This document shows, one piece after another, positions 1-64,000 of a stretch of 64,000 nt of DNA; within the stretch, counting starts at the first letter, position 1; the number at the start of each line of letters is the position of its first letter. Source of the stretch: a phage; the sequence record PZ091942.1. One strand, written 5' to 3'. The notes under the pieces are model-generated. The model searched no databases and was not told the DNA's origin. It saw only the letters and a list, made by a program, of their open reading frames with translations. The translations under genes were made by a program, and so were the position numbers.

Positions 1-892
1 ATGCTTTGTGCAGAGCAAGGAAGATTGACGGACGGTTCTCTTTCAAGACTTCTTCTTCAGTAGCACCGAGATCGATTGCATATTGCATCAGATTCTGATA
101 AACGCTGTCATCCCAATTAGGAATCTCACGTTTCAATACATTAACACACTCAGTACATTTGGCTTGGAAGGCTTGTTGTTCCTTTGCTTGTGCATCTTGC
201 TTGATTTTGACCTGAGCCTGTTCAAGCTGTTGACGACGAGCAGTGTATTTCTCTAAAAAGCGTTTGTTTTCAACATAGGCTTGTGGATCTTCAACTGCTA
301 GCTTGTCCCAATCAAAACCGTTGTAATCTTCAATTACTCGGTCTGCTTCTAAGGACGCTAATTCTAATACATCCGCTAAACCACCTACACGCTCTTCAAA
401 AGCTTCAACATGACGCTGAAGAACAGATTCCCGTTCAGTCATATCAGAGCCAGTAACATAGCCATTTGATAACTCTTCAATAGTCATCTCACGACCATCA
501 GGAAGGGTGATAACAGTTTCATAATCTACATCGAAAGCATCGCCATCTTCGTAGTCACTGTCAGCATCATCATCGTGATCTGCATCACTTGGTTCATCTT
601 CCACGTCCACTTCATCAGCGTCGCTGTCAGAATCACCTTCATCTTCTTCACCTTCCTCTTCCGAATCATCCCATCCGTCTTCATCTTCGAACGCTAGGCT
701 ATCGCCTTTGCCCAGAATGTCAGAATCAATGTCGAACTGGTCACCGGCATCTTCCGGGAATTCATCGTCAATGTCCACTTCTGGTTCTTGTTCAGATTCT
801 AATCGACTAAGGTCTTCTTTGAAGGAACCTTTTAAGTCATCTAACTGAAGGAATGATTTGAAATCGTTTGGGTCAATAAATTCATTTGCCAT
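1..892 (-). CDS. acidic scaffolding-like protein (3' end beyond window edge)
   Basis: ATG at 892-890 preceded by AGGAGA SD; minus frame stays open to position 1 (not in ORF track because it runs off the edge); D/E-rich then helical; lies downstream of portal. Confidence 0.5.
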   Translation of the reverse strand, partial: MANEFIDPNDFKSFLQLDDLKGSFKEDLSRLESEQEPEVDIDDEFPEDAGDQFDIDSDILGKGDSLAFEDEDGWDDSEEEGEEDEGDSDSDADEVDVEDEPSDADHDDDADSDYEDGDAFDVDYETVITLPDGREMTIEELSNGYVTGSDMTERESVLQRHVEAFEERVGGLADVLELASLEADRVIEDYNGFDWDKLAVEDPQAYVENKRFLEKYTARRQQLEQAQVKIKQDAQAKEQQAFQAKCTECVNVLKREIPNWDDSVYQNLMQYAIDLGATEEEVLKENRPSIFLALHKA

Positions 893-897
893 TAGGA

Positions 898-1128
898 TTA
901 TTCTCCTGCACTATTGATAGCAGCTTTTATGACCTCTTTTAAGCTACCAACCATTTTATACTTTTGATAACACTCTTCGCGTTTCTTGGACTCATGAACA
1001 TCGGTAAGTACGATATCTCTCATAAGTGTTTCTTTTAATGCCTCTAATGCTGCGTCAAGAATGCCGTTATGATTGAGAGCCGCCAAAGCGGCGGCATGCT
1101 CTTCGTTAAATTTATGTCTAGTATTCAT
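898..1128 (-). CDS. hypothetical protein (76 aa)
   Basis: ORF track; AAGGA SD; tightly packed between portal stop (1138) and scaffold-like start (892). Confidence 0.5.
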   Translation of the reverse strand: MNTRHKFNEEHAAALAALNHNGILDAALEALKETLMRDIVLTDVHESKKREECYQKYKMVGSLKEVIKAAINSAGE

Positions 1129-1137
1129 TCCGTGTCC

Positions 1138-3381
1138 TTATTTTCTACTACCAAGCTTTCTATTAGGAATACGTGAATCTTTGAGAGAACTTTGTTGTTC
1201 TTTCTTAGTTTCATTTGCTTCTTTCTTTTGGAGTTCCAAAGTCTTATCTTGAATGTGAGCTTGCTGGTCAATCTTCTCCAAATCAACTTGATGATTCATA
1301 GTCAACTGTAGTTCTTTCAATACTGATTCATACTGACGAACCTGTTGCTGGAGCAGAGATAACTTATGCTTAGCTTGTTCAAGAGTAGCTGAATTGTCTT
1401 CCTTACGATTCTCAAGAGTCATATGATCTGCTGCGTTCTCTTGCTTGAATTGCAGTTCTTCTTGACGTAAACTAAAGTCATCCGCAGCTTTCTGCTGTTC
1501 GAATGTAGTACGTTCACGCTGGTCGAATGCATCAGCAATCATCTTCTGAGAAGAAGCCTGTACGTTCTCAACCTGAGCTTTAGTCATCTCGAGCTGGAGG
1601 ATTTCCATCGGAGAAGGCTGAGGCGGTTGATACTGTTCCAGAGGCATAAGATATTTATGAGTATCTTTAATTCCCATCAGTTCAAAGATTTGAGCAGTCA
1701 TGTAACGATCTTGTTCCAGAGTAAAGAGAGGTGCAAGCTGAGCATCAGCAGCAATCAGTTGCTTCAGACTAATCAGTTTCTGTGCACGTTCTGCTTTCTC
1801 ATTAGGAGAGATAGCTACAACAACTTGTAGATTGTGACGAGCTGGTAATTGTTTAGGGTTCACTTCTACCATACCACGAGGGGTTTGTACCTGTAAAGGA
1901 ACTTCACCATTTTCTCTGATAAGGTTATAAATACCACGCATTAACTCAACCATACCATTATGTGCAATGTTACGACACACCATACGGAGACGGTTCTGTG
2001 CAGCATTCATCATTAAGCCAACAGTTGCATACGCATTATCGTTCTTAAATACATCAGGGTTAATACCCATACCTAGTTTAGTAACACCTGTACGAGTTTC
2101 TTTCAATTCATCAGACATACCCAACAGACCATCAATACCCTGAGGTAGATTGTGGTATGGGAAGAGATCAATCGCATCCTGACGCTCCATTTCTACTACA
2201 CCGCCCGGACGGTTGTCTAGCAAAGAACGACGGTCGTACGTGCCTGCTATCGCCTTATAGCGACCATAGTTGGCATTGTTAACGTTATCAATATAACCGC
2301 GTACTAAAGCTGTACGGAGGTCTTGAATATCCTTAGTAATGTCATACACGGATTGACCATAGAAGGAACCCGGAATCGGATAAGGACAGAAAGTAACAAA
2401 AGGAATACTGGTAACTTCTTCACAGGAAAGAATGTGCTCGCCTGCTTGGATTACTTGGTACAATTTAGATTCTTTATTCTTATCTAGTACACCAGTACGG
2501 ATATAGTGTTCATAGACCCACACCATAGAAGATACATCTTCAGTATCTACACCAATATCTGCATCAATGTCCTGTCTCCAGTCAGTACGTGACCAAGCAA
2601 CAGTTGATTGAGTGGTATCCATTGTGTCAGTCCAATCGTTGAATGCTTCGATTTCGTCTTTAGGAAAACCAAGAGCAAGTAATTCATCTTTAGACTTACG
2701 TGTGCGATGGCAGAAATACTGAGCATCTGCAAAAGAGGTTGCATGTTCATCAACAAAGATTTGCTCTGAAGGAACATATTCAACTTTAACACGTTTAACA
2801 GTTTGTTTGTACGTGACCTTGACGTCAACCGTACCATCTTCATTTTCAGTGGTAAAGATTTCTAAATCCTGTAAACCGCCTGCTTCCATACCTTGAACAT
2901 ATGCAGCAAGAGCTTCCGGTGGAACGCCCTCTGCCTCTTCAGTTTGAGTTGAGGTTTGTTCATCCCAATAGTATTTGATAAAAGAGTTACGTGTAACCAG
3001 ACATTCCTGAGCCGCTGAGGAAATGATGTTATATCCCGGATTATCACGAAGCATGATTTGGTTGACAAGCTTAGTTGCTACATCAGCTGCATCAGAATCT
3101 GCTTGGTTGTCCGCAACAAACGTCACCGCTTCATCGCCTGAACAGAACACGTTAATGATATCTTGCAATGTACCGTTTACTGATTCCCATACTGTACGGT
3201 CTACCCAACTAGAGCTACCATCTGTAACTGGAGCAGGTAAGTTACCATAGAAGTATTCCCAAGCTTCACGAGCATAGCCTTTTACAGCAATGTCTACATA
3301 ACCTTGAGCATAATAGAATCGACGTTGAAGGTCAACGCGCAGTTCATCCAAAATATCTTCACTAAATTTATTCTTAGCCAT
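1138..3381 (-). CDS. portal protein (putative)
   Basis: 747 aa ORF directly downstream of large terminase; GAGGGAG SD; C-terminal charged coiled-coil region as in P22-type portals; assignment by position and size. Confidence 0.6.
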   Translation of the reverse strand: MAKNKFSEDILDELRVDLQRRFYYAQGYVDIAVKGYAREAWEYFYGNLPAPVTDGSSSWVDRTVWESVNGTLQDIINVFCSGDEAVTFVADNQADSDAADVATKLVNQIMLRDNPGYNIISSAAQECLVTRNSFIKYYWDEQTSTQTEEAEGVPPEALAAYVQGMEAGGLQDLEIFTTENEDGTVDVKVTYKQTVKRVKVEYVPSEQIFVDEHATSFADAQYFCHRTRKSKDELLALGFPKDEIEAFNDWTDTMDTTQSTVAWSRTDWRQDIDADIGVDTEDVSSMVWVYEHYIRTGVLDKNKESKLYQVIQAGEHILSCEEVTSIPFVTFCPYPIPGSFYGQSVYDITKDIQDLRTALVRGYIDNVNNANYGRYKAIAGTYDRRSLLDNRPGGVVEMERQDAIDLFPYHNLPQGIDGLLGMSDELKETRTGVTKLGMGINPDVFKNDNAYATVGLMMNAAQNRLRMVCRNIAHNGMVELMRGIYNLIRENGEVPLQVQTPRGMVEVNPKQLPARHNLQVVVAISPNEKAERAQKLISLKQLIAADAQLAPLFTLEQDRYMTAQIFELMGIKDTHKYLMPLEQYQPPQPSPMEILQLEMTKAQVENVQASSQKMIADAFDQRERTTFEQQKAADDFSLRQEELQFKQENAADHMTLENRKEDNSATLEQAKHKLSLLQQQVRQYESVLKELQLTMNHQVDLEKIDQQAHIQDKTLELQKKEANETKKEQQSSLKDSRIPNRKLGSRK

Positions 3382-3478
3382 CTAATCTCTCCCTCGGTGA
3401 TAGCTTGGAAGGAGTTACTAAAGGGAGGACTATGCCTCCCCTACATATCCGGTTAACTTAGACTCCGGCATCCATGTT

Positions 3479-5020
3479 TTAGTAACTCGAATTCCATCTG
3501 TTAATATTTTCTTGATAAAGCGACGAGCTACCATAGCTAGCGTCATGCTTAGACCGACCTCTGTGTGTAACAGAACACGCTGAATATCGCATTGCATCCA
3601 TAAGGTCATCATGTTCTTTAATAATCTTACCAACTTTTCGATGGTAACGTGCTTTCTCTTCAAAGAGCTTAGCACATGAGGTAGTATTAAAGATTTTGAA
3701 TCGACCTGACATCATACGTTCACGAATATCAGTAATTCCTGGCTCCACAAAGAAGTTCTTCTTACCATCCATTCCGATCTTGTTATGGAAGGTCTCACTT
3801 TGTACGTTAACACCTGCATTTTTATAGAATTGAGCTACAGAAGCACCACTACCCTTCTCGGTATTGTCCGCATCATGAGGTAGTATCACTGGAATCCACT
3901 GTCCACGTCCGTTAATTGCAGGAGCATGATACACTGGAGTGAAGCCGCTTTCTTTATAGCAGTCATAAACGTAGATTGTATCGGTGTTCGCATCGTATGC
4001 TGACCATACAGCTGCCGTCGGGTGATCAATACCAATATCAATGGCACATACGCGTTTCCATGTCTCAGGAATTTCAAACGGGTCACACTTAATTGAATCA
4101 TCAGATACATCGTAAATCAAACCTGAACCCAACAGAGGCATACCTTTAGAGCGCATTTCTAATTGCCACGCTGGAATACCTTCAGTCATATCTTTAATAT
4201 CTTGTTCAGAGATGTGTCCACCTATATCGACATGTGCATCCCACCAAGAAGCGTTCTGGAAATACAGAGAACCTGTGTTCTCGTCCCCTTCACCTTTCAT
4301 AAACTTGTCCACCAGCTCTGTTAAACCGTTCTCTGGTGTTGCTGTAATAGTAACTAAACCTTTAGTAGTAAGTGTACGTGTAACGCACTGAGAGAAAATT
4401 GCCATACTTTCGTAAGGATCTTCTTCGTCCAGCCAAATATAGTCCACTGTAGCACCCATTAATGTGTGTTCACCCTGTTGGGTAGAACGGAATTCTAACG
4501 TACTCAGCCCATCGAATTCACCTCTAGCGTTTTGGTGCTTGATTTGTACGATTTGTAATTTATTACCATCTCGTTCAATTGTGTCTATGACAATTGCATC
4601 ACGAGGAATAACTCCTGTTCCTATTAGGTTGGTGTCCTTTCCGATTGGTGTACCAAACAACTCCTTTTGCAATACCTTTCTTGTAGAGTCCCCTGTAATC
4701 CCTACTGCCCAAGCCAATATGGGTCGATTAAATCTATATCCTGTCCACCAAGTTGGATAGCGACCTGTGACATGACAAGCAAACTCGTATGCCTCGCTGT
4801 AAGATTTACCAACACGGTTCGCTGCACACAAAAATCTAAAGCGATGCTTCAATCCTGCTGCATAAAACTCTTTCTGAAACTGGTATGCTTTGAAAGCTAG
4901 AATCCTATTATACTTTCTCCATTGATCTCTATCCTTCAGCATTTCAAGCAGAGCCTTTTTCTCCTCTGTCGTAAGCTTGTCTCCAGTTAGTGCTTCATAT
5001 ATTTCTTTATCTAATGACAT
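3479..5020 (-). CDS. terL: terminase large subunit
   Basis: Track ORF 3479..5149 trimmed to internal ATG at 5020 with GGAGGA SD; Walker-A-like AANRVGKS; C-terminal nuclease-like acidic motifs. Confidence 0.85.
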   Translation of the reverse strand: MSLDKEIYEALTGDKLTTEEKKALLEMLKDRDQWRKYNRILAFKAYQFQKEFYAAGLKHRFRFLCAANRVGKSYSEAYEFACHVTGRYPTWWTGYRFNRPILAWAVGITGDSTRKVLQKELFGTPIGKDTNLIGTGVIPRDAIVIDTIERDGNKLQIVQIKHQNARGEFDGLSTLEFRSTQQGEHTLMGATVDYIWLDEEDPYESMAIFSQCVTRTLTTKGLVTITATPENGLTELVDKFMKGEGDENTGSLYFQNASWWDAHVDIGGHISEQDIKDMTEGIPAWQLEMRSKGMPLLGSGLIYDVSDDSIKCDPFEIPETWKRVCAIDIGIDHPTAAVWSAYDANTDTIYVYDCYKESGFTPVYHAPAINGRGQWIPVILPHDADNTEKGSGASVAQFYKNAGVNVQSETFHNKIGMDGKKNFFVEPGITDIRERMMSGRFKIFNTTSCAKLFEEKARYHRKVGKIIKEHDDLMDAMRYSACSVTHRGRSKHDASYGSSSLYQENINRWNSSY

Positions 5021-5087
5021 GTTTCCTCCAATTGAAAATAAAAAAGGGAGAGATCCCTCGCGAAAAGAACCCTCCCCTTTAATCCTA

Positions 5088-5555
5088 TTAACTCTCGTCC
5101 GCTTCCTCCTCCTTTTCAGCGTCCTCAGAGTCCTCTGGAGGTAGCACATCTGTACCTAATGCTCCAGCCAAGAAGTCCTTGATTTGTGCGTTCAACGAAT
5201 CCTCGTTAATTACATTCTCGTCCTCAATCTTAATCTCAACAGAAGCTGCCTTCGGATATACCAGATCTGCAACTTTACTTGCAGCCTTGAATCTAAGATC
5301 AGGTGGAATATTTGGGTCTTCATAAATTTGAATCAGCACTTCATCAGGGGACAGATGACTTGCAGCAACTCGGTCCAACATGAGCTGTGTCAACTTACCT
5401 CTACTACCTTTGGGTCGTCCGAACTTATTTCCCTTTTGGAACTTCCCTGTGCTTGGCTCCATACCACGGCTTTCCAATTCATCAGTTACACCGGGTAATC
5501 TTCCTGTAACCTCAGCTACCTGTGCAGGTGTGAGTTCTCCTTTTTCTCCAAACAT
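5088..5555 (-). CDS. terminase small subunit (putative)
   Basis: 155 aa ORF immediately upstream of terL; GAAGGAG SD; acidic C-terminus. Confidence 0.5.
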   Translation of the reverse strand: MFGEKGELTPAQVAEVTGRLPGVTDELESRGMEPSTGKFQKGNKFGRPKGSRGKLTQLMLDRVAASHLSPDEVLIQIYEDPNIPPDLRFKAASKVADLVYPKAASVEIKIEDENVINEDSLNAQIKDFLAGALGTDVLPPEDSEDAEKEEEADES

Positions 5556-5620
5556 TGTATACTCCTTCTACATTATCGTTATAACAAAAAGCCTCCCACT
5601 GAAGGAGGCAACACCTTTTA

Positions 5621-6280
5621 TTAGTCTACATCACCTACGTGTAGGTTGAACAAAGTCTGGAGAGCTACCGTTTCACCTTTCCAAGTAACTGGAACGGACT
5701 TGTCATTCTCTACATCAAAAGAAGAGGACGCCAAAAATTTTTTGTATTCTTCAAGCTCGGGGTCCAGAGCTTGTTCACTAACATGCACCCACGTAACTAC
5801 TTCATTACCTTCTTCATCAATTACTACATTACGAGACCATTGCTCTTTTGAATTTAAATAATTATTCAGAGCTTCATACTCGGCTTCTTCAATCATCTCA
5901 ATCATCTCACGGGCATAGTCCGGTAGGTGTGCATGTTTGTCAGCTACATACGGAACAACTTCTAAATTGGAGGGACACTTGCGTTTAACTTCCTTTGCTA
6001 CAGTGAAATAGTCTTTCACATCTTTAGCTTCTGTACGAGGAATCAAACCTTCCCATAATTCACGGGTTGAAGGAGCATAACCATACACAGAACCATGAGC
6101 CAGTTGTTTTACCATCTCAACTTGGGATTTACCTCCAGTAGTTTCATGAACACGGTTCAGATAGAAAGTGTCCTCTGATAAAGGACGGATCGAACCATTG
6201 TAAACAACCTCGCCTTTACATCCCATGTTCTCATAGATTGCATTCAGTGTATTAGTTCCTGTCATATTGTTATTCATCAT
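5621..6280 (-). CDS. hypothetical protein (219 aa)
   Basis: Track ORF 5621..6349 begins with TTG; trimmed to ATG at 6280 with GAAGGAGAGA SD. Confidence 0.5.
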   Translation of the reverse strand: MMNNNMTGTNTLNAIYENMGCKGEVVYNGSIRPLSEDTFYLNRVHETTGGKSQVEMVKQLAHGSVYGYAPSTRELWEGLIPRTEAKDVKDYFTVAKEVKRKCPSNLEVVPYVADKHAHLPDYAREMIEMIEEAEYEALNNYLNSKEQWSRNVVIDEEGNEVVTWVHVSEQALDPELEEYKKFLASSSFDVENDKSVPVTWKGETVALQTLFNLHVGDVD

Positions 6281-6530
6281 TCTCTCCTTCAGTGTCAGTG
6301 TTATCACTATAACGATAATCTTTAAATGTCTCAGCCTTGTAGGACACAAAGCATCTCATGTACAACCAGCCCAATGAACTAAGGTCCATCGTAGCATCAA
6401 AATCTTCGTCGTCGTCTAAGTCTACCAATCTACCCAAACAACTCAATACTTCTCCTCCTTCTTCAAATACAAATGCACATTTTTCAGTGCGGAAGTAAGG
6501 AATCAACTCTGATAAAAAGTCTAGAATCAT
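6270..6530 (-). CDS. hypothetical protein (86 aa)
   Basis: Track ORF 6270..6563 (TTG start) trimmed to ATG at 6530 with GAGGAGAT SD. Confidence 0.45.
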   Translation of the reverse strand: MILDFLSELIPYFRTEKCAFVFEEGGEVLSCLGRLVDLDDDEDFDATMDLSSLGWLYMRCFVSYKAETFKDYRYSDNTDTEGENDE

Positions 6531-6823
6531 TTTATATCTCCTCTGATATAAGAGAGCAATCAACCCATAAAGGCGTACTCATCTAAAGGCCCACCCATGT
6601 ATGAACCCATGTACGCTGATGTAAAGGGGACTTCATAAAGGCCATGTCACATTAAGGCATACCCATTAAGGCTTATCCACCCATGTACTGAATCTCAACT
6701 TACCACATTCCTTGCACTTCCATGTTGATAGGTAGAGACCATGTATTCTTTCATCCCCGTAAGCTTTACGAAGAAGATAGTAATTGTGCTTACACTTCAT
6801 CCGTCTAAATACTTTAATTAGAT

Positions 6824-6970
6824 TCATTCCATCTCCCGTAAAGCTTTAGTTAGCATCATTACCAACGTAGCTGCATCTGAGCGTTCTGTGTAATGGAGGA
6901 AAGGATTGGTAGCCTTCTTTAAGGCCTTCTCAAGTTCAATGTTAATGAGTTCTTTAGTGCTGAGATTCAT
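6824..6970 (-). CDS. hypothetical small protein (48 aa)
   Basis: Internal ATG of track ORF 6824..7147 with AAGG SD; first ORF of the minus-strand late block. Confidence 0.3.
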   Translation of the reverse strand: MNLSTKELINIELEKALKKATNPFLHYTERSDAATLVMMLTKALREME

Positions 6971-7714
6971 ACTTAACCTTATATATAAGAGTTTAAAATA
7001 CAGATTTATAAAAAATAAAGATGTATATATCTGTTTAAAATTCTGATTTGACCGAGTGGACCTAGCCCCTCCGCGAGTGTTTCCTAAAAAGGGGGAGTCC
7101 TCATTTAAAAAAGGGTTATTGGCAATGCCTTTACATCCTTTCCCCACGTTCCAGCGTTTCCCCGTACCTACTCCCCGTTATTCTTTCCCCGTGTATACTA
7201 CCCAATACATTACCTACCCGTTTATTTAGTACCCCTTTAAAGAGTAGGAGAAAGGCTAGTCGCTGATAAGGCCAACTGATTAGTCTGCTAATAATGCCAT
7301 TAATGATGGTCACCACTCCCCATAGTTTGATTGTAAATAGTTTCAATAGTGATTGTTATGAGTGCAATAATGATGTATATATTAATCAAGTGGATGATTG
7401 TGTTTCTTTTAATTATTTCCTTTTTCAGCGTTCTTTTATTCTTTTTCTTTTAACGTTTGATGTTTGAGTAATGCTATTAATAGTTAACTAATTATTTAAG
7501 TGGTATATTATTACCGCACTATCTTGCTATGTTTCCCCGTGGTCTGTCCTGCGGTTGGGTGTTCCCCGTTCGTCCTGGTCTGTTGGTCTGCTACCCGTAG
7601 GATTAGTGTTATAAAGTAACAATAGTCAGTAAGATAATCCCCTGAATGTAGAAAGTTTAGTAAATTAAATTTCTTTAGTTTTCAGTAAGATGCGAGAAAG
7701 TTAGAAAATAGTTG

Positions 7715-7742
7715 GTTGACGGTCTTTTCCTTTATTATATAG
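7715..7742 (+). promoter_or_regulatory. sigma70-type early promoter (TTGACG-16-TATAGT)
   Basis: -35 TTGACG 7715-7720, -10 TATAGT 7737-7742, AT-rich upstream; about 45 nt before first plus-strand gene. Confidence 0.5.
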
Positions 7743-7787
7743 TGGCGATTGTAGTTTGTAGTTTTCATCAACCAGAAGGAATATCAA

Positions 7788-8660
7788 ATGTCTAAAGTAG
7801 CAATTAACCAATTGAACAAAGCAAACGAAAGTCTTTCCTCTTTAGGCTTAACCGTTGGTAGTCCTGATGCGTGGATGGAAAACGAAAGCGCACGTAAAGG
7901 ATTCAAAAACTCAATCATGTTGGCTTGCTTGATCATCAATTCTACTGCGAACGCTTTACAGTGTGAAGATGAAAGCACGTTCAAAGAAAACGGTTTTACC
8001 GATATGCAGGACGCTATTAATTGTTACATTCAGGCAAATTTAGACAGTTGGAATCAGAAAGATTGGCCGGAATCATGCCGCGATGTGAAAGCTGAATTAT
8101 CCCGCTTGTCTGTCATGGTTGAAGCATGGAACAAGAAAAATAAGAAACAGCCAATCAAGCCCACTGTTGCAAGTAAGATTATGAAGTCTATTAATCTGGC
8201 AAGTTATGCACTGGTTGCAGCAATCGGTGTTAGTGCACTGGTAACTTCTCTTTCTGATAAGGCTGTGGCTAGTCCTACTCCTGCAACTGATGCGGCTAGT
8301 GTCTTCGTTAGTTCCATCAATAAAGGTTGGATGATTTGCAACGGTGCAGATAGTGACACTAATCAAGTAGTTTTAAAGGTTAAATTTAGTAACGTTTCCC
8401 GTAGTGGTCTGGTTGTTAGTACCAAAACATTGGACAATCAGGGCAATGAAGATTTAGTCTTAAAGCGTAGTGATAATGATCCCGAACTAGTCACATTTGG
8501 TACTGTACAACATTACAGCCATGCGAAAGCTGTCACGAATCTGGTGAGTTATGGTCCGGTTAATGAGTCGATGATCGCTACCACTGTTTATAATAATGCT
8601 GATAACGCTGTTTATACCGTTCACGTTAATTTAGCCAACTGTATTAAGGCTAGTAAATAA
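7788..8660 (+). CDS. hypothetical early protein (290 aa)
   Basis: ORF track; GAAGGAA SD; first gene of plus-strand block. Confidence 0.7.
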   Translation: MSKVAINQLNKANESLSSLGLTVGSPDAWMENESARKGFKNSIMLACLIINSTANALQCEDESTFKENGFTDMQDAINCYIQANLDSWNQKDWPESCRDVKAELSRLSVMVEAWNKKNKKQPIKPTVASKIMKSINLASYALVAAIGVSALVTSLSDKAVASPTPATDAASVFVSSINKGWMICNGADSDTNQVVLKVKFSNVSRSGLVVSTKTLDNQGNEDLVLKRSDNDPELVTFGTVQHYSHAKAVTNLVSYGPVNESMIATTVYNNADNAVYTVHVNLANCIKASK

Positions 8661-8687
8661 ATAACCTATTTTTCAGGAGTGTAAAAC

Positions 8688-8939
8688 ATGGCTATCAAAG
8701 AAGTTAAATTATCTAGCGGCTTTTCTTGTTTTGTGTGTGATACTTTTATCGCGTTCGGCTTGCGAACTGGTGACGTAATACTGCCTACCGTTGCATTTTG
8801 TTCAATGAGTTTTAACGAGGCCAAAAAATGGCTTCAATTGGTGCGCATTGATATTAATCGCGATGACTTCCGATCGATCTATGTTGACGGTGATTTGTCG
8901 CTTGCTGGTCTTCTTGATTGTGATTTGCCAAAATGGTGA
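8688..8939 (+). CDS. hypothetical protein (83 aa)
   Basis: ORF track; CAGGAG SD. Confidence 0.6.
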   Translation: MAIKEVKLSSGFSCFVCDTFIAFGLRTGDVILPTVAFCSMSFNEAKKWLQLVRIDINRDDFRSIYVDGDLSLAGLLDCDLPKW

Positions 8940-9052
8940 CAAAAAAATGATTCATGATTATTTTTTTGCGTTGCTTGTTCGTTGTTACAGTGTCGTTATT
9001 CGTCGCTGATATGCTTTATTCTTATATCCTTTAATTAAGAAGGTTTATTGCT

Positions 9053-9418
9053 ATGTGGTTTATTAAATTCGTCATTAAAACGGTTGTAGGCTTTTTTCTG
9101 GTCATTCTTCTGTTGGGTGTATTACTATCGGCTATGGGTAGTGTAAAGGCTGCAACGTTTTCCCCTGCTACGGTGGAAGGTTTACAGTGTACCTATTTGA
9201 TAGAAAACTATTCGACTGGTAAAAAGTCACCTAAGGTTATTATTTTACATGTAAACGATTTCGATCATGTACAATCATACGATAAGACTATTCAACTGGT
9301 AAATGAATCCACTGGTAAACAAATCACGGTCGATCACTTGATGCGCTCATCGTTAACACTCTTTGATGAGTTTATGAATGAAATGGCATCCGGTAACGGT
9401 CAATGTGTAAATCCATAG
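9053..9418 (+). CDS. hypothetical membrane/secreted protein
   Basis: ORF track; AAGAAGG SD; hydrophobic N-terminal helix. Confidence 0.6.
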   Translation: MWFIKFVIKTVVGFFLVILLLGVLLSAMGSVKAATFSPATVEGLQCTYLIENYSTGKKSPKVIILHVNDFDHVQSYDKTIQLVNESTGKQITVDHLMRSSLTLFDEFMNEMASGNGQCVNP

Positions 9419-9494
9419 GCTTAATCTTTCTCCTTTATTGTGCCGTGGTCATGCCTATGGTCATAATCTATCTGATGCTTTAAAACCTCCCTAT

Positions 9495-9517
9495 AAGCCT
9501 CTTAATGAGGCTTTTTT
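9495..9517 (+). terminator. rho-independent terminator
   Basis: Stem AAGCCTC/GAGGCTT, loop TTAAT, followed by TTTTTT. Confidence 0.6.
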
Positions 9518-9679
9518 CATTTCTAAGGTGATTGCATACCTTACTACCTTTTAGCTCGCTATAGTGCGTTTTAGGCCGCTAAATATTGCTTTACAAGCCG
9601 TTTCCTATGATGTATCACGTTCGCCCGCTCTTTTACCTCCCTCATAGTGAAAAAGTTTAAAATATTTTGCTTTCCCCTA

Positions 9680-9707
9680 TTGCAACCTCAACTGATTGGC
9701 GTATACT
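9680..9707 (+). promoter_or_regulatory. candidate sigma70 promoter (TTGCAA-16-TATACT)
   Basis: Hexamers read directly; no ORF downstream. Confidence 0.35.
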
Positions 9708-9805
9708 CATTTCTATCGGGTACGATGTAAAACATACAAGGCAAGGAAACTTGCCCCGCTCTTTAAAAATCAGGCTAGAAAGTGAAAATATTCTTAAAAA
9801 GAGTA

Positions 9806-9833
9806 TTGACAGCCGGAAAGCCTGAACTATAAT
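9806..9833 (+). promoter_or_regulatory. near-consensus sigma70 promoter (TTGACA-16-TATAAT) with AT-rich UP-like region
   Basis: -35 9806-9811, -10 9828-9833; downstream ATG opens only a 7-codon frame. Confidence 0.6.
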
Positions 9834-10542
9834 GAGTGTAGAAAGACAAGATGACCGCTCAAGTAACTCCCTAGTGAGTGAAGCAAGTCAGACGTAGGCA
9901 GGCGGATACCATGCCCCCAAATAATCGTGGGTTAACTGATTATCAAGCGGTGTTATGTGAGCCGCACGCTCTTTAAAAACATGATTTGTCTTAAAGGTGG
10001 CGGTGACGTCATTACTATAAGGCGCTCAGTTAATCGGTAGAATTGATTCCTGATTCATACGTGACGCAGGCGGACAATAAGCAATATCAATAAGCCTTAT
10101 TTGTTCGATACTTTCAAAAGATTAATGCTTGAAAGCGTACTAGATTCCTAAAAGACAAATCAGACTTATCATCTTGCCCTTTCGCATAGATTCACGCGAG
10201 ATAAGGGAAAAGAATAAAAGAAGATGATAAAAAAGAGGTTGCAAACGTGGTTAAGATAGTTCATACTAACCACAAGTTAACAAAACAACGTTAACTAGTT
10301 CCCAAATCAACGTATCGCGGGAAAGGTGGCACATAGTGCAGCGAGTAGTTCGGGAGTAGGCGCCCCGTTAATGAATAAGTAAGCCTTTAATGATGCAGTG
10401 ATTAGCAGACACTATAAAAGGCTAAAACGCTCTTTAACAATATGAATCATGATTTTAGCCTCATCGCTTGATCTTCAATCAAATAAAGCTGATTGATATA
10501 TCCTCCCAATAGCGGGAACGACGAAAAAGATTAAAAAAGCGA

Positions 10543-10571
10543 TTGACAGCTAAAACATCATGGTCCATAAT
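10543..10571 (+). promoter_or_regulatory. near-consensus sigma70 promoter (TTGACA-17-CATAAT) with AT-rich upstream
   Basis: -35 10543-10548, -10 10566-10571; no start codon with SD in the next ~120 nt. Confidence 0.6.
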
Positions 10572-18603: not shown

Positions 18604-18830
18604 TTTATGTTATAGGTTGGTGGTTAGCAGCCATCGCAGTTAAGTGGTGCTTCAAAACCCATACATTCTACAACTTCTTCCATTCCTCATGGAGCGGTAA
18701 GCCTGATGAATATTCTATTTGGATGGTGATATTCTTCTGGCCTTTTATTCTGATCACTATCTTACTATTACCTTTCTTTATGTTAATAGGCTGGTTGTTG
18801 GATAAGGTGACAGCCTTTGTTACTAAGTAA
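18564..18830 (+). CDS. hypothetical membrane protein (start uncertain)
   Basis: ORF track; 2-3 predicted TM helices; no clear SD. Confidence 0.4.
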   Translation: MERSMVTAAYVLLIYVIGWWLAAIAVKWCFKTHTFYNFFHSSWSGKPDEYSIWMVIFFWPFILITILLLPFFMLIGWLLDKVTAFVTK

Positions 18831-19106
18831 TATCGTGAAGGATTCTTACGAGAGTCCTTTGAGATAGGACTTCAGATCTCCTATCAACTAACCGCTCAAT
18901 GTTGAGCATTTTAATCACATAAGCCCCTTAAGGGCTGGGTTTAATGCCGGTAAGCGTTTTACGCTATCCACTACAGCATCGGATTGTTAGGTCTTACATG
19001 CAATATTAATCAATAGGATATGGGAGGATTCGTCCCCTCCCCCTATTTATGAAAGCATTCTTCCGAGAGTTCTCTCATAAATTGGTCCATAACTAAAGGT
19101 GGTTAA

Positions 19107-19361
19107 ATGAAAGTTAACAAACCAGCAGGTAAGAGTGCAATACCTCTCAGTGCTTTGCGACTTGGGGATTGCTTCATGTACCCTAACAGTGAAGATGGTG
19201 ATTTGTACATCTTATTATCTACCGAGTTCTCCACTCGACTGTGCATCAAGGGCGCGGACGAGCACAGACTTGTAGCCTGTCTTAACACAGGCCGAGCGAC
19301 AGCGCCTCGTAAAGATGTTGCTGTTATTCCTATCAAAGCTGAAGCAACTATTAAGGAGTAA
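19107..19361 (+). CDS. small protein, GDxF-motif paralog family
   Basis: ORF track; AAAGGTGG SD; LRLGDCF motif. Confidence 0.55.
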   Translation: MKVNKPAGKSAIPLSALRLGDCFMYPNSEDGDLYILLSTEFSTRLCIKGADEHRLVACLNTGRATAPRKDVAVIPIKAEATIKE

Positions 19362-19364
19362 GCA

Positions 19365-19628
19365 ATGGCTCTGACCATTAACAAAACTCGTATTGCGGAT
19401 ATTCCTCTAATGGTGGCAGGTGTTTCTATCGGCTCTTTCTTTACTTTGAAAGAAGATAAAGAACAAACCATTTACATGAAAGTAAACAAAAGCTCTAATG
19501 GTTGTGAATACCACCGAGCTGTGTCGATGCAGAGTGGATATGTTCGTAATATGGCATCCAATATGCCAGTTGGTGTTGTGTTTGAATCGGCAACTCTGGA
19601 TTTAGTGGAGAAGATTAGTGAGACGTAA
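19365..19628 (+). CDS. hypothetical small protein
   Basis: ORF track; AAGGAG SD. Confidence 0.55.
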   Translation: MALTINKTRIADIPLMVAGVSIGSFFTLKEDKEQTIYMKVNKSSNGCEYHRAVSMQSGYVRNMASNMPVGVVFESATLDLVEKISET

Positions 19629-19875
19629 AGATCATCCGAAGTATGTATCACTACTGGATGCAGTCCTTCTCTGCACATATTGGCTCCTCATTGTCGTTGG
19701 GGCTGTGCTGATGGTATGTGGTGTCGTACAGTTCTTTATGTATCTGCAAAGCGTGTTAGATATCACATTAGCTAACACTATAATCCTTGCAACTCTCGGT
19801 ATTATTGCTTTCTGTGTGATTGTCTTCTTCGTTTGGTTATCTATGAACGACGACTCTACACACACCTTCTATTGA
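19618..19875 (+). CDS. hypothetical membrane protein
   Basis: ORF track (GTG start, GGAGAAG SD); two hydrophobic helices. Confidence 0.45.
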   Translation: MRRKDHPKYVSLLDAVLLCTYWLLIVVGAVLMVCGVVQFFMYLQSVLDITLANTIILATLGIIAFCVIVFFVWLSMNDDSTHTFY

Positions 19876-19888
19876 CAGGAGAAAATCA

Positions 19889-20005
19889 GTGAGAAAACGT
19901 GCCTACTCTGAAGAAGAAATGGTTAACTTGAAAGGCTTCGGTCAACGACAGCCTGACGGTTCAGTTATCTGGTACATTAACGGACAGAAAAAGGCAAGTA
20001 AATAA
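19889..20005 (+). CDS. hypothetical small protein (38 aa)
   Basis: GTG start 7 nt after CAGGAG SD; below track cutoff. Confidence 0.35.
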   Translation: MRKRAYSEEEMVNLKGFGQRQPDGSVIWYINGQKKASK

Positions 20006-20073
20006 GCCCTCTTCTCTCCTCCCTTTAGCTACTATGACGCCTCTCTTTTCGGCGCTGTTTTGGAGCTTCAAAA

Positions 20074-20487
20074 ATGTCTGGGAAATTCCCCAACGTAAGC
20101 AAGAAATTGGCTTACCTCACGTATAAAGAAAACATTGATCTTCTGGTCAAACTTTATCCGGCTTCATTCAACAAGCAATTCCCTCTTCCTTTGGAGCTTA
20201 ACATCCATAAGGAGATCGCCCGTAAGACCGGTTGGTCAGCGGAGAAAACAAGCATGGTGCTCAACATCTGGACTACTCGTATGGAGTATGTGATGATGGC
20301 CTGTAGCACTGGTAAACGCTTCAAGCTGCACTCTGTAGCTATGAAGATCCGTAGTCCTATTGACCCTGAGCCAATGGCTGGGTTCAGCAGCCGTCTGAAA
20401 TCTTTCCGTGATCGTGGTCGTGTAGTGAAGTTTAAGCACGACTTCTCTTATAAGTTTGGATACGAAGCGTTCCAATTCGTTGTTTAA
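20074..20487 (+). CDS. ProQ/FinO-domain-like RNA-binding protein (putative)
   Basis: ORF track; by-eye alignment to E. coli ProQ N-terminal domain (LYPASF~RFPHCF, PLPLELNIHKEI~PLKIGIFQDL, SAEKTSMVLNIWTTRMEYV~SKTQLRSALRLYTSSWRYL). Confidence 0.55.
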   Translation: MSGKFPNVSKKLAYLTYKENIDLLVKLYPASFNKQFPLPLELNIHKEIARKTGWSAEKTSMVLNIWTTRMEYVMMACSTGKRFKLHSVAMKIRSPIDPEPMAGFSSRLKSFRDRGRVVKFKHDFSYKFGYEAFQFVV

Positions 20488-20515
20488 TCTCTCTTTAATA
20501 TAAGGTAATAAAAAC

Positions 20516-20749
20516 ATGTCTAAAGTTAGCGCAATTGATGCCATCCGTCAGCCGTTCCAGTTTCAGTCCAAGTCAACTCAGACCCAAAGTGAACCGCGTC
20601 AGATTCGTCTGGGTGGTACAGAGAAGTCTGTGTTTGATATTGCGAAAAACAAAAGCGTAACCATCGTCGAAGGTGGTGAGCTGGTTAATGTTTCCCATCG
20701 TATCCGCACTGGCAAAACTGCCAAAGATCGTGCTAAGAAAGGTCTGTAA
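20516..20749 (+). CDS. hypothetical protein
   Basis: ORF track; AAGGT SD. Confidence 0.55.
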   Translation: MSKVSAIDAIRQPFQFQSKSTQTQSEPRQIRLGGTEKSVFDIAKNKSVTIVEGGELVNVSHRIRTGKTAKDRAKKGL

Positions 20750-21000
20750 TGCAAATTGCTAATAAAACCCCTCCTGAATCAATTACCCAAGTAAAGGATA
20801 TGTCACCGGGAGATGTATTTCGTGCAACGGAATATCCGGGGGATTTCTTTATTCGAATCCCCTCAGCATCTGTTGGTGGCATCGCTAAACCGGTAACAGC
20901 AGTTCAGCTAAGTACGGGTCATCTCTTCCGTTTAGAGATTGATATGGTTGTGATTCCTGTTCCAACAGCAATCCTCCGCTTCGACGGAGCCACAGAGTAA
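20749..21000 (+). CDS. small protein, GDxF-motif paralog family
   Basis: ORF track; TAATG overlap; MSPGDVFRATEYPGDFF. Confidence 0.55.
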   Translation: MQIANKTPPESITQVKDMSPGDVFRATEYPGDFFIRIPSASVGGIAKPVTAVQLSTGHLFRLEIDMVVIPVPTAILRFDGATE

Positions 21001-21002
21001 CA

Positions 21003-21140
21003 TCTATAGCCCTTGTGAGTATCAGAGGGCTATGTGAGCTATTCTGGCTCAACTAACCTAAACTTAATTTAATCTTACCCGTATGGGGCCGATGCTAGGG
21101 AGAGGAACAGTCCTCGAACATCCGTCGGATAGAATATTTT
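21003..21140 (+). repeat. conserved intergenic hairpin element, copy B
   Basis: Same TAGCCCT...AGGGCTA hairpin and downstream blocks as 15825-15960; begins 3 nt after a stop codon as copy A does. Confidence 0.6.
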
Positions 21141-21241
21141 AAGAGCAGGTTATCCACAGATATTGGGTGATATCTATTTAATTGGCCTTAAAGCTTGGCT
21201 CTCTTAGGAGAGTCCTTTTTTAAGTTCAAAGAAGAGGTTGT

Positions 21242-21409
21242 ATGGATAATAAGTTGAAAGTTAAGTTCTTATTGGCAGCAATCTTTATTTGCTTAGCCAC
21301 CGTGGGGTTTGCCCGTGTGACTTCCTTTGTATCTTGTGAATTAAGCAAGAACAACAGAGGGTCTTATAACTGGCTTACCAATCAATGTGATAAACAGGAG
21401 AAGTTATGA
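21242..21409 (+). CDS. hypothetical small secreted protein (55 aa)
   Basis: ATG with AGAAGAGG SD; signal-like N-terminus; ATGA overlap with next gene. Confidence 0.45.
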   Translation: MDNKLKVKFLLAAIFICLATVGFARVTSFVSCELSKNNRGSYNWLTNQCDKQEKL

Positions 21410-21768
21410 ACCTACGCCCCATCAAAGGCCATGTGAACCTGTCTACGCTGCATAAAGTAGCAAATGATCTGGGTGGCATGGACGAGAATGATTTGGAGCA
21501 GCAATTGCTCTGGATTGCTCATGGCATCAAGGCGGCAAAGGCCAAAATGGCTCGTGCACAAAGCAAGTTAAAGGCGAATAAATATCTTATTCGTCGTCGT
21601 AATACCTTACCTCAGGATGTGGTGAGTTTGGCTGTGGCAGGATACAATGCAGCAGAGGTAGAACTTCAGGAAGCAGAATTCGAAAAAATGCGCTTCCAAG
21701 AAAACTACCGAAACTTCCGTAGCATTGCCTACATTCGCAAATCTCTGGGCCTTCTGGTAGCAGAGTAA
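21406..21768 (+). CDS. hypothetical protein
   Basis: ORF track; AGGAG SD. Confidence 0.6.
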   Translation: MNLRPIKGHVNLSTLHKVANDLGGMDENDLEQQLLWIAHGIKAAKAKMARAQSKLKANKYLIRRRNTLPQDVVSLAVAGYNAAEVELQEAEFEKMRFQENYRNFRSIAYIRKSLGLLVAE

Positions 21769-21779
21769 AGAGGTAAAAG

Positions 21780-23000
21780 ATGTTCCCTGTAACACTTCAA
21801 AGCTGGAAAGAATCAGAAGATGTTGTAACCGTCTGGCCTCCTTGTTATGGTTTCCTTAAAGCAGGTTACTATCAGGGTGGTGATTATGATGAAGATGATG
21901 AAGACGATGATCCTGACTACTACAACACGTATGACAGCAACTACGGCTGGAATATCCGCATCAAGGTGTGGAGTAAAAATATGATGGTTCGTCAAGGCAC
22001 TGCTGAAGAGAACGTTCTTGAGAATATGTTGCCTATGTCTGAAATCAAGTATATCTGGAACTCCGGAACACATCTTCCAGCTTACGGTGTAAGACGTTAT
22101 GGTGATACTGAATATATCGCTACTCAGTATTTCCGTGAAGGGTTAGAAAATGAAGACCCTCGTCCTCCTTCTCATGTGGAAACATGGGCAGAAGAAAACA
22201 ACCGTCCTGATATCACTGATCGTGTTGTTATGGAAACCTTTGCAGCATTCATGGATAAAGATCTTGACTCATGTCTGGTGTGGCATGAAGTAGGGTTCAT
22301 GGGTGTTTGCACTGATGGCTGTCCCGCTGATCGTGCTCTGTTCTATCTGATGTTGAATCGCACATTCTATACAGATGATGAAAAATCTGCTGTGTATGAA
22401 ATGTTGAACAAGATGTATAAGAAGGGCTGGTCTCCTTTAGCCTCTCTTGCATTCAGCCGACTTATCAACTCTTCAGTGGATGTATTCGGTAACGAACGTG
22501 TTGCTTTAACAGGGAATGATTACGATTCCTGTATCTTCCAAGCATCTCTGTATACAGTGGGTGTTGGTAGTACGATGATTGAGCCTCGCCAGACCAAATG
22601 GCGACAGTGTGAATACACTGAAGGTGAAGGCCACCTGCGTGATGAAGACTTCTCCAGTCTGATCTATCGCAGTGAAGGTGTTCGTGATTGTCGAGTGAAC
22701 AACTCGATGTTCTTGCCAATCCTTTTGCCTCAATATTGCCATCTGTCAGAAGATACCCGCCCAATCATCACAGAAAAGTCACTCTTGGTTGAATTTATCC
22801 GAGAGGTGACTGAATCTGAAACATCTTTTGCTAAAATTGTGTTCGGTTATAACTGGAACAATGAAACAGCTTCAGCTCGAAGCTACAACATGTATAACAT
22901 TATCAGTAGTATGTCCAATGGACTAACAGGTAGTAATTATACAGTACGTCCCTCAGAAGAGTGGGAAAACATTTTGGAAAAATTATTCTTCAATAAATAG
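21780..23000 (+). CDS. hypothetical protein (406 aa) with acidic patch
   Basis: ORF track; AGAGG SD; DYDEDDEDDDPDYY segment. Confidence 0.7.
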   Translation: MFPVTLQSWKESEDVVTVWPPCYGFLKAGYYQGGDYDEDDEDDDPDYYNTYDSNYGWNIRIKVWSKNMMVRQGTAEENVLENMLPMSEIKYIWNSGTHLPAYGVRRYGDTEYIATQYFREGLENEDPRPPSHVETWAEENNRPDITDRVVMETFAAFMDKDLDSCLVWHEVGFMGVCTDGCPADRALFYLMLNRTFYTDDEKSAVYEMLNKMYKKGWSPLASLAFSRLINSSVDVFGNERVALTGNDYDSCIFQASLYTVGVGSTMIEPRQTKWRQCEYTEGEGHLRDEDFSSLIYRSEGVRDCRVNNSMFLPILLPQYCHLSEDTRPIITEKSLLVEFIREVTESETSFAKIVFGYNWNNETASARSYNMYNIISSMSNGLTGSNYTVRPSEEWENILEKLFFNK

Positions 23001-23008
23001 AGGCGAAT

Positions 23009-23959
23009 ATGTCAATCTCCGCATCGACTGCTCCGGTAACACCATCAGAGGATTTTGGTGAGTCAGTGTTCAGAGGGCGAGCTTGTTTTGGTACTTTCAA
23101 CTGTCAGCATATGTATTCTGTTACAGACATTAACGGCGACAGTATCAATCGCTCAAACCTTCGTGACAGAACTTCAGAAATTGGAGTTATCAACTTCTGG
23201 CCTCACAACTTTTATGGCACACCAGCTAAAGATATCGAAAGAGCTTTAGTTGAAGCAACAGACATTTTTAACTCAATGTCTTGCTATAAAAACATGTTCT
23301 CTGTCACTTCGGTGAACTCAGTTGCCGTGAACCTTCGAGACCACCCAGCAGACAAGGTGTTTACTGGATTAATGACCCTCCGGAGTTATCTGGATGGGGA
23401 TTTTATGGGAATGGAGTTCCTTCAGGAAGGCGTTCAAGACAAGGAAGAGTTACTCAAGCGACAACGAATCGGCTTAGCTTTACGCTTAGCTGGTTTAAGT
23501 CGTAACTTCTTTGGTCGTTGGGATTATTCACACGATGTGGATACTGATGATGAATCAGCAGCGACCTATTTTAATGGTGACATGAGTGCAATTGCATTCT
23601 TGCCACTAGTCTGTACCACTGATGAATTTTCTGAAAACGTATGGGTTCAGAATGTGTTCGGTATTGACGATAACAGAGATGGTTATGTACGAAACCACAA
23701 TGACGGAGTTCTCCGCAGTATGGCTCGTCGTCGTGACCAAGACCCTGACTATTACGAAAGTATGAGTGAGTGGTTACGTCTCTGGTCAATGTGTGCAGGC
23801 CACAAACGTGAAGTATTAGATCAGCGTATGGACAGAATTACTGTTCAAAGTTTTATTGAACGTCTGATGCAAGCAGTACCTTCCTCAATGACACCAGAAG
23901 AAGCTGGTGCCCGTGTTGTTTCCCTTTTTGATGAACTCGTGGAGTATTACAATGACTAA
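23009..23959 (+). CDS. hypothetical protein (316 aa)
   Basis: ORF track; AGAGG SD. Confidence 0.7.
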   Translation: MSISASTAPVTPSEDFGESVFRGRACFGTFNCQHMYSVTDINGDSINRSNLRDRTSEIGVINFWPHNFYGTPAKDIERALVEATDIFNSMSCYKNMFSVTSVNSVAVNLRDHPADKVFTGLMTLRSYLDGDFMGMEFLQEGVQDKEELLKRQRIGLALRLAGLSRNFFGRWDYSHDVDTDDESAATYFNGDMSAIAFLPLVCTTDEFSENVWVQNVFGIDDNRDGYVRNHNDGVLRSMARRRDQDPDYYESMSEWLRLWSMCAGHKREVLDQRMDRITVQSFIERLMQAVPSSMTPEEAGARVVSLFDELVEYYND

Positions 23960-24758
23960 GCGTGCTTTCCTTATTGGTTCTGACCCTGAAATGTTTGTTC
24001 GTACCGCTTCTGGTATTATCACCTCTGTGGCTGGTAAGCTGGGCTGTTCCAAAGATAACAAAATCGATCTGGCCCCTGATGTTCGTCTTCAAGAAGACAA
24101 CGTTCTGGCTGAGTTCGATATTAACCCACAGAAAGGGTTTGAAGCGTTTGATGATAACATCCAGCGTGGTATTGATCTGACCAACAAAGTTCTCCATGAA
24201 CGTGGTATGGAAGCTGCACTTGGGATTAGCTCCCATGTGTACACTTCTGAAGAGCTGGAATCATTCCACCCGTCAGCCTTCGTATTTGGCTGTACTCCTG
24301 ATTTCAACGCCTTCACTGGTCAGAAAAACCCATCTCCGGTAGCGACAGACAAAGGTCTGCGTACCGCTGGAGGTCACGTTCACCTCGGTGTTACTGGTAC
24401 ACTGGAAATTAGTCGTCAGACTCAGATGATGCTGGGTGTGCTGTGCGATTACTTCCTGTCACTTCCAGCGGTTGTGATGGACAAGGACACTCGTCGTAAA
24501 GAGCTTTACGGCAAGGCATCTGCGATTCGTTATAAAGATTACGGTATTGAATATCGTTCTCTGTCAAACTTCTGGATTGGTGAACAGTCCACTCGTAAGT
24601 TTGTTTACGATCAAGTTGATAAGGTTATTCAGGGCTGTGACATGGAAACCCTCATGTCTCTGCATTCCCGTTTGCCTATCGAAAAGCTTCACAACATCAT
24701 CAACAGCAACGATGTTAAAGAAGCGGATAAGTTCTCCTCTCAACTTCAGATTATCTAA
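23952..24758 (+). CDS. carboxylate-amine ligase-like protein (GCS2/amidoligase-like, tentative)
   Basis: Track ORF 23907..24758 trimmed to ATG 23952; motifs LIGSDPEMF and GGHVHLG resemble the GxExE / HVHxG signatures of GCS2-type ligases. Confidence 0.5.
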   Translation: MTKRAFLIGSDPEMFVRTASGIITSVAGKLGCSKDNKIDLAPDVRLQEDNVLAEFDINPQKGFEAFDDNIQRGIDLTNKVLHERGMEAALGISSHVYTSEELESFHPSAFVFGCTPDFNAFTGQKNPSPVATDKGLRTAGGHVHLGVTGTLEISRQTQMMLGVLCDYFLSLPAVVMDKDTRRKELYGKASAIRYKDYGIEYRSLSNFWIGEQSTRKFVYDQVDKVIQGCDMETLMSLHSRLPIEKLHNIINSNDVKEADKFSSQLQII

Positions 24759-24767
24759 GGTGTTATC

Positions 24768-25394
24768 GTGAGCCTGTTAAGAGATTTTCAGCATTATTAT
24801 TGCGGAACATGGATTGCCCAACGTGCAGAACGAGGGATTAATCTCCCTCTGTATGTACTCAACGTAAGCCAACCAAGCCGCTTTGGGGAAGATGACTTCT
24901 CCCACGAAGCCGAAATGGCCTTGACCTTTGAAGTTGAACGCTGGTCTAAGAACTCCGAAGGGCAGTTTGAGCGACAAGTTGTTCAGGGTATCCCTGTGTT
25001 TGATCAGAGTCTGATTCTGGAATCTCCAGATGTGGGCTATCTACAACATGGTAACAACATGGTAAGCTGGACTCATATCAACCCTGTTCGTCAGCGAGCT
25101 AAAGGTCTGATGGGGAACAAGCTGCGTGGTGCACCTCCTTCAATGGGACGTTCAATTCCGGGAGAGCTGGTGTATAACCTGTTCAACCCTGACTTTGAAG
25201 GTCTGGTTACTCGCTTCATCTACATTAACCCTGTTGATGGTAAAGTTTATTACAAAGGGGCGCTTGTAGGTCAAGTTGATCTTTCTGCTGGTTACGGCGA
25301 CAACGGTCGTCAATCTTTAAATCTTCTGGAGAAGTTCAAGCATATTTCTTCAGACCTGTCATCATATAATGTAGAGTTGGTGGAAACGTTATGA
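24768..25394 (+). CDS. hypothetical protein (208 aa)
   Basis: ORF track (GTG start, AAGGTG SD). Confidence 0.55.
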   Translation: MSLLRDFQHYYCGTWIAQRAERGINLPLYVLNVSQPSRFGEDDFSHEAEMALTFEVERWSKNSEGQFERQVVQGIPVFDQSLILESPDVGYLQHGNNMVSWTHINPVRQRAKGLMGNKLRGAPPSMGRSIPGELVYNLFNPDFEGLVTRFIYINPVDGKVYYKGALVGQVDLSAGYGDNGRQSLNLLEKFKHISSDLSSYNVELVETL

Positions 25395-26491
25395 CAACCG
25401 TAGCACAAGTTTTTGGATACCGTAATGCTCGTCTGGCTGAGCCGCACCCAAGCATCGCTTTTCAGTGTGGTATTGGCATCGAGCTGGAAGTTGAAGGAAC
25501 CTCTGAAATTGATGCAGACCTTTGGGTTTGTACTGAAGATGGTTCACTTCGTGATGGCTGTGAGATGGTTTGCGCACGGCCTTACAACGGTGTAGAATTG
25601 CTTCGTGCTATTAACAATCTGAGTGAAGCAGTACAAGACTCTGAAGCTGAAGGGACTTGGCGCTGCTCTACTCATGTTCATATGGATATGCGTGACGCTG
25701 ATAGTAACATCCTGAAGAAAGTAATTCTTGGATGGACGTTCTATGAAAAGATGATGTTCAAATGTTCTGGATACCATCGCTATCGTAGCAACTTCTGTCC
25801 TGCCTTTGCTGTTGTTCAAGCACAGGTAATGAATGCTTCCGCAGCGTTCAACCGAGATGGTGAAGCCTTCTTCAACACTCTTGTTAATAGCTGGGACAAG
25901 TACACCTCCCTTAACCTATTACCTCTGGCTCAGTTTGGTTCTGTTGAGTTTCGTATCTCAGAGCCGAAGTGGAAGAAAAGCCAACTCCTGAATCTGGTCA
26001 ACCGCTTCTTGGTTCTCAAGAAACTGGCTGTTGAATATGCAGATTTGGACAATGAAGCATACGTTGAGAAACTGAATGAGCTTCGCTTCGCTCCTATGAT
26101 TCAGTATCTACCTCTGGACTACACGCCTAATGATAATGATCTTACTGAAGGTTATCGTTTGGCTCGTGACATTCTGTTCTGTCGTGAACGTTCGGTTACT
26201 CTGGTTGGTCGTGTTCGTGTACAACAGACTGGCCCTGATGGTGAAGTCCTTATCAACTTGCGTGATATGGGTGACTTCTATGGTTTCTTGGGATATGTAC
26301 GGGGTAATGCCAACTCTGTTTACGAAGAGATCATGACATATTACACCCCTCAGATTGAAAACACTCGAATCGCAACGGTTCGTGAAATTCGTCACATGTT
26401 TACTTTGATGCGTGAATCAGGTAGCAGTGATGATAACGTCACTGGTTATATTCCAGACCATCTGGAAATGCAATTAGAACGACTGCTGTAA
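25391..26491 (+). CDS. GS/GCS2-like amidoligase
   Basis: ORF track; motifs GIGIELEVEG, EDGSLRDGCE, STHVHMD, GSVEFR typical of glutamine-synthetase-fold carboxylate-amine ligases. Confidence 0.6.
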   Translation: MTTVAQVFGYRNARLAEPHPSIAFQCGIGIELEVEGTSEIDADLWVCTEDGSLRDGCEMVCARPYNGVELLRAINNLSEAVQDSEAEGTWRCSTHVHMDMRDADSNILKKVILGWTFYEKMMFKCSGYHRYRSNFCPAFAVVQAQVMNASAAFNRDGEAFFNTLVNSWDKYTSLNLLPLAQFGSVEFRISEPKWKKSQLLNLVNRFLVLKKLAVEYADLDNEAYVEKLNELRFAPMIQYLPLDYTPNDNDLTEGYRLARDILFCRERSVTLVGRVRVQQTGPDGEVLINLRDMGDFYGFLGYVRGNANSVYEEIMTYYTPQIENTRIATVREIRHMFTLMRESGSSDDNVTGYIPDHLEMQLERLL

Positions 26492-26568
26492 CACAATGGG
26501 CGCTCTGATAAAGGGCGCATTTAAAGGTTAATTAGATGAAAGGGTTTACCCTTCAGGTGGATTAGAAA

Positions 26569-28602
26569 ATTTGTGGTATCGTATTAGCTGGGGGCAACAT
26601 GACCTCCACAGACTTAGACGTATTCAACCAGCTTCTGTATGCCGGAGTCTTCCGTGGTCAGCACTCAACTGGTGTGTTCGGTCAGCGTAAAAGTGATGCA
26701 AGAGTGTTTTCTTATAAAGAAGCACTTCCTTCTTATGCTTTCATGCTTCAGACAGAGTACACGAATATTACTAAGGGGCTTACGAACTATGTAGTTCCTC
26801 CAGCGTGGATTGTTGGTCATAGCCGACATGCCACTCGTGGCGCTGTCAATGCTCGAAATGCTCACCCGTTCTCTCATGGTGACATTACTCTGGTTCACAA
26901 TGGTACATTGATGGACCAAGAGCTGTTACCTGACCATAAGAACTTCGAAGTTGATAGCGAAAACATCTGTCATTCAATCAACACCATTGGTGCAGCAGAG
27001 ACTATCCAGAAGTTGGATGGTGCGTTCACTTTAATCTGGCATGATGCCAAAGACAATACTCTGCATATCATTCGTAACGATGAACGTCCTTTCCATCTGG
27101 CCCGTTGTGGTCTGGATTGGTTTGGTGCTTCTGAAGAAGATATGTTGATGTGGATTCTTAATCGTTCCAAGTCACACAAGAACCGTATCAATGATCACTT
27201 TGAATGTAAAGTGGGAACTGAATACATCTTTGATTTGTCTGGCAACCGTATGACTCTGACTCAAGAGGTGGAGCACAAGCTTCCGGTTTTTACGGTAACG
27301 AGTCGCTGGGGCGGCTATTACTCGAACTCCTCTCTATATCAGAACCAACAGACAAACAAATCAAGCAGCAGCACAAGCGACATTTACGGAAACAAAGACG
27401 ACAAGCCCGGCGTGACAAGCGGGGACATTCGCCGTCGTAAAGCGATTGAAGATCAGAATAAACTGGCTGCCGATCGTGGTCTTCCATATCGTCGTGATGG
27501 TCGTGTGGATATCATCCCTCACGAGTTCCATGCTTACAACAACACTGACCGTGGTAAGATGGTTGGTTATATTTATGATGATGCTGCTCAAGAATATGTT
27601 GAGGGTGATGTTCATAATGTAGCCAAGAGTGAGTACTTGAAGGCTCTCGAAAACCCAAAGGTAGTGTATCGCGGGACAGTTGCTTGTATCTCCGAAGTGG
27701 ACAGTATGATTCGCCTCGTACTCACTTCAGGGCTGTTTGTTGATGCTACCGATAAGGAGCCTCAAAGCACTACCGCTGATTTTGATGATGATATCCCTTT
27801 TGATTTAGAAGACTCCTTCATCACTAAGAATGGTGTGGAAGTCACTCGTAAGTTCTGGGAATCTCATTCTCATGGTGATTGTGGCGGTTGTGACAAGCAC
27901 ATTGAATGGAAAGATGCTAAGAAAGCTGTGTTCGCTTACCAAGCATATTGGCATCCGGCCTGTTTCGAAGCATTGTCCAAACCATCGGAAGAAGATGAAG
28001 ACATCCCTTTAGGTGTCTGTGCTGTGTGTGGCAATGTTAAAACTGATTTCGAGTTTGATAACGAAATGAGTAAACTTCGTGGTGAAGATATTTGTTATGT
28101 CTGTGCCAAAGAAATCAAAGACAAAGTGACTAACACTACATTGTCTGAAGGTTACATTTGGACTAAAGCAGTTGACACAACTAACCCACGCCGCCCTGAA
28201 GTAGCAGTTCGTGTTGATCAGCGTATGCTTAGCCGGATGATCGTAATGGTTAGCTCAGCTAAGCGTTCTGGAGACATTGAACTGTCTGATGTTCCTAATT
28301 CTTATTTGGAGAAACGTGGTGGTGATACTTATGCCATCTCTGTTTATGGTCCAAAGAATGCCCCAAAGGAGGTGCCCGCTGAGAAAGCGGAAACATTTCC
28401 AGAAAAACAAACAACTCTCCGAAAAACAGTTGTCAGTTACGATGGACAGCGAACAGCTGAGTTCACAAAAGCCCTCTGGACTTCAATTGGGTTTTGTGCA
28501 GTCTGTTATAAACAAATTCCGTGGCGTGATGCAGAAGTTTGCTCACTAAACAAAGAAAACAGGGTGATCTGTAATTCAGATTACTGTAAAGGTAAACATT
28601 AA
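26569..28602 (+). CDS. class-II glutamine amidotransferase domain protein with Cys-rich C-terminal region
   Basis: Track ORF 26599..28602; GHSRHATRG...NAHPF...HNG motifs; in-frame upstream codons ATT-TGT-GGT-ATC-GTA encode the canonical CGIV N-terminus, so start placed at ATT 26569 (AGGTGG SD 8 nt upstream); C-terminal half has several CxxC pairs. Confidence 0.7.
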   Translation: MCGIVLAGGNMTSTDLDVFNQLLYAGVFRGQHSTGVFGQRKSDARVFSYKEALPSYAFMLQTEYTNITKGLTNYVVPPAWIVGHSRHATRGAVNARNAHPFSHGDITLVHNGTLMDQELLPDHKNFEVDSENICHSINTIGAAETIQKLDGAFTLIWHDAKDNTLHIIRNDERPFHLARCGLDWFGASEEDMLMWILNRSKSHKNRINDHFECKVGTEYIFDLSGNRMTLTQEVEHKLPVFTVTSRWGGYYSNSSLYQNQQTNKSSSSTSDIYGNKDDKPGVTSGDIRRRKAIEDQNKLAADRGLPYRRDGRVDIIPHEFHAYNNTDRGKMVGYIYDDAAQEYVEGDVHNVAKSEYLKALENPKVVYRGTVACISEVDSMIRLVLTSGLFVDATDKEPQSTTADFDDDIPFDLEDSFITKNGVEVTRKFWESHSHGDCGGCDKHIEWKDAKKAVFAYQAYWHPACFEALSKPSEEDEDIPLGVCAVCGNVKTDFEFDNEMSKLRGEDICYVCAKEIKDKVTNTTLSEGYIWTKAVDTTNPRRPEVAVRVDQRMLSRMIVMVSSAKRSGDIELSDVPNSYLEKRGGDTYAISVYGPKNAPKEVPAEKAETFPEKQTTLRKTVVSYDGQRTAEFTKALWTSIGFCAVCYKQIPWRDAEVCSLNKENRVICNSDYCKGKH

Positions 28603-28613
28603 GAGGTGAAGTT

Positions 28614-28847
28614 ATGGAAGTTCGTAAATTGATGTTGGATAACGTTGTAACCACTCGACGTATCCCAATGACAAGCACAGGATGTGACAACCTTCGAGCT
28701 ATTCAGAAATGGATGCAAGAGGGTATTGGGGGACTGGTTAACTCTCCAGTTGAAATTCCTTTCCCAACCGTTATCAACAACGTGTTGGCTGACTATGTGA
28801 AATTGAAGGGGATTAAAGTTGAGCCTCATGTCAAGCAAGGGAGCTAA
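28614..28847 (+). CDS. hypothetical protein
   Basis: ORF track; GAGGTGA SD. Confidence 0.55.
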   Translation: MEVRKLMLDNVVTTRRIPMTSTGCDNLRAIQKWMQEGIGGLVNSPVEIPFPTVINNVLADYVKLKGIKVEPHVKQGS

Positions 28848-29049
28848 GCCTCACCTGACAATGCTGGAGTATCAACAACTCCGACTTCAACAACTGGTAA
28901 CGGAGCAGCGAAAGCTGTATCCGTTTGCTTTTAACCTAATTGATTCACCAAGCGATGACCAAGAAGACGAGATGTTCGCCAAGTATTGGGAAATCGAAGT
29001 TAAAATTCAATCCTGTCGTAACGAAATTCTTAAACTAAAAGGTATCTAA
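28819..29049 (+). CDS. hypothetical protein (start uncertain)
   Basis: ORF track; overlaps upstream gene; no clear SD. Confidence 0.4.
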   Translation: MSLMSSKGAKPHLTMLEYQQLRLQQLVTEQRKLYPFAFNLIDSPSDDQEDEMFAKYWEIEVKIQSCRNEILKLKGI

Positions 29050-29051
29050 AA

Positions 29052-30299
29052 ATGACTACTCGTATCCGTGTTCTTCCGTATGGCCCTTCTGATTCTGTTA
29101 ACGCTCTGGTAACTGCCATTAATGATACTATCCGTGATGAACGTATCAACGCTAACGTAATGGGTCTTCTTTCAGAGAACAGCCGCTGGCGTTCTCGTGA
29201 AGGTGATGTGGTTGTGAACTACGGGAACCGTCGCTATCCTGAATCATTCTTTGGTTCTGCAACTGTTCTGAACAGCACAGCATCTCTGCATATGGCAGCG
29301 AACAAGCGTCGTGCTTTTAGCGTGATGGACCAAGCAGGTGTTAAAACAGTTGAATATACAGATGTTCAATCAACTGCTCAAGAGTGGTCAAACTCTGGCA
29401 ATATTGTGTATGAGCGTCATGAACTGACTGGTCACTCTGGTTCAGGCATTGTTGTTGTAGAGCCTCGTGATTCGGTTGGTCAAGCTGAACTGTACACCAA
29501 AGGTATCCTAGGCCCACGTCGTGAATGGCGTGTCCATGTGTTCAAAGGTGCTATCACCTATGTTCAGAAAAAGATTCGTCGTAACGGTTATCGTGAAGAC
29601 CCTAACTATCGTGAAGATGTTCGTAACCATCACACTGGTTGGGTTTACTCAAGTTCCTTCACAGACGTTCCGAACGACACCTCTCTGATCAACGCAGTGA
29701 AAGCTGTTGAATCAATGGGTCTGGATTTCGGTGCAGTTGATATCATCACCAAAGGTCAAGAAGCATGGGTACTGGAAGTTAATACAGCACCGGGCCTAAC
29801 TGGCACAACTCTGGATATCTACCGTCATAATATCCTTGAGTTTGTTAAAGCTCAAAACCCTCTTTATACTCCTCAGTATAAAGTAGTTTACCAGACTCCT
29901 GTTGAAGCTCCAATCGAAGACGGAGACGGTGAGTTGGTTGCTGACAGTGAAAGTGCTGACGATGAAAACTTTGCACTGGAAGGCCAAGTAGCACAACCGG
30001 TTGATTCAGTTGATGTGGTTCCTGAAGAAATGCAACTGGAAGGTCAGATGAATACTCAAACTATTCGTAATGCACCTACTGGTTATGTGTTGTCTCGTGG
30101 TTATTGGATTGCCAACATCCGTCATGTTCATAACAACCTGCAACCAAATGCAATGGCTGCCAATGTCATTCTGTTCTGTGATGGTCGTAACTTCTACCGC
30201 TCTGGTTGGAACGTTCCGGTCAATCCAGTCCAGATTCATAACCCTCGCAAGTTAGAATCTGTCAATGTTGAAGGTAGTGAAGTAGCAGTAACTCTGTAA
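29052..30299 (+). CDS. ATP-grasp family ligase
   Basis: ORF track; motifs HSGSGIVVVEP, DFGAVDII, EVNTAPGLTG matching ATP-grasp (RimK/GshB-like) fold. Confidence 0.7.
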   Translation: MTTRIRVLPYGPSDSVNALVTAINDTIRDERINANVMGLLSENSRWRSREGDVVVNYGNRRYPESFFGSATVLNSTASLHMAANKRRAFSVMDQAGVKTVEYTDVQSTAQEWSNSGNIVYERHELTGHSGSGIVVVEPRDSVGQAELYTKGILGPRREWRVHVFKGAITYVQKKIRRNGYREDPNYREDVRNHHTGWVYSSSFTDVPNDTSLINAVKAVESMGLDFGAVDIITKGQEAWVLEVNTAPGLTGTTLDIYRHNILEFVKAQNPLYTPQYKVVYQTPVEAPIEDGDGELVADSESADDENFALEGQVAQPVDSVDVVPEEMQLEGQMNTQTIRNAPTGYVLSRGYWIANIRHVHNNLQPNAMAANVILFCDGRNFYRSGWNVPVNPVQIHNPRKLESVNVEGSEVAVTL

Positions 30300-30325
30300 T
30301 TAAATTAAACAAAAAGGAATTTGTA

Positions 30326-30568
30326 ATGTTGTCTATCGAAGATTTGATCAGCCGTGGAATGACCGAAGAAAAAGAGCCTCTGATTGTAGGCTCTCGTAAA
30401 GCTATTAACCAACTCTGTGAAGAGTTTGGCATCACAAACAAGAGAATGATTGGTAATCAGTTCTCTGCAATCATCACCTTCCTCAAACGAGGTGATAAAT
30501 ATTCAATGGAATGTGTTGAGCGTATCATCGCAATTGCACAAGAAGATAAGGGAGTAACAACTCTGTGA
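30326..30568 (+). CDS. hypothetical protein
   Basis: ORF track; AAAGGAA SD. Confidence 0.55.
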   Translation: MLSIEDLISRGMTEEKEPLIVGSRKAINQLCEEFGITNKRMIGNQFSAIITFLKRGDKYSMECVERIIAIAQEDKGVTTL

Positions 30569-30750
30569 ATAAATATACAATCATGTTTCGTACAGTATCA
30601 GCAGAAGGGAATATTCAATCTCTGGACATTCAAGCAGACCGCTTTGAATCACTTGGAACAAATGTTAATTTCTTCCGAGGTGCAGAGCTAGTAGGTATGT
30701 TCCAATCTGATGTATTGACTGGTGTGATCAAACACTTCGAAGTAGAATAA
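30565..30750 (+). CDS. hypothetical protein
   Basis: ORF track (GTG start overlapping upstream stop). Confidence 0.45.
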   Translation: MNKYTIMFRTVSAEGNIQSLDIQADRFESLGTNVNFFRGAELVGMFQSDVLTGVIKHFEVE

Positions 30751-30807
30751 TTTGCTTTAGCCTCTTCGAAAGAGGGGGCTAGTTCGAATTTAACTGGAGG
30801 TTGTAAA

Positions 30808-31224
30808 ATGGTTGATAATAAACTGGATATGTTTAAAAGTCGTATCTTAGATGTAGAGTATTCCAAAAACCTCTTTGAGAAACATAAGAAAGAGGCAAAG
30901 GAAGAATTAGAAAGTCTTCTGAAAGATGAAGAGATTCCACTCTTTAATCGCTGGTGCCTGTTTATGGAGCACAGCTCCCTTTTCCCTGTGGCTTCTAGCT
31001 CTATCAGCAGAGCTGTTAACTATGCAGTAGACCGTTATTATGACTTGGAGAGATATCGAACCTACACCCTCTCTGATATTTTTGAAGAGTATTGGTTCAA
31101 GGAAAAAGAATTGTCGAACAGTGATCTTGTGGAAGCTGTTAAGGAGAGTTTTGAACTAATCTCTGAAAAAGATGTTCGATCAATCATCTTCTCCGGATAT
31201 TCTGGTTTCCTATACGATTGGTAG
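30808..31224 (+). CDS. hypothetical protein
   Basis: ORF track; GGAGG SD. Confidence 0.6.
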   Translation: MVDNKLDMFKSRILDVEYSKNLFEKHKKEAKEELESLLKDEEIPLFNRWCLFMEHSSLFPVASSSISRAVNYAVDRYYDLERYRTYTLSDIFEEYWFKEKELSNSDLVEAVKESFELISEKDVRSIIFSGYSGFLYDW

Positions 31225-31230
31225 ACAGTC

Positions 31231-31428
31231 ATGAAAAAGATTTTACTCCTCCTCTCCTTATTCAGCGTATCAGCAATCGCCGCTGATGAATGCATCTCTA
31301 AAGATTCAGGGAGAGGTCAAATCGTAACTCAATGTGGCAGCCATGTAACGGTTGTCGATTCTATAACTCAAACAATTCTCGTGTGTAACGGGACTTCTTG
31401 TACAAAAGAAATTCTAAACAAAAGGTAA
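31231..31428 (+). CDS. small secreted Cys-containing protein
   Basis: ORF track; signal-peptide-like N-terminus. Confidence 0.5.
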   Translation: MKKILLLLSLFSVSAIAADECISKDSGRGQIVTQCGSHVTVVDSITQTILVCNGTSCTKEILNKR

Positions 31429-31432
31429 TGTA

Positions 31433-31864
31433 ATGTCTGATAAAGTATTAGTTGCAACGTATGGTTCTCTTCGTAAAGGTCAACACAACCACGCTATCAA
31501 TGCTCGTGCCGGTGGTGTGTCTATTGGTGAAGGGTGGACAGTAAACAACTGTAACCTGTATCAGTATTGCACAGCATACTTCCCAAGTGTATCTCTGGTG
31601 CATGACAGCAATGGCAAGCCTGTTCGTGTAGAAGTCTTTGAAACAACCCAAGCTGGTCTGGAAGGTCCGTATGACGGTCTGGAAGGTTATCGTGGTAAAG
31701 ACAATCCGTACACCTTCTATAATCGTACACTGATTCCAGTAGTGCTGGATAATGGTGAAACTGTGGAAGCATGGATTTATCATATCGACGAAGAACAAGA
31801 TGTTCTGGTTGAATCTGGTGACTGGACAGCGTATCTGGCAGGTGAACAGGATGACAGTAACTGA
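31433..31864 (+). CDS. gamma-glutamyl cyclotransferase (AIG2/GGCT-like)
   Basis: ORF track; N-terminal VATYGSLRKG motif and downstream Glu (EAWIYH). Confidence 0.7.
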   Translation: MSDKVLVATYGSLRKGQHNHAINARAGGVSIGEGWTVNNCNLYQYCTAYFPSVSLVHDSNGKPVRVEVFETTQAGLEGPYDGLEGYRGKDNPYTFYNRTLIPVVLDNGETVEAWIYHIDEEQDVLVESGDWTAYLAGEQDDSN

Positions 31865-32057
31865 GCGACAGAAGCTGAGAAAGCTTGAGTCTGATTACTT
31901 AAAGTTACGGTGGAAGATTAACCGTTATGATAAGTTTGTCAGTATGCTTGACCGCAATAAACATTCTGAAGATTTTATCATGAGAACCCAATCAGCTTTA
32001 CAGGGTTTTAAAAGTCTTCAAGATGATGTGTGGGAAGAAATACGTTCGTTTTATTGA
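31851..32057 (+). CDS. hypothetical protein
   Basis: Internal ATG of track ORF 31752..32057; overlaps GGCT 3' end. Confidence 0.45.
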   Translation: MTVTERQKLRKLESDYLKLRWKINRYDKFVSMLDRNKHSEDFIMRTQSALQGFKSLQDDVWEEIRSFY

Positions 32058-32093
32058 AGAAGTCTGCTCAAGGAATTCCAAGGAGGATAGAGC

Positions 32094-33884
32094 ATGTCAA
32101 AGATCATCCTAGGAGATACAGGTTGTAAAGAATGTATCTCTCATGGTCGTGATAAGACCCACAATCACATGATTCTCTTCCGAAATGAAGAGTCCGGTGA
32201 AGAGTGGGGCAGTTGTAATCGTTGTGGTAGTTATGAAGTTTTCGAAAAGGGAACAACTCCTACACCGAATGAGAAGAAAGAACTATCCCCTGAAGAACTC
32301 CGAGAGATCTTAGACGATTGCTTAGAGCTACCTCAGGGTGAGCTTACTCGTCGTTTGATTCCTAAAGCTGTCTCTGAACGGTATGAATGTCGTATTGGTT
32401 TAAGTCAGACAGATGGGCAAACTCCTGACAGTTATTTCTTCCCTCGTGAACGTGATGGAAACATTGTTGGTTATGAAGTTAAGCTTCTGGACAGCAAGAA
32501 GTTCTATTACATTGGCAGTGTTAAAGAAGCCGACTTGTTCGGCATGGCTCAAGCACAGCGTGGTGATGTATACAACAAGAAGCTCTTCATCTTTGAAGAC
32601 CCACTTTCTTGTATGTCTGGTTTCCATGTGCTCACTGCGTTCACGAACGCTACAAACATCAAACCTGCTTGTGTATCTCTACCGTTCGGTGCAGGTTCAA
32701 TCTCTTCCGTTCTATCACGTAACCGTGACTTCTTGAACGGTTTTGAGGAGATTGTACTCTGCATGGACAATGATGATGCGGGTGAGATTGCATTAACTAA
32801 AGGTCGTGCATTATATCCACATGTTAAGTTTGCTCGTATTCCGAAAGGAACCTTCACTTATAATGGTCAAGAGAAGGAGATCAAAGATGCGAACGACATG
32901 TTACTCGCTGGTCGAGGTCAAGAGCTATTCAACAATCTGAAATACTCAGCGAAGCGGGAATCGCCTGCTGGTGCTGTTACTGTCTTTGATTGCTTAGAAG
33001 ATGCTCTGAAGAAAGCGGAATGGGGTATTCCTTATCCGTGGAAAACTCTGAATGAGATGACCTTCGGCATTCGTTGGGGAGAGATGGTTGCTATCGGTGG
33101 TGGTGTTGGTTCAGGTAAAACCTTAATCGCACACGAACTGGTAGCATGGCTTTGCCTTGAACATGGTTTTAATGGTGGTGGCTTCTTCTTGGAAGAGAAG
33201 GTAGGCATGTCTGTTAAGAACATTGCAGGTAAGTCAGCATCTGTACCTTTCCACCGACCTGATGTTGAGTATGAGGAAGCTCAGTTACGTGACGAAGCAC
33301 TTCGTTACGCTGATAAGTTCTTCTTGTATGACAACTTCGGACAGAACGAGTGGGATGATATTAAGCAGTGTATTCGCTTCTGGGTAGTCGAGAATCAGTG
33401 TAAGTTTATCATTCTTGATAACATTACTGCGCTAGTCTCTCACCTAACTCCGTCTGAGGTGAATACAGAAATCAGTAAGATTGCTTCAGAGCTTGCTGGT
33501 ATGTGTAAGGAATTAGACTTCACTGCTTTTGTATTATCTCACTTGAATGCTCCGGCAGGTGGTGCTCCTCACGAAGAAGGTGGACAGGTGAAAGAAGTTC
33601 AGTTCACTGGTTCACGTTCACTAATGCGTTGGTGTCAGTGCATCATCGGTTTTGAGCGAGATAAGCAAGCTGATGGGTTAGGCAAGAACTTGTCAATCAT
33701 ACGACTCCTCAAAGAGCGTAACTATGGTCAGACAGGTGTTTGCTACACCAAGTACATCAATGAAACAGGTCGACTTGTAGAACGAGAAGATCATGAAGTT
33801 GATGAAGCTAATCCGTTTGTCTTGACCAATGGTGAGGATGCAGCTTCTCTGCTCACACAAGACGGGGAGGCACGACCTTGGTAA
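32094..33884 (+). CDS. T7 gp4-like primase-helicase
   Basis: ORF track; GGAGG SD; N-terminal Zn-ribbon (CKEC...CNRC), [14 protein letters not shown], Walker [10 protein letters not shown], Walker B FIILDN. Confidence 0.9.
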
Positions 33885-34426
33885 AGAAAATATTCGCCTT
33901 CGATATCGAGGGTGATAATCTTTATGAGGGCATCCAAAATGTCTGGTGTATCTGGATATTTGATGCTCTTACAGGTGAACGGTGGGGGTATCGCCCTCAC
34001 CAAATTGAAGAAGCTCTTCACAAACTGAAAGAAGCTGATGTAGTTGTAGGTCATAACATTATCGACTTCGACCTTCCAGCTCTCTTTAAATTCTACTCTC
34101 ATGTAATACCTTTCCACTTCAATGTCTTCGATACACTTTGCCTGAGTCGTTATCTCAAGCCTGACCGTATTGGAGACAATCCAGAATACCCCAAAGGCGA
34201 CCCTAGACATGGCCCTCGTGGTCATGGCCTCAAGCAATGGGGCGAATTCCTGGGTGAGCTGAAGGGTGATTATGGTGAGCAGGAAGAAGCATGGGATGCA
34301 TTCACTGAAGACATGTTCACATATTGTGAGCAAGACGTTAACTTAACAGTTAAGGTTTACATGTGTCTTTGCCAAATGGCAGGATTTGATTATAAGAATC
34401 CCCCATCTCTCAACTGGAAAATGTAG
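33878..34426 (+). CDS. DNA polymerase I-family 3'-5' exonuclease domain protein
   Basis: TTG start with GGGGAGG SD; Exo I FDIE, Exo [14 protein letters not shown]; strong by-eye match to T7 DNA polymerase N-terminus. Confidence 0.8.
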
Positions 34427-34428
34427 AA

Positions 34429-35877
34429 ATGATTAAGATTCCATTGTCTGAATTGAACCTTCAAGAAGGAGAAGCCCTCAGTGTAGGGCTTGACCTAATT
34501 CGTAATTTGATCAGAGATAACGTAGTCCCTGATGGTATCTATCCTGTCATTGCAGGTGGTGCTATCCGTGATACGTTCTTCCAAAATCGAACTCCGAATG
34601 ATGTTGATATCTTCCTAGTTCAAGGAGGGCTTCGTTGGAACACTCGTCAGGAAAACAGCCCTGCTAACGTAGGTAATGCTGCACTTTTCCTTGACAACTT
34701 CTTATCTTGGACAGAAAGTAAGGGGCTTCAGGTTACATCTCGACTAATTCAGCCTGTTAACGGGACAACCTATGCTGAAGCGCTTTTCACTTTCCAAGAG
34801 ATTCTGGAAATTGAGATTGATCAAGTTAAAATCCAGATGATGATTAATCTACCTTTGGATATGGATACTTTAAGCCGTCGCTTCCCTATGATCTGTCAAG
34901 GGTTTATGACTCTTGGTAATCTGTATGTGTCAAACGAAGGTTTGTTTGCAATGTCATACACTCGTGACATTCCTGTGGTATCTAGTCGTGAAATGAAGTA
35001 CGTTCACAAGAAGTGGCCTGAAGCAACTGTTGCAGTTTATAGCAGTTCTACCGAATATATGCACCTTGCAATGGGAGCTTTCGGTGAGCCAGAAGTTCAC
35101 CTGATTAGTGATTTAGTTGGACCTATGGCTGGTGTAAATTTATATCAGAATCAGCGTCGTCATTATACCCTGAAGATGATGGAAACTATATTAAACATTC
35201 CTCAGGAAAGGGGTCGTAGTTATCTGGACGAGGAAGTTAACCTACAGACAGAATGGTCTAGTGGATTAACCACTATCGGTGCTGAAGCAATCACACAACC
35301 TTGGACTCCGGGAACCAACAGACGTGACTCTTGGCAACAGGAAGTCCCAAGATTCGCAGCCCCTTCTACAATGGACCCTCGTAATACTTTTAATGGCAGT
35401 TTTGGTAGTGCACGTTCTTCTGGGACGGACACCCACAACCGTACATGGCATGTTCAAGGGGGAACTGCTCGTCCTATTCCTTCTCCGTCAATGGGTGATT
35501 TACAGCGTTCTCGTCGTTCATGGGAAACAGTAAGCTCAGTTGTTCAGGGTCTACGTGCTGGTGATATAGAACGTGTAGAAGTTGGTGATTTGCCAACCCC
35601 TATGGAAGATCGAGTGTCAACTATAGCGGCTCGTGAAGCTGCTCGTGTTGGTTTTCCATCTTTAGCTAATGATGCTAACAATACTCCTCGACCTGTCGGT
35701 CGTCGTAACGGTCTGGCTCACTCTGACACTGCACTTGGTGCAGAACTTCGAGCTGCTGCTCGTGAACTATCTGGTGAGCTTCATAACAACTTAGCAGGTG
35801 TTACACTATCTCGTGAAACAGCTCGCAACATGATTAACAATTTGGCATCATCTGTACAAGGAAATAGAAACTCATGA
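34429..35877 (+). CDS. Pol-beta superfamily nucleotidyltransferase (CCA-adding/poly(A) polymerase-like head domain)
   Basis: ORF track; IAGGAIRD-x9-DVDIF matches GGxVRD...DxD head-domain motif; C-terminal half is R/S/G/T-rich low complexity. Confidence 0.55.
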   Translation: MIKIPLSELNLQEGEALSVGLDLIRNLIRDNVVPDGIYPVIAGGAIRDTFFQNRTPNDVDIFLVQGGLRWNTRQENSPANVGNAALFLDNFLSWTESKGLQVTSRLIQPVNGTTYAEALFTFQEILEIEIDQVKIQMMINLPLDMDTLSRRFPMICQGFMTLGNLYVSNEGLFAMSYTRDIPVVSSREMKYVHKKWPEATVAVYSSSTEYMHLAMGAFGEPEVHLISDLVGPMAGVNLYQNQRRHYTLKMMETILNIPQERGRSYLDEEVNLQTEWSSGLTTIGAEAITQPWTPGTNRRDSWQQEVPRFAAPSTMDPRNTFNGSFGSARSSGTDTHNRTWHVQGGTARPIPSPSMGDLQRSRRSWETVSSVVQGLRAGDIERVEVGDLPTPMEDRVSTIAAREAARVGFPSLANDANNTPRPVGRRNGLAHSDTALGAELRAAARELSGELHNNLAGVTLSRETARNMINNLASSVQGNRNS

Positions 35878-36407
35878 GTCTTTTAGGTTCTCAAGAATTA
35901 CACAGCGTTATTGATAATGGCTTTTTAGATGCGGAGCATAAATATGTTAACGCTGCTAGCGTGGATATCCGTATTGGTGATACTATCCTTGTTGAAGAAC
36001 AGGCTGACGGCATTGTTGACATTGATGCTAAAGAAAACCTCAAGTGGAAAGAAGTAAAAATCCCTGAAGATGGTATCGTTATCACTCCGGGACAGTTCTT
36101 CTTAGCTCACTCGATGGAAGAGTTTAACCTTCCAGATAATATCTCAAGCCTGTTTGTACTCCGCTCCTCAATGGCTCGTTGTGGTTTAAACCACCTCCAT
36201 GCTGGTTGGGCTGATGCAGGGTTTAACAGCAGTAAACTAACCTTTGAATTTCATAACGTTACCCATAATCATAGCTTACGAGTTCGTGCTGGGATGCGTG
36301 TTGGTCAAATGGTTATGTTCGAACACTCTCACGCTGGTGATGACTCTTATGCAGTGAAGGGTCGATACAACGGCAGTAATGGTGTAGTTGCATCTAAGGG
36401 TGTATAA
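35874..36407 (+). CDS. dCTP deaminase-like (dUTPase fold)
   Basis: ORF track; ASVDIRIG, RSSMARCG, GWADAGF motifs. Confidence 0.7.
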   Translation: MSLLGSQELHSVIDNGFLDAEHKYVNAASVDIRIGDTILVEEQADGIVDIDAKENLKWKEVKIPEDGIVITPGQFFLAHSMEEFNLPDNISSLFVLRSSMARCGLNHLHAGWADAGFNSSKLTFEFHNVTHNHSLRVRAGMRVGQMVMFEHSHAGDDSYAVKGRYNGSNGVVASKGV

Positions 36408-36412
36408 CCAAG

Positions 36413-36604
36413 ATGAAAGAGGAAAAAGCTACTTACTTAGCTGTTGGTTTTATAGTTGGGGCATTTGCTATGGGAGTATTTATATCTAACGTTGGTCCAG
36501 ATTCTAGCGTTAAGATTGAGACGAGAAGAGCTGCTTGTGAAATAAATCTCCCTCGTAGTCAGGTCTGTGTAATGCAGTTTGTCCCTAAATCGGTTGACAG
36601 ATAA
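36413..36604 (+). CDS. hypothetical small membrane protein
   Basis: ORF track; hydrophobic N-terminal helix. Confidence 0.45.
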   Translation: MKEEKATYLAVGFIVGAFAMGVFISNVGPDSSVKIETRRAACEINLPRSQVCVMQFVPKSVDR

Positions 36605-36618
36605 TGGAGTTTGGAACA

Positions 36619-36816
36619 ATGAAAAGACGTTGGGTAGTTCGTATTCACTGGAGTAGTGGTACAGAGTCAATGGGTATTAGGAATACCCGTCAAGAAGCTC
36701 GCGCTCATAAGAAGTTCTTGTTAAGTTGTGAAAGCACAATTAATAAGATCACTATCCACAAAGCTCAAGACTTTAAATCAGGTCGTTTCTATATCAGCGG
36801 AAAGGTACATTACTAA
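36619..36816 (+). CDS. hypothetical small protein, tandem paralog A
   Basis: ATG 36619 with GGAG SD inside track ORF 36604..36816; NTRQEARAHKK...ISGKVHY. Confidence 0.5.
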   Translation: MKRRWVVRIHWSSGTESMGIRNTRQEARAHKKFLLSCESTINKITIHKAQDFKSGRFYISGKVHY

Positions 36817-37031
36817 TGGATAAATTATGGGCAGTTCGTACTAAATGGGCTAACAAAGCTCTTGGTGGTGATTGTATTCAATTATTCAACACAAGACAAG
36901 AGGCTCGTCTTGCTAAGAAAACTATAAAAGCTACAAAAGCTTTAGGAATCGCTGAAAAGGTGGAGATTCATCGTTGGATTGAAAATATCCATAACAGTGC
37001 TGGATTCATATCCAGCAAGGTTTATTACTAG
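36816..37031 (+). CDS. hypothetical small protein, tandem paralog B
   Basis: ORF track; NTRQEARLAKK...ISSKVYY parallels upstream gene. Confidence 0.5.
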   Translation: MDKLWAVRTKWANKALGGDCIQLFNTRQEARLAKKTIKATKALGIAEKVEIHRWIENIHNSAGFISSKVYY

Positions 37032-37101
37032 TTGGTAGTAGATATGATAACTCTCAAATGTATATACAGTATAAGAATATTGTATGAAACAGGAGAGAGT
37101 T

Positions 37102-37431
37102 ATGTTAGATTTGAGTAAAGTGGCCCCGCCATCTGAAGAGATTAGCAAAGCTAAAGTTATGCAGCAGTTCTACCATCGGGATATGCTTGGTCGTTATATC
37201 AAGAATCGTGATGTTGTTGCATGGTCTATTGGAAATCAAGGTTATCTTCTCAAAGTGTTGCAAGTTACTGGCTCAACAGCCAAGCGTGTTAAGGTGTATG
37301 ACCCTGAAATGGGGCGTTCTAAGTCTGTAGACCCACAGAACTGCATCGTTATTACCCAGCAAGTAATGGATAATATTGAACGCAATGTAGCGAACTCAAC
37401 TAACTTAGAGGGAGAATCTCCAAATGCATAA
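37102..37431 (+). CDS. hypothetical protein
   Basis: ATG 37102 with AGGAGAGAG SD inside track ORF 37084..37431. Confidence 0.55.
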   Translation: MLDLSKVAPPSEEISKAKVMQQFYHRDMLGRYIKNRDVVAWSIGNQGYLLKVLQVTGSTAKRVKVYDPEMGRSKSVDPQNCIVITQQVMDNIERNVANSTNLEGESPNA

Positions 37432-37990
37432 TAATGTCTTCGACTTACCAGAACTGACACGAGTGGGTTCTAGCAACCCATTCTCTACAACTGACTCTTC
37501 TATCTCTCGTCTAGAGGGAATGAATAAACTGATCAGTGGTAACAGTCTAGAGCACATCCTATGCGGTGTGCAGGCTAACCTTGAGCTTCTACACATCAAA
37601 GCAAAGAATTATCACTGGAACGTCTCTGGAGCTGGTTTCCAAGGTGTTCATGGTATGTTCGATGAATTAGAAGACTATGCTCGTGAAACTGGTGATCGGG
37701 TAGCAGAGCGAATGCGTTATCACTGTATTAAAGTGGATGCAACAGCTAGTAGCTATCTTGGTTGTGCTTGGTTCCGAGAAGGTAACGCTGATCTCGACAT
37801 GGACGGTATGCTTTCCGACATGTGCATGACTCTTATGTGTATGATTGAGAAGATGGATGAGTTTGATTCAGACTTGTGCACCTATCCAGTAGACCAGAGT
37901 ATGCTTCAAGAAATTAATGAAGGTCTTGGCAAGTTCTGTTACTTCGTCAAGAGCAACATGTCCCACTCTAGTGGCGATGTGTCTTACTAA
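37424..37990 (+). CDS. Dps/ferritin-like protein
   Basis: ORF track; GAGGGAG SD; LQANLELLHIKAKNYHWNVSGAGFQGVHGMFDELEDY matches Dps signature. Confidence 0.55.
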   Translation: MHNNVFDLPELTRVGSSNPFSTTDSSISRLEGMNKLISGNSLEHILCGVQANLELLHIKAKNYHWNVSGAGFQGVHGMFDELEDYARETGDRVAERMRYHCIKVDATASSYLGCAWFREGNADLDMDGMLSDMCMTLMCMIEKMDEFDSDLCTYPVDQSMLQEINEGLGKFCYFVKSNMSHSSGDVSY

Positions 37991-38053
37991 TCAAACCTCC
38001 GCCCTGTCTCTTTGTTTAAGAGGTGGGGCGAACTTCTTTATAAGGATATGAAT

Positions 38054-38233
38054 ATGTTTTCAGCAATCGTATGGTCTGTGTGGGCAATTTTTGTTGGTGG
38101 TATCGTTTATCTGGCTCAGAAGCAGATGCTTAAAGAGAATCCAAATGATGCTAAACCTATTAAACATGGTAGCATTGCTCTGGTAGTTTTCTCTGTTGTC
38201 ATTCCTTTCCTTCTCCACCTGTTGACTGCATAA
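38054..38233 (+). CDS. small membrane protein, tandem paralog 1
   Basis: ATG 38054 with AAGGA SD inside track ORF 38012..38233 (TTG); two hydrophobic helices. Confidence 0.45.
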   Translation: MFSAIVWSVWAIFVGGIVYLAQKQMLKENPNDAKPIKHGSIALVVFSVVIPFLLHLLTA

Positions 38234-38242
38234 GGGTTTGAT

Positions 38243-38428
38243 ATGATTTCACTGATTGTGTGGGCCGTGTGGTCATTAATAGTTGGTACTGTTATATATA
38301 AAGCTCGAAATTTAGCAATTAAAGAAAACCCAGCAGAAGAGGATGTTAAAGCTATCAAGCTGGGTAGTGTTGTTCTGGTACATTTTGCTATAACACTACC
38401 TCTTGTTATTATTCTTTGTATGCTATAA
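38243..38428 (+). CDS. small membrane protein, tandem paralog 2
   Basis: ORF track; AAGGG SD; similar two-helix layout and KENP motif. Confidence 0.5.
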   Translation: MISLIVWAVWSLIVGTVIYKARNLAIKENPAEEDVKAIKLGSVVLVHFAITLPLVIILCML

Positions 38429-38618
38429 GGAATCCAAAGAGTGAAACTAAACCTACCTGAAGAATTACAAGCACATGCCATTATCGTTAGTGGCTGTGTG
38501 ATGGGTCTTGGTCAAACAAAGAAGATTGCTCACGACTTAGCAAAAGGTCAGTATAAATCTTTTATTGTTGTTCCTGCTACCCAGCGTCATATCAACCTGT
38601 TTATTAACAAGGAATAGA

Positions 38619-38897
38619 ATGAGTAAAGTAATTAAGTTTTATAGTAATTCATGTGCTCCATGTGCAGCTATGGCTCCTGTGTTTAAGAAGGTTGTAGCTG
38701 ATTACAACGTAGAGGTTGAAGAAGTAAATATCTCTGAAGGTGATGGTCGAGAGCGAGCCATTGAATACGGTGTTCGCAGTATCCCAGCCTTTGTTGTCCC
38801 TGACCGTAATAGTGGTGCACATTATAGTTTATCAGGTATGCAGACCGAAGCAAACCTGAAAGCATTTTTGGATACAGCTCTGAATGGTAATCGATGA
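38619..38897 (+). CDS. thioredoxin/glutaredoxin-like protein (CxxC)
   Basis: ATG 38619 with AAGGA SD inside track ORF 38565..38897; FYSNSCAPC active-site-like motif. Confidence 0.7.
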   Translation: MSKVIKFYSNSCAPCAAMAPVFKKVVADYNVEVEEVNISEGDGRERAIEYGVRSIPAFVVPDRNSGAHYSLSGMQTEANLKAFLDTALNGNR

Positions 38898-39354
38898 TTT
38901 AGAGTATATCCCCGAAACTGGAGAGTTCTTCCGAAATGGTAAGAAGTTAGGAGGAACTCGAAGTAAGTACATAACCCTACGGTTTAAAGGGAAGGTACAC
39001 AAAGCTCATAAAGTGGCATGGTTCTTTTATTATGGAGAATGGCCTTCTTCTCAGATAGATCATATCGACAGAAACAAGAAGAACAACTCAATACAGAACT
39101 TAAGACTGGTAGACACTTCGACAAACTGCCACAACCAGTTCGGGGCTAGAGTATCAAACAAGGAAACAGGGCTTCAAGGTGTTAAGGTTGTCAAATATAG
39201 ATCAGGGACTATTAGATATAGAGCTGTTATCTGTATTGATAAAGTAGACATACATCTAGGTATGTATGGCACTGCCGAAGAAGCCCATCAAGTTTACATG
39301 AATCGAAAAAAGGAACTTTTAATTGAACGAACAACTACAAGCAACACTGATTGA
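38884..39354 (+). CDS. HNH homing endonuclease
   Basis: ORF track; IDHIDRNKKNNSIQNLRL HNH motif; sits between trx-like and thyX-like genes. Confidence 0.7.
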   Translation: MVIDDLEYIPETGEFFRNGKKLGGTRSKYITLRFKGKVHKAHKVAWFFYYGEWPSSQIDHIDRNKKNNSIQNLRLVDTSTNCHNQFGARVSNKETGLQGVKVVKYRSGTIRYRAVICIDKVDIHLGMYGTAEEAHQVYMNRKKELLIERTTTSNTD

Positions 39355-39976
39355 AGCAATGGGTAGTGACAAATCTGTAGTCAACGCAGCTAGGGTATCT
39401 TTCGGTGTTGTTCGAGAAGGTGACTTAAATGAGAGAGACACAAAACTTATCAATTTCCTTGCACGGGAAAAACACTGCACGCCTTTCCGTCATCCGACAA
39501 TTAGCTTCCGATGCAAAGCGCCAATCGCAATTGCGAGACAGTTGGGCAAGCATCAAGTTGGATTCTCGTGGAACGAAATGTCCCGGAGGTATAAAGATGG
39601 AGCAGTTGAATGCTTTGTCCCTGAAGAGATTTTTGAAAGACCTTCAGACCTCCATGCAGGTTCGGGGAGCCTCCTTATCGGAGCCAATGGTGAAGCAGCA
39701 AAAGTAGCCTTTGAACGTGCTTATACTTTAGCTGTTCAGACATACGAAGGGTTGTTATCAGAAGGTGTTGCACCAGAACAAGCTCGATTCGTATTGCCTC
39801 AGGGCATGATCACTGAGTGGGTCTGGACAGGTTCTTTATTCGGTTGGTCAGAGTTATGTCGTCAGCGACTGTCAGACCACGCTCAGTATGAAGTACGAGT
39901 GTTTGCATCAACTATTGATGAAGAGCTTCGTAAAATCTACCCAATCTCTTGGGATGCATTACGTGAAGCCCACTAA
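39323..39976 (+). CDS. thyX: flavin-dependent thymidylate synthase (ThyX)-like protein
   Basis: TTG start with AAAGGAA SD; AARVSF, TPFRH, KAPIAIARQ, NEMSRRY, RFVLPQ...WT, SDHAQYE align with T. maritima ThyX; RHR signature reads KHQ. Confidence 0.7.
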   Translation: MNEQLQATLIEAMGSDKSVVNAARVSFGVVREGDLNERDTKLINFLAREKHCTPFRHPTISFRCKAPIAIARQLGKHQVGFSWNEMSRRYKDGAVECFVPEEIFERPSDLHAGSGSLLIGANGEAAKVAFERAYTLAVQTYEGLLSEGVAPEQARFVLPQGMITEWVWTGSLFGWSELCRQRLSDHAQYEVRVFASTIDEELRKIYPISWDALREAH

Positions 39977-40148
39977 AGCATGTAGCTTCTGTCGAAAGCA
40001 GAAGCTTCTTATCAATTTCAAGCTGAACGAGGAAACAGGTTTGGGTCATGCTTTTTGTCATGATTGCAGGCACTACCTCGAACAGAAGCAATACATAAAC
40101 TGGTTGCATTACTGCAACCCTAACATCTATAAGCACAAGGTTATCTAA

Positions 40149-40628
40149 ATGAAAGCTATTTTTGAAGGAAGGGAGTATGATGTTCCTGATTGGGTTAAAT
40201 ACATAGCTCGTGACTATGATAATCTGGTTTGGGCATATGGAGACGTAAGACCTGTGTTTAATGAAAACACTGGTAGTTGGTCTAACATGTCAAAATTACC
40301 AGGATTTATTCGGGCACTTGGCTCTTCTAGTCGTCCTGTAGGTTTCGCTGCTGACTCACTTGTTGAGGTTGGTGTTGAAAAGGAAATAGACAAGCCAGAA
40401 ACGATTTGGGTTTTATCTTCAAGCACACCAATCAAGGGAAGTCGTGGGATTTCCTTCTATGTTGAGCCTGTCGCTTACTTCAAAAACAAGCCGACCATTA
40501 ATGCTCTTATGTTAAAGAATATCCCTTATTCGCAAGTTACCACCCTGTTAGACAATGGGACAGTGCTTGTTGAGAATAACGGGACAAATCAAATCTTTTA
40601 TGATTTAGAAGAAAGGGTTTTAGAATGA
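40149..40628 (+). CDS. hypothetical protein
   Basis: ORF track; AAGG SD. Confidence 0.6.
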   Translation: MKAIFEGREYDVPDWVKYIARDYDNLVWAYGDVRPVFNENTGSWSNMSKLPGFIRALGSSSRPVGFAADSLVEVGVEKEIDKPETIWVLSSSTPIKGSRGISFYVEPVAYFKNKPTINALMLKNIPYSQVTTLLDNGTVLVENNGTNQIFYDLEERVLE

Positions 40629-40837
40629 AAGGTTTAGGATTAGGAAAGCACCGTTTTACTTTCCGCATCTCCGACAGGAACCCATACCCAACGAAGATTG
40701 AACCTTACGAGATCATCTCTGAGGTGTTTATCTGGCCTTGGCAGAGTATCTATGATGTTGCTCTTAAGTCCAAGAAGAAGCTGATACCTGTTGGTATTTG
40801 GGCTGATGTTGATTTAATTAAAATCGAAAAGGTTTAA
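40625..40837 (+). CDS. hypothetical protein
   Basis: ORF track; ATGA overlap. Confidence 0.5.
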   Translation: MKGLGLGKHRFTFRISDRNPYPTKIEPYEIISEVFIWPWQSIYDVALKSKKKLIPVGIWADVDLIKIEKV

Positions 40838-40838
40838 A

Positions 40839-41159
40839 ATGATTAATGATAATACATTTAGGACTGGTAACGGAAACGAGATTAGTCCTGCTGAAGTGAT
40901 TAAACGACACAGAACACAGATGCTTATCCACTCCTATTTGTATTATTGGTTGGATGACCCAATCTGGTCTGACGATAAGTGGCAACAAGTGGCTGATGAC
41001 TTAACCACCTTGCAGGAGATGTATCCCGAACCTATTGGATTCTTTGATTCAGAGTTTGAAGGATGGAACGGTTCTACTGGTATGCATCTCCCACATGACG
41101 AGCGTATTGCTTGTATGGCTACTGAAGTATATCGTTTACATAAGGACAAATCAATCTGA
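40839..41159 (+). CDS. NAD-dependent DNA ligase domain-Ia-like protein (tentative)
   Basis: ORF track; IHSYLYYWLDDPIWSDDKWQQVADDLTTLQEMYPEPIGFFDSEFEG resembles LigA N-terminal domain Ia (YxYYVxDxPxISDxEYDxL...LE...PEL...DSP). Confidence 0.5.
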   Translation: MINDNTFRTGNGNEISPAEVIKRHRTQMLIHSYLYYWLDDPIWSDDKWQQVADDLTTLQEMYPEPIGFFDSEFEGWNGSTGMHLPHDERIACMATEVYRLHKDKSI

Positions 41160-41337
41160 AATGTTTTAAATGTGAATCAACTCTTCTCCATTTGAACTCG
41201 AAAGTAATACGGGAGCTTGCCAAAGGCTCCCCGACTAAAGGGAAGAATAAGAAGTTTGTCGAAATTAAGGTTATAGGTATACATTGTTCAGAGTGTAAAT
41301 CCTGTAGCTTCTTATATGAAGAACACGGAGGTAGGAA

Positions 41338-42078
41338 ATGAGTCGTAGAGAATCTCGGAAAGCATCACGGAGAGAATTACGTCGTGAAGCTCTCGTCACC
41401 AAGAAAGGAAAGCGGGAATTTGAAGAAGTAGTTCTTGCTAAGCCGGTAGTACCTCAGAACCAATTCCAGAGTGAGCTACTCAATGCTATCAAGACTAAAC
41501 AAGTGGTGTTCACAGACGCTCCTGCGGGCTGTGGTAAGACGTTCGTCATCACCTCTACTGTCATTGATGCACTGAAGAGTGGTAAGATTCAAAAGATTAT
41601 CATTAGCCGACCCTCTGTTGGCATGGGTAATTCTCTTGGATTACTTCCGGGCGGGCTTCGTGATAAGTTCGAACCATACCTAATGCCTATTGTTGATGTG
41701 ATTACTCAGCGATACGGTAAAGGTTTCTATGAATGTCAGCTTGGTAATGGGAACATTGAGTTTGTACCTCTGGAATATCTCCGTGGTCGATCTTTCAATG
41801 ATGCCATTGTTATTGTGGATGAGTTCCAGAATACAACCAAAGATGAGGCATTCTCTATCATGACCCGCTTGGGTGAAACATCCCAGCTGTTCTGTATGGG
41901 TGACACAAACCAGCACGATATGAAAGGTCGAGAGAGTGGTCTTACTTGGGCTACCGAGTTTATTGATGAGCACGACCTGTATGAGTTCGCTGATATTGTT
42001 GATGGCGACTCAGGTGATATTGTTCGTTCTGGTTTCTGTAAAGCAATTGTTAAAGCTATGGAAAAGGATGGTAATTAA
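41338..42078 (+). CDS. phoH: PhoH-like ATPase
   Basis: ORF track; GGAGG SD; Walker A DAPAGCGKT, Walker B IVDEFQN. Confidence 0.8.
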   Translation: MSRRESRKASRRELRREALVTKKGKREFEEVVLAKPVVPQNQFQSELLNAIKTKQVVFTDAPAGCGKTFVITSTVIDALKSGKIQKIIISRPSVGMGNSLGLLPGGLRDKFEPYLMPIVDVITQRYGKGFYECQLGNGNIEFVPLEYLRGRSFNDAIVIVDEFQNTTKDEAFSIMTRLGETSQLFCMGDTNQHDMKGRESGLTWATEFIDEHDLYEFADIVDGDSGDIVRSGFCKAIVKAMEKDGN

Positions 42079-42264
42079 ATGCAAGTTGCCCTAGTTATCC
42101 GAGACTGTGGTGATGGTACTTCTACCATTGACTTCTACAAAAACATTGAACAAGCATGTTTTGAGTGTGAAGAATTTAATGAAGATACCTGTGTAAATGA
42201 TGGTGAACCAACTATTATTGATGTTCCTGACACTTTTGTACCACCTACAGGGTGGTGTGACTAG
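42079..42264 (+). CDS. hypothetical acidic small protein
   Basis: ORF track; TAAATG overlap; D/E-rich. Confidence 0.5.
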   Translation: MQVALVIRDCGDGTSTIDFYKNIEQACFECEEFNEDTCVNDGEPTIIDVPDTFVPPTGWCD

Positions 42265-42335
42265 GGCTGGCAACTAAAGCCACCCTCTCATAATGTATAC
42301 TCCTTAGTGTACACTGATATGTTAAGGAGTTGTAA

Positions 42336-42650
42336 ATGACTGATAAGGCTAAAAGAGATTATGCACAAGAACGAAGAACTGCAATCGCAAGGGGTGAGAC
42401 CGGCGTTGGTAGCAAGAGCGGAGATGCTCAGCGCCACCGTGCACGTCGCATCGTTGAAAAGCGCGATGGAAAAGCTGCTGTCCGAGGTAAAGATGTTGGA
42501 CACAAACGATCAATCAAGTCGGGAGGTTCTAATGCGTCAAGTAACTTACGTGTTGAATCAATCTCTGGAAATCGCTCGAACGGCGGCAAAAGTGGAGATC
42601 GTGCTGGAAAATCAGCAGGCGGTCGCAAAGGAGCTTTAAGCTCAAGTTAA
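42336..42650 (+). CDS. basic Gly/Arg/Lys-rich protein
   Basis: ORF track; AAGGAG SD 7 nt upstream; NNT-biased codons match other phage genes. Confidence 0.5.
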   Translation: MTDKAKRDYAQERRTAIARGETGVGSKSGDAQRHRARRIVEKRDGKAAVRGKDVGHKRSIKSGGSNASSNLRVESISGNRSNGGKSGDRAGKSAGGRKGALSSS

Positions 42651-42655
42651 TATAA

Positions 42656-42684
42656 GGCTACCCATTTCGGGTGGCCTTTTCTTT
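42656..42684 (+). terminator. rho-independent terminator (UUCG-type loop)
   Basis: GGCTACCC-ATTTC-GGGTGGCC then TTTTCTTTT. Confidence 0.7.
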
Positions 42685-42706
42685 TATATAACCTAAGGTA
42701 ATAAAT

Positions 42707-42958
42707 ATGTCTAAAGTAACTTATATCACTGTAACTGATTTCTTTCCTTTTCTGGATGTAACTGAAAGCTACACCTTCCCCGTGAGCAATGTTACAAGCT
42801 CTGTTGAGATGATTCAATTTAACCCAACAACAGCTCGTACTAACGTGGCTCTTCGTGGTCCTGATGGCAAGTTCATCTCCTTCCGTGATAAGAGTGTTCC
42901 TAAGCGTATTGCTAAGTCTATTGAAAACTTGAAACCTTTCCCTAACTTTGGTGCATAA
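42707..42958 (+). CDS. hypothetical protein, tandem paralog 1
   Basis: ORF track; TARTNVALRGPDGKFISFRD...NLKPFP. Confidence 0.55.
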   Translation: MSKVTYITVTDFFPFLDVTESYTFPVSNVTSSVEMIQFNPTTARTNVALRGPDGKFISFRDKSVPKRIAKSIENLKPFPNFGA

Positions 42959-42959
42959 T

Positions 42960-43217
42960 ATGAAGATCAGCTTAATCCAAATCCGTGATCATCTCTTTAA
43001 TGGTGATGCTCAGACTCATGATTACAAGGTTAATCAAGGACAACACCCTACCAATCATCTTATTGGAGGGATTTCTCTATTACCTAATAAAACAGCACGG
43101 ACGAATGTAATGATTCGTGGTAAGGATGGTAAATTCCTCTCTTATCGTGACCCTGAAATCTGTGATGATGTTCGTACAGCTATGAACAATCTGAAACCTT
43201 TCCCGACAGTGGAGTAA
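42960..43217 (+). CDS. hypothetical protein, tandem paralog 2
   Basis: ATG 42960 inside track ORF 42948..43217; TARTNVMIRGKDGKFLSYRD...NLKPFP. Confidence 0.5.
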   Translation: MKISLIQIRDHLFNGDAQTHDYKVNQGQHPTNHLIGGISLLPNKTARTNVMIRGKDGKFLSYRDPEICDDVRTAMNNLKPFPTVE

Positions 43218-43220
43218 GTT

Positions 43221-43574
43221 ATGCCAGTACCTCAACGCCTAGAACGTCACTGCGTTCTCAAATGGGACAATATTCATGACAACCTCTCCATTCAAGAGTT
43301 TCGTCAGTTTATTGAATTAACAGCGAAGATTAACCGAAACCAACCAGCTCGAAACTTTGTAGTGGTTAGTGATAAGTATCCTGAGTTGTATGAGCAGGTG
43401 TGGGGTATGAAACTTGCACAGGTTCAGAGGAACAGTAATGAACGGAGAGAAGCTCGTAGGCAGCGAGCAGAAGATATTCCAGCAGTCTTTTATGTGGATG
43501 AATTGACGGAATCCTATGAACAGTTAGATATCGTTGAGGATAACCAAGCGTTCACTGATTTAATATACCAATAA
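43221..43574 (+). CDS. hypothetical protein
   Basis: ORF track; GGAG SD. Confidence 0.6.
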   Translation: MPVPQRLERHCVLKWDNIHDNLSIQEFRQFIELTAKINRNQPARNFVVVSDKYPELYEQVWGMKLAQVQRNSNERREARRQRAEDIPAVFYVDELTESYEQLDIVEDNQAFTDLIYQ

Positions 43575-43590
43575 TTATAAGGAGTGGGTG

Positions 43591-45435
43591 ATGGATAACC
43601 CTGATAAGTTACCTTTCATAACGGAGATGACAGTCGCTGATATAATCTCAAAGCAGGCGAAGCATGGCGTCAACTTCCACAGAAGAAACGCTCGGTGGTT
43701 TGTTCACCTTCTCAAAGAGATTATTGTCAATATTGATAAAGAACTGATTCCTCTCCTCCCCAAAATGCGGGTGGATGGTTCAACTTATTCGAAACCTTTT
43801 AAGAAGTCAGGTGCTTTGCAAAAGTGGCCTCAGCTCTATTGTGACAGAGTTGGTCTTAAAAGAGAAGATATCGGTGGGGCGTTTACTTGCGTTGAGTATG
43901 TAGACTTTGACCCATCGAAAGATGCACGTATTAAAGAAGCCTTGATGGATGAAGGCTTCATTCCTCCAGAGTGGAATACATCCAAGAAACCTTGGAATAC
44001 TTATGAAATCCGTAAAGCGATGAAGAAGTATGGCACATATGCTGCTTGGTATTCTGCTTGGATGCGAGGAAACGCTAAAGAAAAACAGACAGCTGAGATG
44101 ATTGATGCTGACATTCGTCGGTTCTTGGATAAACACTTCCGTTATCACACTGTCAACTACATGAAAGCCTACGTCAGCGGTTTAGGTTTGAATCCTAATA
44201 GGAAGAAGCCTGTAACCTTTGATGAAATCAAGAAAGCTTTAGCCATGTCAAACAAGTGGCCTACAGCTCCTACAAACCTTGAGGAGACACTTGAAGAAGG
44301 TCTTGGTGGTGATCTAGGAGGTGTGGGAAGTCTGCTTAAGAGACGCGTTGTAGCGGCTCACAGACTTGGTTTGATTAGCGGGCTTATCGACAAGGAACGT
44401 AAAGATGGTAAGTTGTCCGCCGAAGCTAATAGCTGCGCTACTCCGACATTTCGTTTTAAACATCGCATTGTTGTTAATATTCCTTCTCGCGGTTTGTTTG
44501 GTCACGAGTGCCGCAGTCTTTTTCAATCTGACTATTCCTCAGACGATAGTCATAACTATCCTTTCATCATTACCAACCATATCCCTGATGGGTGTTACGT
44601 ACGAAAAGGTACTAACATTATCTACGAAGTGGGAAAACCGGGCAAGAAAGACAAACCTGTAGGTGCCTATAAATTCTATGTACCTGCTGGTCGTGAAATC
44701 TTCTTAGGTTACGATGGCTCTGGTCTTGAGCTGAGGATGCTAGCTCACTACCTTATTAAAGAATGTCGTGAGATGCTCGCTGAAGCAGAGCGAGAAAACA
44801 ACCCAGCTAAGAAACGAGAAGCTGAACGTGGTCTAGCTTCTGCTGTTATGTACAGAGATATTCTTTTAGAAGGAGATATTCACTCACATAACCAAAAACT
44901 TGCTGGTCTTCCTACTCGCGATAACGCTAAGACGTTTATATATGCCTTTAACTATGGGGCAGGTGACGCTAAGCTAGGAAGTATCGTAGGTGGTGGCTCT
45001 GACGAAGGGGCTATTATGAGAGCAAGATTCTTAGCAGAGAATCCTTGTATTGCAATCCTTATTGAACGTATGACCGAGAAAGCACAAAGTGGATACATCT
45101 ACGGTGTGGATGGACGTCGTATTACAATGAGAAGGGATGCAACTGGAAAGGTTATGGTTCATAAAGCCTTAAATACGCTCTTACAGAGCGCTGGGGCGAT
45201 TGTTATGAAGTATGCAATGCTATTCCTCAATAAATGGATTGAGCGTGATGGTGTTCGTTGTGCGAAGGTTATCGACATGCATGATGAAGGCCAGTTCACT
45301 GTACATCGTGAAGATGTTAACAAACTTCGTACTCTCACTGAAGAGTGTGTTCGTAAAGCGGGTGAATACCTCAAGATGGAATGCCCTCTTGCATCAGATT
45401 GTAAGATTGGGCTTAACTGGAATCATACTCACTAA
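43591..45435 (+). CDS. family-A DNA polymerase, polymerase domain (T7 gp5-like)
   Basis: ATG 43591 with AAGGAG SD; motif A region GYDGSGLELRMLAH, motif B RDNAKTFIYAFNYGAG, motif C VIDMHDEGQF, C-terminal His. Confidence 0.9.
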   Translation: MDNPDKLPFITEMTVADIISKQAKHGVNFHRRNARWFVHLLKEIIVNIDKELIPLLPKMRVDGSTYSKPFKKSGALQKWPQLYCDRVGLKREDIGGAFTCVEYVDFDPSKDARIKEALMDEGFIPPEWNTSKKPWNTYEIRKAMKKYGTYAAWYSAWMRGNAKEKQTAEMIDADIRRFLDKHFRYHTVNYMKAYVSGLGLNPNRKKPVTFDEIKKALAMSNKWPTAPTNLEETLEEGLGGDLGGVGSLLKRRVVAAHRLGLISGLIDKERKDGKLSAEANSCATPTFRFKHRIVVNIPSRGLFGHECRSLFQSDYSSDDSHNYPFIITNHIPDGCYVRKGTNIIYEVGKPGKKDKPVGAYKFYVPAGREIFLGYDGSGLELRMLAHYLIKECREMLAEAERENNPAKKREAERGLASAVMYRDILLEGDIHSHNQKLAGLPTRDNAKTFIYAFNYGAGDAKLGSIVGGGSDEGAIMRARFLAENPCIAILIERMTEKAQSGYIYGVDGRRITMRRDATGKVMVHKALNTLLQSAGAIVMKYAMLFLNKWIERDGVRCAKVIDMHDEGQFTVHREDVNKLRTLTEECVRKAGEYLKMECPLASDCKIGLNWNHTH

Positions 45436-45746
45436 TGATTGATATCAAAACTGAAGTTAAATATAATCCCAAGCTCAATTTTGATGCTTGGGCAAAACTG
45501 ATTCTTAATATACCTCTCCAAGATGTGGGTTACACACAAGTAACCTGCACAGCAGAACTTCCTACTTATGGGTTACGTCCGTGGAAAGGCGAATCAGTTG
45601 TAGATGTGATAAAAGAGATGGTTAAAAGATGTGCCACTCAGTACGGAGGTGCATTAGAAGGTCGTCATTTCTACTACACCCGTAAGCAGGAATCAACACA
45701 ATACGAAACTTTCATTGAAGTTAACCTCTTTGTGGTGGAGAAGTAG
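45435..45746 (+). CDS. hypothetical protein
   Basis: ORF track; TAATG overlap with polymerase stop. Confidence 0.55.
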   Translation: MIDIKTEVKYNPKLNFDAWAKLILNIPLQDVGYTQVTCTAELPTYGLRPWKGESVVDVIKEMVKRCATQYGGALEGRHFYYTRKQESTQYETFIEVNLFVVEK

Positions 45747-45827
45747 TGATTAGTTCAGTGGAAGAGTTGAATGGTATTACGAAATGAACTAGTCATATTG
45801 ATTAGTTCTTTTTAAGGAGACAAGGAA

Positions 45828-45962
45828 GTGGAAGAAGTGAAAAGTTCTGAATGGTGCTTGAATCAACAGAAGCTCGCACAGGATGAAGGGCGTTTTGAAG
45901 ACGCTAAAGATTACGGTGAATTATTTCAAACATGGGTAGAACGAGAGGAGAAAGCCAAATGA
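45828..45962 (+). CDS. hypothetical small protein (44 aa)
   Basis: GTG start 8 nt after AAGGAG SD; below track cutoff. Confidence 0.35.
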   Translation: MEEVKSSEWCLNQQKLAQDEGRFEDAKDYGELFQTWVEREEKAK

Positions 45963-46126
45963 TGGACCTGATTCGTAAACCTGCTCCAAAGTGGAATATC
46001 TATTATCAAGACTCCACTGGTAAATTTCATAACCAACTCGTTTACTCTGATGAAGAACGCGATGAAGTCGTTGCTCAGATTGAAGCAGACGGTGGTACAG
46101 TTCTCAAAATCTACGAAAGGAATTAA
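45959..46126 (+). CDS. hypothetical small protein
   Basis: ATG 45959 with GAGGAG SD inside track ORF 45932..46126. Confidence 0.45.
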   Translation: MMDLIRKPAPKWNIYYQDSTGKFHNQLVYSDEERDEVVAQIEADGGTVLKIYERN

Positions 46127-46128
46127 TA

Positions 46129-46371
46129 GTGACTCTAACCTCTAAAGAATTAAAAGAAACTCTGGAAACATCTGAAGGTAAACAACACCTCCTTGCACAG
46201 ATTCACTCAATGAGTAAAGATACCTTACGTCAGGCTCTATATGAGCTGACCACTGCTGTTATCCAGATTGAAGCTAACGCTGAAGAAAGTTTGATTAAAT
46301 TAGAAGCTGCTGATGCAGAAATCAATGGATTGAAGGTTCGTATTGCCGAGCTGGAAACACAAAATAAATAA
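46129..46371 (+). CDS. hypothetical coiled-coil protein
   Basis: ORF track (GTG start, AAGGA SD). Confidence 0.5.
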   Translation: MTLTSKELKETLETSEGKQHLLAQIHSMSKDTLRQALYELTTAVIQIEANAEESLIKLEAADAEINGLKVRIAELETQNK

Positions 46372-46396
46372 GCTACCTTCGGGTGGCTTTTCTTGT
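46371..46396 (+). terminator. rho-independent terminator (UUCG tetraloop)
   Basis: AGCTACC-TTCG-GGTGGCT then TTTTCTTG. Confidence 0.7.
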
Positions 46397-46409
46397 CTAA
46401 GGAGCTGGT

Positions 46410-46802
46410 ATGAAGATTGGCTTAGATTATGACGACACTTTTACAGCGGACAAAGAGATGTGGACACATATCGTAGGACTTATGAAGTCTAGAGGTCATG
46501 ATGTTCGTATCGTGACTTACCGATTCGCTGAACCTAATGGGTACACAAACGATGAATTGCTGGCAGATGCAGCTGTTCTAGATATCCCTGTTATCTTTTG
46601 CAATGGTGTTCAGAAGGATTCTGTCACTCAGAGCTTAGGTTTCTTTGTGGATGTTTGGATTGATGACTTCCCTGTTGGTATCCCTAAAATGGACCACCTA
46701 GAAGGTATGCTGAAGGGCGTAAGGCTTAATGACCTTAGAGCAGCACCTCCAGTAGAAATAGCCTCTCCTAAGTATTCTGAAGAGCCTTTGGTGATACGAT
46801 GA
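46410..46802 (+). CDS. HAD-superfamily phosphatase (possible nucleotidase)
   Basis: ORF track; AAGGAG SD; motif I LDYDDT, motif IV VWIDDF. Confidence 0.6.
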   Translation: MKIGLDYDDTFTADKEMWTHIVGLMKSRGHDVRIVTYRFAEPNGYTNDELLADAAVLDIPVIFCNGVQKDSVTQSLGFFVDVWIDDFPVGIPKMDHLEGMLKGVRLNDLRAAPPVEIASPKYSEEPLVIR

Positions 46803-46981
46803 AGAAATTCCTAATCTGGTCTATTATCATTGCTCTATTTCTTTGGGTGATGGATGCTCTTGGGGATGCTAGCAAAGAAGACTGTGAGACCCGAATCTCA
46901 AGAGAGTTTAATGCACCTACCAAGTTTGTGGGTGGTCGCTGTTATGTTGAAGGTTGGAGTCGCACCAACACTCGTTACTAA
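46799..46981 (+). CDS. hypothetical small membrane protein
   Basis: ORF track; ATGA overlap; hydrophobic N-terminus. Confidence 0.5.
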   Translation: MKKFLIWSIIIALFLWVMDALGDASKEDCETRISREFNAPTKFVGGRCYVEGWSRTNTRY

Positions 46982-46989
46982 GGATTAAA

Positions 46990-47214
46990 ATGATTTACGT
47001 TCACACTTACACGATTGGAAAGAAAGTAGTTGACCGAGTTCATACTGATGAAGCAGAAGCTCAGGCTTCTCTAGCAGTTCTAGGTGGAAAGGTTAAGAAT
47101 TACGTGGAGGCTGGTAAACCAGTTAGTAGTCCACCTGTTCTAGAGTATCTTGGAACAAACAACCCAATCACAGCAATGTCAGTCATTAACGCTAAACAAA
47201 GGGAGATCTTATAA
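46990..47214 (+). CDS. hypothetical protein
   Basis: ATG 46990 with AAGGA SD inside track ORF 46954..47214. Confidence 0.5.
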   Translation: MIYVHTYTIGKKVVDRVHTDEAEAQASLAVLGGKVKNYVEAGKPVSSPPVLEYLGTNNPITAMSVINAKQREIL

Positions 47215-47417
47215 TGTCTAATATTTACGTCGTACAAAGCGCACCACATATTAATGACTACAAATACCAAGTGATTGCTGACCGACACGAGCTACTAACC
47301 TTTGTTGACCTTATGGCTCTGAAAGAAGAGGTTGACAAGTTGGTATCAGATGAACAATCCCGGCTCTTGCAAGAGTCTCTAAGCGGAGATTACATCTGCG
47401 ATGGTTGCACTATCTAA
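47214..47417 (+). CDS. hypothetical protein
   Basis: ORF track; AAAGGGAG SD. Confidence 0.55.
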   Translation: MSNIYVVQSAPHINDYKYQVIADRHELLTFVDLMALKEEVDKLVSDEQSRLLQESLSGDYICDGCTI

Positions 47418-47560
47418 ACGATATAAAGTCTGGCTAGACGAAGGAGCTGAGTATCCTGATGGTTCTGGCTGGAAAGTGATTCTGGAAACAGACGACATGG
47501 AGGAGGCTGAAACGAAAGCTGAATCCTTCAACTACTCATATTATGAGGACACATACGAGA

Positions 47561-48139
47561 ATGGCTGAAGTTTATTTTGCAGGTGATGGTCACCTAGGCC
47601 ATCGTAACATCTGTAACTTTAGGAAGAAGTTTAGTAGTATTGAAGAACACGACAAAGCTATCTTAGCAGCGTTTGACCATGTTACTAAACGTGATAAAAC
47701 TTTCTTTACAGGTGATTGGGTGTTTGAGAAATATGCACTTGATATTATCGCTGAAGTAAAAGGAGAGAAGCATCTTGTCTTAGGAAATCATGACAGATTA
47801 GAACTTCTCCCTGATATGATGAAAGTCTTTAGACACATCAGTGGTGATTATAAGTACAAAGAGTTTTGGGTAACTCATATTCCTATTCACTCTGATGAAA
47901 TGAGAGGAAAGTATAATATCTATGCTCATACTCATAACTCTACTATCAAAGATTGGAGATACTTTTGTACTTCTATGGAACAAATTGATTACAGAGCTGT
48001 GTCTCTGCAAGAGATTAGAAAAGAGTTTGATAAAAGAAAGGAAGATGAACTTAATCTTCTTACTAAACAGAGAGAATCTAATCTTCAGTTTCAGAGAGAA
48101 GTTAAGTATACTAATCTAAATCAGTTTATTGAATGGTAA
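47561..48139 (+). CDS. calcineurin-like metallophosphoesterase
   Basis: Internal ATG of track ORF 47543..48139; GDGHLGH, TGDWVFE, GNHD, AHTHN motifs. Confidence 0.7.
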   Translation: MAEVYFAGDGHLGHRNICNFRKKFSSIEEHDKAILAAFDHVTKRDKTFFTGDWVFEKYALDIIAEVKGEKHLVLGNHDRLELLPDMMKVFRHISGDYKYKEFWVTHIPIHSDEMRGKYNIYAHTHNSTIKDWRYFCTSMEQIDYRAVSLQEIRKEFDKRKEDELNLLTKQRESNLQFQREVKYTNLNQFIEW

Positions 48140-48345
48140 GTTAATTAGTTTTCTTTTGATTTTAATAGAGAATCAAAGTCCTAGGAGTCCTCAACCTAAA
48201 TCAAGGATTTCCTTAATTCTCTATTTTTATCTCGCAGGTGTCTCCTGCCCTTCCGGTAGTCTCTCAATTTCTAACAAACTTATGAGAGGTGGTTGTCCGC
48301 GCCTTATAGTCGTCGGTCCCGTGCAATAGTTTTACTAGCTATACC

Positions 48346-48357
48346 ATATATACATTA
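48346..48357 (-). promoter_or_regulatory. TAATGTATATA-type motif (candidate phage-sigma promoter), minus strand
   Basis: Minus-strand TAATGTATATAT; no minus-strand ORF downstream. Confidence 0.35.
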
Positions 48358-48419
48358 CTGTTTGTTATTATCTACTACCAAAAAGGTTATAGTATAATAG
48401 AACCTTATCTGTATAGGTG

Positions 48420-48431
48420 TAATGTATATAG
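48420..48431 (+). promoter_or_regulatory. TAATGTATATAG motif (candidate phage-sigma promoter)
   Basis: Exact 12-mer also on minus strand at 57629-57640, both 35-55 nt upstream of a gene start. Confidence 0.5.
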
Positions 48432-48487
48432 TATACCAACCGCTCAAAGAGAGCAACAATCTTAAATTTATATAAGGAAATATTAAT

Positions 48488-49228
48488 ATGTCTATGATCC
48501 CTGAACTGTCTGTATCCCGTAAATCCAACTACGATGTAATCCCTGATGGCGAGTACGAAGCACGCATTGTTCGTGTAGTAGGTTTAGGTGTTCACAATCG
48601 TGACCCTTGGATTGACCCTAAGACCAAAGCAGTTACTCCTAAGAACCCAGCTTTCCGTATGGACTTGGCTTTTGAACTGATTGGCGTGGATGCAACAGGG
48701 ATTGATAATGAAGGCAAACCTCTGGACCCTCGTCCTGCTTGCCAGTTTAAAACTTTCGATGTAAACCCACGAGCTAAGAATTCTGGTATTCTGAATTTGA
48801 TTAAAATGATCGACCCAAGTGTTCAAGCACTGAAAGGTGATTTGGGTTGGTTTAAAGATATGCTGTTAGGTCAGCCTGTTAACATTCTGGTTAACTCCTA
48901 TGTAAACAAAGCTGGGGAGAAGAAAAATTCTATTAAGAGTATTACTCCAATCCCGACCAAGTATCGTGATGCAGTAGGTGCTCCTCGTAGCGACCTTATC
49001 TTCTTCGAACCGTATGCTGAGACTGATGCTAACTTAACCGCTTATCAAGCTATGTTCCCATTCCAACGTAACCTTCTGACCCAAGCTAATGATGCTAAGA
49101 ACATTCCTCTGGCTGGTCGTGAAGTTACTCGCGCTTCTGATACTGAACAGAAAGATGCGACTCCTAGTATCCCTACTATTAATGAAGAGCCGCAGTCTAC
49201 CTTTGAAGAAGATGATAGCCCTTTCTAA
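48488..49228 (+). CDS. ssDNA-binding protein-like (acidic C-terminal tail)
   Basis: ORF track; AAGGAA SD; NNT-biased codons; C-terminus FEEDDSPF resembles SSB acidic tail DFDDDIPF. Confidence 0.55.
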   Translation: MSMIPELSVSRKSNYDVIPDGEYEARIVRVVGLGVHNRDPWIDPKTKAVTPKNPAFRMDLAFELIGVDATGIDNEGKPLDPRPACQFKTFDVNPRAKNSGILNLIKMIDPSVQALKGDLGWFKDMLLGQPVNILVNSYVNKAGEKKNSIKSITPIPTKYRDAVGAPRSDLIFFEPYAETDANLTAYQAMFPFQRNLLTQANDAKNIPLAGREVTRASDTEQKDATPSIPTINEEPQSTFEEDDSPF

Positions 49229-49251
49229 TGAATCTCTCCTTGTAATAGCTT

Positions 49252-49275
49252 AGCCACCTTCGGGTGGCTTTTTTC
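49252..49275 (+). terminator. rho-independent terminator (UUCG tetraloop)
   Basis: AGCCACC-TTCG-GGTGGCT then TTTTTTCG. Confidence 0.75.
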
Positions 49276-49287
49276 GTTGGGGTTAAA

Positions 49288-49635
49288 ATGGAAAAGCTTC
49301 AAAACAATATAGGTTTCTTAGTCTTTACAGCTCTGGTTTTCTTTGGTGGTATGAAGTTTGAGCAATATCGAAATGATAGTAATGCTCTTGACCAAGAGAA
49401 GAAACAGCAAGAGATAGAGATAGAGAGAGCTAAGGCTGCTGATGAAGTAGCTCAGAAAGTTCTGACTGGTTTAACTAACTGGAAGAAGAACACAGAAACT
49501 ATTTACAAAGAGATGCATTATGAAAAGACTAAGCCAGTTTTTTACAATGTGTGTGCTAGCGATGAATTTGTCAGCTTGTTCAACGAGCGACAACAGCAGG
49601 CAGCTAGTGCCCTTACCAACAAACCTAAAAGCTGA
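49288..49635 (+). CDS. i-spanin-like protein (Rz-like)
   Basis: Internal ATG of track ORF 49264..49635; N-terminal TM helix then coiled coil; contains embedded lipoprotein gene in another frame. Confidence 0.5.
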   Translation: MEKLQNNIGFLVFTALVFFGGMKFEQYRNDSNALDQEKKQQEIEIERAKAADEVAQKVLTGLTNWKKNTETIYKEMHYEKTKPVFYNVCASDEFVSLFNERQQQAASALTNKPKS

Positions 49636-49780
49636 ATGCGATATAGACCTCCCTTTACTTCAGAGTGGACAAGGAGTAGCATTTGCAACAACACTTGAGT
49701 GGTATCAGGATAACTACACAATCTGTGCTGCTAACCACAATGGTTTACTTAAAGCTCTCAAAGAGAGAGGAATACAATGA
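49520..49780 (+). CDS. o-spanin-like lipoprotein (Rz1-like)
   Basis: ORF track; signal peptide with lipobox LSAC; Pro-rich mature region; starts inside 49288..49635 in a different frame. Confidence 0.5.
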   Translation: MKRLSQFFTMCVLAMNLSACSTSDNSRQLVPLPTNLKAECDIDLPLLQSGQGVAFATTLEWYQDNYTICAANHNGLLKALKERGIQ

Positions 49781-50001
49781 TCAGAGCAGAACTTACAATA
49801 CCAGAAGGCGTTACTCAGCTTCATGCAGTATGGGAGTATAACAACCAGATTTGGGGACGAACCTTTAAGTTCTTTGTCGATGGAGATCAATCCTATTGGG
49901 CCTATTATGACTCTGAAGAGGATATGTGGATTAAAGTGAGTGGCATTCAGACAGCCATCCCTTGCCCTGAAACGGCTATGTATTTATTCTGCGTAGTTTA
50001 A
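49777..50001 (+). CDS. hypothetical protein
   Basis: ORF track; GAGAGG SD; ATGA overlap. Confidence 0.5.
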   Translation: MIRAELTIPEGVTQLHAVWEYNNQIWGRTFKFFVDGDQSYWAYYDSEEDMWIKVSGIQTAIPCPETAMYLFCVV

Positions 50002-50025
50002 TGTAAAGTAAGTTAAGGATGACTT

Positions 50026-50676
50026 ATGAAGAAAAAGACAACACCTACACGCTATCGTATTCATGGCATTCCTATTAAGTATTATCCAACCTTCGATGAA
50101 TTCTATCGAGAGAACTGGAAAGTTGTGCATAAGTATTTTATGTATGACATTAAAGATTATCACGAAGCAGAGGATGTTGCTCAGGAAGTGTTACTAAACG
50201 CTTGGCGTTTTGTGTTTGCAAAGCAAGAAGAACTTCTGCTCACTGATGAAAAAGATATTGAGCACATGACTTATCGTGTCAAGAATATCATCTGGTCGAT
50301 TCGTTCTAATCGCCAGACAGTTGGAGACCGACGTATCTACTCTATTCCAGAGGCTGATATGTTTAGACCTCCTGAGATGAATTCATGGGAAAGCCCTTTA
50401 GAGATTGCAATGGATAAGCATGACTCTACTGGAGACCCATTCTTGGAATCTAGAATCTTTTTCTTCTTCCAAGACTTAAGTGATATTATGGATACCAAGA
50501 AAATGGCAAGCATGTTCTCTATGCTCTTCCTTGGAATACCTCATGATCACATCCAGCAGGAGCTGGGAATTTCACACGGAACTTTCTATCGCCGTTATGC
50601 AGAGAATCGTGATCTATATGAAGCGGTAGTAGAGAAGCACTTTGATAAAGAAGATCTTCAAGGGATGATTCAATAA
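50026..50676 (+). CDS. ECF-type sigma-70 family sigma factor
   Basis: ORF track; AAGGA SD; region-2-like [14 protein letters not shown] and region-4 HTH-like [15 protein letters not shown]. Confidence 0.75.
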
Positions 50677-51272
50677 TGAGTAAACCATTAGTAGTAATTC
50701 TGAATGGACCACCGGGTTGTGGTAAAGATACAATCGCTAATTCTTGGTTAGAGAAGACACTCGGTAACGATGAGTTTAGACCGCATGTAAAGGCTTTTAA
50801 GGAGCCTATGCATCGAGTGGCTGCTGCTGCATTAGGTCTCCCTCTTCATGAGTTCATGGAGCTGTACAACGACCGTGAGTGGAAAGAACATAACCGTCCT
50901 GAATGGGGCGGTAAGTCAGTTCGAGACTTGATGATTGTAACTAGTGAGAGCTATCTGAAGCCTATGTTTGGTGAGACCTGCATGGGTAAACTTGCTGTTA
51001 GTAGTATTCAACAACGCATCCCATCACAGAATGATGTTATCGTCTTCTCTGATGGTGGGTTTAAAGCAGAAGTTGAAGAACTAGAGAAGCATTTCCATGT
51101 TCGAGTAGTTCAGATTCTCCGAGATGGCTGCTCCTTTGAAGGAGATTCCCGTTCTTATATTGAAGGAACAAACCTACCAACCTACCTCCTATTTAATGAC
51201 CGTTCTGTAGAAGAGGCAGTGGAGGATTTGGAGTGGATTATTGAAGGGACACGGAGAGGTCTCTATGTCTGA
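50676..51272 (+). CDS. P-loop nucleotide kinase (T4 dNMP kinase-like)
   Basis: ORF track; Walker A LNGPPGCGKDT resembles T4 gp1 LSGVKRSGKDT. Confidence 0.6.
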   Translation: MSKPLVVILNGPPGCGKDTIANSWLEKTLGNDEFRPHVKAFKEPMHRVAAAALGLPLHEFMELYNDREWKEHNRPEWGGKSVRDLMIVTSESYLKPMFGETCMGKLAVSSIQQRIPSQNDVIVFSDGGFKAEVEELEKHFHVRVVQILRDGCSFEGDSRSYIEGTNLPTYLLFNDRSVEEAVEDLEWIIEGTRRGLYV

Positions 51273-52086
51273 TGTAATCTATCCTGAAGTAGCAATTGTG
51301 GATGCAGATGTTCTACGGTATGAGGTTGGTGCTCTTACACAAGAGCATCCTTTCCTAGACACAGGTCGTGTTCCAGTTGATTATGGATTTCTGATTGAAC
51401 GTCTCCAACATAAGATTGATGTAATCATCTCAAGAGCTGGTTGTGAAAGAACAATCTTTTATTTCAGCGAAGGTGGAAACTTCCGCTTCGATGTTGCCAA
51501 GCAGCAAGGTTATAAAGCTAACCGACCTCCGGGAGAAAGGCCACATCACTGGCAGAACGTTAGTGATTACATCAAAGAACATTATCAGTACGTTGAAGTG
51601 TTTGGTAGAGAAGCAGATGATGCACTCGCTGAACGGCAGCGTATAGAGAAGAACACTATCATCTGTACTCGTGATAAAGATTTGTTAATCACTCCCGGAT
51701 GGCATTATCGCTGGGCTTGTGGTGAACGACAGAAAGAAGTACCACCTCATTATGTATCAGAGGAAGTAGCATGGCAGAACTTCTTCTATCAGATGTTGAT
51801 TGGGGATAGTACAGATAACATCCCCGGATGTGGTGAGAAAGTTGAAATGATGTGGGGCGGTAATTTAGTTATGCGTCGTAAGGGTATTGGTAGCAAAGCT
51901 GCTATCAAACTTATTGAGAAGGTATTCGATAAGTGGACTCTTTATCATATTATACGAATGGAATACTATAAGAGGTTCGAGGAAGAAGCAGAAGCTAAGA
52001 TGTTAGAAAATGCTCGATTGCTCTTCGTTGGACAAGCTGAAGGCGACCTGTTCGATTGGTCGTGGTTAGATAAAACTTGGGAATAA
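51265..52086 (+). CDS. 5'-3' exonuclease / flap endonuclease (T5 D15-like)
   Basis: Internal ATG of track ORF 51241..52086 with GGAGAGG SD; YKANR, EADDAL, GDSTDNIPG motifs. Confidence 0.7.
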   Translation: MSDVIYPEVAIVDADVLRYEVGALTQEHPFLDTGRVPVDYGFLIERLQHKIDVIISRAGCERTIFYFSEGGNFRFDVAKQQGYKANRPPGERPHHWQNVSDYIKEHYQYVEVFGREADDALAERQRIEKNTIICTRDKDLLITPGWHYRWACGERQKEVPPHYVSEEVAWQNFFYQMLIGDSTDNIPGCGEKVEMMWGGNLVMRRKGIGSKAAIKLIEKVFDKWTLYHIIRMEYYKRFEEEAEAKMLENARLLFVGQAEGDLFDWSWLDKTWE

Positions 52087-52096
52087 GGATATTATA

Positions 52097-52288
52097 ATGG
52101 GTAAATTTGACTATCGTTCGTATGATGAAAATTCCTCTAATCGTGAGTCTCGCAAAGACCAGAAGATTAAACATCAAGCATTTGATCGTCGTACTGGACG
52201 TATCCCTCGTGCTGAAAAAGAATCACATCGTATTAACAAACGTATTTGGGAAGACGCTGATATGGATGTAGGTTATGGCGAAGGCTGA
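52097..52288 (+). CDS. hypothetical basic small protein
   Basis: ORF track; AAGGA SD. Confidence 0.5.
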   Translation: MGKFDYRSYDENSSNRESRKDQKIKHQAFDRRTGRIPRAEKESHRINKRIWEDADMDVGYGEG

Positions 52289-52679
52289 GAAAACAAGATG
52301 TTCAAACCAGTGGACTGAAGCACGTTACAATTCCTTCATCAAGTCAGGGATTCGTTCTCTGACTAGAAAGTGGAAGCCTATGTTTGATGCTCTCAAAGAA
52401 GCTCAGACAGAACGTAAGACCAACCCTAAGACTGGCAAGCTGGCAATGCACTACAAGTGTGCCATGTGTGGTAATGACTCTCCTCTTAAGGAAGTAGCTG
52501 TTGACCACATTAATCCTATTGTTCCAGTGGACCATGAAGCATCTTGGGATGAAATCATTGAGAGAGCTTTGGTTGAGGTAGATGGCTTTCAAGTCTTGTG
52601 TAAAGAACCTTGCCATAAGATTAAAACTAAGGAAGAGAATGATGCAAGACGCGAATTTAAAAAATCTAGAGACTCCTGA
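52275..52679 (+). CDS. HNH endonuclease
   Basis: ORF track; CAMCGN...VDHINPIV...H...LCKEPCH motif. Confidence 0.65.
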   Translation: MAKAEKTRCSNQWTEARYNSFIKSGIRSLTRKWKPMFDALKEAQTERKTNPKTGKLAMHYKCAMCGNDSPLKEVAVDHINPIVPVDHEASWDEIIERALVEVDGFQVLCKEPCHKIKTKEENDARREFKKSRDS

Positions 52680-52941
52680 AGAGAAGGAAGTCTTTGAATC
52701 TATGAACAAGGAAAATACAAATGATCAAGTATCTACGACACAAACTCTTCGCTTTAGCTATCGTAATTGGAGAGGCGAAGTTGCAGACCGCTCCGTTATT
52801 CCTTTACGAACCTCAGTTGCTTCTTCCCGTTATCATAATGGGGGCAAACCTTGTTGGATAATGACCGCTTGGGACAATGACAAGAATGACATTCGAGAGT
52901 TTAAGCTCTCTGATATTATTAAGTATTATGATTTAATCTAG
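52639..52941 (+). CDS. hypothetical protein
   Basis: Internal ATG of track ORF 52582..52941 with AAGGAAG SD. Confidence 0.45.
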   Translation: MMQDANLKNLETPEEKEVFESMNKENTNDQVSTTQTLRFSYRNWRGEVADRSVIPLRTSVASSRYHNGGKPCWIMTAWDNDKNDIREFKLSDIIKYYDLI

Positions 52942-53127
52942 GAGGTCTTATGATTGACTTCGAAGAAGAAAATTGGGATGTATGATGAATTCGATGGATT
53001 CTAATAGCCTTGGGTTTTCTCTTTGTTCTAATGGTTTCTATTAAGAGCAAGGACACACCCCTACTGTATAGTAGATATGGCAAGAGAAGTGATAAAGGTT
53101 TGATATCAAAATGTCGAATCTATATCT

Positions 53128-53177
53128 AGAAATAAAGAAGCCCCCTTCCTTTTTACAGGTTGGGGGCTTTTCTTGTT
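53128..53177. terminator. bidirectional terminator at convergence of plus and minus blocks
   Basis: AAGCCCCC...GGGGGCTT inverted repeat flanked by A-rich tract upstream and TTTTCTTGTTT downstream. Confidence 0.6.
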
Positions 53178-56100
53178 TACTCCTTAGCTCGAACTCTAAC
53201 ACGGAGTTTAGCTTGACGCTTACCTCTCTCCAACTTGTCAGACAGAGAACCACGTTTGACTTTCAACTCTCCCTCGTCATTATACTTCTCCAAGAACTGT
53301 AAATACTCTTGTCGAGTAGTTGTCTTGTAAGAAGGAATCTTAACATCAGGATTCTCTTCAATCACACGTCTAATCTTCGCTACATCATCTCGCCCTAAAA
53401 GTTTCCCTTTAGCTTGTTCAGCAGTAGAACCAAAGATTTTCTCCAGTGCTCTAGATTTGTTACCACCCGCTGAAGCAGCACCAAGTTTCGCAATAGCAGA
53501 GTAATCGTCAGCACTAAACCAAGCCACTGGATTATCTCCATATTGTTTCTTGTTCTCCGCAGCAGTTTGTAAAGCACGCACAAAGCGACGGTTATTACCA
53601 GCTTTGTCAGCACCATGAACCCTATCTAGAACCTCCGCTACACTAGCCAGCTCCTGCAAGTCTTTCCCTTCGATAAAAGCTTTCTCTGCTTTGTTAGCAA
53701 AGTCATCTTCCTGCTTCTTAATACTTTCCAGTATATCAGAGGAGGCTTGAGATCTTTCATCTTCCGGCAACGCCGAACGAACTTTCTCCATTTCCAACTC
53801 TTCATCCTGAAGTTTCTTCAACCCAGAATCTACCTTCTTCGCATCTTCGATAGCTTTCGAAGTGTCTGCATCCACCTCTACCTTTCCATCCATATCACCA
53901 GTTGCCTTAGCAATATCTTTCTCGATTGGTGTCATCTTCTCAAAATCCTTAGCAAACTTAGAGATATCAGATTCAATACGAGAGCGAGCATTCTGGTGCT
54001 CAGTAGGAGTCATGGGTTTCTCCAGAAGAGAGTAACGGTTATCCATATAAGAACCTGCAAAGATTTCTGCATCTTCCTTAGGAATGCCCTTATCCTCCAT
54101 AGAACGCATCAGGCGCTTGTGAATGTCATCACGTTGACGTTGTACTGCCATACGATCATTCTCTGCTTCCTGAGCTTCCTTGAGCTTCTTATCACGCTGT
54201 ACACGAGAGTCAATGTCGAATTTACGGTTCATCTCTTCCGCTTGCTCATACATCTTATTCCACTTAGCTTCACGAGCATCTTCTTCCGCTTCAGTGAGTC
54301 GACGTTTACGGTCGATGTAATCACTCTCTGCGTTGTGGATACGTTCAATGATACTACGGAAACGCTCTGGTGGTACAGGAGAGTTCTTCTCATGGTGAGC
54401 TGCTAACTGTTTCAGCGTACGACCTTCCTGAGCTTCACGTACTGACTCTGGCAGATCTTTCATCAGTTTCTCCATCTCCGATTTCTGAGCCGCTATAGCT
54501 TCGAGAGACTGCCTTTCTGTCTCTACCGCTGCCTTGGCATCACTACGAGCCTTAGCCCTGTTACGGAGCGTATCAAGACGTTCCTGACGTGCTTGCAGGT
54601 GTTTAGCTGCTGCTTCGTACTGAGAGTTCTTATTAGCTTTGTTGAACATGTTAACTTCACGGTTATAGGTGTTGATAAAGCCATCCCATATATCCTTCAT
54701 CTGTCCCACTTCCAAAGCATCTTCCCTTCCAGCCCTCTCTGAAGCTTTAAACTTCCCATCTACAAAATCTTCCATCATCTTACGCATAGCATCTTTCTGA
54801 GCTGGACGTAATGGCTCTGCATCAAGAAGTGTATTGATTTCACTGTGTAACTCTTTCTTCTGGTCAACCAGTTTAGGGGCATCAGCTTTGTCAATCTTCT
54901 TATTCTCTGCAAGAGCTTCCTCATACAGCTTGTTAAATTCATCATCACGTTGTTTCTGATACAGACGTTCAGACCTACGCTTCAGTGAATCCAAACTAGT
55001 CACGTTCCCACCAATACCTTTCTCCTCAGCACGTAATGCCTTGGTAGCAATATCAGAAGGCAGACCACGTTCCTTAACCCAATCAGCAAACGAAGAACGA
55101 ACACGTTGTGACTTAGCAGCAGCAATACCCTGTTGAGAAGCAAGCTGGTTACGAGCCATCTCAGCATGACGTTCAGAGTTGTTCGCTTGGTCTTCCTGAC
55201 GAATACGACGCATCAACTCTTTCGGGTCACCTTTATAAGAAAGGAAGTTCTCAGCTGTAGCTTTAGCCTTCGCACTTGCCGTATACAGAGAACGAGCAAA
55301 GCGATCTGCACGGTCTTTAGTAGCTTGACGAGCAGCACTTGACATAGCAGCCAGACGTTCGATTCCAGTAGCCGGTTTAACAGGCTCAGCCTCAACCTCA
55401 GGAGCTTTAGGAGCACGGGTAGGCAATGGCTCTGCTTGAACAGTTGGCTCCTCAGGGGCGCTCTCAGCAGCCTTGCTGGCCTCTTCTGCTTCTTGACGTT
55501 TACGAGCTTCTGAAACAGCACGACGTTGAGCAACTAAATCTCTCGCTGTAGTAACTGGTTCTTGTGGCTCTGGCTCGGGAGTTGGCTCTTCCTGAATCTT
55601 ACTAGCTTCGGCTTCCTGACGTCTAGCTTGAGCTTCCTTCAAAGCACGTCTTTGTGCGACCAAATCACGAGCAGTTAAAGGAGAGGTTTGAGGAGAGGAA
55701 ATTTCTTCCGTCACAGTAGTAGCAGAAGGCTCCCGAACCGGTTCGATTTCCGGGTCATTTTGAGTTCTAAATTTAATGTCATCAACTTCAGGTTCTTTCT
55801 CCATCGCAGCACGAGCTTCATCAGCCTGAGCACGAGCACGAGTTACTTCCATATCACTACGAGCAAGAGAACGAATAGCTTCGCTGTTAGCCGCCTGTTG
55901 ACCTTCACGTTGAGAGCGAGCACGGTCAGAACGGAAACGGTTGAGAACATGTTTAGCAGCACCAAGTGGATTCTTAATCAGAACCGGAGGAGCAGCTTCT
56001 TTGAAACCGTCAGCAGTTAGAGAGGTCCAACCACGGTCTTGGTTACTCATTAACTTAGCTGTGTTATTCAGAGTGAAAGCATCTTGGATTGGGTTGAAAC

Positions 56101-57595
56101 CTTCAGGCATACCTTTGAGTTTCTTCAAACCACCAATAGCAGTTTTCATCTCTGGAGATACATTATCAGAAAGCTTCTGTAGTTCAGTAGCTTTCTCAAT
56201 GAAGTTATTGAAGTCTTCACCATCACGAGCTTTGAATCGGTTAGCTTCATTATAGAAAGTTTTGTAAGCATCAATGAAGTCACGGTCAGCTTGAGTACGG
56301 TTCTTAATATCCATAGCACTACCGGTAAAGTCACCACTAGCACGAGCAGATGTTAATTCACGGTCAAGATTATCTAGTACGTCAGATAGAGACTTAGTGT
56401 TGTCTTTCGTATAGTCAGCCATTGCATCTTTCATTGCTACAGCTTGTTTCTGGTTATGTTCGTTATCAGCGTTCGCTTTACCTTGACGCTTATTAGGAGC
56501 AGCAAGAGGATTCAAACCCGGAACATTAGAACGATCTTCCAGAATAGTAGCAGCCTTCTCAGCACGACCTTGGTCAGTGTTCAGGATACGCTGAGCAGCA
56601 GGAGAATCCATAGCCACAGCATCAGTAACACGGAAACCATTCTCGTCCAGAAGGTTAAGGGCAGAAGCAGTGTTAGCATTGTCAGCTTTAGAATACGCTT
56701 CACGTAATTCATCAGCATTAGTAGCACTACGTATCGCTTCATCTTCAGCAGCAATATCTGTCTTCACATGATCAGGAGTACGGTCAAAGACTTGAGGACT
56801 AGGACGACTTATCAATCCATGAACCCCACCGATAGCCCCACCGTAAGCAGCACCCATCGCACCTTCTTCTACAGCACCTTCAATAATATTAGCAAGAGTA
56901 GTGTCATCACTATATTTGTTCTGTGCTTCAGCAGCACCTACAAGAGCACCACCTTTAGCACCAGCCACTGCGTTAGATGCTACACTCTGACCAACACGAC
57001 CTAGAGTAGTAGAAGCAGTGCCTGTCATCCCCGGAAGAATCTTCTGAGCTGCAAAGTTAGCACCACCAACTAAACCAGCATCAAGAACAGACTTCTCTTC
57101 ACCCTCTTCTGGAGTTTGGTCTGCATAAGCTCTACCTGTCTCACGAGCTGCAATAACAGCAGCAGCTACAGCAGGGTTAGCAACTGTCAAACCGATATCA
57201 GCAGCGACACCAGCATACTGACCAGCTGACTTCCCAATCCCATCTTCAATCTTAGAGAGACGTTCTTCTAATAAATTCTTAGAGTTCTCTTGAATACGCT
57301 TACCATAGCTTGTCTGTGAACTAGTTAGATTCTCTCCAATCTCAACTAATCCACCAATACCTCTAGCAGCACTAGCTGCAATATTAGCACCACCTGATTG
57401 AATAGCATTGGACACACCTTGAGCAAAGTCACCAATTAATCCCGGTTGTTCTTCTTGTTTCAGAGCTGGAGCCGCCTCAGGAATTGTTCCACCTGCTGCT
57501 TTATATTGTTCTCGCATCTGAGACTGTTGCTCAGGGGAGGCATTCAAATACGCAGGGCTTTTAGAAGCTTCTTCCCACGGTTTTAAGTTAGCCAT
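53177..57595 (-). CDS. large virion protein (internal core/ejection protein-like, 1472 aa)
   Basis: ORF track; AAGGAG SD; Gly/Ala-rich N-terminus, long coiled-coil regions, internal tandem repeat. Confidence 0.6.
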   Translation of the reverse strand: MANLKPWEEASKSPAYLNASPEQQSQMREQYKAAGGTIPEAAPALKQEEQPGLIGDFAQGVSNAIQSGGANIAASAARGIGGLVEIGENLTSSQTSYGKRIQENSKNLLEERLSKIEDGIGKSAGQYAGVAADIGLTVANPAVAAAVIAARETGRAYADQTPEEGEEKSVLDAGLVGGANFAAQKILPGMTGTASTTLGRVGQSVASNAVAGAKGGALVGAAEAQNKYSDDTTLANIIEGAVEEGAMGAAYGGAIGGVHGLISRPSPQVFDRTPDHVKTDIAAEDEAIRSATNADELREAYSKADNANTASALNLLDENGFRVTDAVAMDSPAAQRILNTDQGRAEKAATILEDRSNVPGLNPLAAPNKRQGKANADNEHNQKQAVAMKDAMADYTKDNTKSLSDVLDNLDRELTSARASGDFTGSAMDIKNRTQADRDFIDAYKTFYNEANRFKARDGEDFNNFIEKATELQKLSDNVSPEMKTAIGGLKKLKGMPEGFNPIQDAFTLNNTAKLMSNQDRGWTSLTADGFKEAAPPVLIKNPLGAAKHVLNRFRSDRARSQREGQQAANSEAIRSLARSDMEVTRARAQADEARAAMEKEPEVDDIKFRTQNDPEIEPVREPSATTVTEEISSPQTSPLTARDLVAQRRALKEAQARRQEAEASKIQEEPTPEPEPQEPVTTARDLVAQRRAVSEARKRQEAEEASKAAESAPEEPTVQAEPLPTRAPKAPEVEAEPVKPATGIERLAAMSSAARQATKDRADRFARSLYTASAKAKATAENFLSYKGDPKELMRRIRQEDQANNSERHAEMARNQLASQQGIAAAKSQRVRSSFADWVKERGLPSDIATKALRAEEKGIGGNVTSLDSLKRRSERLYQKQRDDEFNKLYEEALAENKKIDKADAPKLVDQKKELHSEINTLLDAEPLRPAQKDAMRKMMEDFVDGKFKASERAGREDALEVGQMKDIWDGFINTYNREVNMFNKANKNSQYEAAAKHLQARQERLDTLRNRAKARSDAKAAVETERQSLEAIAAQKSEMEKLMKDLPESVREAQEGRTLKQLAAHHEKNSPVPPERFRSIIERIHNAESDYIDRKRRLTEAEEDAREAKWNKMYEQAEEMNRKFDIDSRVQRDKKLKEAQEAENDRMAVQRQRDDIHKRLMRSMEDKGIPKEDAEIFAGSYMDNRYSLLEKPMTPTEHQNARSRIESDISKFAKDFEKMTPIEKDIAKATGDMDGKVEVDADTSKAIEDAKKVDSGLKKLQDEELEMEKVRSALPEDERSQASSDILESIKKQEDDFANKAEKAFIEGKDLQELASVAEVLDRVHGADKAGNNRRFVRALQTAAENKKQYGDNPVAWFSADDYSAIAKLGAASAGGNKSRALEKIFGSTAEQAKGKLLGRDDVAKIRRVIEENPDVKIPSYKTTTRQEYLQFLEKYNDEGELKVKRGSLSDKLERGKRQAKLRVRVRAKE

Positions 57596-57628
57596 AATTT
57601 CTCCTTATAAATAAAAATGTCCTACCTC

Positions 57629-57640
57629 CTATATACATTA
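57629..57640 (-). promoter_or_regulatory. TAATGTATATAG motif (candidate phage-sigma late promoter)
   Basis: Minus-strand 12-mer 33 nt upstream of ATG 57595; identical to 48420-48431. Confidence 0.55.
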
Positions 57641-57660
57641 TAAGAGATAGGACTTAGGTC

Positions 57661-59292
57661 TTACTGAATCATCCAATCAACATTAGAAGACAGAGCACCA
57701 TTAAGTTTGGGATTAGTTGCTGCACCACCAACAGCTTCATCAGCTTCTGCATCAAAAGTCTTGTATGGGTCATAGAAACCACCAGAAGGGATACCACGGT
57801 TAACCACAGCAGTTGCACGCTTCTTATCCATGCCAGAACCAATATAAGCATCAATTGTAGCTTTCTTAGATTCCAGAACACCCTTATCAGCGGAAGAAGC
57901 ACCAACTGTTGCCTGCTTACGAGCATAAGACAGAGCTGCATCAGAAGGACGATAACCAGCTTTGAGAGACCAAGTGTTACCAGTCTTAACAAAGATTGAC
58001 GGGTCTTCTGCAAAGTGGGATAAGTCATCTGCTTGCAGAGAGCGGTTAGCACCAATTTCAGCCCTTGCGGAGTTCATGATAGCCTGCATGTAAGCGGTAC
58101 GAGCAGATTGATAATCACCATCTTTAATGGCTTTGTCTGCCAAATCCAAGTCTTTGTGAGACTGTTTAAACAGAGCTGCTTTTTCTGCCCACTGTTTAGC
58201 AACAGAGCCTTCAGCAGTATTCTGAACGTTACGAAGCTCTTTCGTACTGAAGTTGAAGCTCTGAGCAGCTTGTTCTGCACGGTCTGCTTTAACCTGATCA
58301 CGATAGCCAATAAGCTCTTTCTGTTTAGCAAACTGTGCATCGGCACGTTCTTCAGCAGCACGACGAGTTTCAGCAGCACGTTCACGAACCGACTGGTCTT
58401 GAATCTGTTGACGTCTATCCCACTCTCGATTAGCACGAGCTTCATCCTGAGCAGCAAGAGCCATCTTCTCCTGAGGACTAATCTGACGCATCTTCAACAT
58501 CGAAGGATCACCAGAAGCTATAGCAGCAGCTACAGAATCTTGAGAGTAACCTTGTTCAATCAGGTTATCACGGTTCAACTCCAACTGTTGTTTAGCTTCA
58601 TCCTGAGATGCCATACCAGAACCAATCTGGAATGCTTCAATCGGAGACTTACCAGACATAATAGAAAGACCTACACCCATCAAACCAGTATAGAAACTAG
58701 AGTTCTGATAGAAAGGTTGTTTCTGCATAGTCTTCCAAGCTTCTGCTGGATTCTTAGATTGAGCAACTTTAAGAATATCTTGGTTAACTCTTTCTTGGTC
58801 AGCAGCACGAGTAGCACCACCCATACCTTCACCTTGAGGAACTCCAGAAGCGATAGTGTTCATTACACCTTGTGCCTGCTGTACTTGTTCAGGGGCAAAC
58901 TCTTTATCTGACTCTTCAATCGGTTTAGCAGGAGCAGTAACCGGAAGAGGACTAGAAGCAGGAGCTGCATCAGGAGGAATCATAGAACCTTCATCACCCG
59001 GATTAATACCAGCATCAACACCAGCCAAACTAGCAGGAGCAGTGACACCTTGTTGTTCATACAGACGTTGCTTGAATCCTGGATTAACCATAGCTTGCTG
59101 GTCAGCCTGAGCTTGTTGTACTTGTTCTTCTAAACTAGCCGGTACAGCAGGACGCTGATACATAGAAAGGTCAGCAGCTGGGCCAGCAGGTCTAGACATG
59201 TAAGGAGAGGCCGTAACCCCTCTCTGACGATCACCATAAATCTGATTTCGCGGGTCTTGACTACGAAGATACGCGTAAGATGTTTGTTGCAT
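57661..59292 (-). CDS. virion protein (543 aa)
   Basis: ORF track; AGGAGA SD; Pro/Gln/Ala-rich. Confidence 0.55.
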   Translation of the reverse strand: MQQTSYAYLRSQDPRNQIYGDRQRGVTASPYMSRPAGPAADLSMYQRPAVPASLEEQVQQAQADQQAMVNPGFKQRLYEQQGVTAPASLAGVDAGINPGDEGSMIPPDAAPASSPLPVTAPAKPIEESDKEFAPEQVQQAQGVMNTIASGVPQGEGMGGATRAADQERVNQDILKVAQSKNPAEAWKTMQKQPFYQNSSFYTGLMGVGLSIMSGKSPIEAFQIGSGMASQDEAKQQLELNRDNLIEQGYSQDSVAAAIASGDPSMLKMRQISPQEKMALAAQDEARANREWDRRQQIQDQSVRERAAETRRAAEERADAQFAKQKELIGYRDQVKADRAEQAAQSFNFSTKELRNVQNTAEGSVAKQWAEKAALFKQSHKDLDLADKAIKDGDYQSARTAYMQAIMNSARAEIGANRSLQADDLSHFAEDPSIFVKTGNTWSLKAGYRPSDAALSYARKQATVGASSADKGVLESKKATIDAYIGSGMDKKRATAVVNRGIPSGGFYDPYKTFDAEADEAVGGAATNPKLNGALSSNVDWMIQ

Positions 59293-59306
59293 AATTAATC
59301 TCCTAA

Positions 59307-60275
59307 TTAAGAACTAGCCAACCCACCGATAACCCCACCTGCTAACGCACCCCAAGGTCCGAAGGAAGAGCCTGCTGCTGCGCCACTCATAGCACCACCT
59401 AAGAAACCACTCCCACCACCTGAAACTTTATTAGTAGTCGTTGTTCCTAGAGCACCATTAAGTACACCTGCTGCACCGAGTTGGTTGTTGATATCTTGCC
59501 AGCCCCAATTGGCTGCGTTCTGAGCATTGGTATAAGCATTGTCCAAATCAGACTGTTGCTGTTGTTGCTGTTGCAAACCAGCTGCCCATTGATTCTGCAT
59601 CTGCTGTTGAGAAAGTTGACCTGCCTGAGTACCAAGGTTAGACATAGTGTTACCGATACCAGAGAGACCACTTAGAGCAGAAGCCTGAGATTGTCTATTA
59701 CCAGACAGGATACTCTGAGCCTGATTAACAGCAGAGTCATAAGCACTGTTAGTAATGTTGGTTGCTGTATTCTGCATCTGATTCAGAGCATCACCCTGAG
59801 CAAAAGATTTAGCCATACGTGCACCTGAACCTTGCTGACCAGCATATTGCTGAGCCAATTGAGGAAGAGCATTACGAGCCAAGTCTTGCTGAGTTTGTTC
59901 ATTGTTTGCTGTAATAGCAGCCTGAACAGCATCGTCATCATAGAGCTGACCAGCCAGAGCACCAATCTGTTCTCCAGTGATTTGACCAGAGTTAGCCAAG
60001 TTATTATAACCAGCATTAGCTTGGTTGAGATAACCTAAACCAGATTGAGCAGCATCCATATACTGAGAAGAGAGAGCACCTAGTGCCCCTGATTGAGAAA
60101 GGTTATTCAGAGCCTCAGTTTGGTTCTGATTAAAACCTACATTGTCTTTATAAACATAATCGCCTGAACTTGTGTTATTCACCTGATTGACTAGTTGGTC
60201 AATATAATTTTGAATATATTCAGGTCTTGTCATTTTGGAAGTAGACGTGCTACCCCCTCCACCAAATAAACCCAT
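59307..60275 (-). CDS. Q/N/G-rich virion protein, paralog 1
   Basis: ORF track; AAGGAGG SD; low-complexity Q/N/G/A-rich, Gly-rich hydrophobic C-terminus. Confidence 0.55.
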   Translation of the reverse strand: MGLFGGGGSTSTSKMTRPEYIQNYIDQLVNQVNNTSSGDYVYKDNVGFNQNQTEALNNLSQSGALGALSSQYMDAAQSGLGYLNQANAGYNNLANSGQITGEQIGALAGQLYDDDAVQAAITANNEQTQQDLARNALPQLAQQYAGQQGSGARMAKSFAQGDALNQMQNTATNITNSAYDSAVNQAQSILSGNRQSQASALSGLSGIGNTMSNLGTQAGQLSQQQMQNQWAAGLQQQQQQQSDLDNAYTNAQNAANWGWQDINNQLGAAGVLNGALGTTTTNKVSGGGSGFLGGAMSGAAAGSSFGPWGALAGGVIGGLASS

Positions 60276-60284
60276 AACTCCTCC

Positions 60285-61334
60285 TTAGTTCGCCCCGAAG
60301 GCTCCGAGAACACCACCTAAAATATTACTCCCAGCTGTAGACAACCAGTTACTCTGACCAGAAGAGTTGGAAAGGTTAGACCCACCAATCATAGGACCAG
60401 CCATACCAGATTGACCACCAGAAGCATTGTAGGAGTTCCAAGCATTCGTAGTTTGTTGACTAGGAGTGAATGCACCTAACCGACCTGCAATACCTAGACC
60501 AGTGACACCAGCTCCAAGAAGCTGTTGAGTTGTATTAGGAGCGGCTCCTTTGTTAGTAATTGTGTAACCAGCCATAGGACTTACTGAGTTTAATACATTC
60601 AGTTGGTTGTTGAGTTGATTCCACCCATATTGTTGACTACCAATAGCGTTCTGCCAATTAAGGTCAGCTTGTGCTTGATCTTGCTGTTGCTGTAGATTGC
60701 CAGCAGTAAGTTGGTTCTGAATAGCCTGTTGAGCAGCTTGTGTACCTTGAGCACCAAGATTCAAATTCTGTCCAGCTAATCCAGTCTGAGCATTAAGCAA
60801 CCCTTGTTGGAAAGAGTTATTAGACTGGAGCGCATTAACACCCAAGTTCTTGCCAGAGATGCTACGAGACAGATTAGTATTAGCAGAGTTCAAAGCAGCA
60901 CCTTGAGCAGAAGCACGACGGAGAGAACCTGAGTCAGAGCCATTACCGAGAGATACATTAGAAGCTGCTTTACCAGTTGACTGAGCAAGAGCTGAGTTAT
61001 TAAGTCCAGAACTGAAGTTATTAACATCGTCAGCACTGATAGAGTTATTACCTAGGGCAGAGTATTTCTGAGCTAGAGTATTCATCTGATCTAAACCTTG
61101 CTGTGTACGAGGAGTGTACATACCACTCAACTGATTCAAGGTAGAAGAGTTAGCTAGGTTAGAAAGAGCAGCTTGTTGGTTAGGATTGAGACCAGCCAGT
61201 TGCTGAGAGATGAAACCAGCATCATTGCTATTCATATTCTGAGCATTAGCTACAATCTGTTTTAACAGAGCATCAACCTGAGAAGATGGAGCCACTGTAG
61301 TTTTAGTCTTAGAAGCAGACCCGAATAAAGACAT
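60285..61334 (-). CDS. Q/N/G-rich virion protein, paralog 2
   Basis: ORF track; AAGGAGG SD; same composition and MxLFG N-terminus as 59307..60275. Confidence 0.55.
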   Translation of the reverse strand: MSLFGSASKTKTTVAPSSQVDALLKQIVANAQNMNSNDAGFISQQLAGLNPNQQAALSNLANSSTLNQLSGMYTPRTQQGLDQMNTLAQKYSALGNNSISADDVNNFSSGLNNSALAQSTGKAASNVSLGNGSDSGSLRRASAQGAALNSANTNLSRSISGKNLGVNALQSNNSFQQGLLNAQTGLAGQNLNLGAQGTQAAQQAIQNQLTAGNLQQQQDQAQADLNWQNAIGSQQYGWNQLNNQLNVLNSVSPMAGYTITNKGAAPNTTQQLLGAGVTGLGIAGRLGAFTPSQQTTNAWNSYNASGGQSGMAGPMIGGSNLSNSSGQSNWLSTAGSNILGGVLGAFGAN

Positions 61335-61346
61335 ACGTCCTCCTTA

Positions 61347-62141
61347 TTATTTAGTAACACCAACACTTGCCAGACGTCTAAGAACGGCTTGTGTCTGTGG
61401 GCTGTATTGAGAACCTGCTTGAGTTGGTGCATGTGCTCTTTGAACTGTTTGAGACTTAGGAGCCTTGCCTGCTAACATTGCAGCAGCAGCTAGTGCAGCA
61501 TTACCAAAGTTCTGTTGTGGCTTCTGGTCTTCCCCAGCTTCTTCTACATCATCAGAATAGAACTCAGTAGGAGAACCACCAAGAGCACCTGTTTTAGCAG
61601 CAGCAATCTCAGCTTGAGTAGGAGCATTAGCAGCACCTTCCCTAGTAACCAATTCAGGAGAGAACTGATTCACTGGCTGTACTGACTGTAAAGCACCTAT
61701 TGGGTTAGCAACCTGACCAGCAGCATCGTTAGCTGTATAGAAAGGAAGGAAGTTCTTATTGTTCATAGAGTCCAAAGCCTGAGGTGTGAATCCTTTCTTA
61801 CCAGCGAACATTTGTTTTGCTCCACCCGTCCCTTCAGAATATCCCACCATAGCTTTCTTCACATCACCATTAAAAGCTTTCAAGTTATCTCGAATGTACC
61901 TAGCACCCATGTCAATGTTTTTGGCTGGGTCTAAACGATCTTCTAGTTTGTATCCATAGTCTTTAGCCAACCCTTTACTGATTTGCATTAAACCTACTGG
62001 CCCTGTACCTGATGCAACAGAAGGTCTACCACTAGACTCCCTCTGAATGACTGCATGGATAAGAGCAGCAGGAATGCCATACTTCTTAGAAGCTTGCTGG
62101 ACCATAGGGTCAAGCTCAGACACTCCCATGCGAATTGTCAT
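61347..62141 (-). CDS. lytic transglycosylase (SLT-domain) virion protein
   Basis: Internal ATG of track ORF 61347..62183 with AAGGAGG SD; SLT motif IQRESSGRP...GLMQI. Confidence 0.7.
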   Translation of the reverse strand: MTIRMGVSELDPMVQQASKKYGIPAALIHAVIQRESSGRPSVASGTGPVGLMQISKGLAKDYGYKLEDRLDPAKNIDMGARYIRDNLKAFNGDVKKAMVGYSEGTGGAKQMFAGKKGFTPQALDSMNNKNFLPFYTANDAAGQVANPIGALQSVQPVNQFSPELVTREGAANAPTQAEIAAAKTGALGGSPTEFYSDDVEEAGEDQKPQQNFGNAALAAAAMLAGKAPKSQTVQRAHAPTQAGSQYSPQTQAVLRRLASVGVTK

Positions 62142-62154
62142 AAAATCCTCCTTA

Positions 62155-63186
62155 TTATAGACCCGCAAAAACTTTAGCCGCATTTATTACCGGAATTGAT
62201 ATGTTAATGGCAGAGTTAGAACCTAGGTCATAGTTGGTAGACCACTGGAACATATACCTACCATAGCCAGTACCTATAGAAGATCCTGTCATTACATGAG
62301 ATCTCATTTGCTGATAGTACCAACCACTACCACTACCCCGAATAGCACCTACACCAGAGGAGAGTGGTATCATTGGGTATGCCATACCAGTATCACCTCC
62401 AGCAGAACCTACAAAATTATCAACAGTAAAAGGTGTTCTATTAGTAGAGAACACACACTGAGTTGTTCCGGGAGAATAAATATTTAATCCACCATTGTGC
62501 TCAGGAACTCCTGCTCCATTACAGAATACTGCGACCCTAGCAAATACAGAACCGCCTTCGTTAGAGTTTCCGTTATTATAAGATCTGTTCTGATATACAC
62601 GGATCACTCTATCTCCAGATGTATAAGAAAGGCCAACCCCTCCGTCAGACCAGTTAGCAAAGACTACAGCATTAGGCATATAAAACCCACCAATGTCAGG
62701 AATCTGTAAAGCGCCGTTTATAGTCCCTTGCCAAGCCCAAATACACTGACCAACAACACCAGCATCAGAGATAGAGAAGTAATCAGCTGTATTAGAGAAG
62801 GTAATACCATAATTTCTGTCAGCTCTTGGGTAGATTTGGTAAACGTTAAACCCACAATCAAACAGGGGGTTACTTCCGGGATTCTGGTTTAAGTTAACTC
62901 TGAAAGAGGAGTTATTCTCTACATAAATGTTATTAACACAATAAACATCAGGAACCAAGTTAGGAGGAACTTCCCACTGCCAGCACAGAGATCCAGTAGG
63001 GACGATAATTATCTGACCGCTACCATCCCAACCATTAATAGGGAAAGATCTCCCACCCCCATTAAAGTTGAAACTTCCACTAATAGAGTTCTTAATCTGA
63101 GGGAATGTACTCCCACTATCAATAAACAAAGGAGCCGGAGAGGCTGGCCCCGGTCCTACAGGTTGACACCATATTCCATATGCCAT
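62155..63186 (-). CDS. tail protein (beta-rich, putative)
   Basis: ORF track; AGGGAG SD; G/S/N-rich. Confidence 0.5.
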   Translation of the reverse strand: MAYGIWCQPVGPGPASPAPLFIDSGSTFPQIKNSISGSFNFNGGGRSFPINGWDGSGQIIIVPTGSLCWQWEVPPNLVPDVYCVNNIYVENNSSFRVNLNQNPGSNPLFDCGFNVYQIYPRADRNYGITFSNTADYFSISDAGVVGQCIWAWQGTINGALQIPDIGGFYMPNAVVFANWSDGGVGLSYTSGDRVIRVYQNRSYNNGNSNEGGSVFARVAVFCNGAGVPEHNGGLNIYSPGTTQCVFSTNRTPFTVDNFVGSAGGDTGMAYPMIPLSSGVGAIRGSGSGWYYQQMRSHVMTGSSIGTGYGRYMFQWSTNYDLGSNSAINISIPVINAAKVFAGL

Positions 63187-63187
63187 A

Positions 63188-63985
63188 TTACCAACTCCCT
63201 ATTCTAATTCTCAAAGCACCACCACCATCGTAGAAATCAATCCTGTTACCATTCATCCACAGCTGTGCCCCACCTGTACCACCCATAACAAAATCCCCAC
63301 CAACCGTAAGTCTCCAGTTAGAACCACTCATAGAGCCAGCAGTAATCTTGTTAGCAGTAAGGTTAGCAATCTGTCCATCTTGAATCCACACGTTATCAAT
63401 CTGAGCAAATTGGATTCGAGCATTAGCAATCTGAGCAGTTGTAATGTTGACATTCTTGATATCAGCGAATTCCATTCTAGCTCTACCACCTTCAAAAACA
63501 AAAGGAGTGTTACCAGAGTTACCATCACCGACAATAAACTTGTTAGCTGTTACTTGGAATTGACTATTCGTACCGTTGTTAGTAAGTTTAACTCCAGCAT
63601 ACTGACCGTTAACAGAAGAGTTGACACCCCATGTAGCTTCATAGCTGTCTAATCTCATGTATTGAGAAAGAGAGTTCTGTACGGTAGTAACCTTACCATC
63701 CACTTCAGCAATCTGAGTACCCTGAGCAGTAAGTTCTGTTTGAACTAAAGCAATCTCCTCTCCCTGTTCGTTCACAATCCCTTGTACTGTCTGAATCTTT
63801 AAGTCATTACCTTCAATAGAAGTTTTGAAACCTGCAACTGTACCATCCAATTTAGTAGGAGGATTAGTGCTTCTATCCCAAATATCTTCAGTGGATAGAT
63901 TACCCATCTGTGTTTGGATATCAGCAATTGCTGTTTCAATCTCTGTAGTAATTCGGTTCTCAAGTTCATCGAATTGTAGATTCAT
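63188..63985 (-). CDS. tail fibre-like protein
   Basis: ORF track; N-terminal coiled coil then repeats (IANARIQFAQIDNVWIQDGQIANLTANKITAG) typical of fibre proteins. Confidence 0.55.
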   Translation of the reverse strand: MNLQFDELENRITTEIETAIADIQTQMGNLSTEDIWDRSTNPPTKLDGTVAGFKTSIEGNDLKIQTVQGIVNEQGEEIALVQTELTAQGTQIAEVDGKVTTVQNSLSQYMRLDSYEATWGVNSSVNGQYAGVKLTNNGTNSQFQVTANKFIVGDGNSGNTPFVFEGGRARMEFADIKNVNITTAQIANARIQFAQIDNVWIQDGQIANLTANKITAGSMSGSNWRLTVGGDFVMGGTGGAQLWMNGNRIDFYDGGGALRIRIGSW

Positions 63986-64000
63986 TGCATGAAGAGCTTT

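Follow-up and report, generated by a model that had tools for sequence, protein, structure and literature searches.

The ends of phiEco32-like genomes (Kuravirus, podoviruses of the Gordonclarkvirinae) have been placed by several approaches. The 193-bp direct terminal repeat (DTR) of phiEco32 was mapped by restriction mapping and primer walking (Savalia et al. 2008, cited in PMC9965538), the terminal repeat of YF01 is visible on full-length nanopore reads (PMC9965538), and the termini of SU10 appear as sharp read drop-offs, the reads pointing to blunt ends that carry the 193 bp as a duplex repeat (PMC4281155); these Kuravirus phages are thus described with fixed ends, an exact 193-bp repeat and a sharp read drop-off (PMC9965538, PMC4281155). 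A TAAAAA(A)GGG direct repeat has been described for SU10, in which the genes between the late promoter and the repeat are early and sigma-70-driven (PMC4281155), and the YF01 repeat is reported to contain a 'highly conserved region ~130-170' (PMC9965538). How the concatemer junction is recognised, and how two nicks are placed some 200 bp apart, is poorly defined for direct-terminal-repeat terminases (T7-like, N4-like, Kuravirus). The 64-kb stretch of phage DNA analysed here (the window) comes from a Kuravirus, is oriented as the reverse complement of phiEco32, and contains a divergent region for which a sequence search returned matches to 97 Kuravirus records.

The terminal repeat and its neighbourhood

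A full-length homologue of the phiEco32 and YF01 repeats occupies positions 7064-7257, in register with both; it is 194 bp long here rather than the 193 bp of phiEco32, and the query block spanning it is about 86-90% identical to the two 193-bp repeats, 16 further relatives also having been aligned. Its boundaries fall between GGACCT and AGCCCC on the left and between AAAGGCT and AGTCGC on the right, in both cases after CT as in phiEco32 and YF01, and (G/C)CT followed by A is common to the two boundaries, 193-194 bp apart. Beyond full-length homology and boundaries, the repeat shares with the Kuravirus 193-bp DTR its genomic position, flanked on one side by the small genes of the left end with the terminase operon (minus strand) and on the other by the early genes of the right end (plus strand), divergent when joined, together with the TAAAAA(A)GGG direct repeat and a conserved core. 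This core, CCTAAAAAGGGGGAGTCCTCATTTAAAAAAGGG at 7083-7115, includes the direct repeat and is near-invariant in 18 relatives, and GGGGGAGTCCTCA persists as far as metagenomic relatives with only 66-74% identity in the putative small terminase. Immediately outside the left boundary, and abutting it, the block GTTTAAAATTCTGATTTGACCGAGTGGACCT (7033-7063) has a column identity of 0.97-1.0 in 18/18 relatives; it is the counterpart of the SU10 'upstream region of CDS1', and is a candidate either for a cleavage or recognition site or for part of a leftward promoter region. The window differs from phiEco32 in an insertion of about 180 bp just outside this boundary, in which an additional ORF, of 48 aa, is accompanied by duplication of a TATATA...TTTAAAAT block.

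The DTR is present once in the window because the assembly collapses the concatemer junction, as follows from the alignment of the phiEco32/YF01 repeat to 7064-7257. By homology, the physical virion ends would be 7064 and 7257 and would be of the T7-like direct-terminal-repeat type, neither pac (headful) nor cos. Both positions lie inside the interval that the first-pass annotation had flagged as a packaging (pac/cos) signal, genome terminus or set of origin iterons, and the terminus part of that proposal is borne out by the DTR homology and by the location of the first YCCCCGT cluster wholly inside the repeat, whereas a pac or cos signal does not suit ends of the DTR type; since the repeat mapped in phiEco32, YF01 and SU10 aligns here, the termini do not appear to lie elsewhere. 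The Kuravirus DTR is a real and conserved feature of this phage, of an expected rather than a new kind. Adoption of 7064 and 7257 as probable ends would permit correct orientation and annotation of this genome and of many circularly deposited Kuravirus records, which is relevant to phages under development for therapy.

The same annotation had described about 0.8 kb of this region as having no convincing ORF, but two small minus-strand genes are found there. The first (6666-6827) encodes a 53-aa Cys/His-rich protein with C-x-H...C-x-x-C spacing (phrog_7696, E 5e-16), conserved in close and distant relatives with annotated homologues in Ptacy1479, phiEc_1, Bas89, NJ01 and Bas86; the second, the 48-aa ORF (6824-6970) within the insertion relative to phiEco32, occurs in some relatives only and has a homologous CDS annotated in phage Ptacy1479, a PHROG search with it giving no match. 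The start of the late operon, previously put near 6594, also requires adjustment, to about 5575: a gp36-type late promoter core, TAATGTA, lies at 5569-5575 on the minus strand, just upstream of the ATG at 5555 of the putative small-terminase gene (5088-5555, minus), which adjoins that for the large terminase (3479-5149, minus; Terminase_6N/6C). Two further candidates for gp36 late promoters were rejected, CCCATGTA because its resemblance to AATGTA is on the strand opposite the genes, the real homologue being that at 5569-5575, and TAATGTA at 7206-7212 (minus) within the DTR because it is polymorphic among relatives (TAATGAA in phiEco32). On the right, a strong early sigma-70 promoter (7716-7743, plus; TTGACG-16-TATAGT), whose homologue in SU10 is the early promoter 'ttgacagccttttcctttaatatatagt' in front of CDS125, serves an early gene (7788-8660, plus) that is the homologue of phiEco32 early gene 128.

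Arrays of short one-directional words

Three arrays of short words, each running in one direction at a pitch of about 14-16 bp, are situated left of, within and right of the DTR. Within 6560-7610 (1.05 kb), the plus strand has 14 copies of [AC]CCC[AG]T and the minus strand none, compared with a background of ~0.6 per kb per strand in the remainder of the window, and TCCCCGT is observed six times where 0.03 are expected (Poisson p ~3e-13). All of the repeat motifs reported in the first-pass annotation, its eight same-orientation copies included, were recovered where it had placed them, and they lie far beyond chance.

The left-hand array (6563-6690, plus) consists of six T[AT]AAGG words (6568, 6584, 6622, 6636, 6652 and 6666) interleaved with five ACCCAT words (6563, 6593, 6605, 6661 and 6679), all on the plus strand. 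CCCATGTA, at 6594, 6606 and 6680, accounts here for 3/4 of its plus-strand copies in the window, with none on the minus strand, and CATTAAGGC, at 6650 and 6664, has no other copies in the window. Most of this array occupies the 135 bp that separate two small genes, its last units overlapping the 3' end of ORF 6666-6827; the third CCCATGTA and the second CATTAAGGC correspond to the last codons and stop codon of that ORF, and three of the previously listed repeat copies overlap coding sequence. A DnaA-box-like TTATCCACC at 6672-6680 was discounted, as it is not conserved in phiEco32.

The internal array (7139-7221, plus) comprises six YCCCCGT/CTACCCRT sites within the DTR at 13-17 bp pitch, namely TTTCCCCACGT at 7139-7149 (irregular, with an extra base), TTTCCCCGT at 7157-7165 and again at 7184-7192, CTCCCCGT at 7171-7178, a degenerate CTACCCAAT at 7198-7206 and CTACCCGT at 7214-7221. 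In the right-hand array (7532-7598, plus), TTTCCCCGT (7532-7540), TTCCCCGT (7562-7569) and CTACCCGT (7591-7598) are set at 29-bp spacing and interleaved with GGTCTG at 7541, 7577 and 7585. Copies additional to those listed earlier are the degenerate CTACCCAAT in the DTR, CCCCAT at 7318 and TCCCCGT at 6754, the last falling in coding sequence, where it encodes Y-G-D-E. Tandem Repeats Finder did not detect the arrays, because their units are too degenerate outside the cores, and its sole call was a 17-bp AT-rich duplication at 6995-7027. A literature search on the motifs and Kuravirus packaging, with Savalia 2008 and Pavlova 2012 outside its reach, found the YCCCCGT, ACCCAT and TWAAGG arrays nowhere described.

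A structured RNA element was considered and rejected as a description of the region, an Rfam scan of 6400-7900 giving one noise match (E 0.14), and folding z-scores of -0.94 for the right-hand array as RNA, +1.04 for the repeat as ssDNA and +1.39 for the left-hand array as RNA being no better than shuffled sequence. Separately, a G-quadruplex might arise on the complementary strand, which is G-rich; its loops would be 9-15 nt, and distant lineages keep only GGG runs.

Comparison with related phages, which had been proposed as a check, upheld the arrays: 18 relatives share their number, order and orientation, and across these phages [AC]CCC[AG]T occurs 198 times on the plus and three times on the minus strand, and T[AT]AAGG[CGT] 93 times on the plus strand and never on the minus, at a pitch of 14-16 bp. 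In 13 close relatives the internal array keeps its position and orientation; in distant lineages, words particular to the lineage (ACCCAT, CCCCGTG) stand there with orientation unchanged, and in both the internal and right-hand arrays of these lineages the word is swapped and copy number, polarity and pitch are retained. The right-hand array is present in all Kuravirus lineages, SU7 and NC-B retaining 5-6 sites at 14-16 bp pitch, and the CCCGT array with ACCCGTTTATTT is still found in relatives with 74% putative small-terminase identity. In relatives with 66-74% identity in this protein the DTR-internal array is replaced by other words, and the exact words are therefore less constrained than the GGGGGAGTCCTCA core. 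Motif columns of the internal array are more conserved than spacer columns (0.97 vs 0.865, p = 0.009); judged from these alignments, selection acts on the words themselves. Beyond Kuravirus, comparison with Salmonella phage 7-11 yielded nothing alignable, as that phage is too divergent and has no known true ends, and an IMG/VR scan with the gene-128 protein returned 4 loci only.

These data bear directly on the possibility, to our minds the least probable of those considered, that the arrays have no sequence-specific function, having arisen incidentally through slippage or recombination at a hotspot of mosaicism and been kept by descent and not by selection, for example as gene-boundary linker repeats mediating the shuffling of small early genes. 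The left region is indeed mosaic, with inserts (phi32_2/3, GTCATCTTTGATGAC hairpins, extra ORFs) that vary between repeat units; the window is itself a two-lineage hybrid, its left arm and left-hand array being of ECBP2/TH34 type and its repeat of phiEco32 type, with a breakpoint in the region; and the replacement of the DTR-internal words in distant relatives also counts in favour. However, the polarity is strict for both word classes, copy number and pitch persist where the flanks have diverged to ~65% identity, the words are better conserved than the sequence between them, and the unrelated phage T7 shares the layout.

Candidate functions of the arrays

We consider it about an even chance (probability roughly 0.5) that the interval is a phiEco32-like concatemer junction whose arrays are putative terminase-binding sites for cutting, and arrayed terminase-binding sites of this kind are, we infer, the most likely function of the words. 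In favour of this reading stand the match of the repeat to termini mapped in relatives, the non-random and polar arrays, the conservation of the words, the lack of RNA structure, the T7 layout and the candidate reader encoded beside the large terminase. Replication would yield head-to-tail concatemers with one repeat copy per junction, and the terminase would assemble there on the arrays, its putative small subunit (5088-5555), as an oligomer, binding with one DNA-binding domain per site and reading the CCCRT core. The large subunit, placed by this assembly, would nick one strand at one DTR boundary and the opposite strand at the other, after which DNA synthesis would duplicate the repeat, as in T7, giving a copy at each end of every packaged genome; the single polarity of the sites would set the side of the junction that the motor packages.

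The product of 5088-5555 is a candidate reader of the arrays. It is annotated as a putative small terminase in YF01, and a profile of its homologues, 15/31 of which contain DUF5681, matches the small terminase structure 7joq (E 0.002) and that of PaP3 (6w7t, E 0.16). A direct PDB sequence search with the product gave no matches, its AlphaFold model is mediocre (pLDDT 68), and a Foldseek search against the PDB returned nothing significant, the PaP3 small terminase being at rank 12 (E 3); the assignment, which draws on profile similarity, is weak. As the protein is at least 90% identical across all Kuravirus lineages even though their words differ, co-variation between protein and motif is not detectable, and small-terminase similarities among lineages track physical linkage. 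The weak assignment and this lack of co-variation count against the terminase-site reading, as do the hybrid make-up of the window and the replacement of the DTR-internal words in relatives with 66-74% small-terminase identity.

A more specific proposal, which we hold to be distinctly unlikely, is that the arrays act as a functional ruler, a small-terminase ring or other phage protein polymerising directionally along words 13-16 bp apart and so fixing two staggered nicks one repeat length apart and choosing the direction of packaging; in a variant of it, the right-hand array, AT-rich block and TGGTC would form a terminal origin for a T7 gp4-like primase. Were the ruler to exist, the near-identical T7 pitch would suggest a general convergent geometry for all short-DTR phages; were the variant correct, end replication would be coupled to end maturation.

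The main rival to the terminase-site reading, though in our estimate an unlikely one, is a terminal replication origin in which iterons would make up the right-hand array (7532-7598) and perhaps the internal one too. Between the repeat and the right-hand array lies an AT-rich spacer (7300-7500, GC 26%) containing an invariant CTTTTTCAGCGT block (7423-7434) that is present in distant relatives too, and just upstream of the array is a conserved promoter-like element (7484-7511, plus), which may be read as TTAACT-16-TATTAT (9/12 matches) or as an extended -10, TGGTATATT, at 7501-7509, and which is nearly invariant in the alignment of relatives. As an origin, the spacer would be the unwinding element, transcription from 7484-7511 would activate it in the manner of the T7 primary origin, and three TGGTC sequences would be priming sites for a T7 gp4-like primase-helicase travelling rightward on the plus strand. 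The fall in GC to 26% at 7300-7499 and the conservation of the extended -10-like element at 7501-7509 are consistent with this. TGGTC is one of the preferred recognition sites of T7 primase, and occurs three times on the plus strand and never on the minus within 60 bp at the right-hand array, compared with 87 occurrences in 64 kb; the window also encodes a clear T7 gp4 homologue (primase-helicase, 32094-33884; PDB 6n7i and 1q57, E ~1e-33), and GGTCTG pairs are retained even in a distant relative. However, that relative (L031) has its GGTCTG pair ~1.3 kb from the repeat, beside the first early gene, no initiator (Rep-type) gene was recognised, iterons are usually 17-22 bp and helically phased whereas the words here are of 7-9 bp at 14.5-bp pitch, and the same words recur within the repeat and to its left, places that call for no origin. 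Because gene orientation changes at the same point, the switch in GC skew near 7200 is uninformative on this question.

The element at 7484-7511 could alternatively be a real early promoter, with the right-hand array as its transcribed leader or as an operator array for an early-gene regulator of phage or host, and with the left-hand array, which does occupy an intergenic gap, as a regulatory region, or a boundary, between small early genes. We regard this transcriptional role as improbable, more so than an origin. The extended -10-like sequence is kept across lineages, its variants compensating in part (TGGTATATT, TGGTAATTT, TGGAATAAT), and in NJ01, 172-1, PGN6866 and Bas93 a small ORF directly follows the array in place of the TTGACG promoter; but another lineage variant, TGGTAATTA, makes a poor -10, the TH34 variant TAATTA lacks the critical final T, and a strong canonical early promoter is already available at 7716-7743. 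Nor does the leader fold better than shuffled sequence or match Rfam, and in linear virion DNA no promoter lies upstream of the DTR-internal array, which yet displays the same words and polarity.

Comparison with known systems

Several short sites near the position of cleavage are likewise found in the R sites of lambda cosB, the pacL and pacR boxes of SPP1 and the model for PaP3 (PMC7672466). Such sites are read by an oligomeric small terminase with one helix-turn-helix per subunit, an arrangement likewise envisaged for the terminase-site reading of the window, whose putative small terminase is distantly similar to those of PaP3 and NV1. Those systems differ in making cohesive ends (cos) or headful cuts (pac) rather than exact blunt direct repeats, and in that binding has been demonstrated for their sites, those of the window being putative. 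The locus resembles origin iterons (plasmid or P4-type, or the T7 primary origin) in that its direct repeats adjoin a promoter-like element and 200 bp with a GC content of 26%, and it contains T7-type primase words; in contrast to classical iterons, the words of the window are much shorter, and identical words lie both within the repeat and beyond it.

The closest likeness in layout is to the 160-bp terminal repetition of T7. At the left end of T7, CCTAAAG is found 11 times in one orientation and never in the other, three copies lying in the repeat and eight beyond it at 13-bp pitch, and more same-orientation copies lie left of the right-hand repeat. These short-repeat arrays were reportedly named SRL and SRR by Dunn and Studier in 1983, and to our knowledge no function has been assigned to them in 40 years. 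Both phages thus carry words of 7-9 bp in one orientation, within the repeat and on both flanks of the junction, at a pitch of 13 bp in T7 and 13-16 bp in Kuravirus; in both, the first early sigma-70 promoters are separated from the genome end by arrays, and both mature their concatemers by cutting and duplicating a direct repeat. The words themselves differ (CCTAAAG in T7; YCCCCGT, ACCCRT and TWAAGG in the window), as does the distance of the right-hand array from the repeat, which is ~275 bp in the window, whereas the T7 array abuts it. The two phages belong to unrelated families, that of the window having no T7 RNA polymerase and using the host polymerase with a phage sigma factor, gp36. 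The likeness is therefore one of analogy, neither the word nor the Autographiviridae lineage that homology would call for being shared. Nevertheless, Kuravirus would provide a second, independent system with the T7 layout and with many natural variants, and these, including the word changes, the replacement of arrays and the hybrid in this window, could guide experiments on binding and packaging.

The junction and its terminal repeat

A megablast search with positions 6400-7900 matched 97 phage records, every one from an Escherichia or Shigella phage in the phiEco32 group (Kuravirus, Gordonclarkvirinae); relative to phiEco32, the plus strand of the window is reverse-complemented. A terminal repeat is already known for Kuravirus. 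Each end of the phiEco32 genome carries a 193-bp direct terminal repeat, the mapping of which, as described in PMC9965538, relied on restriction profiles, primer walking and subcloning; the repeats of YF01 are visible on full-length nanopore reads (PMC9965538), and in SU10 the reads drop off sharply, which points to blunt ends (PMC4281155). The joined forms of phiEco32 and YF01 were rebuilt (right end, one repeat copy, left end) and aligned with the window, which places the direct terminal repeat (DTR) at 7064-7257 (194 bp). Its boundaries (caret), ...GGACCT^AGCCCC... and ...AAAGGCT^AGTCGC..., are in identical register to those of phiEco32 (...GTGCCT^AGCCGC... and ...AAAGGCT^AGCACT...); both have (G/C)CT before and A(G) after, and the left boundary in metagenomic relatives is likewise GGCT^AGCG. 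The window contains a single DTR copy and the assembly therefore represents a collapsed concatemer junction, as do many circularly deposited Kuravirus records.

Homology thus supports reading this region as a Kuravirus concatemer junction with its terminal repeat, and the region bears T7-like polar word arrays. The first-pass annotation had proposed the repeats in 6594-7600 as pac/cos signals, genome termini or origin iterons; the second of these is supported by the alignment with the mapped phiEco32 and YF01 repeats, whilst pac or cos in the strict sense probably does not apply, the ends of the relatives being exact, blunt and duplicated. The first YCCCCGT cluster lies wholly within the DTR and the second 275-340 bp past its right boundary, with the CCCATGTA/CATTAAGGC region 375-500 bp past the left boundary. 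For SU7, the published 53-bp repeat, about which its own authors flagged caution, is probably an underestimate, because the deposit (MZ342906; right end, locus L025) begins mid-way through sequence that aligns with the DTR of related phages. Just outside the left DTR boundary of the window a block, TATATA(AGAG/TCTG)TTTAAAAT(A/T)C(A/T)GATTT, is duplicated at 6982-7007 and 7024-7049; the duplication is also present in EC.W2-6, 172-1 and NJ01, is absent from phiEco32 and YF01, and overlaps the region in which the SU10 authors see a possible sigma-70 promoter driving the left-end genes.

Left of the junction lie the large terminase (3479-5149, minus strand; Terminase_6N/6C), the putative small terminase (5088-5555, minus) and several small minus-strand genes, and to its right a homologue of phiEco32 early gene 128 (7788-8660, plus). 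The late operon had been taken to start at about 6594, with no convincing ORF in the interval beyond; neither statement holds. TAATGTA at 5569-5575 (minus), homologous to the late promoter described for SU10 ('gataatgtagaaggagtataaaatg'), is directly upstream of the small-terminase ATG at 5555 and is preceded by a terminator-like hairpin (GCCTCC...GGAGGC plus a T run, 5609-5586, minus strand), so that the true late-operon start likely lies at 5569-5609 (minus). The supposedly empty interval is occupied by ORFs at 6666-6827 and 6824-6970 (both minus), the latter with a homologue annotated in Ptacy1479. The former encodes a 53-aa Cys/His-rich protein (MNLIKVFRRMKCKHNYY...CKECGK...) kept across the whole group, from close relatives to Bas86, and contains the third CCCATGTA, the second CATTAAGGC and the TCCCCGT at 6754; phi32_1, as annotated in phiEco32 (locus L003, 296-496), reads this DNA in another frame and is therefore probably mis-annotated. 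TAATGTA, the core of gp36-dependent middle/late promoters, also occurs within the DTR at 7206-7212 (minus), facing the left-end genes, and is polymorphic there (TAATGAA in phiEco32 and YF01; TAATGTA in SGF2, Bas90, 1-6af and PGN6866). Further right, the early region 9420-11600 is ORF-poor, with a terminator-like hairpin at 9495-9513 and, beyond it, consensus sigma-70 promoters at 9806-9833 (TTGACA-16-TATAAT, 12/12) and 10543-10571 (11/12), matching the cluster described between SU10 genes 120 and 121.

Polar word arrays and their conservation

The word arrays are real and highly non-random. All words listed in the first-pass annotation were found where claimed, and its count of eight YCCCCGT copies is right provided that the irregular TTTCCCCACGT at 7139-7149 is included; it overlooked a degenerate sixth in-repeat site (7198-7206) and further copies at 6754 and 7318. 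TCCCCGT has seven plus-strand copies in the whole 64 kb, six of them between 6754 and 7570, and none on the minus strand of the region (in 6560-7610, 6 observed where 0.03 are expected, p about 3e-13); for the degenerate [AC]CCC[AG]T core there are 14 plus-strand copies in that interval and none on the minus strand, with about 0.65 expected. Three of the four CCCATGTA copies in the window and both copies of CATTAAGGC are in the flagged region, and in the left-hand array six T[AT]AAGG words (6568, 6584, 6622, 6636, 6652 and 6666) interleave with five ACCCAT words at a pitch of 14-16 bp. Sites in the internal array start at 7143, 7160, 7173, 7187, 7201 and 7216 (pitch 13-17 bp) and those of the right-hand array at 7535, 7564 and 7593 (29 bp spacing), the latter array comprising 5-6 sites at 14-16 bp pitch in SU7 and NC-B.

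Comparison of 18 junctions, that of the window and those of 17 relatives, among them the more distant lineages EP335/Bas89 and Bas86/MLP3/TH34, finds [AC]CCC[AG]T in the same places with 198 plus-strand and 3 minus-strand copies, and left-hand T[AT]AAGG[CGT] words 93 to 0. The distant lineages carry variant words (CCCCGTG in EP335 and Bas89; TACCCAT or TACCCGT in Bas86, MLP3 and TH34), each found in the internal and right-hand arrays alike, with number and polarity kept. Within the DTR, column conservation is 0.97 for motifs and 0.865 for spacers (Mann-Whitney p = 0.009). In metagenomic relatives with small-terminase identities of 66-74%, the TATATATAAGAG block persists, as do the left boundary, the GGGGGAGTCCTCA core, ACCCGTTTATTT by the right boundary, the AT-rich CTTTTTCAG(C/A)GTT block and a right-hand CCCGT array; their internal array is mostly swapped for other words. 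Constraint is tightest at the boundaries, in the block at 7033-7063 and in the core at 7083-7115; for the arrays it bears on polarity, number and pitch more than on the exact sequence. CTTTTTCAGCGT, in the AT-rich spacer at 7423-7434, is invariant in Kuravirus and survives as TTTCAG(C/A)GTT in two loci (L031 and L033) at that small-terminase identity.

The window small terminase is 99% identical to that of ECBP2 and 96% to that of TH34, and the left-hand array is of TH34/Bas86 type (ACCCAT words); the left arm with this array is of ECBP2/TH34 type and the terminal repeat with the right-hand array of phiEco32/SGF2 type. The window is a natural hybrid (5088-6700 versus 7064-7700), which implies a recombination breakpoint within the junction region. 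This hybrid make-up, and a left-hand region that is a mosaic hotspot, are what might be expected were the arrays non-functional debris of recombination or slippage, but strict polarity, preserved pitch and the parallel with T7 make this very improbable. A perfect hairpin, GTCATC-TTT-GATGAC, separates left-array units in phiEc_1, SGF2, Bas89 and Bas93 (loci L010, L011, L015 and L019) and is not found in the window.

A possible role in packaging

The concatemers that arise by replication in this family and in T7-like phages have a single repeat at each junction; terminase cleaves them at specific sites, and synthesis of another copy provides one repeat per genome end (PMC9965538, PMC4281155, PMC10438801). 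We assign a probability of roughly 0.5 to the arrays being packaging sites, bound by the putative small terminase in a complex that would position the two junction cuts. The polar arrays would provide multiple weak candidate binding sites for the packaging machinery, the most plausible binder being the oligomeric putative small terminase encoded 1.5 kb away; bound arrays could nucleate a directional nucleoprotein complex spanning the junction and offering two CT^A boundaries, on opposite strands and 193-194 bp apart, to the large-subunit nuclease. Support for 5088-5555 as the small terminase is modest: the gene adjoins the large terminase, the profile of its homologues matches 7joq, a small terminase (E 0.002), and 6w7t, that of PaP3 (E 0.16), 15 of the 31 homologues carry DUF5681, and the YF01 authors report an HHpred match to the PaP3 small terminase. 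A fold search with its structural model (pLDDT 68) gave no significant match, and no co-variation of small terminase with word type was found.

A terminal replication origin would be consistent with the 26% GC of 7300-7499, a conserved element at 7501-7509 that resembles a promoter and has an extended -10 (TGGTATATT), three plus-strand TGGTC in the right-hand array, and a primase-helicase (32094-33884, plus) that is a clear T7 gp4 homologue (PDB 6n7i, 1q57, 5ikn; E about 1e-33); however, no initiator gene was recognised, classical iterons are longer than these words, and the words also occur within and left of the DTR, so that we regard an origin as unlikely. (At its N-terminus the primase-helicase extends about 116 residues beyond the gp4 match.) Distinctly unlikely, too, is a promoter with a leader or operator: a small ORF directly follows the array in some relatives, but none of the arrays resembles a structured RNA, the -10 is poor in one lineage, and the array within the DTR would be left unexplained.

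Comparison with T7

Assigning the junction is useful for annotation and, whilst unlikely to surprise a phage specialist, makes Kuravirus a second system for asking what such arrays do; the two primary phiEco32 papers aside, we found no description of YCCCCGT, ACCCAT or TWAAGG arrays in the accessible literature. The left-array words of the window (CCCATAAAGGC, CATTAAGGC; 6563-6672) resemble T7 words (CCCATAAAGAG, CCTAAGGT, CCTAAAG; 39620-39700, T7 locus L030), and E. coli is host to both phages; the likeness could be coincidental or could reflect a host factor common to both.

The nearest parallel to the arrays is in T7, whose left end has 11 CCTAAAG, all on one strand at 13-bp pitch (3 in the 160-bp repeat, 8 just past it), with more same-orientation CCTAAAG, CCTAAGG and CATAAAG left of the right-hand repeat. 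The window likewise has arrays inside the repeat and on both flanks, all of one polarity and spaced at about 13-16 bp; they too lie between the genome terminus and the first early promoters of sigma-70 type. Its words and phage lineage are unlike those of T7; the junction would therefore work as in T7 and is not a member of the T7 family.

Follow-up and report, generated by a model that had tools for sequence, protein, structure and literature searches.

A divergent FinO-domain protein of Suseptimavirus phages and its predicted action at RNA 3′ ends

The phage record PZ091942.1 was analysed over a stretch of 64,000 nucleotides (hereafter, the window), in which an ORF of 137 amino acids (aa) lies in a run of small genes close to structured intergenic segments. 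The initial annotation had proposed that this ORF encodes a ProQ/FinO-domain RNA chaperone with structured RNA partners of its own. Does the locus encode a FinO-domain protein, on which RNAs would such a protein act, and are the structured RNAs around the gene among them? The features of the locus are collected in Table 1.

Table 1 Features of the locus in window coordinates. Residue counts refer to the 40 aligned relatives of the protein.
Feature	Position	Strand	Remarks
137-aa ProQ/FinO-domain CDS	20074–20487	+	ATG-start ORF; ortholog of ECBP2_0092 and SU7_91
FinO domain	aa ca. 10–110 (nt 20101–20403)		
Extra C-terminal helix	aa 114–128 (nt 20413–20457)		pLDDT ca. 96 (AF2)
Shine-Dalgarno GGAG	20062–20065	+	8 nt before the ATG of the FinO gene
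3′-nucleotide pocket Tyr	Tyr72		ProQ Y70, RocC Y87; invariant (40/40)
3′-nucleotide pocket Arg	Arg82		ProQ R80, RocC R97; invariant (40/40)
Thr before the pocket	Thr67		ProQ T65, RocC T82; Thr in 20/40
N-cap Ser of the hairpin-binding helix	Ser55		ProQ S53, RocC S70; Ser/Thr in 30/40
Basic N-cap residue 1	Ala56		ProQ K54, RocC K71; Lys/Arg in 8/40
Basic N-cap residue 2	Ser60		ProQ R58, RocC R75; Arg/Lys in 7/40
Beta-turn Gly	Asn43		ProQ G37, RocC G52; Gly in 35/40, Asn in 4/40
Conserved 38-aa ORF	19889–20005	+	GTG start; phrog_14557 (E 1e-27); ECBP2_0093
77-aa gene	20516–20749	+	downstream of the FinO gene; phrog_6662 and phrog_6570 for this and the 83-aa gene
83-aa gene	20749–21000	+	directly before element B; completes the operon
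Intrinsic terminator of the operon	21197–21221 (hairpin 21197–21214)	+	7-bp stem, U6 tail
Structured RNA, copy A	15815–15943	+	R1 covariance model 120.4 bits; followed by terminator 16049–16073
Structured RNA, copy B	20997–21134	+	3′ UTR of the operon; R1 137.6 bits; fold z −2.7
Third structured element	18855–19052	+	ORF-free; ca. 1 kb upstream of the FinO gene; fold z −4.2

The gene and the family of its product

The 137-aa ORF picked out by the initial annotation was borne out as a gene of the plus strand. It is preceded by a GGAG ribosome-binding site, at the equivalent position of which an RBS is annotated in the SU7 record, and it differs from its SU7 ortholog by 18 synonymous and 3 non-synonymous changes. 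Since the resulting dN/dS was as low as 0.037, the gene is real and under strong purifying selection. The gene region showed 97% identity to Escherichia phage ECBP2 and 92% identity to vB_EcoP_SU7, and the window, as these two phages, belongs to Suseptimavirus (Gordonclarkvirinae). No second FinO-like ORF was present within the 64-kb window, and the minus-strand ORFs that overlap the gene are mechanical. Weak promoter-like sites (20524–20497 and 20724–20697) and a weak terminator-like site (20093–20078) were seen on the minus strand, at a frequency not above chance.

Both ECBP2_0092 and SU7_91 are given as 'hypothetical protein' in their genome records, and the FinO protein goes unmentioned in the genome paper on SU7. 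In UniProt and BFVD, the SU7 and 7-11 proteins bear the name 'ProQ/FinO domain-containing protein'; since the SU7 ortholog has already been labelled in UniProt, the family assignment is not new. For some phage relatives, the annotation already reads 'ProQ/FINO family protein', 'RNA chaperone' or 'sRNA-binding protein'. A review of the family mentions FinO-domain proteins encoded by phages (PMC9977716), and one such protein, that of Shewanella phage KASIA, is recorded as lying in the early region (PMC8541194). Experimental work on any phage FinO-domain protein was not found in the literature.

Searches with the single sequence gave little. Pfam PF04352 (ProQ/FinO) was matched at aa 18–87 with 27.2 bits (E 4e-6), only 0.2 bits above the gathering score of 27.0 and thus marginal alone, and the PHROG family of the protein, 18901, is one of unknown function. 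BLASTP against the N-terminal domain of E. coli ProQ was not significant (E 1.8), phmmer of the protein against PDB returned chance matches only, and an NCBIfam search gave no ProQ match. No other Pfam domain was found in the protein; chance is taken to explain its weak Pfam matches to DUF7343 and ribosomal protein L31. When 1.84 billion representative proteins were searched exhaustively with HMMER, 45 relatives were retrieved; a word-indexed homolog search yielded one cluster only. PF04352 was matched by all 40 relatives that were aligned (best E 1.7e-20), and the family profile built from these 40 matched every solved FinO-domain protein in PDB, namely ProQ (5NB9, E 2.6e-15), RocC (7RGU, 2e-12), FinO (1DVO, 9e-11), Lpp1663 (6S10, 1e-9) and NMB1681 (3MW6, 1e-6). 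The sole further match of the profile in PDB was RecQ with an E value of 0.98.

An AlphaFold (AF2) model computed with the alignment reached a pLDDT of 91.1 and a pTM of 0.85, with helices at aa 10–27, 44–52, 56–66, 70–79 and 98–110 and strands at aa 81–83 and 93–95, in keeping with the FinO fold, which is mostly helical and contains a beta-hairpin; the single-sequence model was unusable (pLDDT 41.7). When Foldseek was run against PDB, ranks 1 to 26 were all FinO-domain structures (RocC, FinO, NMB1681 and Lpp1663) with a probability of 1.0, and the first match after these 26 had an E value of 0.6. The HMM search and structure prediction that the initial annotation had called for thus clearly upheld its ProQ/FinO assignment, with a profile match and a fold that resembled FinO-domain structures only. 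As for its by-eye alignment with ProQ, the motifs were recovered by hmmalign; pairwise similarity in BLASTP was not. These results indicate that the product is almost certainly a FinO-domain protein. It is a divergent member of the family, is an ortholog of no named protein, and its relationship to ProQ is visible by profile and fold methods only.

Residues were mapped with hmmalign, and their roles were taken from the RocC-RNA structure paper (PMC9674577). Y28-P29-x-x-F32 of the phage protein aligned to F21-P22-x-x-F25 of ProQ, P39-L40-x-L42 to P33-L34-x-I36, W66-T67 together with Y72 to Y64-T65 and Y70, and R82-F-K-L85 to R80-V-D-L83. In RocC, the Tyr and Arg residues form the 3′-nucleotide pocket and are essential (PMC9674577); in the phage clade, the corresponding residues are those that do not vary (Table 1). 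K58 (RocC K73) and R69 (RocC R84) are also present, and Arg69 and Trp66 are invariant in the clade. The N-cap is where the phage protein departs from the family: its basic residues contact the stem phosphates in RocC, the R75D exchange lowers the affinity of RocC more than 100-fold (PMC9674577), and the N-cap Arg is ca. 80% conserved across FinO-domain proteins. The altered N-cap may leave room for a changed binding mode. The predicted pI of the protein is 10.0, and its net charge is strongly positive. At the beta-turn, where the phage protein has Asn in the place of a nearly invariant Gly, Asn can take the same turn conformation.

The best structural matches were Legionella RocC (7RGT and 7RGU) and NMB1681 (3MW6), with target-normalised TM scores of 0.6 to 0.7 in Foldseek. 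Both share with the phage protein a single FinO domain and the conserved Tyr/Arg pocket, N-cap Ser and Thr, and NMB1681, the minimal ProQ of Neisseria, resembles it further in being without a second domain. However, identity is only ca. 20%, and K71, R75 and G52 of RocC are Ala, Ser and Asn in the phage protein. Furthermore, while RocC and NMB1681 are chromosomal, the phage protein is encoded by a virulent phage and has the C-terminal helix. The best match of the sequence profile was E. coli ProQ, the FinO-domain protein present in the host of the phage. ProQ proper continues into a basic linker and a Tudor-like C-terminal domain, whereas in the phage protein a single helix follows the FinO domain, and the phage protein is not a recent capture of host proQ. 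Plasmid FinO (1DVO) and FopA have the same domain and are likewise encoded by mobile elements, and these founding members act on the element's own RNAs. In FinO/FopA-type systems, the protein is paired with a cognate cis-antisense RNA, the gene of which adjoins or overlaps the leader of the target mRNA. In contrast, the phage protein lacks FinO's long N-terminal helix, and no cis-antisense RNA partner is evident.

Distribution and neighbourhood of the gene

In tblastn searches, the protein was found at an identity of at least 95% in 22 phage records of Gordonclarkvirinae, and phage StefiGeyer_Bas88 encodes an identical protein. The DNA surrounding the gene is common to ca. 100 Gordonclarkvirinae records. 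In Kuravirus phages NJ01, SU10 and Bas92, which do not have the FinO gene, the 38-aa ORF adjoins the 77-aa gene directly; the 38-aa ORF, thus, marks the left side of the indel, the left junction of which lies near 20047 in the alignment with NJ01. Since the same operon occurs without the gene in the sister genus Kuravirus, and since the gene occurs in 22 records against the ca. 100 that share the surrounding DNA, the FinO gene is accessory and genus-specific. An apparent 5′ remnant of the gene in Kuravirus, which would mean loss and not gain, was not significant (35 of 500 shuffles scored equally), and the GC content of the gene gave no sign of recent import.

Distant homologs with 28–41% identity were found in virulent phages of Erwinia, Salmonella, Aeromonas, Hafnia and Shewanella. 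Relatives of this clade include KASIA_p031 of Shewanella, the gp116-like proteins of Erwinia phages phiEa21-4 and phiEa104, AEK82037 of Salmonella phage 7-11 and Aeromonas LAh proteins, and the contigs that carry the closest metagenomic relatives reach 100 kb in length. Plasmid homologs were not found by tblastn among 72,556 plasmids. The 7-11-like proteins differ from the protein in the window by an extra C-terminal domain of ca. 100 aa. This domain is conserved, with the motif GN-HP(F/L)R-G ... T, in a sub-clade that includes AEK82037 (234 aa, 7983–8687) and its relatives P0012, P0014, P0018, P0027 and P0030. According to BFVD, 7-11 has another FinO-fold protein, G0X575, distinct from AEK82037. 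In phiEa104 (37585–39988) and 7-11 (7983–12232), the FinO homolog adjoins genes for a ribose-phosphate pyrophosphokinase and a nicotinamide phosphoribosyltransferase. This NAD-salvage pair of Erwinia Ounavirinae phiEa104 and Salmonella 7-11 is absent beside the FinO gene in the window.

The FinO gene is one of a series of small co-oriented genes that runs from 19107 to 21000. The 38-aa ORF in this series falls below the cut-off of the ORF list (min_aa 40). The polypyrimidine tract CCCTCTTCTCTCCTCCCTTT lies behind it (20006–20047) and has a nearly identical counterpart in Kuravirus. The proteins encoded at 19107–19361, 19365–19628 and 20749–21000 on the plus strand appear to be paralogs, since their PHROG families (7832, 12612 and 6570) cross-matched. 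The terminator that closes the operon is annotated in SU7 and conserved in NJ01 and 7-11, and it is predicted to be the canonical FinO-type ligand nearest to the gene. Similar short hairpins (TCTTACGAGAGTCCTTT-like) occur on the plus strand at operon boundaries, at 18841–18858, 19055–19075 and 21197–21214, and two or more of these resemble terminators. The early region also contains a tRNA gene at 17927–17999 on the plus strand (Rfam tRNA, 72.5 bits); in SU7, a tRNA-Arg of the early region lies ca. 2.2 kb upstream of the FinO ortholog, and the spacing in the window is the same. The genes that flank the FinO gene correspond by synteny to CDS 94 and 95 of SU10, and the early class of SU10 and phiEco32 comprises CDS 69–125 (PMC4281155; PMC8948821). 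Judging from the synteny with phiEco32 and SU10, the FinO gene is probably expressed early.

Predicted binding of RNA 3′ ends

Structured RNAs, as a rule terminator hairpins that carry a 3′-OH tail, are the usual ligands of the FinO family. With its invariant Tyr/Arg pocket, retained fold and positive charge, the phage protein probably binds RNAs at their 3′ ends, at terminator hairpins, in the canonical manner of RocC, FinO and ProQ. Counting against canonical binding are Ala56, Ser60 and Asn43, the narrow Pfam margin and the missing NCBIfam match. On balance, we assign a probability of roughly 60% to the reading that the gene encodes an accessory early protein that clamps the terminator ends of RNAs. 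The protein would be a minimal RNA-binding protein, consisting of one FinO domain and a C-terminal helix, that is made from the early host-takeover block. By homology, the pocket of Tyr72 and Arg82 would dock the 3′-terminal nucleotide of a terminated transcript, and the helix capped by Ser55 would contact the base of the terminator hairpin. As a result, the RNA 3′ end would be shielded from polyadenylation and 3′ exonucleases, or its pairing would be altered. Candidate targets are the terminated early transcripts of the phage, including the 3′ end of the protein's own operon, and host RNAs of the ProQ class.

By analogy with ProQ, which acts at the 3′ ends of RNAs to inhibit poly(A) polymerase (PMC12086684), protection of the bound RNAs from decay that depends on the 3′ end would be the best-supported consequence of binding by the phage protein. 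The larger members of the FinO family have flexible extensions. Since, judged by what is known of the family, these extensions are absent from the phage protein, a role as binder or protector seems more likely than one as matchmaker.

Structured RNAs and alternative readings

The two hairpin copies that the initial annotation had placed at 15825–15960 and 21003–21140 are real and related, and they carry compensatory base changes. Elements A and B have in common a 10-bp hairpin, a small hairpin, and a stem around an invariant 7x7 internal loop. In this loop, CUAGGG(A/C) lies opposite (A/G)AACAUC and a short inner hairpin is enclosed; covarying stems flank it. RNAalifold on 11 copies from six phages gave 24 pairs, nine of which showed compensatory double changes, and the G-U pairs of the element fall on the sense strand. 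All copies begin just after a stop codon and lie 60–110 nt upstream of an intrinsic terminator. Conservation of the element extends over Kuravirus, Suseptimavirus and, from a different family, the Salmonella phages 7-11 and SE131. The element could serve as a processing site or in antitermination, or it could be an RNA derived from the 3′ UTR. None of the intergenic elements corresponds to an Rfam family, and a loose scan of viral contigs with a DNA pattern of the element's core gave mostly chance matches.

The third element (18855–19052) closes with a GC hairpin, after which comes CCUAUUU, and two terminator-like hairpins flank the element. Its homologs were found in 151 phage records with 70–80% identity and with compensatory changes in several stems. 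They span Gordonclarkvirinae, Grimontviridae (PKM.Lu.22.1, 4549–4801) and the N4-like Gamaleyavirus (for example phi G17, 3501–3679). The element is a candidate small RNA of ca. 190 nt, shared by unrelated podophages, or a candidate leader.

Other parts of the initial description of this region were not borne out. A segment at 19994–20060 had been described as duplicated and terminator-containing; no second copy with up to three mismatches was found in the window, and the segment, the 5′ end of which overlaps the 3′ end of the 38-aa ORF, folded no better than shuffled sequences (z +0.67). The region had also been called promoter-rich. A scan for the sigma-70 consensus between 14 and 23 kb gave 11 sites against 21 expected from shuffles.

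The initial annotation had further taken the structured RNAs to be the protein's own partners. On such a reading, the protein works specifically with A, B and/or the 18855–19052 element as an RNP that would control early gene expression, in the manner of FinO/FinP or RocC/RocR. Three covarying elements lie within 5 kb, each ending in or preceding a hairpin-plus-tail of the type that FinO proteins bind, and the FinO transcript has element B and the terminator as its 3′ end. FinO-bearing genomes outside the phage group were searched as a complete genome for phiEa104 and as partial loci for 7-11, SE131 and PKM.Lu.22.1. The covariance model found one A/B-type copy each in 7-11 and SE131, both of which have a FinO homolog, and in PKM.Lu.22.1 the third element lies ca. 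1 kb upstream of the FinO homolog, a spacing as in the window. However, the R1 model found no match in the complete phiEa104 genome, and it detected both copies, at 106–139 bits, in SU10 and Bas92, which are without the gene. Element B occurs in 102 phage records as against 22 with the gene, and A/B elements are also present in ca. 75 phages without it. The third element extends to the N4-like Gamaleyavirus, whereas no N4-like phage was among the tblastn matches for the FinO protein. Moreover, phages with and without the FinO gene have similar terminators. Since the structured RNAs are present in FinO-less phages and A/B elements are missing from FinO-bearing phiEa104, the distribution of the RNAs is independent of the protein; their sole link to it is proximity, and a dedicated partnership is rather unlikely.

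A second alternative is that the protein is directed at the host, competing with ProQ or replacing it on host sRNAs and mRNA 3′ ends. For example, labile antisense or antitoxin RNAs could be stabilised after the shut-off of sigma-70 transcription by the phage, so that the host is reprogrammed or abortive infection is prevented. The position of the gene among the early host-takeover genes (PMC8948821) is consistent with this, as is its accessory, genus-specific distribution, which fits a role in host range or counter-defence. In addition, many ProQ ligands are RNAs of toxin-antitoxin systems, prophages and transposons (PMC9977716), and FinO domains recognise structure over sequence and minimal ones can be global binders (PMC7272453). 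The case is purely inferential, however. A PADLOC search gave no matches, the FinO gene has no recognisable defence or anti-defence neighbours, and the changed N-cap residues may shift specificity away from ligands of the ProQ type. We therefore regard a host-directed role as doubtful.

The phage clade has lost the N-cap Arg, gained the invariant Arg69 and added a C-terminal helix. There is a slim chance that it recognises RNA in a new way and/or forms an RNP with A, B and the 18855–19052 element; if true, such an RNP with terminator-proximal RNAs would tune the fate of early transcripts or counter an RNA-based host response. Highly improbable is a repurposed domain, in which the FinO fold is kept, canonical RNA binding is lost and the protein acts on protein or DNA: A56, S60 and N43 in place of K54, R58 and G37, the non-basic R58-equivalent in 33 of the 40 relatives and the confidently modelled, clade-specific C-terminal helix would agree with it, but the invariance of the pocket Tyr and Arg, W66 and R69 is hard to explain without binding of RNA 3′ ends, and the prevalence of Ser or Thr at the N-cap and the positive charge also speak against it.

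The structured RNAs A, B and 18855–19052 are interesting in their own right, apart from the protein. For the protein itself, the preferred reading remains that of an accessory early protein that would clamp the 3′ ends of terminated transcripts. Among bacterial RNA chaperones, FinO-domain proteins make up the third major class, and those of virulent phages have only been recorded (PMC9977716; PMC8541194). Since the host is E. coli, the tools for ProQ are mature, Bas88 encodes an identical protein and the syntenic Kuravirus phages offer a 'minus' comparison, a role of the protein as a 3′-end binder of a lytic phage is directly testable.

Follow-up and report, generated by a model that had tools for sequence, protein, structure and literature searches.

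A phage amidoligase cassette was predicted by Iyer et al. (2009) in phiEco32, LUZ24/PaP3/tf, RIO-1, PA11, CW02, and 7-11. Later genome papers call it the "peptidoglycan modification cassette" or "module". The literature describes the cassette only bioinformatically, in keeping with what a sequence-only reading of the present DNA had stated, and searches of full texts turned up no cassette function that had been tested biochemically or genetically.

The DNA considered here (the window, a stretch of 64,000 nucleotides taken at its full length) belongs to a phiEco32-like coliphage and is 96% identical to ECBP2. Its enzyme cluster is not new. It is the amidoligase cassette known from phiEco32-like phages and from many other podophages, with the same five families (COOH-NH2_lig, Amidoligase_2, class-II glutamine amidotransferase [GAT-II], RimK-like ATP-grasp, and GGACT/AIG2) at the same place among middle and replication genes, and without essential difference. 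The RefSeq record of the near-identical ECBP2 already annotates the cassette, and Pfam PF14395 takes its name from phiEco32. What is added here is a set of three co-conserved non-catalytic members, a C26 enzyme where the gamma-glutamyl cyclotransferase (GGCT) is missing, an ATT start, the domains of the GAT tail, and an insertion.

Table 1. Features in and around the cassette, with positions in the window
Feature	Positions	Strand	Evidence
Terminator-like hairpin and T-run (7-bp stem, CTTTTTT tail)	21197..21214	+	Consensus scan
gp88-like protein, 406 aa, acidic; upstream neighbour	21780..23000	+	PHROG 13063, 6e-203
gp87-like protein, 316 aa; cassette member without annotation	23009..23959	+	PHROG 13102; hhalign
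COOH-NH2 ligase type 2, glutamine-synthetase-like carboxylate-amine ligase	23952..24758	+	PF14395 (COOH-NH2_lig), E 3e-8, 33.7 bits (cut-off 25); PHROG 3815, 4e-112
gp85-like protein, 208 aa; position between the genes of both ligases conserved	24768..25394	+	Structure prediction
Amidoligase_2, second glutamine-synthetase-like ligase	25391..26491	+	PF12224, 2e-6, 28.4 bits (cut-off 22); PHROG 7469, 2e-143
GAT leader with hairpin AAGGG-TTTA-CCCTT (26540-26553)	26540..26568	+	Sequence
GAT Shine-Dalgarno AGGTGGA (26555-26561), 7 nt ahead of the ATT start	within 26540..26568	+	Sequence
Class-II (Ntn) glutamine amidotransferase, 677 aa, ATT start	26569..28602	+	Pfam GATase_6, 1e-14
DUF7195 small basic protein, 77 aa	28614..28847	+	PF23825, 1e-18
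Small protein, 76 aa, lineage-specific	28819..29049	+	PHROG 13464
RimK-like ATP-grasp ligase, 415 aa, acidic linker and extra C-terminal domain	29052..30299	+	PHROG 2599, 2e-171; RimK alignment (Pfam RimK 20.1 bits, just under cut-off 21)
phiEco32 gp79 homologue	30326..30568	+	HMM, E 6e-39 to phi32_79
Insertion: DUF7020 protein and 65-aa protein with signal-peptide-like N-terminus	30808..31428	+	Pfam DUF7020, 5e-25
Gamma-glutamyl(amine) cyclotransferase, AIG2/GGACT family	31433..31864	+	PF06094 (GGACT), 5e-16; PHROG 2520, 1e-42

Extent and distribution of the cassette

All five enzyme ORFs lie where the sequence-only reading had put them, and Pfam and PHROG profile searches (for the ATP-grasp protein, PHROG and an orthologue) place them in the families it named. 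It had also described them as interleaved with unknown ORFs. Of these interleaved ORFs, however, three are conserved members, one is gp79, and two others make up the insertion. Upstream, the predicted terminator hairpin probably bounds the transcription unit that holds the cassette.

Podophages that infect Escherichia, Pseudomonas, Vibrio, Aeromonas, Proteus, Pseudoalteromonas, or Xanthomonas carry the cassette, and the Arthrobacter phage Laroye has part of it, a minimal module of GGCT, Amidoligase_2, and GAT. Among 13 diverse GAT-bearing loci, Amidoligase_2 was present in all 13, the ATP-grasp gene in 12, COOH-NH2_lig and GGCT in 11 each, and the gp85-like and DUF7195 genes in 8 each. Thus, Amidoligase_2 and GAT-II form the invariant core. 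Proteus, Aeromonas, and Vibrio phages keep the gene order, as do metagenome contigs. The clustering is not due to chance, since phage lineages that are unrelated share this set of enzymes and often their order as well.

The neighbours of the cassette are middle, replication, and transcription genes, with the lysis genes elsewhere, and its products are all soluble and acidic. This setting bears on the proposal of a role in rebuilding or modifying the stem peptide of peptidoglycan, so that superinfection is blocked or the wall is made ready for lysis. Peptidoglycan contains gamma-linked glutamate and amidated carboxylates. The stem peptide has three unusual amide linkages, the ATP-grasp protein is weakly similar to D-Ala-D-Ala ligase, and a peptidoglycan modification module, acting on the cell wall against superinfection, is the hypothesis found in the literature. 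Nevertheless, this role appears unlikely. The cassette encodes no Mur-ligase-type, lipid II-related, or envelope-targeted protein, does not lie with the lysis genes, and is kept across hosts whose walls differ, with a reduced three-gene form in Arthrobacter phages. Modification of the wall also leaves the co-conserved barrel and zinc-finger proteins unexplained.

The ligases and the gamma-glutamyl cyclotransferase

Family assignments show three putative ATP-dependent carboxylate-amine ligases, two of them glutamine-synthetase-like and one a RimK-like ATP-grasp enzyme. Over 14 homologues, the COOH-NH2 ligase shows no variation at E13, H142, H144, E200, or R202 and almost none at D11; the invariant residues of Amidoligase_2 are E31, E33, H95, H97, E186, and R188. 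Profile searches of the PDB gave no matches for either, and a glutamine-synthetase-like fold is predicted for both from Pfam membership and motifs.

The part of the ATP-grasp protein with the Mg-binding VDI...EVN motif can be aligned with RimK enzymes of known structure (E 0.004, about 60 residues), and the protein has a weak match to R2K_2. Its orthologue in a Proteus phage (HMM match E 1e-65) scores above the Pfam RimK cut-off (6e-8). RefSeq names the gene "ribosomal protein S6 glutaminyl transferase"; nothing was found that points to S6 as the substrate of the phage enzyme.

Exactly two of the sampled loci lack GGCT, those of TC6 and the Vibrio phage phivp506, and both carry within the cassette a Peptidase_C26 gamma-glutamyl hydrolase (1e-16 and 1e-14, respectively). 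Salinivibrio CW02 and Rhizobium RHph_N3_19 have both enzymes, so the exclusivity is not strict.

Glutamine synthetase, gamma-glutamylcysteine ligase, glutathione synthetase, GGCT, and PuuD are relatives that act on free metabolites. As auxiliary metabolic genes, the members of the cassette might redirect the nitrogen, glutamine, glutathione, or polyamine metabolism of the host, acting on free small molecules with no dedicated target, as has been proposed in the literature for Phage-ZRK32 and OM43 phages. Where auxiliary genes of nitrogen metabolism were proposed, the evidence is indirect (stimulation of growth upon phage addition), and the present ligases are too far from housekeeping enzymes to be simple boosters. 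The fixed multi-gene synteny, three non-catalytic partners, and binding-module tail of GAT are also unlike a scattered metabolic gene. An auxiliary metabolic role is very unlikely.

The glutamine amidotransferase

The GAT protein consists of a GAT domain (residues 1-244), a disordered linker, an OB/S1-like barrel (about 312-392), and LIM/zinc-ribbon-like modules. It retains every glutamine/gamma-glutamyl-binding residue; no acceptor (synthase) domain was found, only the barrel and zinc modules lying beyond the GAT domain. The Cys-rich C-terminus that had been remarked on from the letters is real: 76 homologues share its Cys pairs, and zinc-ribbon/LIM-like modules are predicted for this part by AlphaFold. 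The CGIV read at 26569 was likewise correct, since the ATT codon is followed by TGT (Cys) and aligns with ATG TGT in tf and RIO-1. With translation starting at ATT, the ATG start given in RefSeq drops the catalytic Cys. About 60 nt of the leader are identical in the window, phiEco32, KBNP1711, and 4E8; the protein itself is about 67% identical to that of phiEco32.

The barrel and zinc ribbons of this tail, together with the location of the cassette upstream of primase/helicase in the sampled full-cassette lineages (directly so in most), would suit a cassette that covalently modifies the phage DNA or a precursor nucleotide, such as by adding an aminoacyl or amide adduct. Such a modification would underlie the restriction resistance of the Gordonclarkvirinae. 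The window has 12 EcoRI, 25 EcoRV, and 8 EcoKI sites, and therefore absence of sites is no explanation for that resistance. However, the OB barrel is acidic, and resistance in vivo could stem from an anti-restriction protein. Among the annotated genes there is no hydroxymethylase, base kinase, or transglycosylase; the phage has ThyX. In addition, the DNA of U17, a LUZ24-like phage with the same cassette, is reported to be cut by 11 of 16 restriction enzymes, and the available portion of a nanopore study of the cassette-family phage Rembedalsseter mentions only nicks for it. Modification of DNA or of a nucleotide precursor seems decidedly unlikely.

Non-catalytic and lineage-specific genes

Three non-catalytic proteins (gp87-like, gp85-like, and DUF7195) travel with the cassette, although none of the three was detected in every lineage. 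The gp87-like gene always adjoins the COOH-NH2 ligase gene on its upstream side. Comparison with the proteins encoded at the equivalent position in metagenome contigs and in phages of Proteus, Aeromonas, and Vibrio (hhalign 95.9%, E 5e-9) indicates that the family is homologous across clades; a link to the tf/TC6/RIO-1 proteins was not significant. In 13 positional equivalents, residues C26, R125, and Y226 are conserved, with an invariant N-terminal Cys in a "CFG" context. The gp85-like protein is predicted to form two small SH3/Tudor/Sm-like beta-barrels, a non-enzymatic fold, and its invariant motif PVRQRxKG..NK sits in a low-confidence loop of that prediction. The DUF7195 gene has a conserved position directly 3' of the GAT gene and is also present in metagenome contigs L021 and L022.

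Other genes stand apart. The gp88-like protein, which has no Pfam match, is confined to the Gordonclarkvirinae and three metagenomic relatives (among the searched loci, phiEco32 and L010-L012), and its membership in the cassette is uncertain. The gp79 gene is a middle gene whose product inhibits sigma-70 transcription (PMC12276001, PMC8948821); its homologue sits inside the cassette and has no part in its chemistry. The 620-bp insertion is recent, specific to ECBP2-like phages, and outside the cassette: it is missing in Bas88 and phiEco32 (loci L002 and L025), and its proteins have no homologues in the 13 loci.

Another conceivable reaction is the glutamylation or peptide tagging of a protein, comparable to what RimK, PafA/Dop, or the R2K ATP-grasp enzymes do; the gp85-like protein might then be modified at its invariant loop and the gp87-like protein at its invariant Cys. 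Pup ligase belongs to the glutamine-synthetase-like ligases. The nearest solved relatives of the ATP-grasp protein are RimK enzymes, and phage R2K ATP-grasps are predicted in the literature to modify host proteins. However, the ATP-grasp protein resembles RimK only weakly, the phage has no Pup-like tag (neither DUF7195 nor the ORF at 21406 has a conserved C-terminus), and GAT and GGCT are absent from any known protein-tagging system. Protein modification is improbable, whether the target would be a host protein (ribosomal protein S6 or RNA polymerase) or a phage protein.

A possible amide-ligation pathway

The family assignments support the earlier view of a toolkit that forms and takes off gamma-glutamyl or peptide-like amide linkages, whose acceptor, as was also stated, cannot be read from the sequence. 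At somewhat less than an even chance, the region of about 23.0-31.9 kb would be a middle-gene cassette for a multi-protein cytoplasmic amide-ligation pathway that proceeds via transient gamma-glutamyl intermediates.

In such a pathway, one glutamine-synthetase-like ligase would form an acyl-phosphate from a carboxylate (in the simplest case, glutamate at its gamma-carboxylate) and then couple this to an amine. GAT-II would dock on Amidoligase_2 and either supply it with glutamine-derived ammonia, converting a carboxylate to a carboxamide, or hydrolyze a gamma-glutamyl amide as EgtC does. The ATP-grasp enzyme may add glutamate or another amino acid. GGCT would then strip the gamma-glutamyl handle as 5-oxoproline (the C26 hydrolase, as glutamate), leaving a free amine. 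Holding the substrate or assembling the complex might fall to the tail of GAT, with its barrel and zinc fingers, and to the co-conserved non-catalytic proteins: the gp87-like one that has the invariant Cys, the gp85-like double barrel, and DUF7195. If so, peptidoglycan would be a less likely substrate than one presented by a phage-encoded partner or macromolecule.

Comparison with known systems

Precedents for gamma-glutamyl intermediates are BtrJ/BtrG of butirosin biosynthesis, PuuA/PuuD, EgtA/EgtC, and gamma-glutamylmethylamide synthetase with N-methylglutamate synthase. In the butirosin pathway, the ATP-grasp enzyme BtrJ installs a gamma-glutamyl group and the AIG2-like BtrG removes it as 5-oxoproline, making it a transient protecting group. 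The phage cassette shares with this side-chain pathway an ATP-grasp and an AIG2/GGCT-family enzyme; unlike it, the cassette has no acyl carrier protein, decarboxylase, or acyltransferase and has two glutamine-synthetase-like ligases and GAT-II. Similarity to PuuA/PuuD (putrescine), to EgtA/EgtC (ergothioneine), and to the methylamide route is at the superfamily level only, and the oxidases, methyltransferases, and other enzymes that define the gamma-glutamylation routes are missing from the cassette.

Among enzymes of known structure, the best relative of the ATP-grasp protein is RimK (the ribosomal protein S6 L-glutamate ligase), which has the Mg/ATP-binding motif in common with it, whereas the phage protein falls below the Pfam cut-off, matches at E 0.004 over about 60 residues, and has the additional acidic linker and C-terminal domain. 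Pupylation lacks counterparts of GAT, ATP-grasp, and GGCT, and no small protein of the cassette resembles Pup in having a conserved Gln/Glu at the C-terminus. What the cassette and PafA/Dop have in common is two paralogous enzymes of the carboxylate-amine ligase superfamily, encoded side by side.

The amidoligase cassette and its distribution

The 8-kb cluster is the previously described phage amidoligase ("peptidoglycan modification") cassette, present here in a phage nearly identical to one already sequenced; it is not new. Over its full length the region is 96.4% identical to Escherichia phage ECBP2 (Suseptimavirus, Gordonclarkvirinae), and about 20 further phiEco32-like coliphages, among them the BASEL isolates Bas86-88, share 89-96% identity with it. 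RefSeq labels in ECBP2 are "COOH.NH2 ligase", "amidoligase enzyme", "L-glutamine-D-fructose-6-phosphate aminotransferase", "ribosomal protein S6 glutaminyl transferase" and "gamma-glutamyl cyclotransferase". The sequence-only reading had proposed five enzymes of these kinds, and all five ORFs are found as it described them. COOH-NH2_lig (PF14395) and Amidoligase_2 (PF12224), which are separated by a single 208-aa gene, as well as GATase_6/7 and GGACT, score above the curated Pfam cut-offs. The observation is real, was correctly interpreted and is biologically interesting.

The distribution of the cassette was followed by iterative HMM searching, run locally with every window protein as a seed, over 13 diverse loci, all selected for the presence of the class-II glutamine amidotransferase (GAT): phiEco32; Pseudomonas phages tf and TC6; Pseudoalteromonas phage RIO-1; Vibrio phages Vp_R1 and phivp506; Aeromonas phage 4_4572; Proteus phage P59; Xanthomonas phage DES1; Arthrobacter phage Laroye; and three IMG/VR contigs (see table). 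Laroye is reduced to GGCT, Amidoligase_2 and GAT only. GAT, the ATP-grasp ligase and the AIG2/GGCT enzyme share one block in the window, and the same set occurs in phiEco32, tf, RIO-1, Vp_R1, 4_4572 and P59. A shared order, consisting of a protein of about 300 aa, COOH-NH2_lig, a protein of about 200 aa, Amidoligase_2, GAT, DUF7195 and ATP-grasp, is identical in the window, Vp_R1, 4_4572, P59, a Bacteroidales MAG contig and ENA contigs. Essentially every Escherichia/Shigella phiEco32-like record that was matched in the phage collection has the cassette; further carriers include LUZ24-type therapeutic Pseudomonas phages, marine Zobellviridae, and large Vibrio, Aeromonas and Proteus podophages. 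The cassette is among the most widely conserved function-unknown enzyme blocks of podophages, and about 10% of a 77-kb genome is given over to it. As in known podophage cassettes, it lies among early/middle transcription and replication genes, with primase/helicase, the DNA polymerase exonuclease subunit and dCTP deaminase directly 3' of it.

Features of the window and of two related loci, with the number of GAT-selected loci (of 13) in which the iterative HMM search found a homologue
Feature	Coordinates	Strand	Loci	Remark
tRNA-Arg(TCT) gene	17927-18002			Single gene
Phage protein with ProQ/FinO RNA-chaperone domain	20074-20487			Pfam 4e-6, right at cut-off
gp87-like protein	23009-23959	+
COOH-NH2_lig	23952-24758	+	11/13
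gp85-like protein (PHROG 4877)	24768-25394	+	8/13
Amidoligase_2	25391-26491	+	13/13
GAT leader through ATT-TGT	26540-26574			ATT-TGT at 26569-26574
GAT	26569-28602	+
DUF7195	28614-28847	+	8/13
ATP-grasp	29052-30299	+	12/13
phiEco32 gp79 homologue	30326-30568			Between ATP-grasp and GGCT genes
Insertion	30808-31428			620 bp
GGCT	31433-31864	+	11/13
"Nucleotidyltransferase" gene	34429-35877			482 aa
Peptidase_C26 gene, Pseudomonas phage TC6 (locus L015)	7032-7652			Pfam 1e-16
Peptidase_C26 gene, Vibrio phage phivp506 (locus L020)	8981-9673			Pfam 1e-14

The ligases

The first ligase belongs to the Pfam family COOH-NH2_lig, described as "Phage phiEco32-like COOH.NH2 ligase-type 2". Across homologues it has five invariant residues, E13, H142, H144, E200 and R202, and a nearly invariant one, D11; the invariant residues of Amidoligase_2 are E31, E33, H95, H97, E186 and R188. 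Both enzymes thus carry the signature of the glutamine-synthetase-like superfamily, that is, a metal/ATP-binding acidic pair, H-x-H and E-x-R. PDB sequence and profile searches with the two proteins found no relative.

The assignment of the third ligase to the ATP-grasp enzymes holds by a PHROG 2599 match (2e-171) and by alignment with RimK crystal-structure sequences across the VDI...EVN metal-binding motif, but its Pfam RimK score, 20.1 bits, falls just short of the cut-off of 21. The orthologue of Proteus phage P59 exceeds that cut-off with 32.9 bits.

The glutamine amidotransferase

The ORF at 26.6-28.6 kb matches Pfam GATase_6/7. A mechanical ORF list and the RefSeq record of ECBP2 start it at an ATG at 26599, a choice that removes the N-terminal nucleophile, the catalytic Cys. 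In frame just 3' of a TAG the window reads AAA ATT TGT GGT ATC GTA (K I C G I V), and a Shine-Dalgarno sequence, AGGTGGA, lies 7 nt 5' of the ATT. ATG TGT stands at the position aligned with this ATT TGT in phages tf and RIO-1 and in three metagenomic relatives, and the consensus of 76 GAT homologues begins MCGIV. Phage phiEco32 lacks any downstream ATG, and its GenBank CDS begins at the ATT, as does that of Bas88. Four Gordonclarkvirinae with diverged coding DNA share an identical leader of about 60 nt, in which a small hairpin lies beside the Shine-Dalgarno sequence. Given ATT-TGT with its Shine-Dalgarno sequence, the aligned ATG-TGT of relatives, the conserved leader and the phiEco32 and Bas88 records, the start is at 26569, where the sequence-only reading had put it (CGIV), and expression of active GAT needs this start. 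From the sequence, the combination of an ATT start, a strong Shine-Dalgarno sequence, a hairpin and a conserved leader suggests that GAT may be under translational control.

Residues R86, N111-G112 and D129 are conserved and correspond to the glutamine-binding/oxyanion-hole Arg, Asn-Gly and Asp of class-II (Ntn) GATs. In the AlphaFold model (pLDDT 87), the GAT domain comprises residues 1-244; after it come a disordered linker, a helix and an OB-like beta-barrel (about 312-392), and then a pair of zinc-binding modules, separated from a third zinc module by a second small beta domain. The model has no fused acceptor (synthase) domain such as those of GlmS, PurF, AsnB and GltS, and in this GAT resembles stand-alone Ntn enzymes such as EgtC. 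A partner must therefore supply the acceptor chemistry, and the invariant partner is Amidoligase_2. The tail is acidic across the barrel and the first zinc region and basic in its last two modules. Because of this mixed charge the tail domains are read only as binding modules; domain charges give no clear support to nucleic-acid binding by the tail.

Non-catalytic members and interleaved ORFs

The sequence-only reading had treated the ORFs between the enzymes as unknown. Several are in fact conserved cassette members, here named after phiEco32 gene products or Pfam families, and two segments, the gp79 homologue and the insertion, are embedded in the block but do not belong to the cassette. Homology links the gp87-like protein to the positional equivalents of the Proteus/Aeromonas/Vibrio/metagenome group (hhalign 95.9%, E 5e-9), and a joint alignment with all 13 positional equivalents reveals a common invariant Cys (in "CFG"), Arg and Tyr. 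With the equivalents of tf, TC6 and RIO-1, hhalign is not significant, and what is shared is only the Cys/Arg/Tyr pattern in a forced alignment. The gp85-like protein is modelled (pLDDT 85.7) as two small SH3/Tudor/Sm-like barrels, a predicted fold with no enzyme-like match; its most conserved motif, PVRQRxKG..NK, sits in the sole low-confidence loop of the model, and an alignment scan of viral_contigs returned only 8 close relatives. A Pup-like or LysW-like carrier, a small tag with a conserved C-terminal Gln or Glu, was considered and rejected, as the C-termini of DUF7195 and of the ORF at 21406 are unconserved.

Phage phiEco32 gp79 is a middle-gene product that inhibits transcription by σ70 and stimulates that by the phage sigma factor gp36 (PMC12276001, PMC8948821). 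A scan for σ70 promoters found sites no commoner than in shuffled sequence. The insertion, which is missing from Bas88 and phiEco32, codes for a DUF7020 protein and for a second product of 65 aa whose N-terminus (MKKILLLLSLFSVSAIAA...) resembles a signal peptide.

Candidate acceptors

A full-text literature search found hypotheses and no experimental test of cassette function, in agreement with the sequence-only reading. Three mutually incompatible interpretations have been published: cell-wall modification, nitrogen metabolism and secondary metabolites. In the first, modification of peptidoglycan is hypothesized to prevent superinfection or to help lysis. However, the cassette has no envelope-directed product, is embedded among middle and replication genes, and persists across hosts that differ in cell wall. 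The second takes the genes to serve nitrogen or amino-acid metabolism. Host-protein modification by R2K-type ATP-grasps has also been hypothesized, for phage R2K.2-family enzymes generally rather than for this cassette.

To these, a link to restriction resistance adds a fourth candidate beside the three published: a sparse or sequence-specific amide-linked mark (aminoacyl or gamma-glutamyl-derived) on phage DNA or a nucleotide precursor, which would account for the broad restriction resistance of the Gordonclarkvirinae. The BASEL paper describes the Gordonclarkvirinae as remarkably resistant to restriction-modification without a known modification pathway. Sites for EcoRI (12), EcoRV (25) and EcoKI (8) are present in the window at about expected counts; missing sites therefore do not explain the reported resistance, and site absence is rejected as its cause for these three enzymes. 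Nevertheless, such a mark is improbable. Of 16 enzymes, 11 cut the DNA of U17, a LUZ24-like phage that carries this module too, and the portion consulted of a nanopore study of the related phage Rembedalsseter mentions nicks only. The RefSeq annotation of ECBP2 lists ThyX and dCTP deaminase and none of the genes of the 5-hydroxymethylpyrimidine type (hydroxymethylase, base kinase, amino-acid/polyamine transferase), nor a transglycosylase. If true, this reading would mean that glutamine-synthetase-like ligases make a chemically new class of phage DNA modification.

Short sites are strongly avoided in the window (1-64000), with CCWGG occurring 5 times against 74.5 expected and GATC 127 times against 238, and 14 of the 64 six-base palindromes are absent, including those of BamHI, PstI, KpnI, SacI and NcoI. 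A "nucleotidyltransferase" gene, located between the genes for the polymerase exonuclease subunit and dCTP deaminase, was flagged in BASEL as a possible DNA-modification gene; its product has no Pfam hit, and among the sampled loci homologues occur only in phiEco32 and one metagenomic relative.

The substrate has been the subject of guesses for more than 15 years. Because BASEL phages Bas86-93 infect engineered E. coli K-12, the acceptor question is now open to genetics, and the parts list gives the genes for deletion and the proteins for mass analysis.

Proposed gamma-glutamyl chemistry

GGCT scores 59.9 bits against PF06094 (cut-off 22.8), and its translation contains YGSLRKG and an LEGY segment, in keeping with the YGSL motif and the downstream catalytic Glu of GGACT/AIG2 cyclotransferases. 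Among the sampled loci, only two, TC6 (PA11-type) and phivp506, have no GGCT, and both have a gene for a Peptidase_C26 gamma-glutamyl hydrolase inside the cassette, a short distance upstream of the GAT gene. A Peptidase_C26 gene is found in about 59 phage records. Strict mutual exclusivity of the two enzymes is ruled out, since CW02 and Rhizobium phage RHph_N3_19 have both. C26 enzymes and GGCTs both cleave gamma-glutamyl amides, yielding glutamate or 5-oxoproline. Since the loci without GGCT have an enzyme that splits the same bond, release of an amine from a gamma-glutamyl intermediate looks required.

Together, these features lead us to favor, tentatively and at somewhat less than even odds, a multi-protein cytoplasmic amide ligation that would proceed through transient gamma-glutamyl intermediates, the ligases building the amide and GGCT or C26 removing the gamma-glutamyl handle, with the substrate more likely held by a phage-encoded partner or macromolecule. 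The four readings that each name an acceptor (cell wall, DNA or nucleotide, protein, free metabolites) stand as rivals to it. In several known systems a gamma-glutamyl handle is attached by an ATP-grasp or glutamine-synthetase-like ligase and taken off again by a GGCT, C26 or Ntn hydrolase, namely BtrJ/BtrG of butirosin synthesis, PuuA/PuuD and EgtA/EgtC. By analogy, the chemistry predicted for the cassette would fit the gamma-glutamyl-handle logic of these three enzyme pairs.

Follow-up and report, generated by a model that had tools for sequence, protein, structure and literature searches.

A probable AUU start codon in the invariant leader of a class-II glutamine amidotransferase gene of phiEco32-like phages

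RESULTS

The amidotransferase locus

The DNA analysed (hereafter the window) is a 64,000-nt stretch of record PZ091942.1, from a phiEco32-like E. coli phage; the amidotransferase locus lies on its + strand. The elements considered are:

26500..26518, + strand: stable hairpin that follows the amidoligase stop codon (TAA, 26489-91) and lies 5′ of the invariant leader
26522..26573, + strand: 52-nt leader, invariant across Suseptimavirus, Nieuwekanaalvirus and Kuravirus
26523..26527, + strand: weak Shine-Dalgarno (SD) sequence AAAGG, 8 nt 5′ of the mini-ORF ATG (duplex −3.8 kcal/mol)
26536..26565, + strand: mini-ORF of 9 codons, ATG AAA GGG TTT ACC CTT CAG GTG GAT TAG (MKGFTLQVD*)
26540..26553, + strand: 5-bp hairpin AAGGG-UUUA-CCCUU (arms 26540-44/26549-53), directly 5′ of the amidotransferase SD
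26555..26560, + strand: SD sequence AGGTGG, 8 nt 5′ of ATT
26569..26571, + strand: inferred initiation codon ATT (AUU), replaced by ATG in relatives L009, L010 and L193
26569..28602, + strand: corrected coding sequence of the class-II (Ntn) glutamine amidotransferase, 677 codons plus stop
26572..26574, + strand: TGT, encoding the catalytic N-terminal nucleophile Cys1, invariant in the family and aligned with Cys1 of mature GlmS (1xff) and PurF (1ecb)
26599..26601, + strand: ATG used as start in the ECBP2 and SU7 annotations, internal Met11 of the corrected protein

In the amidotransferase frame, TAG (26563-65) is followed by AAA, ATT (26569-71), TGT (26572-74), GGT ATC GTA TTA GCT GGG GGC AAC and ATG (26599-601). 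An earlier sequence-only reading had reported this string as far as GTA and had placed AGGTGG 8 nt 5′ of ATT; both were confirmed. The AGGTGG duplex with the 16S 3′ tail has a predicted energy of −7.2 kcal/mol. That reading was also correct in that the first ATG, ten codons 3′ of ATT, gives a product lacking the Cys. This ATG, at 26599, is the first canonical start of the ORF and would yield a 667-aa protein beginning MTSTDL, while a start at ATT would yield 677 aa with the N-terminus (M)CGIVLAGGNMTSTDL. Since TAG lies two codons 5′ of ATT, a canonical in-frame start for the conserved N-terminus is excluded.

The product is related to class-II amidotransferases

A mature class-II amidotransferase must begin with Cys. 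Removal of Met exposes this residue in GlmS, E. coli PurF and AsnB, and cleavage of a propeptide does so in B. subtilis PurF and GltS. In the phage protein, the Cys would occupy this position only if translation started at ATT 26569. Pfam searches matched GATase_6 (55 bits, cut-off 27) and GATase_7 (25.8 bits, cut-off 25), the GATase domain spanning residues ∼1-260; the C-terminal ∼410 residues had no Pfam match. The names ‘glucosamine-6-P synthase’ and ‘purF’ found in GenBank are unsupported, since neither a SIS nor a PRTase synthase domain was present. A PDB search with the single sequence returned zero matches; a family profile was needed, and this matched the N-domain of E. coli GlmS (1xff; E about 1e-16 to 1e-15) and that of PurF (E=1e-10 to 1e-12). 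Residues R29-G30, H84-x-R86, H110-N111-G112 and D129-S130 were invariant in an alignment of 18 sequences that included that of the window. The distance from Cys to the RG motif, said in the sequence-only reading to match that of GlmS, proved similar rather than identical (27 residues here, 25 in GlmS).

The 677-codon frame of the gene is intact, with dN/dS = 0.06 against phiEco32 and 0.05-0.10 across the three genera, and the SU10 orthologue has been detected by mass spectrometry (9 peptides, 23.7% coverage, none reported as N-terminal; PMC4281155).

The proposed start codon is conserved in all sequenced relatives

When orthologues were aligned, the CGIV block and the ATT codon were found in 97/97 sequenced relatives. 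Homologues at 32-71% identity begin MCG(I/L)V, and the N-terminus of protein P0001 (MCGIVLAGGNL...) aligned residue for residue with the ICGIVLAGGNM... encoded by the window. In the more distant relatives L009, L010 and L193, an ATG occupies the exact position of the ATT. Comparison with phiEco32 of the nine codons between Cys and ATG 26599 revealed four synonymous and no nonsynonymous differences; by this measure, the nine codons 5′ of ATG 26599 evolve like coding sequence. As judged from these alignments, the presence of CGIV upstream of the first ATG is far beyond chance, given that homologues start MCG(I/L)V and that GlmS and PurF have their Cys1 at the aligned position. The proposed start position thus rests on homology and on the exclusion of alternatives. 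The comparative tests that had been suggested for AUU initiation all favoured it, and the gene at 26569-28602 very probably encodes an active class-II (Ntn) glutamine amidotransferase whose translation starts at AUU 26569.

An invariant leader with a mini-ORF precedes the proposed start

The 52-nt leader contains the 9-codon mini-ORF, the 5-bp hairpin, the SD and the ATT; the mini-ORF, the hairpin and the invariance had escaped the sequence-only reading. No invariant run is longer in a 3-kb alignment of 12 distinct loci, where the second longest measures 14 nt and only 45% of columns are invariant; the leader was matched in 97/97 records at 98.5-100%. The SD plus the start codon alone are insufficient to account for invariance at all 52 nucleotides. 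The more stable hairpin just upstream (26500-26518; ΔG −12.1 kcal/mol, z=−4.4) is kept in phiEco32 and KBNP1711 with changed stem sequences.

Other roles for the leader were sought. An Rfam scan of both strands for cis-regulatory RNA families, such as glutamine riboswitches, returned nothing over threshold; the only hit, to TLS-PK6 and on the opposite strand, scored 18 bits where the gathering score is 44. A stable riboswitch-like fold is unsupported, since the minimum free energy was no better than that of shuffled sequences (z=0.06). No sigma-70-like site that might explain the invariance as that of a promoter was found in the leader, nor did it match the consensus tAATGTAtA of phiEco32 gp36 promoters (PMC8948821); the SU10 promoter/terminator table has no entry between CDS86 and CDS85. 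The leader motif occurs once in the window.

The mini-ORF is in the amidotransferase frame, ends 3 nt 5′ of ATT, and is unchanged in all relatives. In L180 a genuine upstream gene has a 3′ end homologous to the 3′ part of the mini-ORF, and the SD and ATG of the mini-ORF resemble the amidotransferase's own initiation region in L193, the closest ATG-type relative; this last likeness suggests that the mini-ORF has been retained rather than made by chance. The 5-bp hairpin ends 16 nt before ATT, and L180 has the same hairpin plus one extra compensated pair. The short alignments available are compatible with an origin of the leader either by a 33-nt in-frame insertion or by insertion of a ∼21-nt hairpin.

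This arrangement raises the possibility that the AUU start is driven mainly by the mini-ORF: ribosomes would initiate at AUG 26536, melt the hairpin, terminate at UAG 26563-65 and reinitiate 3 nt further on. Such a route would refine AUU initiation rather than compete with it. Besides the frame, the position of the stop and the invariance of the mini-ORF in 97 genomes, it is favoured by the location of AGGUGG inside the mini-ORF, by L180, in which the upstream gene (at least 73 aa) ends at a homologous GAT TAG 3 nt before ATT, and by L012, L167 and L091, in which the stop of an upstream gene lies 1 nt before ATT. Against it, the SD of the mini-ORF is weak, and L123 has the same GGATTAGAAAATT yet no canonical upstream mini-ORF. 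Coupling is also not general for such starts: the end of an upstream ORF fell between −4 and +12 nt for 4/15 isoleucine-codon starts vs 63/98 ATG starts, so that translational coupling was rejected as the general reason for isoleucine-codon starts, tight coupling being a property of the ATG type. On balance, we lean against reinitiation as the main driver, while granting it an appreciable minor share of the probability.

Isoleucine-codon starts recur in the phage amidotransferase family

As the obligatory Cys1 fixes the N-terminus throughout the family, the sequence by itself reveals non-canonical starts. The 135 unique start contexts of this phage-restricted family included 104 ATG, 24 ATT, 4 ATC and 2 TTG, with no ATA; isoleucine-codon starts thus made up 28/135. 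Outside the phiEco32 group, 13 of 16 loci with such starts (L041 and L123 among them) had no canonical in-frame alternative. The SDs of isoleucine-codon starts were the stronger (−8.7 vs −7.3 kcal/mol, p=0.008), and L012 has an SD identical in sequence and spacing to that at 26555-60. A hairpin at the equivalent position, with unrelated stem sequences, was present at 15-16 of 23 isoleucine-codon starts in the family. ATT has been kept, with a strong SD in every case, in many lineages whose divergence has reached 35-40% identity. A search for other ORFs starting with AUU, AUC or AUA in the 64,000-nt window gave no convincing candidate.

A tentative and rather doubtful proposal is that hairpin, strong SD, A-rich spacer and AUY form a dedicated, transferable translation-control module of the family, elaborated into the 52-nt leader with its mini-ORF in phiEco32-like phages. 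How much of this glutamine-hydrolysing enzyme is made would then hinge on the host, through its initiation fidelity or its physiology (IF3 level, ppGpp, temperature), or else on reinitiation downstream of the mini-ORF, and AUU/AUC would have been selected over GUG, UUG and AUA.

The annotated downstream starts

The expectation that annotation pipelines would miss an AUU start was borne out for ECBP2, SU7, KBNP1711 and SR02, in which the gene is started downstream; it failed for phiEco32 (EU330206, phi32_83), SU10 (SU10_085) and Bas88 (Bas88_0074), whose expert annotators put the CDS start on ATT in GenBank. The AUU start call itself is therefore not new. Among the 60 relatives listed, only 9 had a CDS reaching the leader. 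In the literature covered, which did not extend to the 2008 phiEco32 paper (PMC2587145), no text was found on the family-wide pattern or, for the phage gene, on its ATT start, mini-ORF or invariant leader.

If the downstream starts (ATG 26599, or GTGs in other phages) were correct, as several GenBank and RefSeq records have them, the protein would lack Cys1 and be non-catalytic or serve a different role, and CGIV would be an untranslated relic. ATG 26599 does have a G-rich SD-like element (GGGGG precedes it; duplex −8.4 kcal/mol), which may allow a minor, Cys-less truncated product in the genus of the window phage. This ATG is nonetheless CTC or CTG in KBNP1711, SR02 and phiEco32 (Nieuwekanaalvirus and Kuravirus), and is hence missing from two of the three genera, while the starts chosen by annotators are mutually non-homologous, lying 10, 26 and 45 codons 3′ of the ATT. 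An untranslated relic would also need to have drifted in frame and purely synonymously (4 vs 0 differences) across 97 genomes. The remaining catalytic residues are all invariant, and a protein starting at Met11 would be left with neither its first beta-strand nor its nucleophile. Downstream initiation as the true start is therefore considered improbable.

Readthrough, gene decay and recoding

Less probable still, indeed barely credible, is that ribosomes initiate at AUG 26536 and read through the UAG. The pro-enzyme, MKGFTLQVD-X-KI-CGIV..., would lose a 12-residue propeptide by cleavage, as happens in B. subtilis PurF or in glutamate synthase (GltS), cleaved propeptides being established for some class-II amidotransferases. 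ATG 26536 is indeed in the amidotransferase frame with a single stop between. That stop, TAG 26563-65, nonetheless closes the frame, so that no canonical start is connected to the Cys by an open frame, and UAG would have to be decoded efficiently in wild E. coli hosts; the only tRNA found in the window is tRNA-Arg(TCT), with no suppressor tRNA. The same route would be closed to other family members with isoleucine-codon starts: the upstream stop of L012 is out of frame, and L041, L123 and 11 others have an upstream stop and no canonical start. No member showed a conserved propeptide in the family alignment.

A change from ATG to ATT could also be viewed as loss of the start codon in a decaying pseudogene, AUU being a poor start codon (PMC5499595), but this reading is effectively refuted by the conservation pattern: the frame is intact and constrained in three genera, ATT is kept with strong SDs in lineages at 35-40% identity, and the SU10 orthologue is seen by mass spectrometry. 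On inspection, a −1 frameshift on A-AAA-UUU-G would not enter the amidotransferase frame, and bypass of the T4 gene-60 type was rejected because no landing codon to match the take-off codon GAU lies ahead of the Cys.

DISCUSSION

How AUU 26569 might be used can be outlined. The 30S subunit would be held by AGGUGG 8 nt 5′ of AUU, the AUU would be decoded by the initiator fMet-tRNA, and, as for GlmS, AsnB and E. coli PurF, deformylase and methionine aminopeptidase would strip the fMet to free the nucleophile Cys1. The weak codon would probably set a low or physiology-dependent expression, and the strong SD would act with the A-rich spacer and the neighbouring hairpin to offset or tune this weakness. 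IF3 discriminates against AUU and AUC starts (PMC5499595), and in one system an AUU start reached about 5% of AUG (cited in PMC5499595).

For the databases, the practical consequence is that most records of this amidotransferase gene are mis-started and lack 10 to 45 codons, that of the catalytic Cys among them; misleading GlmS or PurF names are common, and truncated sequences have spread through protein databases. For the study of initiation, about 100 coliphages share a fixed AUU start that lies in a perfectly conserved leader, and their host is genetically tractable; the family survey places ATT or ATC in about one fifth of contexts, with compensating strong SDs and a position-fixed hairpin. 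The system offers a ready model for how weak start codons are made to work and what a phage may gain from one.

Among enzymes, the phage protein resembles GlmS and PurF in its Cys-for-Cys alignment and the catalytic motifs kept, and differs from GlmS, PurF and AsnB in its probable AUU start instead of AUG and in having no SIS or PRTase domain. Among phage records, phi32_83, SU10_085 and Bas88_0074 represent the same gene with the same ATT start, as annotation calls. In Enterococcus faecalis, ebpA has its true ATT start 120 bp 5′ of the annotated ATG, and the rare codon is reported to attenuate expression (PMC4447247). The likeness lies in a rare ATT upstream of the annotators' ATG; ebpA is a Gram-positive pilus gene whose start was proven experimentally, whereas the phage start is supported by comparative evidence and the fixed position of Cys1.

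In E. coli infC, as in the phage gene, an SD-served AUU (AUC in some species) is conserved across orthologues, and the phage family shares these same two codons, ATA never being used. The AUU of infC is the sensor of an autoregulatory loop, since the gene product is IF3. The phage product being an amidotransferase, any dependence on IF3 would read the state of the host, unlike the feedback of infC. In E. coli pcnB, which encodes poly(A) polymerase I, an AUU start keeps a potentially harmful enzyme low; the phage gene probably shares the AUU start, and may share an expression-limiting role. We know of no conserved mini-ORF or hairpin leader for pcnB. To our knowledge, very few natural AUU starts are well supported in E. 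coli systems, those of infC and pcnB being the standard examples. The phage gene shows several features of starts of this type: an AUY codon at the homologous start, no canonical alternative, a properly spaced SD, and retention of the codon in 97/97 relatives.

Gene neighbourhood and the start region

The region matches Escherichia phage ECBP2, a phiEco32-like podovirus (Gordonclarkvirinae, Suseptimavirus), at 98.9% identity, and the glutamine amidotransferase (GATase) gene is a member of a cluster of six:

23907–24758, phiEco32-type COOH-NH2 ligase
between this ligase and Amidoligase_2, an ORF without assignment
25391–26491, Amidoligase_2 protein, 5′ of the GATase gene
26569–28602 (+ strand), GATase
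28614–28847, DUF7195 protein, 3′ of the GATase gene
29052–30299, RimK-like ATP-grasp enzyme

The DUF7195 gene may belong to the amidotransferase cluster, since a DUF7195 neighbour also accompanies a homologue of 49% identity (locus L194). A stable hairpin at 26500–26518 (−12.1 kcal/mol, z = −4.4), 9 nt past the amidoligase stop codon, is followed by AUUUAAA with no U-tract; it is retained in phiEco32 and KBNP1711 with changed stems (GCGCUCU/AGGGCGC versus GUGCCUC(U)/(A)GGGGCAC), and might act as a weak terminator, mark a site of processing or stabilise the mRNA. A terminator-like hairpin, CAGTGATGATAACGTCACTG then GTTATATTCC, lies within the 3′-end of the amidoligase CDS (26425–26444); the equivalent site in phage 4E8 carries a terminator annotation.

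The sequence-only reading placed initiation at an AUU codon (26569) directly before the catalytic Cys codon, rather than at ATG 26599, the earliest canonical start of the ORF. Its description matches the sequence exactly. The window reads CAG GTG GAT TAG(26563) AAA ATT(26569) TGT GGT ATC GTA TTA GCT GGG GGC AAC ATG(26599) ACC, with AGGTGG (26555–60) separated from the ATT by 8 nt. Three features had been overlooked:

26536–26565, mini-ORF of nine codons (MKGFTLQVD*) with an in-frame ATG at 26536, closed by TAG 26563
8 nt 5′ of the mini-ORF ATG, weak Shine-Dalgarno (SD) sequence AAAGG
26540–53, 5-bp hairpin AAGGG-UUUA-CCCUU, directly 5′ of AGGTGG

Cys1 and the identity of the enzyme

Several independent lines of evidence argue that the Cys encoded at 26572–74 is the real N-terminal residue of the mature protein. 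Pfam finds a class-II GATase domain in it, and nearly all homologues at 32–71% identity have MCG[IL]V as their first residues (MCGIVLAGGNLGSSDLEIFNQLLY in P0001, the closest of them, and ICGIVLAGGNMTSTDLDVFNQLLY in the window). A profile of the family places this Cys on the first residue of mature E. coli GlmS (1xff, E = 1e-15) and on Cys1 of PurF, and the R-G, H-x-R, H-N-G and D-S catalytic signatures are all invariant in the window protein. In three relatives (L009, L010 and L193) an ATG occupies the position of the window's ATT. The C-terminal ∼413 residues (27361–28602) have no Pfam match, and homologues end in CxxC...CxxC zinc-ribbon-like motifs. Since no SIS, PRTase or Asn-synthase domain was found in this part, GenBank product names of the kind 'L-glutamine-D-fructose-6-phosphate aminotransferase' and 'purF' are unsupported.

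AUU 26569 versus ATG 26599

The TAG two codons 5′ of the ATT leaves only AAA and ATT as in-frame codons upstream of the Cys. The leader and ATT-TGT are kept in 97 of 97 related genomes of the phage collection (98.5–100% identity), the single variable site being the third codon position of Gly3, while KBNP1711, SR02 and phiEco32 have CTC or CTG in place of ATG 26599. Over the nine codons from the Cys to 26599, comparison with phiEco32 reveals four synonymous and no nonsynonymous changes; dN/dS over the first 200 codons is 0.06. The SU10 orthologue has been seen by mass spectrometry in a PEG-concentrated lysate (nine peptides, 23.7% coverage, the N-terminus not being among the reported data; PMC4281155), so the gene is expressed. 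The proposal of AUU initiation is thus supported by the conservation of the ATT, the ATG at the same position in relatives and the TAG that blocks other in-frame starts, and AUU 26569 is very probably the physiological start.

Judged from these alignments, ATG 26599 would not be the start, and the conservation pattern contradicts a Cys-less protein made from it. Because GGGGG precedes this ATG (26588–26601; predicted anti-SD pairing of −8.4 kcal/mol, exceeding that of the AGGTGG of the ATT start), it could serve as an internal start yielding a minor isoform without Cys1, in Suseptimavirus only, the lineage to which the ATG is limited. UAG readthrough with propeptide cleavage was rejected: the window holds no suppressor tRNA (its sole tRNA is tRNA-Arg, anticodon TCT, 17927–18002), and the route is inapplicable to other family members. 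Frameshifting or bypassing into the GATase frame was discarded for unsuitable frames and codons, and pseudogene decay is contradicted by dN/dS and the SU10 proteomics.

An invariant leader

Twelve distinct loci from three genera were aligned; the window and phiEco32 share 71% identity, and 45% of the columns do not vary. The longest unbroken invariant stretch measures 52 nt (26522–26573), the runner-up 14 nt. The 52-nt stretch spans the mini-ORF with its SD, the hairpin, AGGTGG, TAG, AAA ATT and two bases of the Cys codon, the first and second; variation at third-codon positions resumes directly 3′ of it. Neither an Rfam search of the leader (no match) nor its fold (of unremarkable stability) explains this nucleotide-perfect conservation. 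No sigma-70-like or gp36-type promoter was found in the leader, and no second copy within the window.

The leader looks composite on comparison with its relatives. Its 5′ half (TTTAAAGGTTAATTAG-ATG) is similar to the region in which the GATase itself is initiated in ATG-type relatives (AATTTAAAGG-N8-ATG TGT in L193, TTTAAATGTAAATTAG in L009 and L010), and its 3′ half (hairpin, SD, ATTAG, AAA, ATT) recurs in L180 and L123, two relatives of the ATT type; L180 has a real upstream gene that ends with the homologous ...GAT TAG. The box TTTAAAGGTTAATTAG 5′ of the mini-ORF (26520–26535) corresponds to TTTAAATGTAAA(A/T)TAG in ATG-type relatives (L009, 1473–1488; L010, 1475–1489), which is similar to tAATGTAtA, the consensus of the phiEco32 gp36 promoter (PMC8948821); in the window, two core positions mismatch.

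Start codons and hairpins across the family

The family is essentially phage-restricted (185,579 cellular genomes contain 16 loci, most of them on contigs that are short or from MAGs). In viral and metagenomic collections the Cys1 codon was located at 172 loci, giving 135 unique contexts, in which the preceding codon was ATG (104), ATT (24, 12 of them from the phiEco32 group), ATC (4) or TTG (2), and never ATA; the remaining context reads ATG-TGC-TGT. Locus L119 (IMG/VR 3300025276 / Ga0208814) has two successive N-terminal Cys codons, ATG TGC TGT GGA (M-C-C-G). A further ATT, a TTG and a GTG came from genome contigs. Among ATT/ATC contexts that are not from the phiEco32 group, 13 of 16 have a stop and no canonical in-frame start upstream. 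These Ile-type starts are scattered on a neighbour-joining tree (∼15 parsimony changes, a rough figure because the deep branches are poorly resolved), and where close sisters have ATT in one and ATG in the other, the difference extends over the whole upstream region and is not a point mutation.

SD pairing is stronger at Ile-type starts (mean −8.7 versus −7.3 kcal/mol, one-sided P = 0.008), with A-rich spacers and the consensus GGAGGAt.atAAA-ATT-TGTGG. A direct scan of IMG/VR for AAATTTGTGGNATHGTNGG returned 22 matches. Nine belonged to the family and had long ORFs, with SDs between −9.2 and −11.6 kcal/mol; among the 13 others, ten lacked a usable SD and their frame was short or broken, two (L197, L201) were internal to longer unrelated ORFs, and one (L203) had an SD-like match (−8.4 kcal/mol) before a 9-aa frame.

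Of the 23 Ile-type contexts, 15 have a hairpin (stem of at least 5 bp ending 12–18 nt before the start), in most cases at −17 to −14 and in most with a 4-nt loop, versus 6 of 30 ATG-type starts likewise apart from the upstream gene (P = 0.001); for coupled ATG-type starts the count is 6 of 68. Under a looser definition, 16 of 23 were observed versus 4.4 ± 1.8 when the 40 nt upstream were shuffled; in 500 shuffles, 16 was never reached. Since stem sequences are unrelated between lineages, structure and position are what is conserved; the window's AAGGG-UUUA-CCCUU is one instance.

Three loci (L041, L044, L082) from lineages ∼40% identical in protein share an identical 13-mer, AGGAGATGAGAAA, ∼13 nt before the ATT/ATC (the L092 counterpart is AGGGGATGAGTAA), which puts an out-of-frame AUG directly after the SD and opens a 6–7-codon ORF overlapping the start. 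Scaffolds of 560–924 nt in the actinobacterial draft assembly of Herbiconiux daphne CPCC 203386 (L177–L180), probably phage contamination, derive from different phages of the phiEco32 type; the GATase begins with TTG, GTG or ATT in them, which shows that the start codon is labile in this clade.

Probable initiation at AUU and comparison with known systems

The CDS start position, its AUU codon, the SD at 8 nt and their conservation are established here; from general knowledge of initiation, the AUU would be decoded by fMet-tRNA, and deformylase and methionine aminopeptidase would then expose Cys1. The strong SD and adjacent hairpin might plausibly keep the 30S subunit in place for longer or shield an mRNA that is poorly translated. 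The mini-ORF may hand terminating ribosomes to the AUU: the geometry fits, and real genes end 1–3 nt before the ATT in L180, L012, L167 and L091, but such coupling is not typical of Ile-type starts (4 of 15).

The sequence-only reading expected annotation pipelines to miss the AUU. This holds for ECBP2 and SU7, annotated from the ATG, and for KBNP1711 and SR02, annotated from mutually non-homologous GTGs 45 and 26 codons 3′ of the ATT; it fails for phi32_83 (EU330206, the original phiEco32 record), SU10_085 and Bas88_0074, whose CDS begins exactly at this ATT. The CDS reaches the leader in nine of the 60 relatives listed. The ATT call is therefore already in curated records and is not new. A literature search (the original 2008 phiEco32 paper lay outside it) found no text on it. 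No description of the invariant leader with its mini-ORF or of the family-wide hairpin-SD-AUY pattern was found in the literature searched, and these are what the present analysis adds.

AUU and AUC are non-canonical for IF3; in some systems their activity is a few percent of that of AUG, and such starts respond to temperature, nutrient state and ppGpp (PMC5499595). The use of ATT and ATC, never ATA and rarely GTG or TTG, is suggestive of selection for an IF3-discriminated start in this family. The same two codons, AUU and AUC, are used by infC (PMC5499595). The amidotransferase gene is best regarded as one more well-supported case in the small group of genes initiated at AUU.
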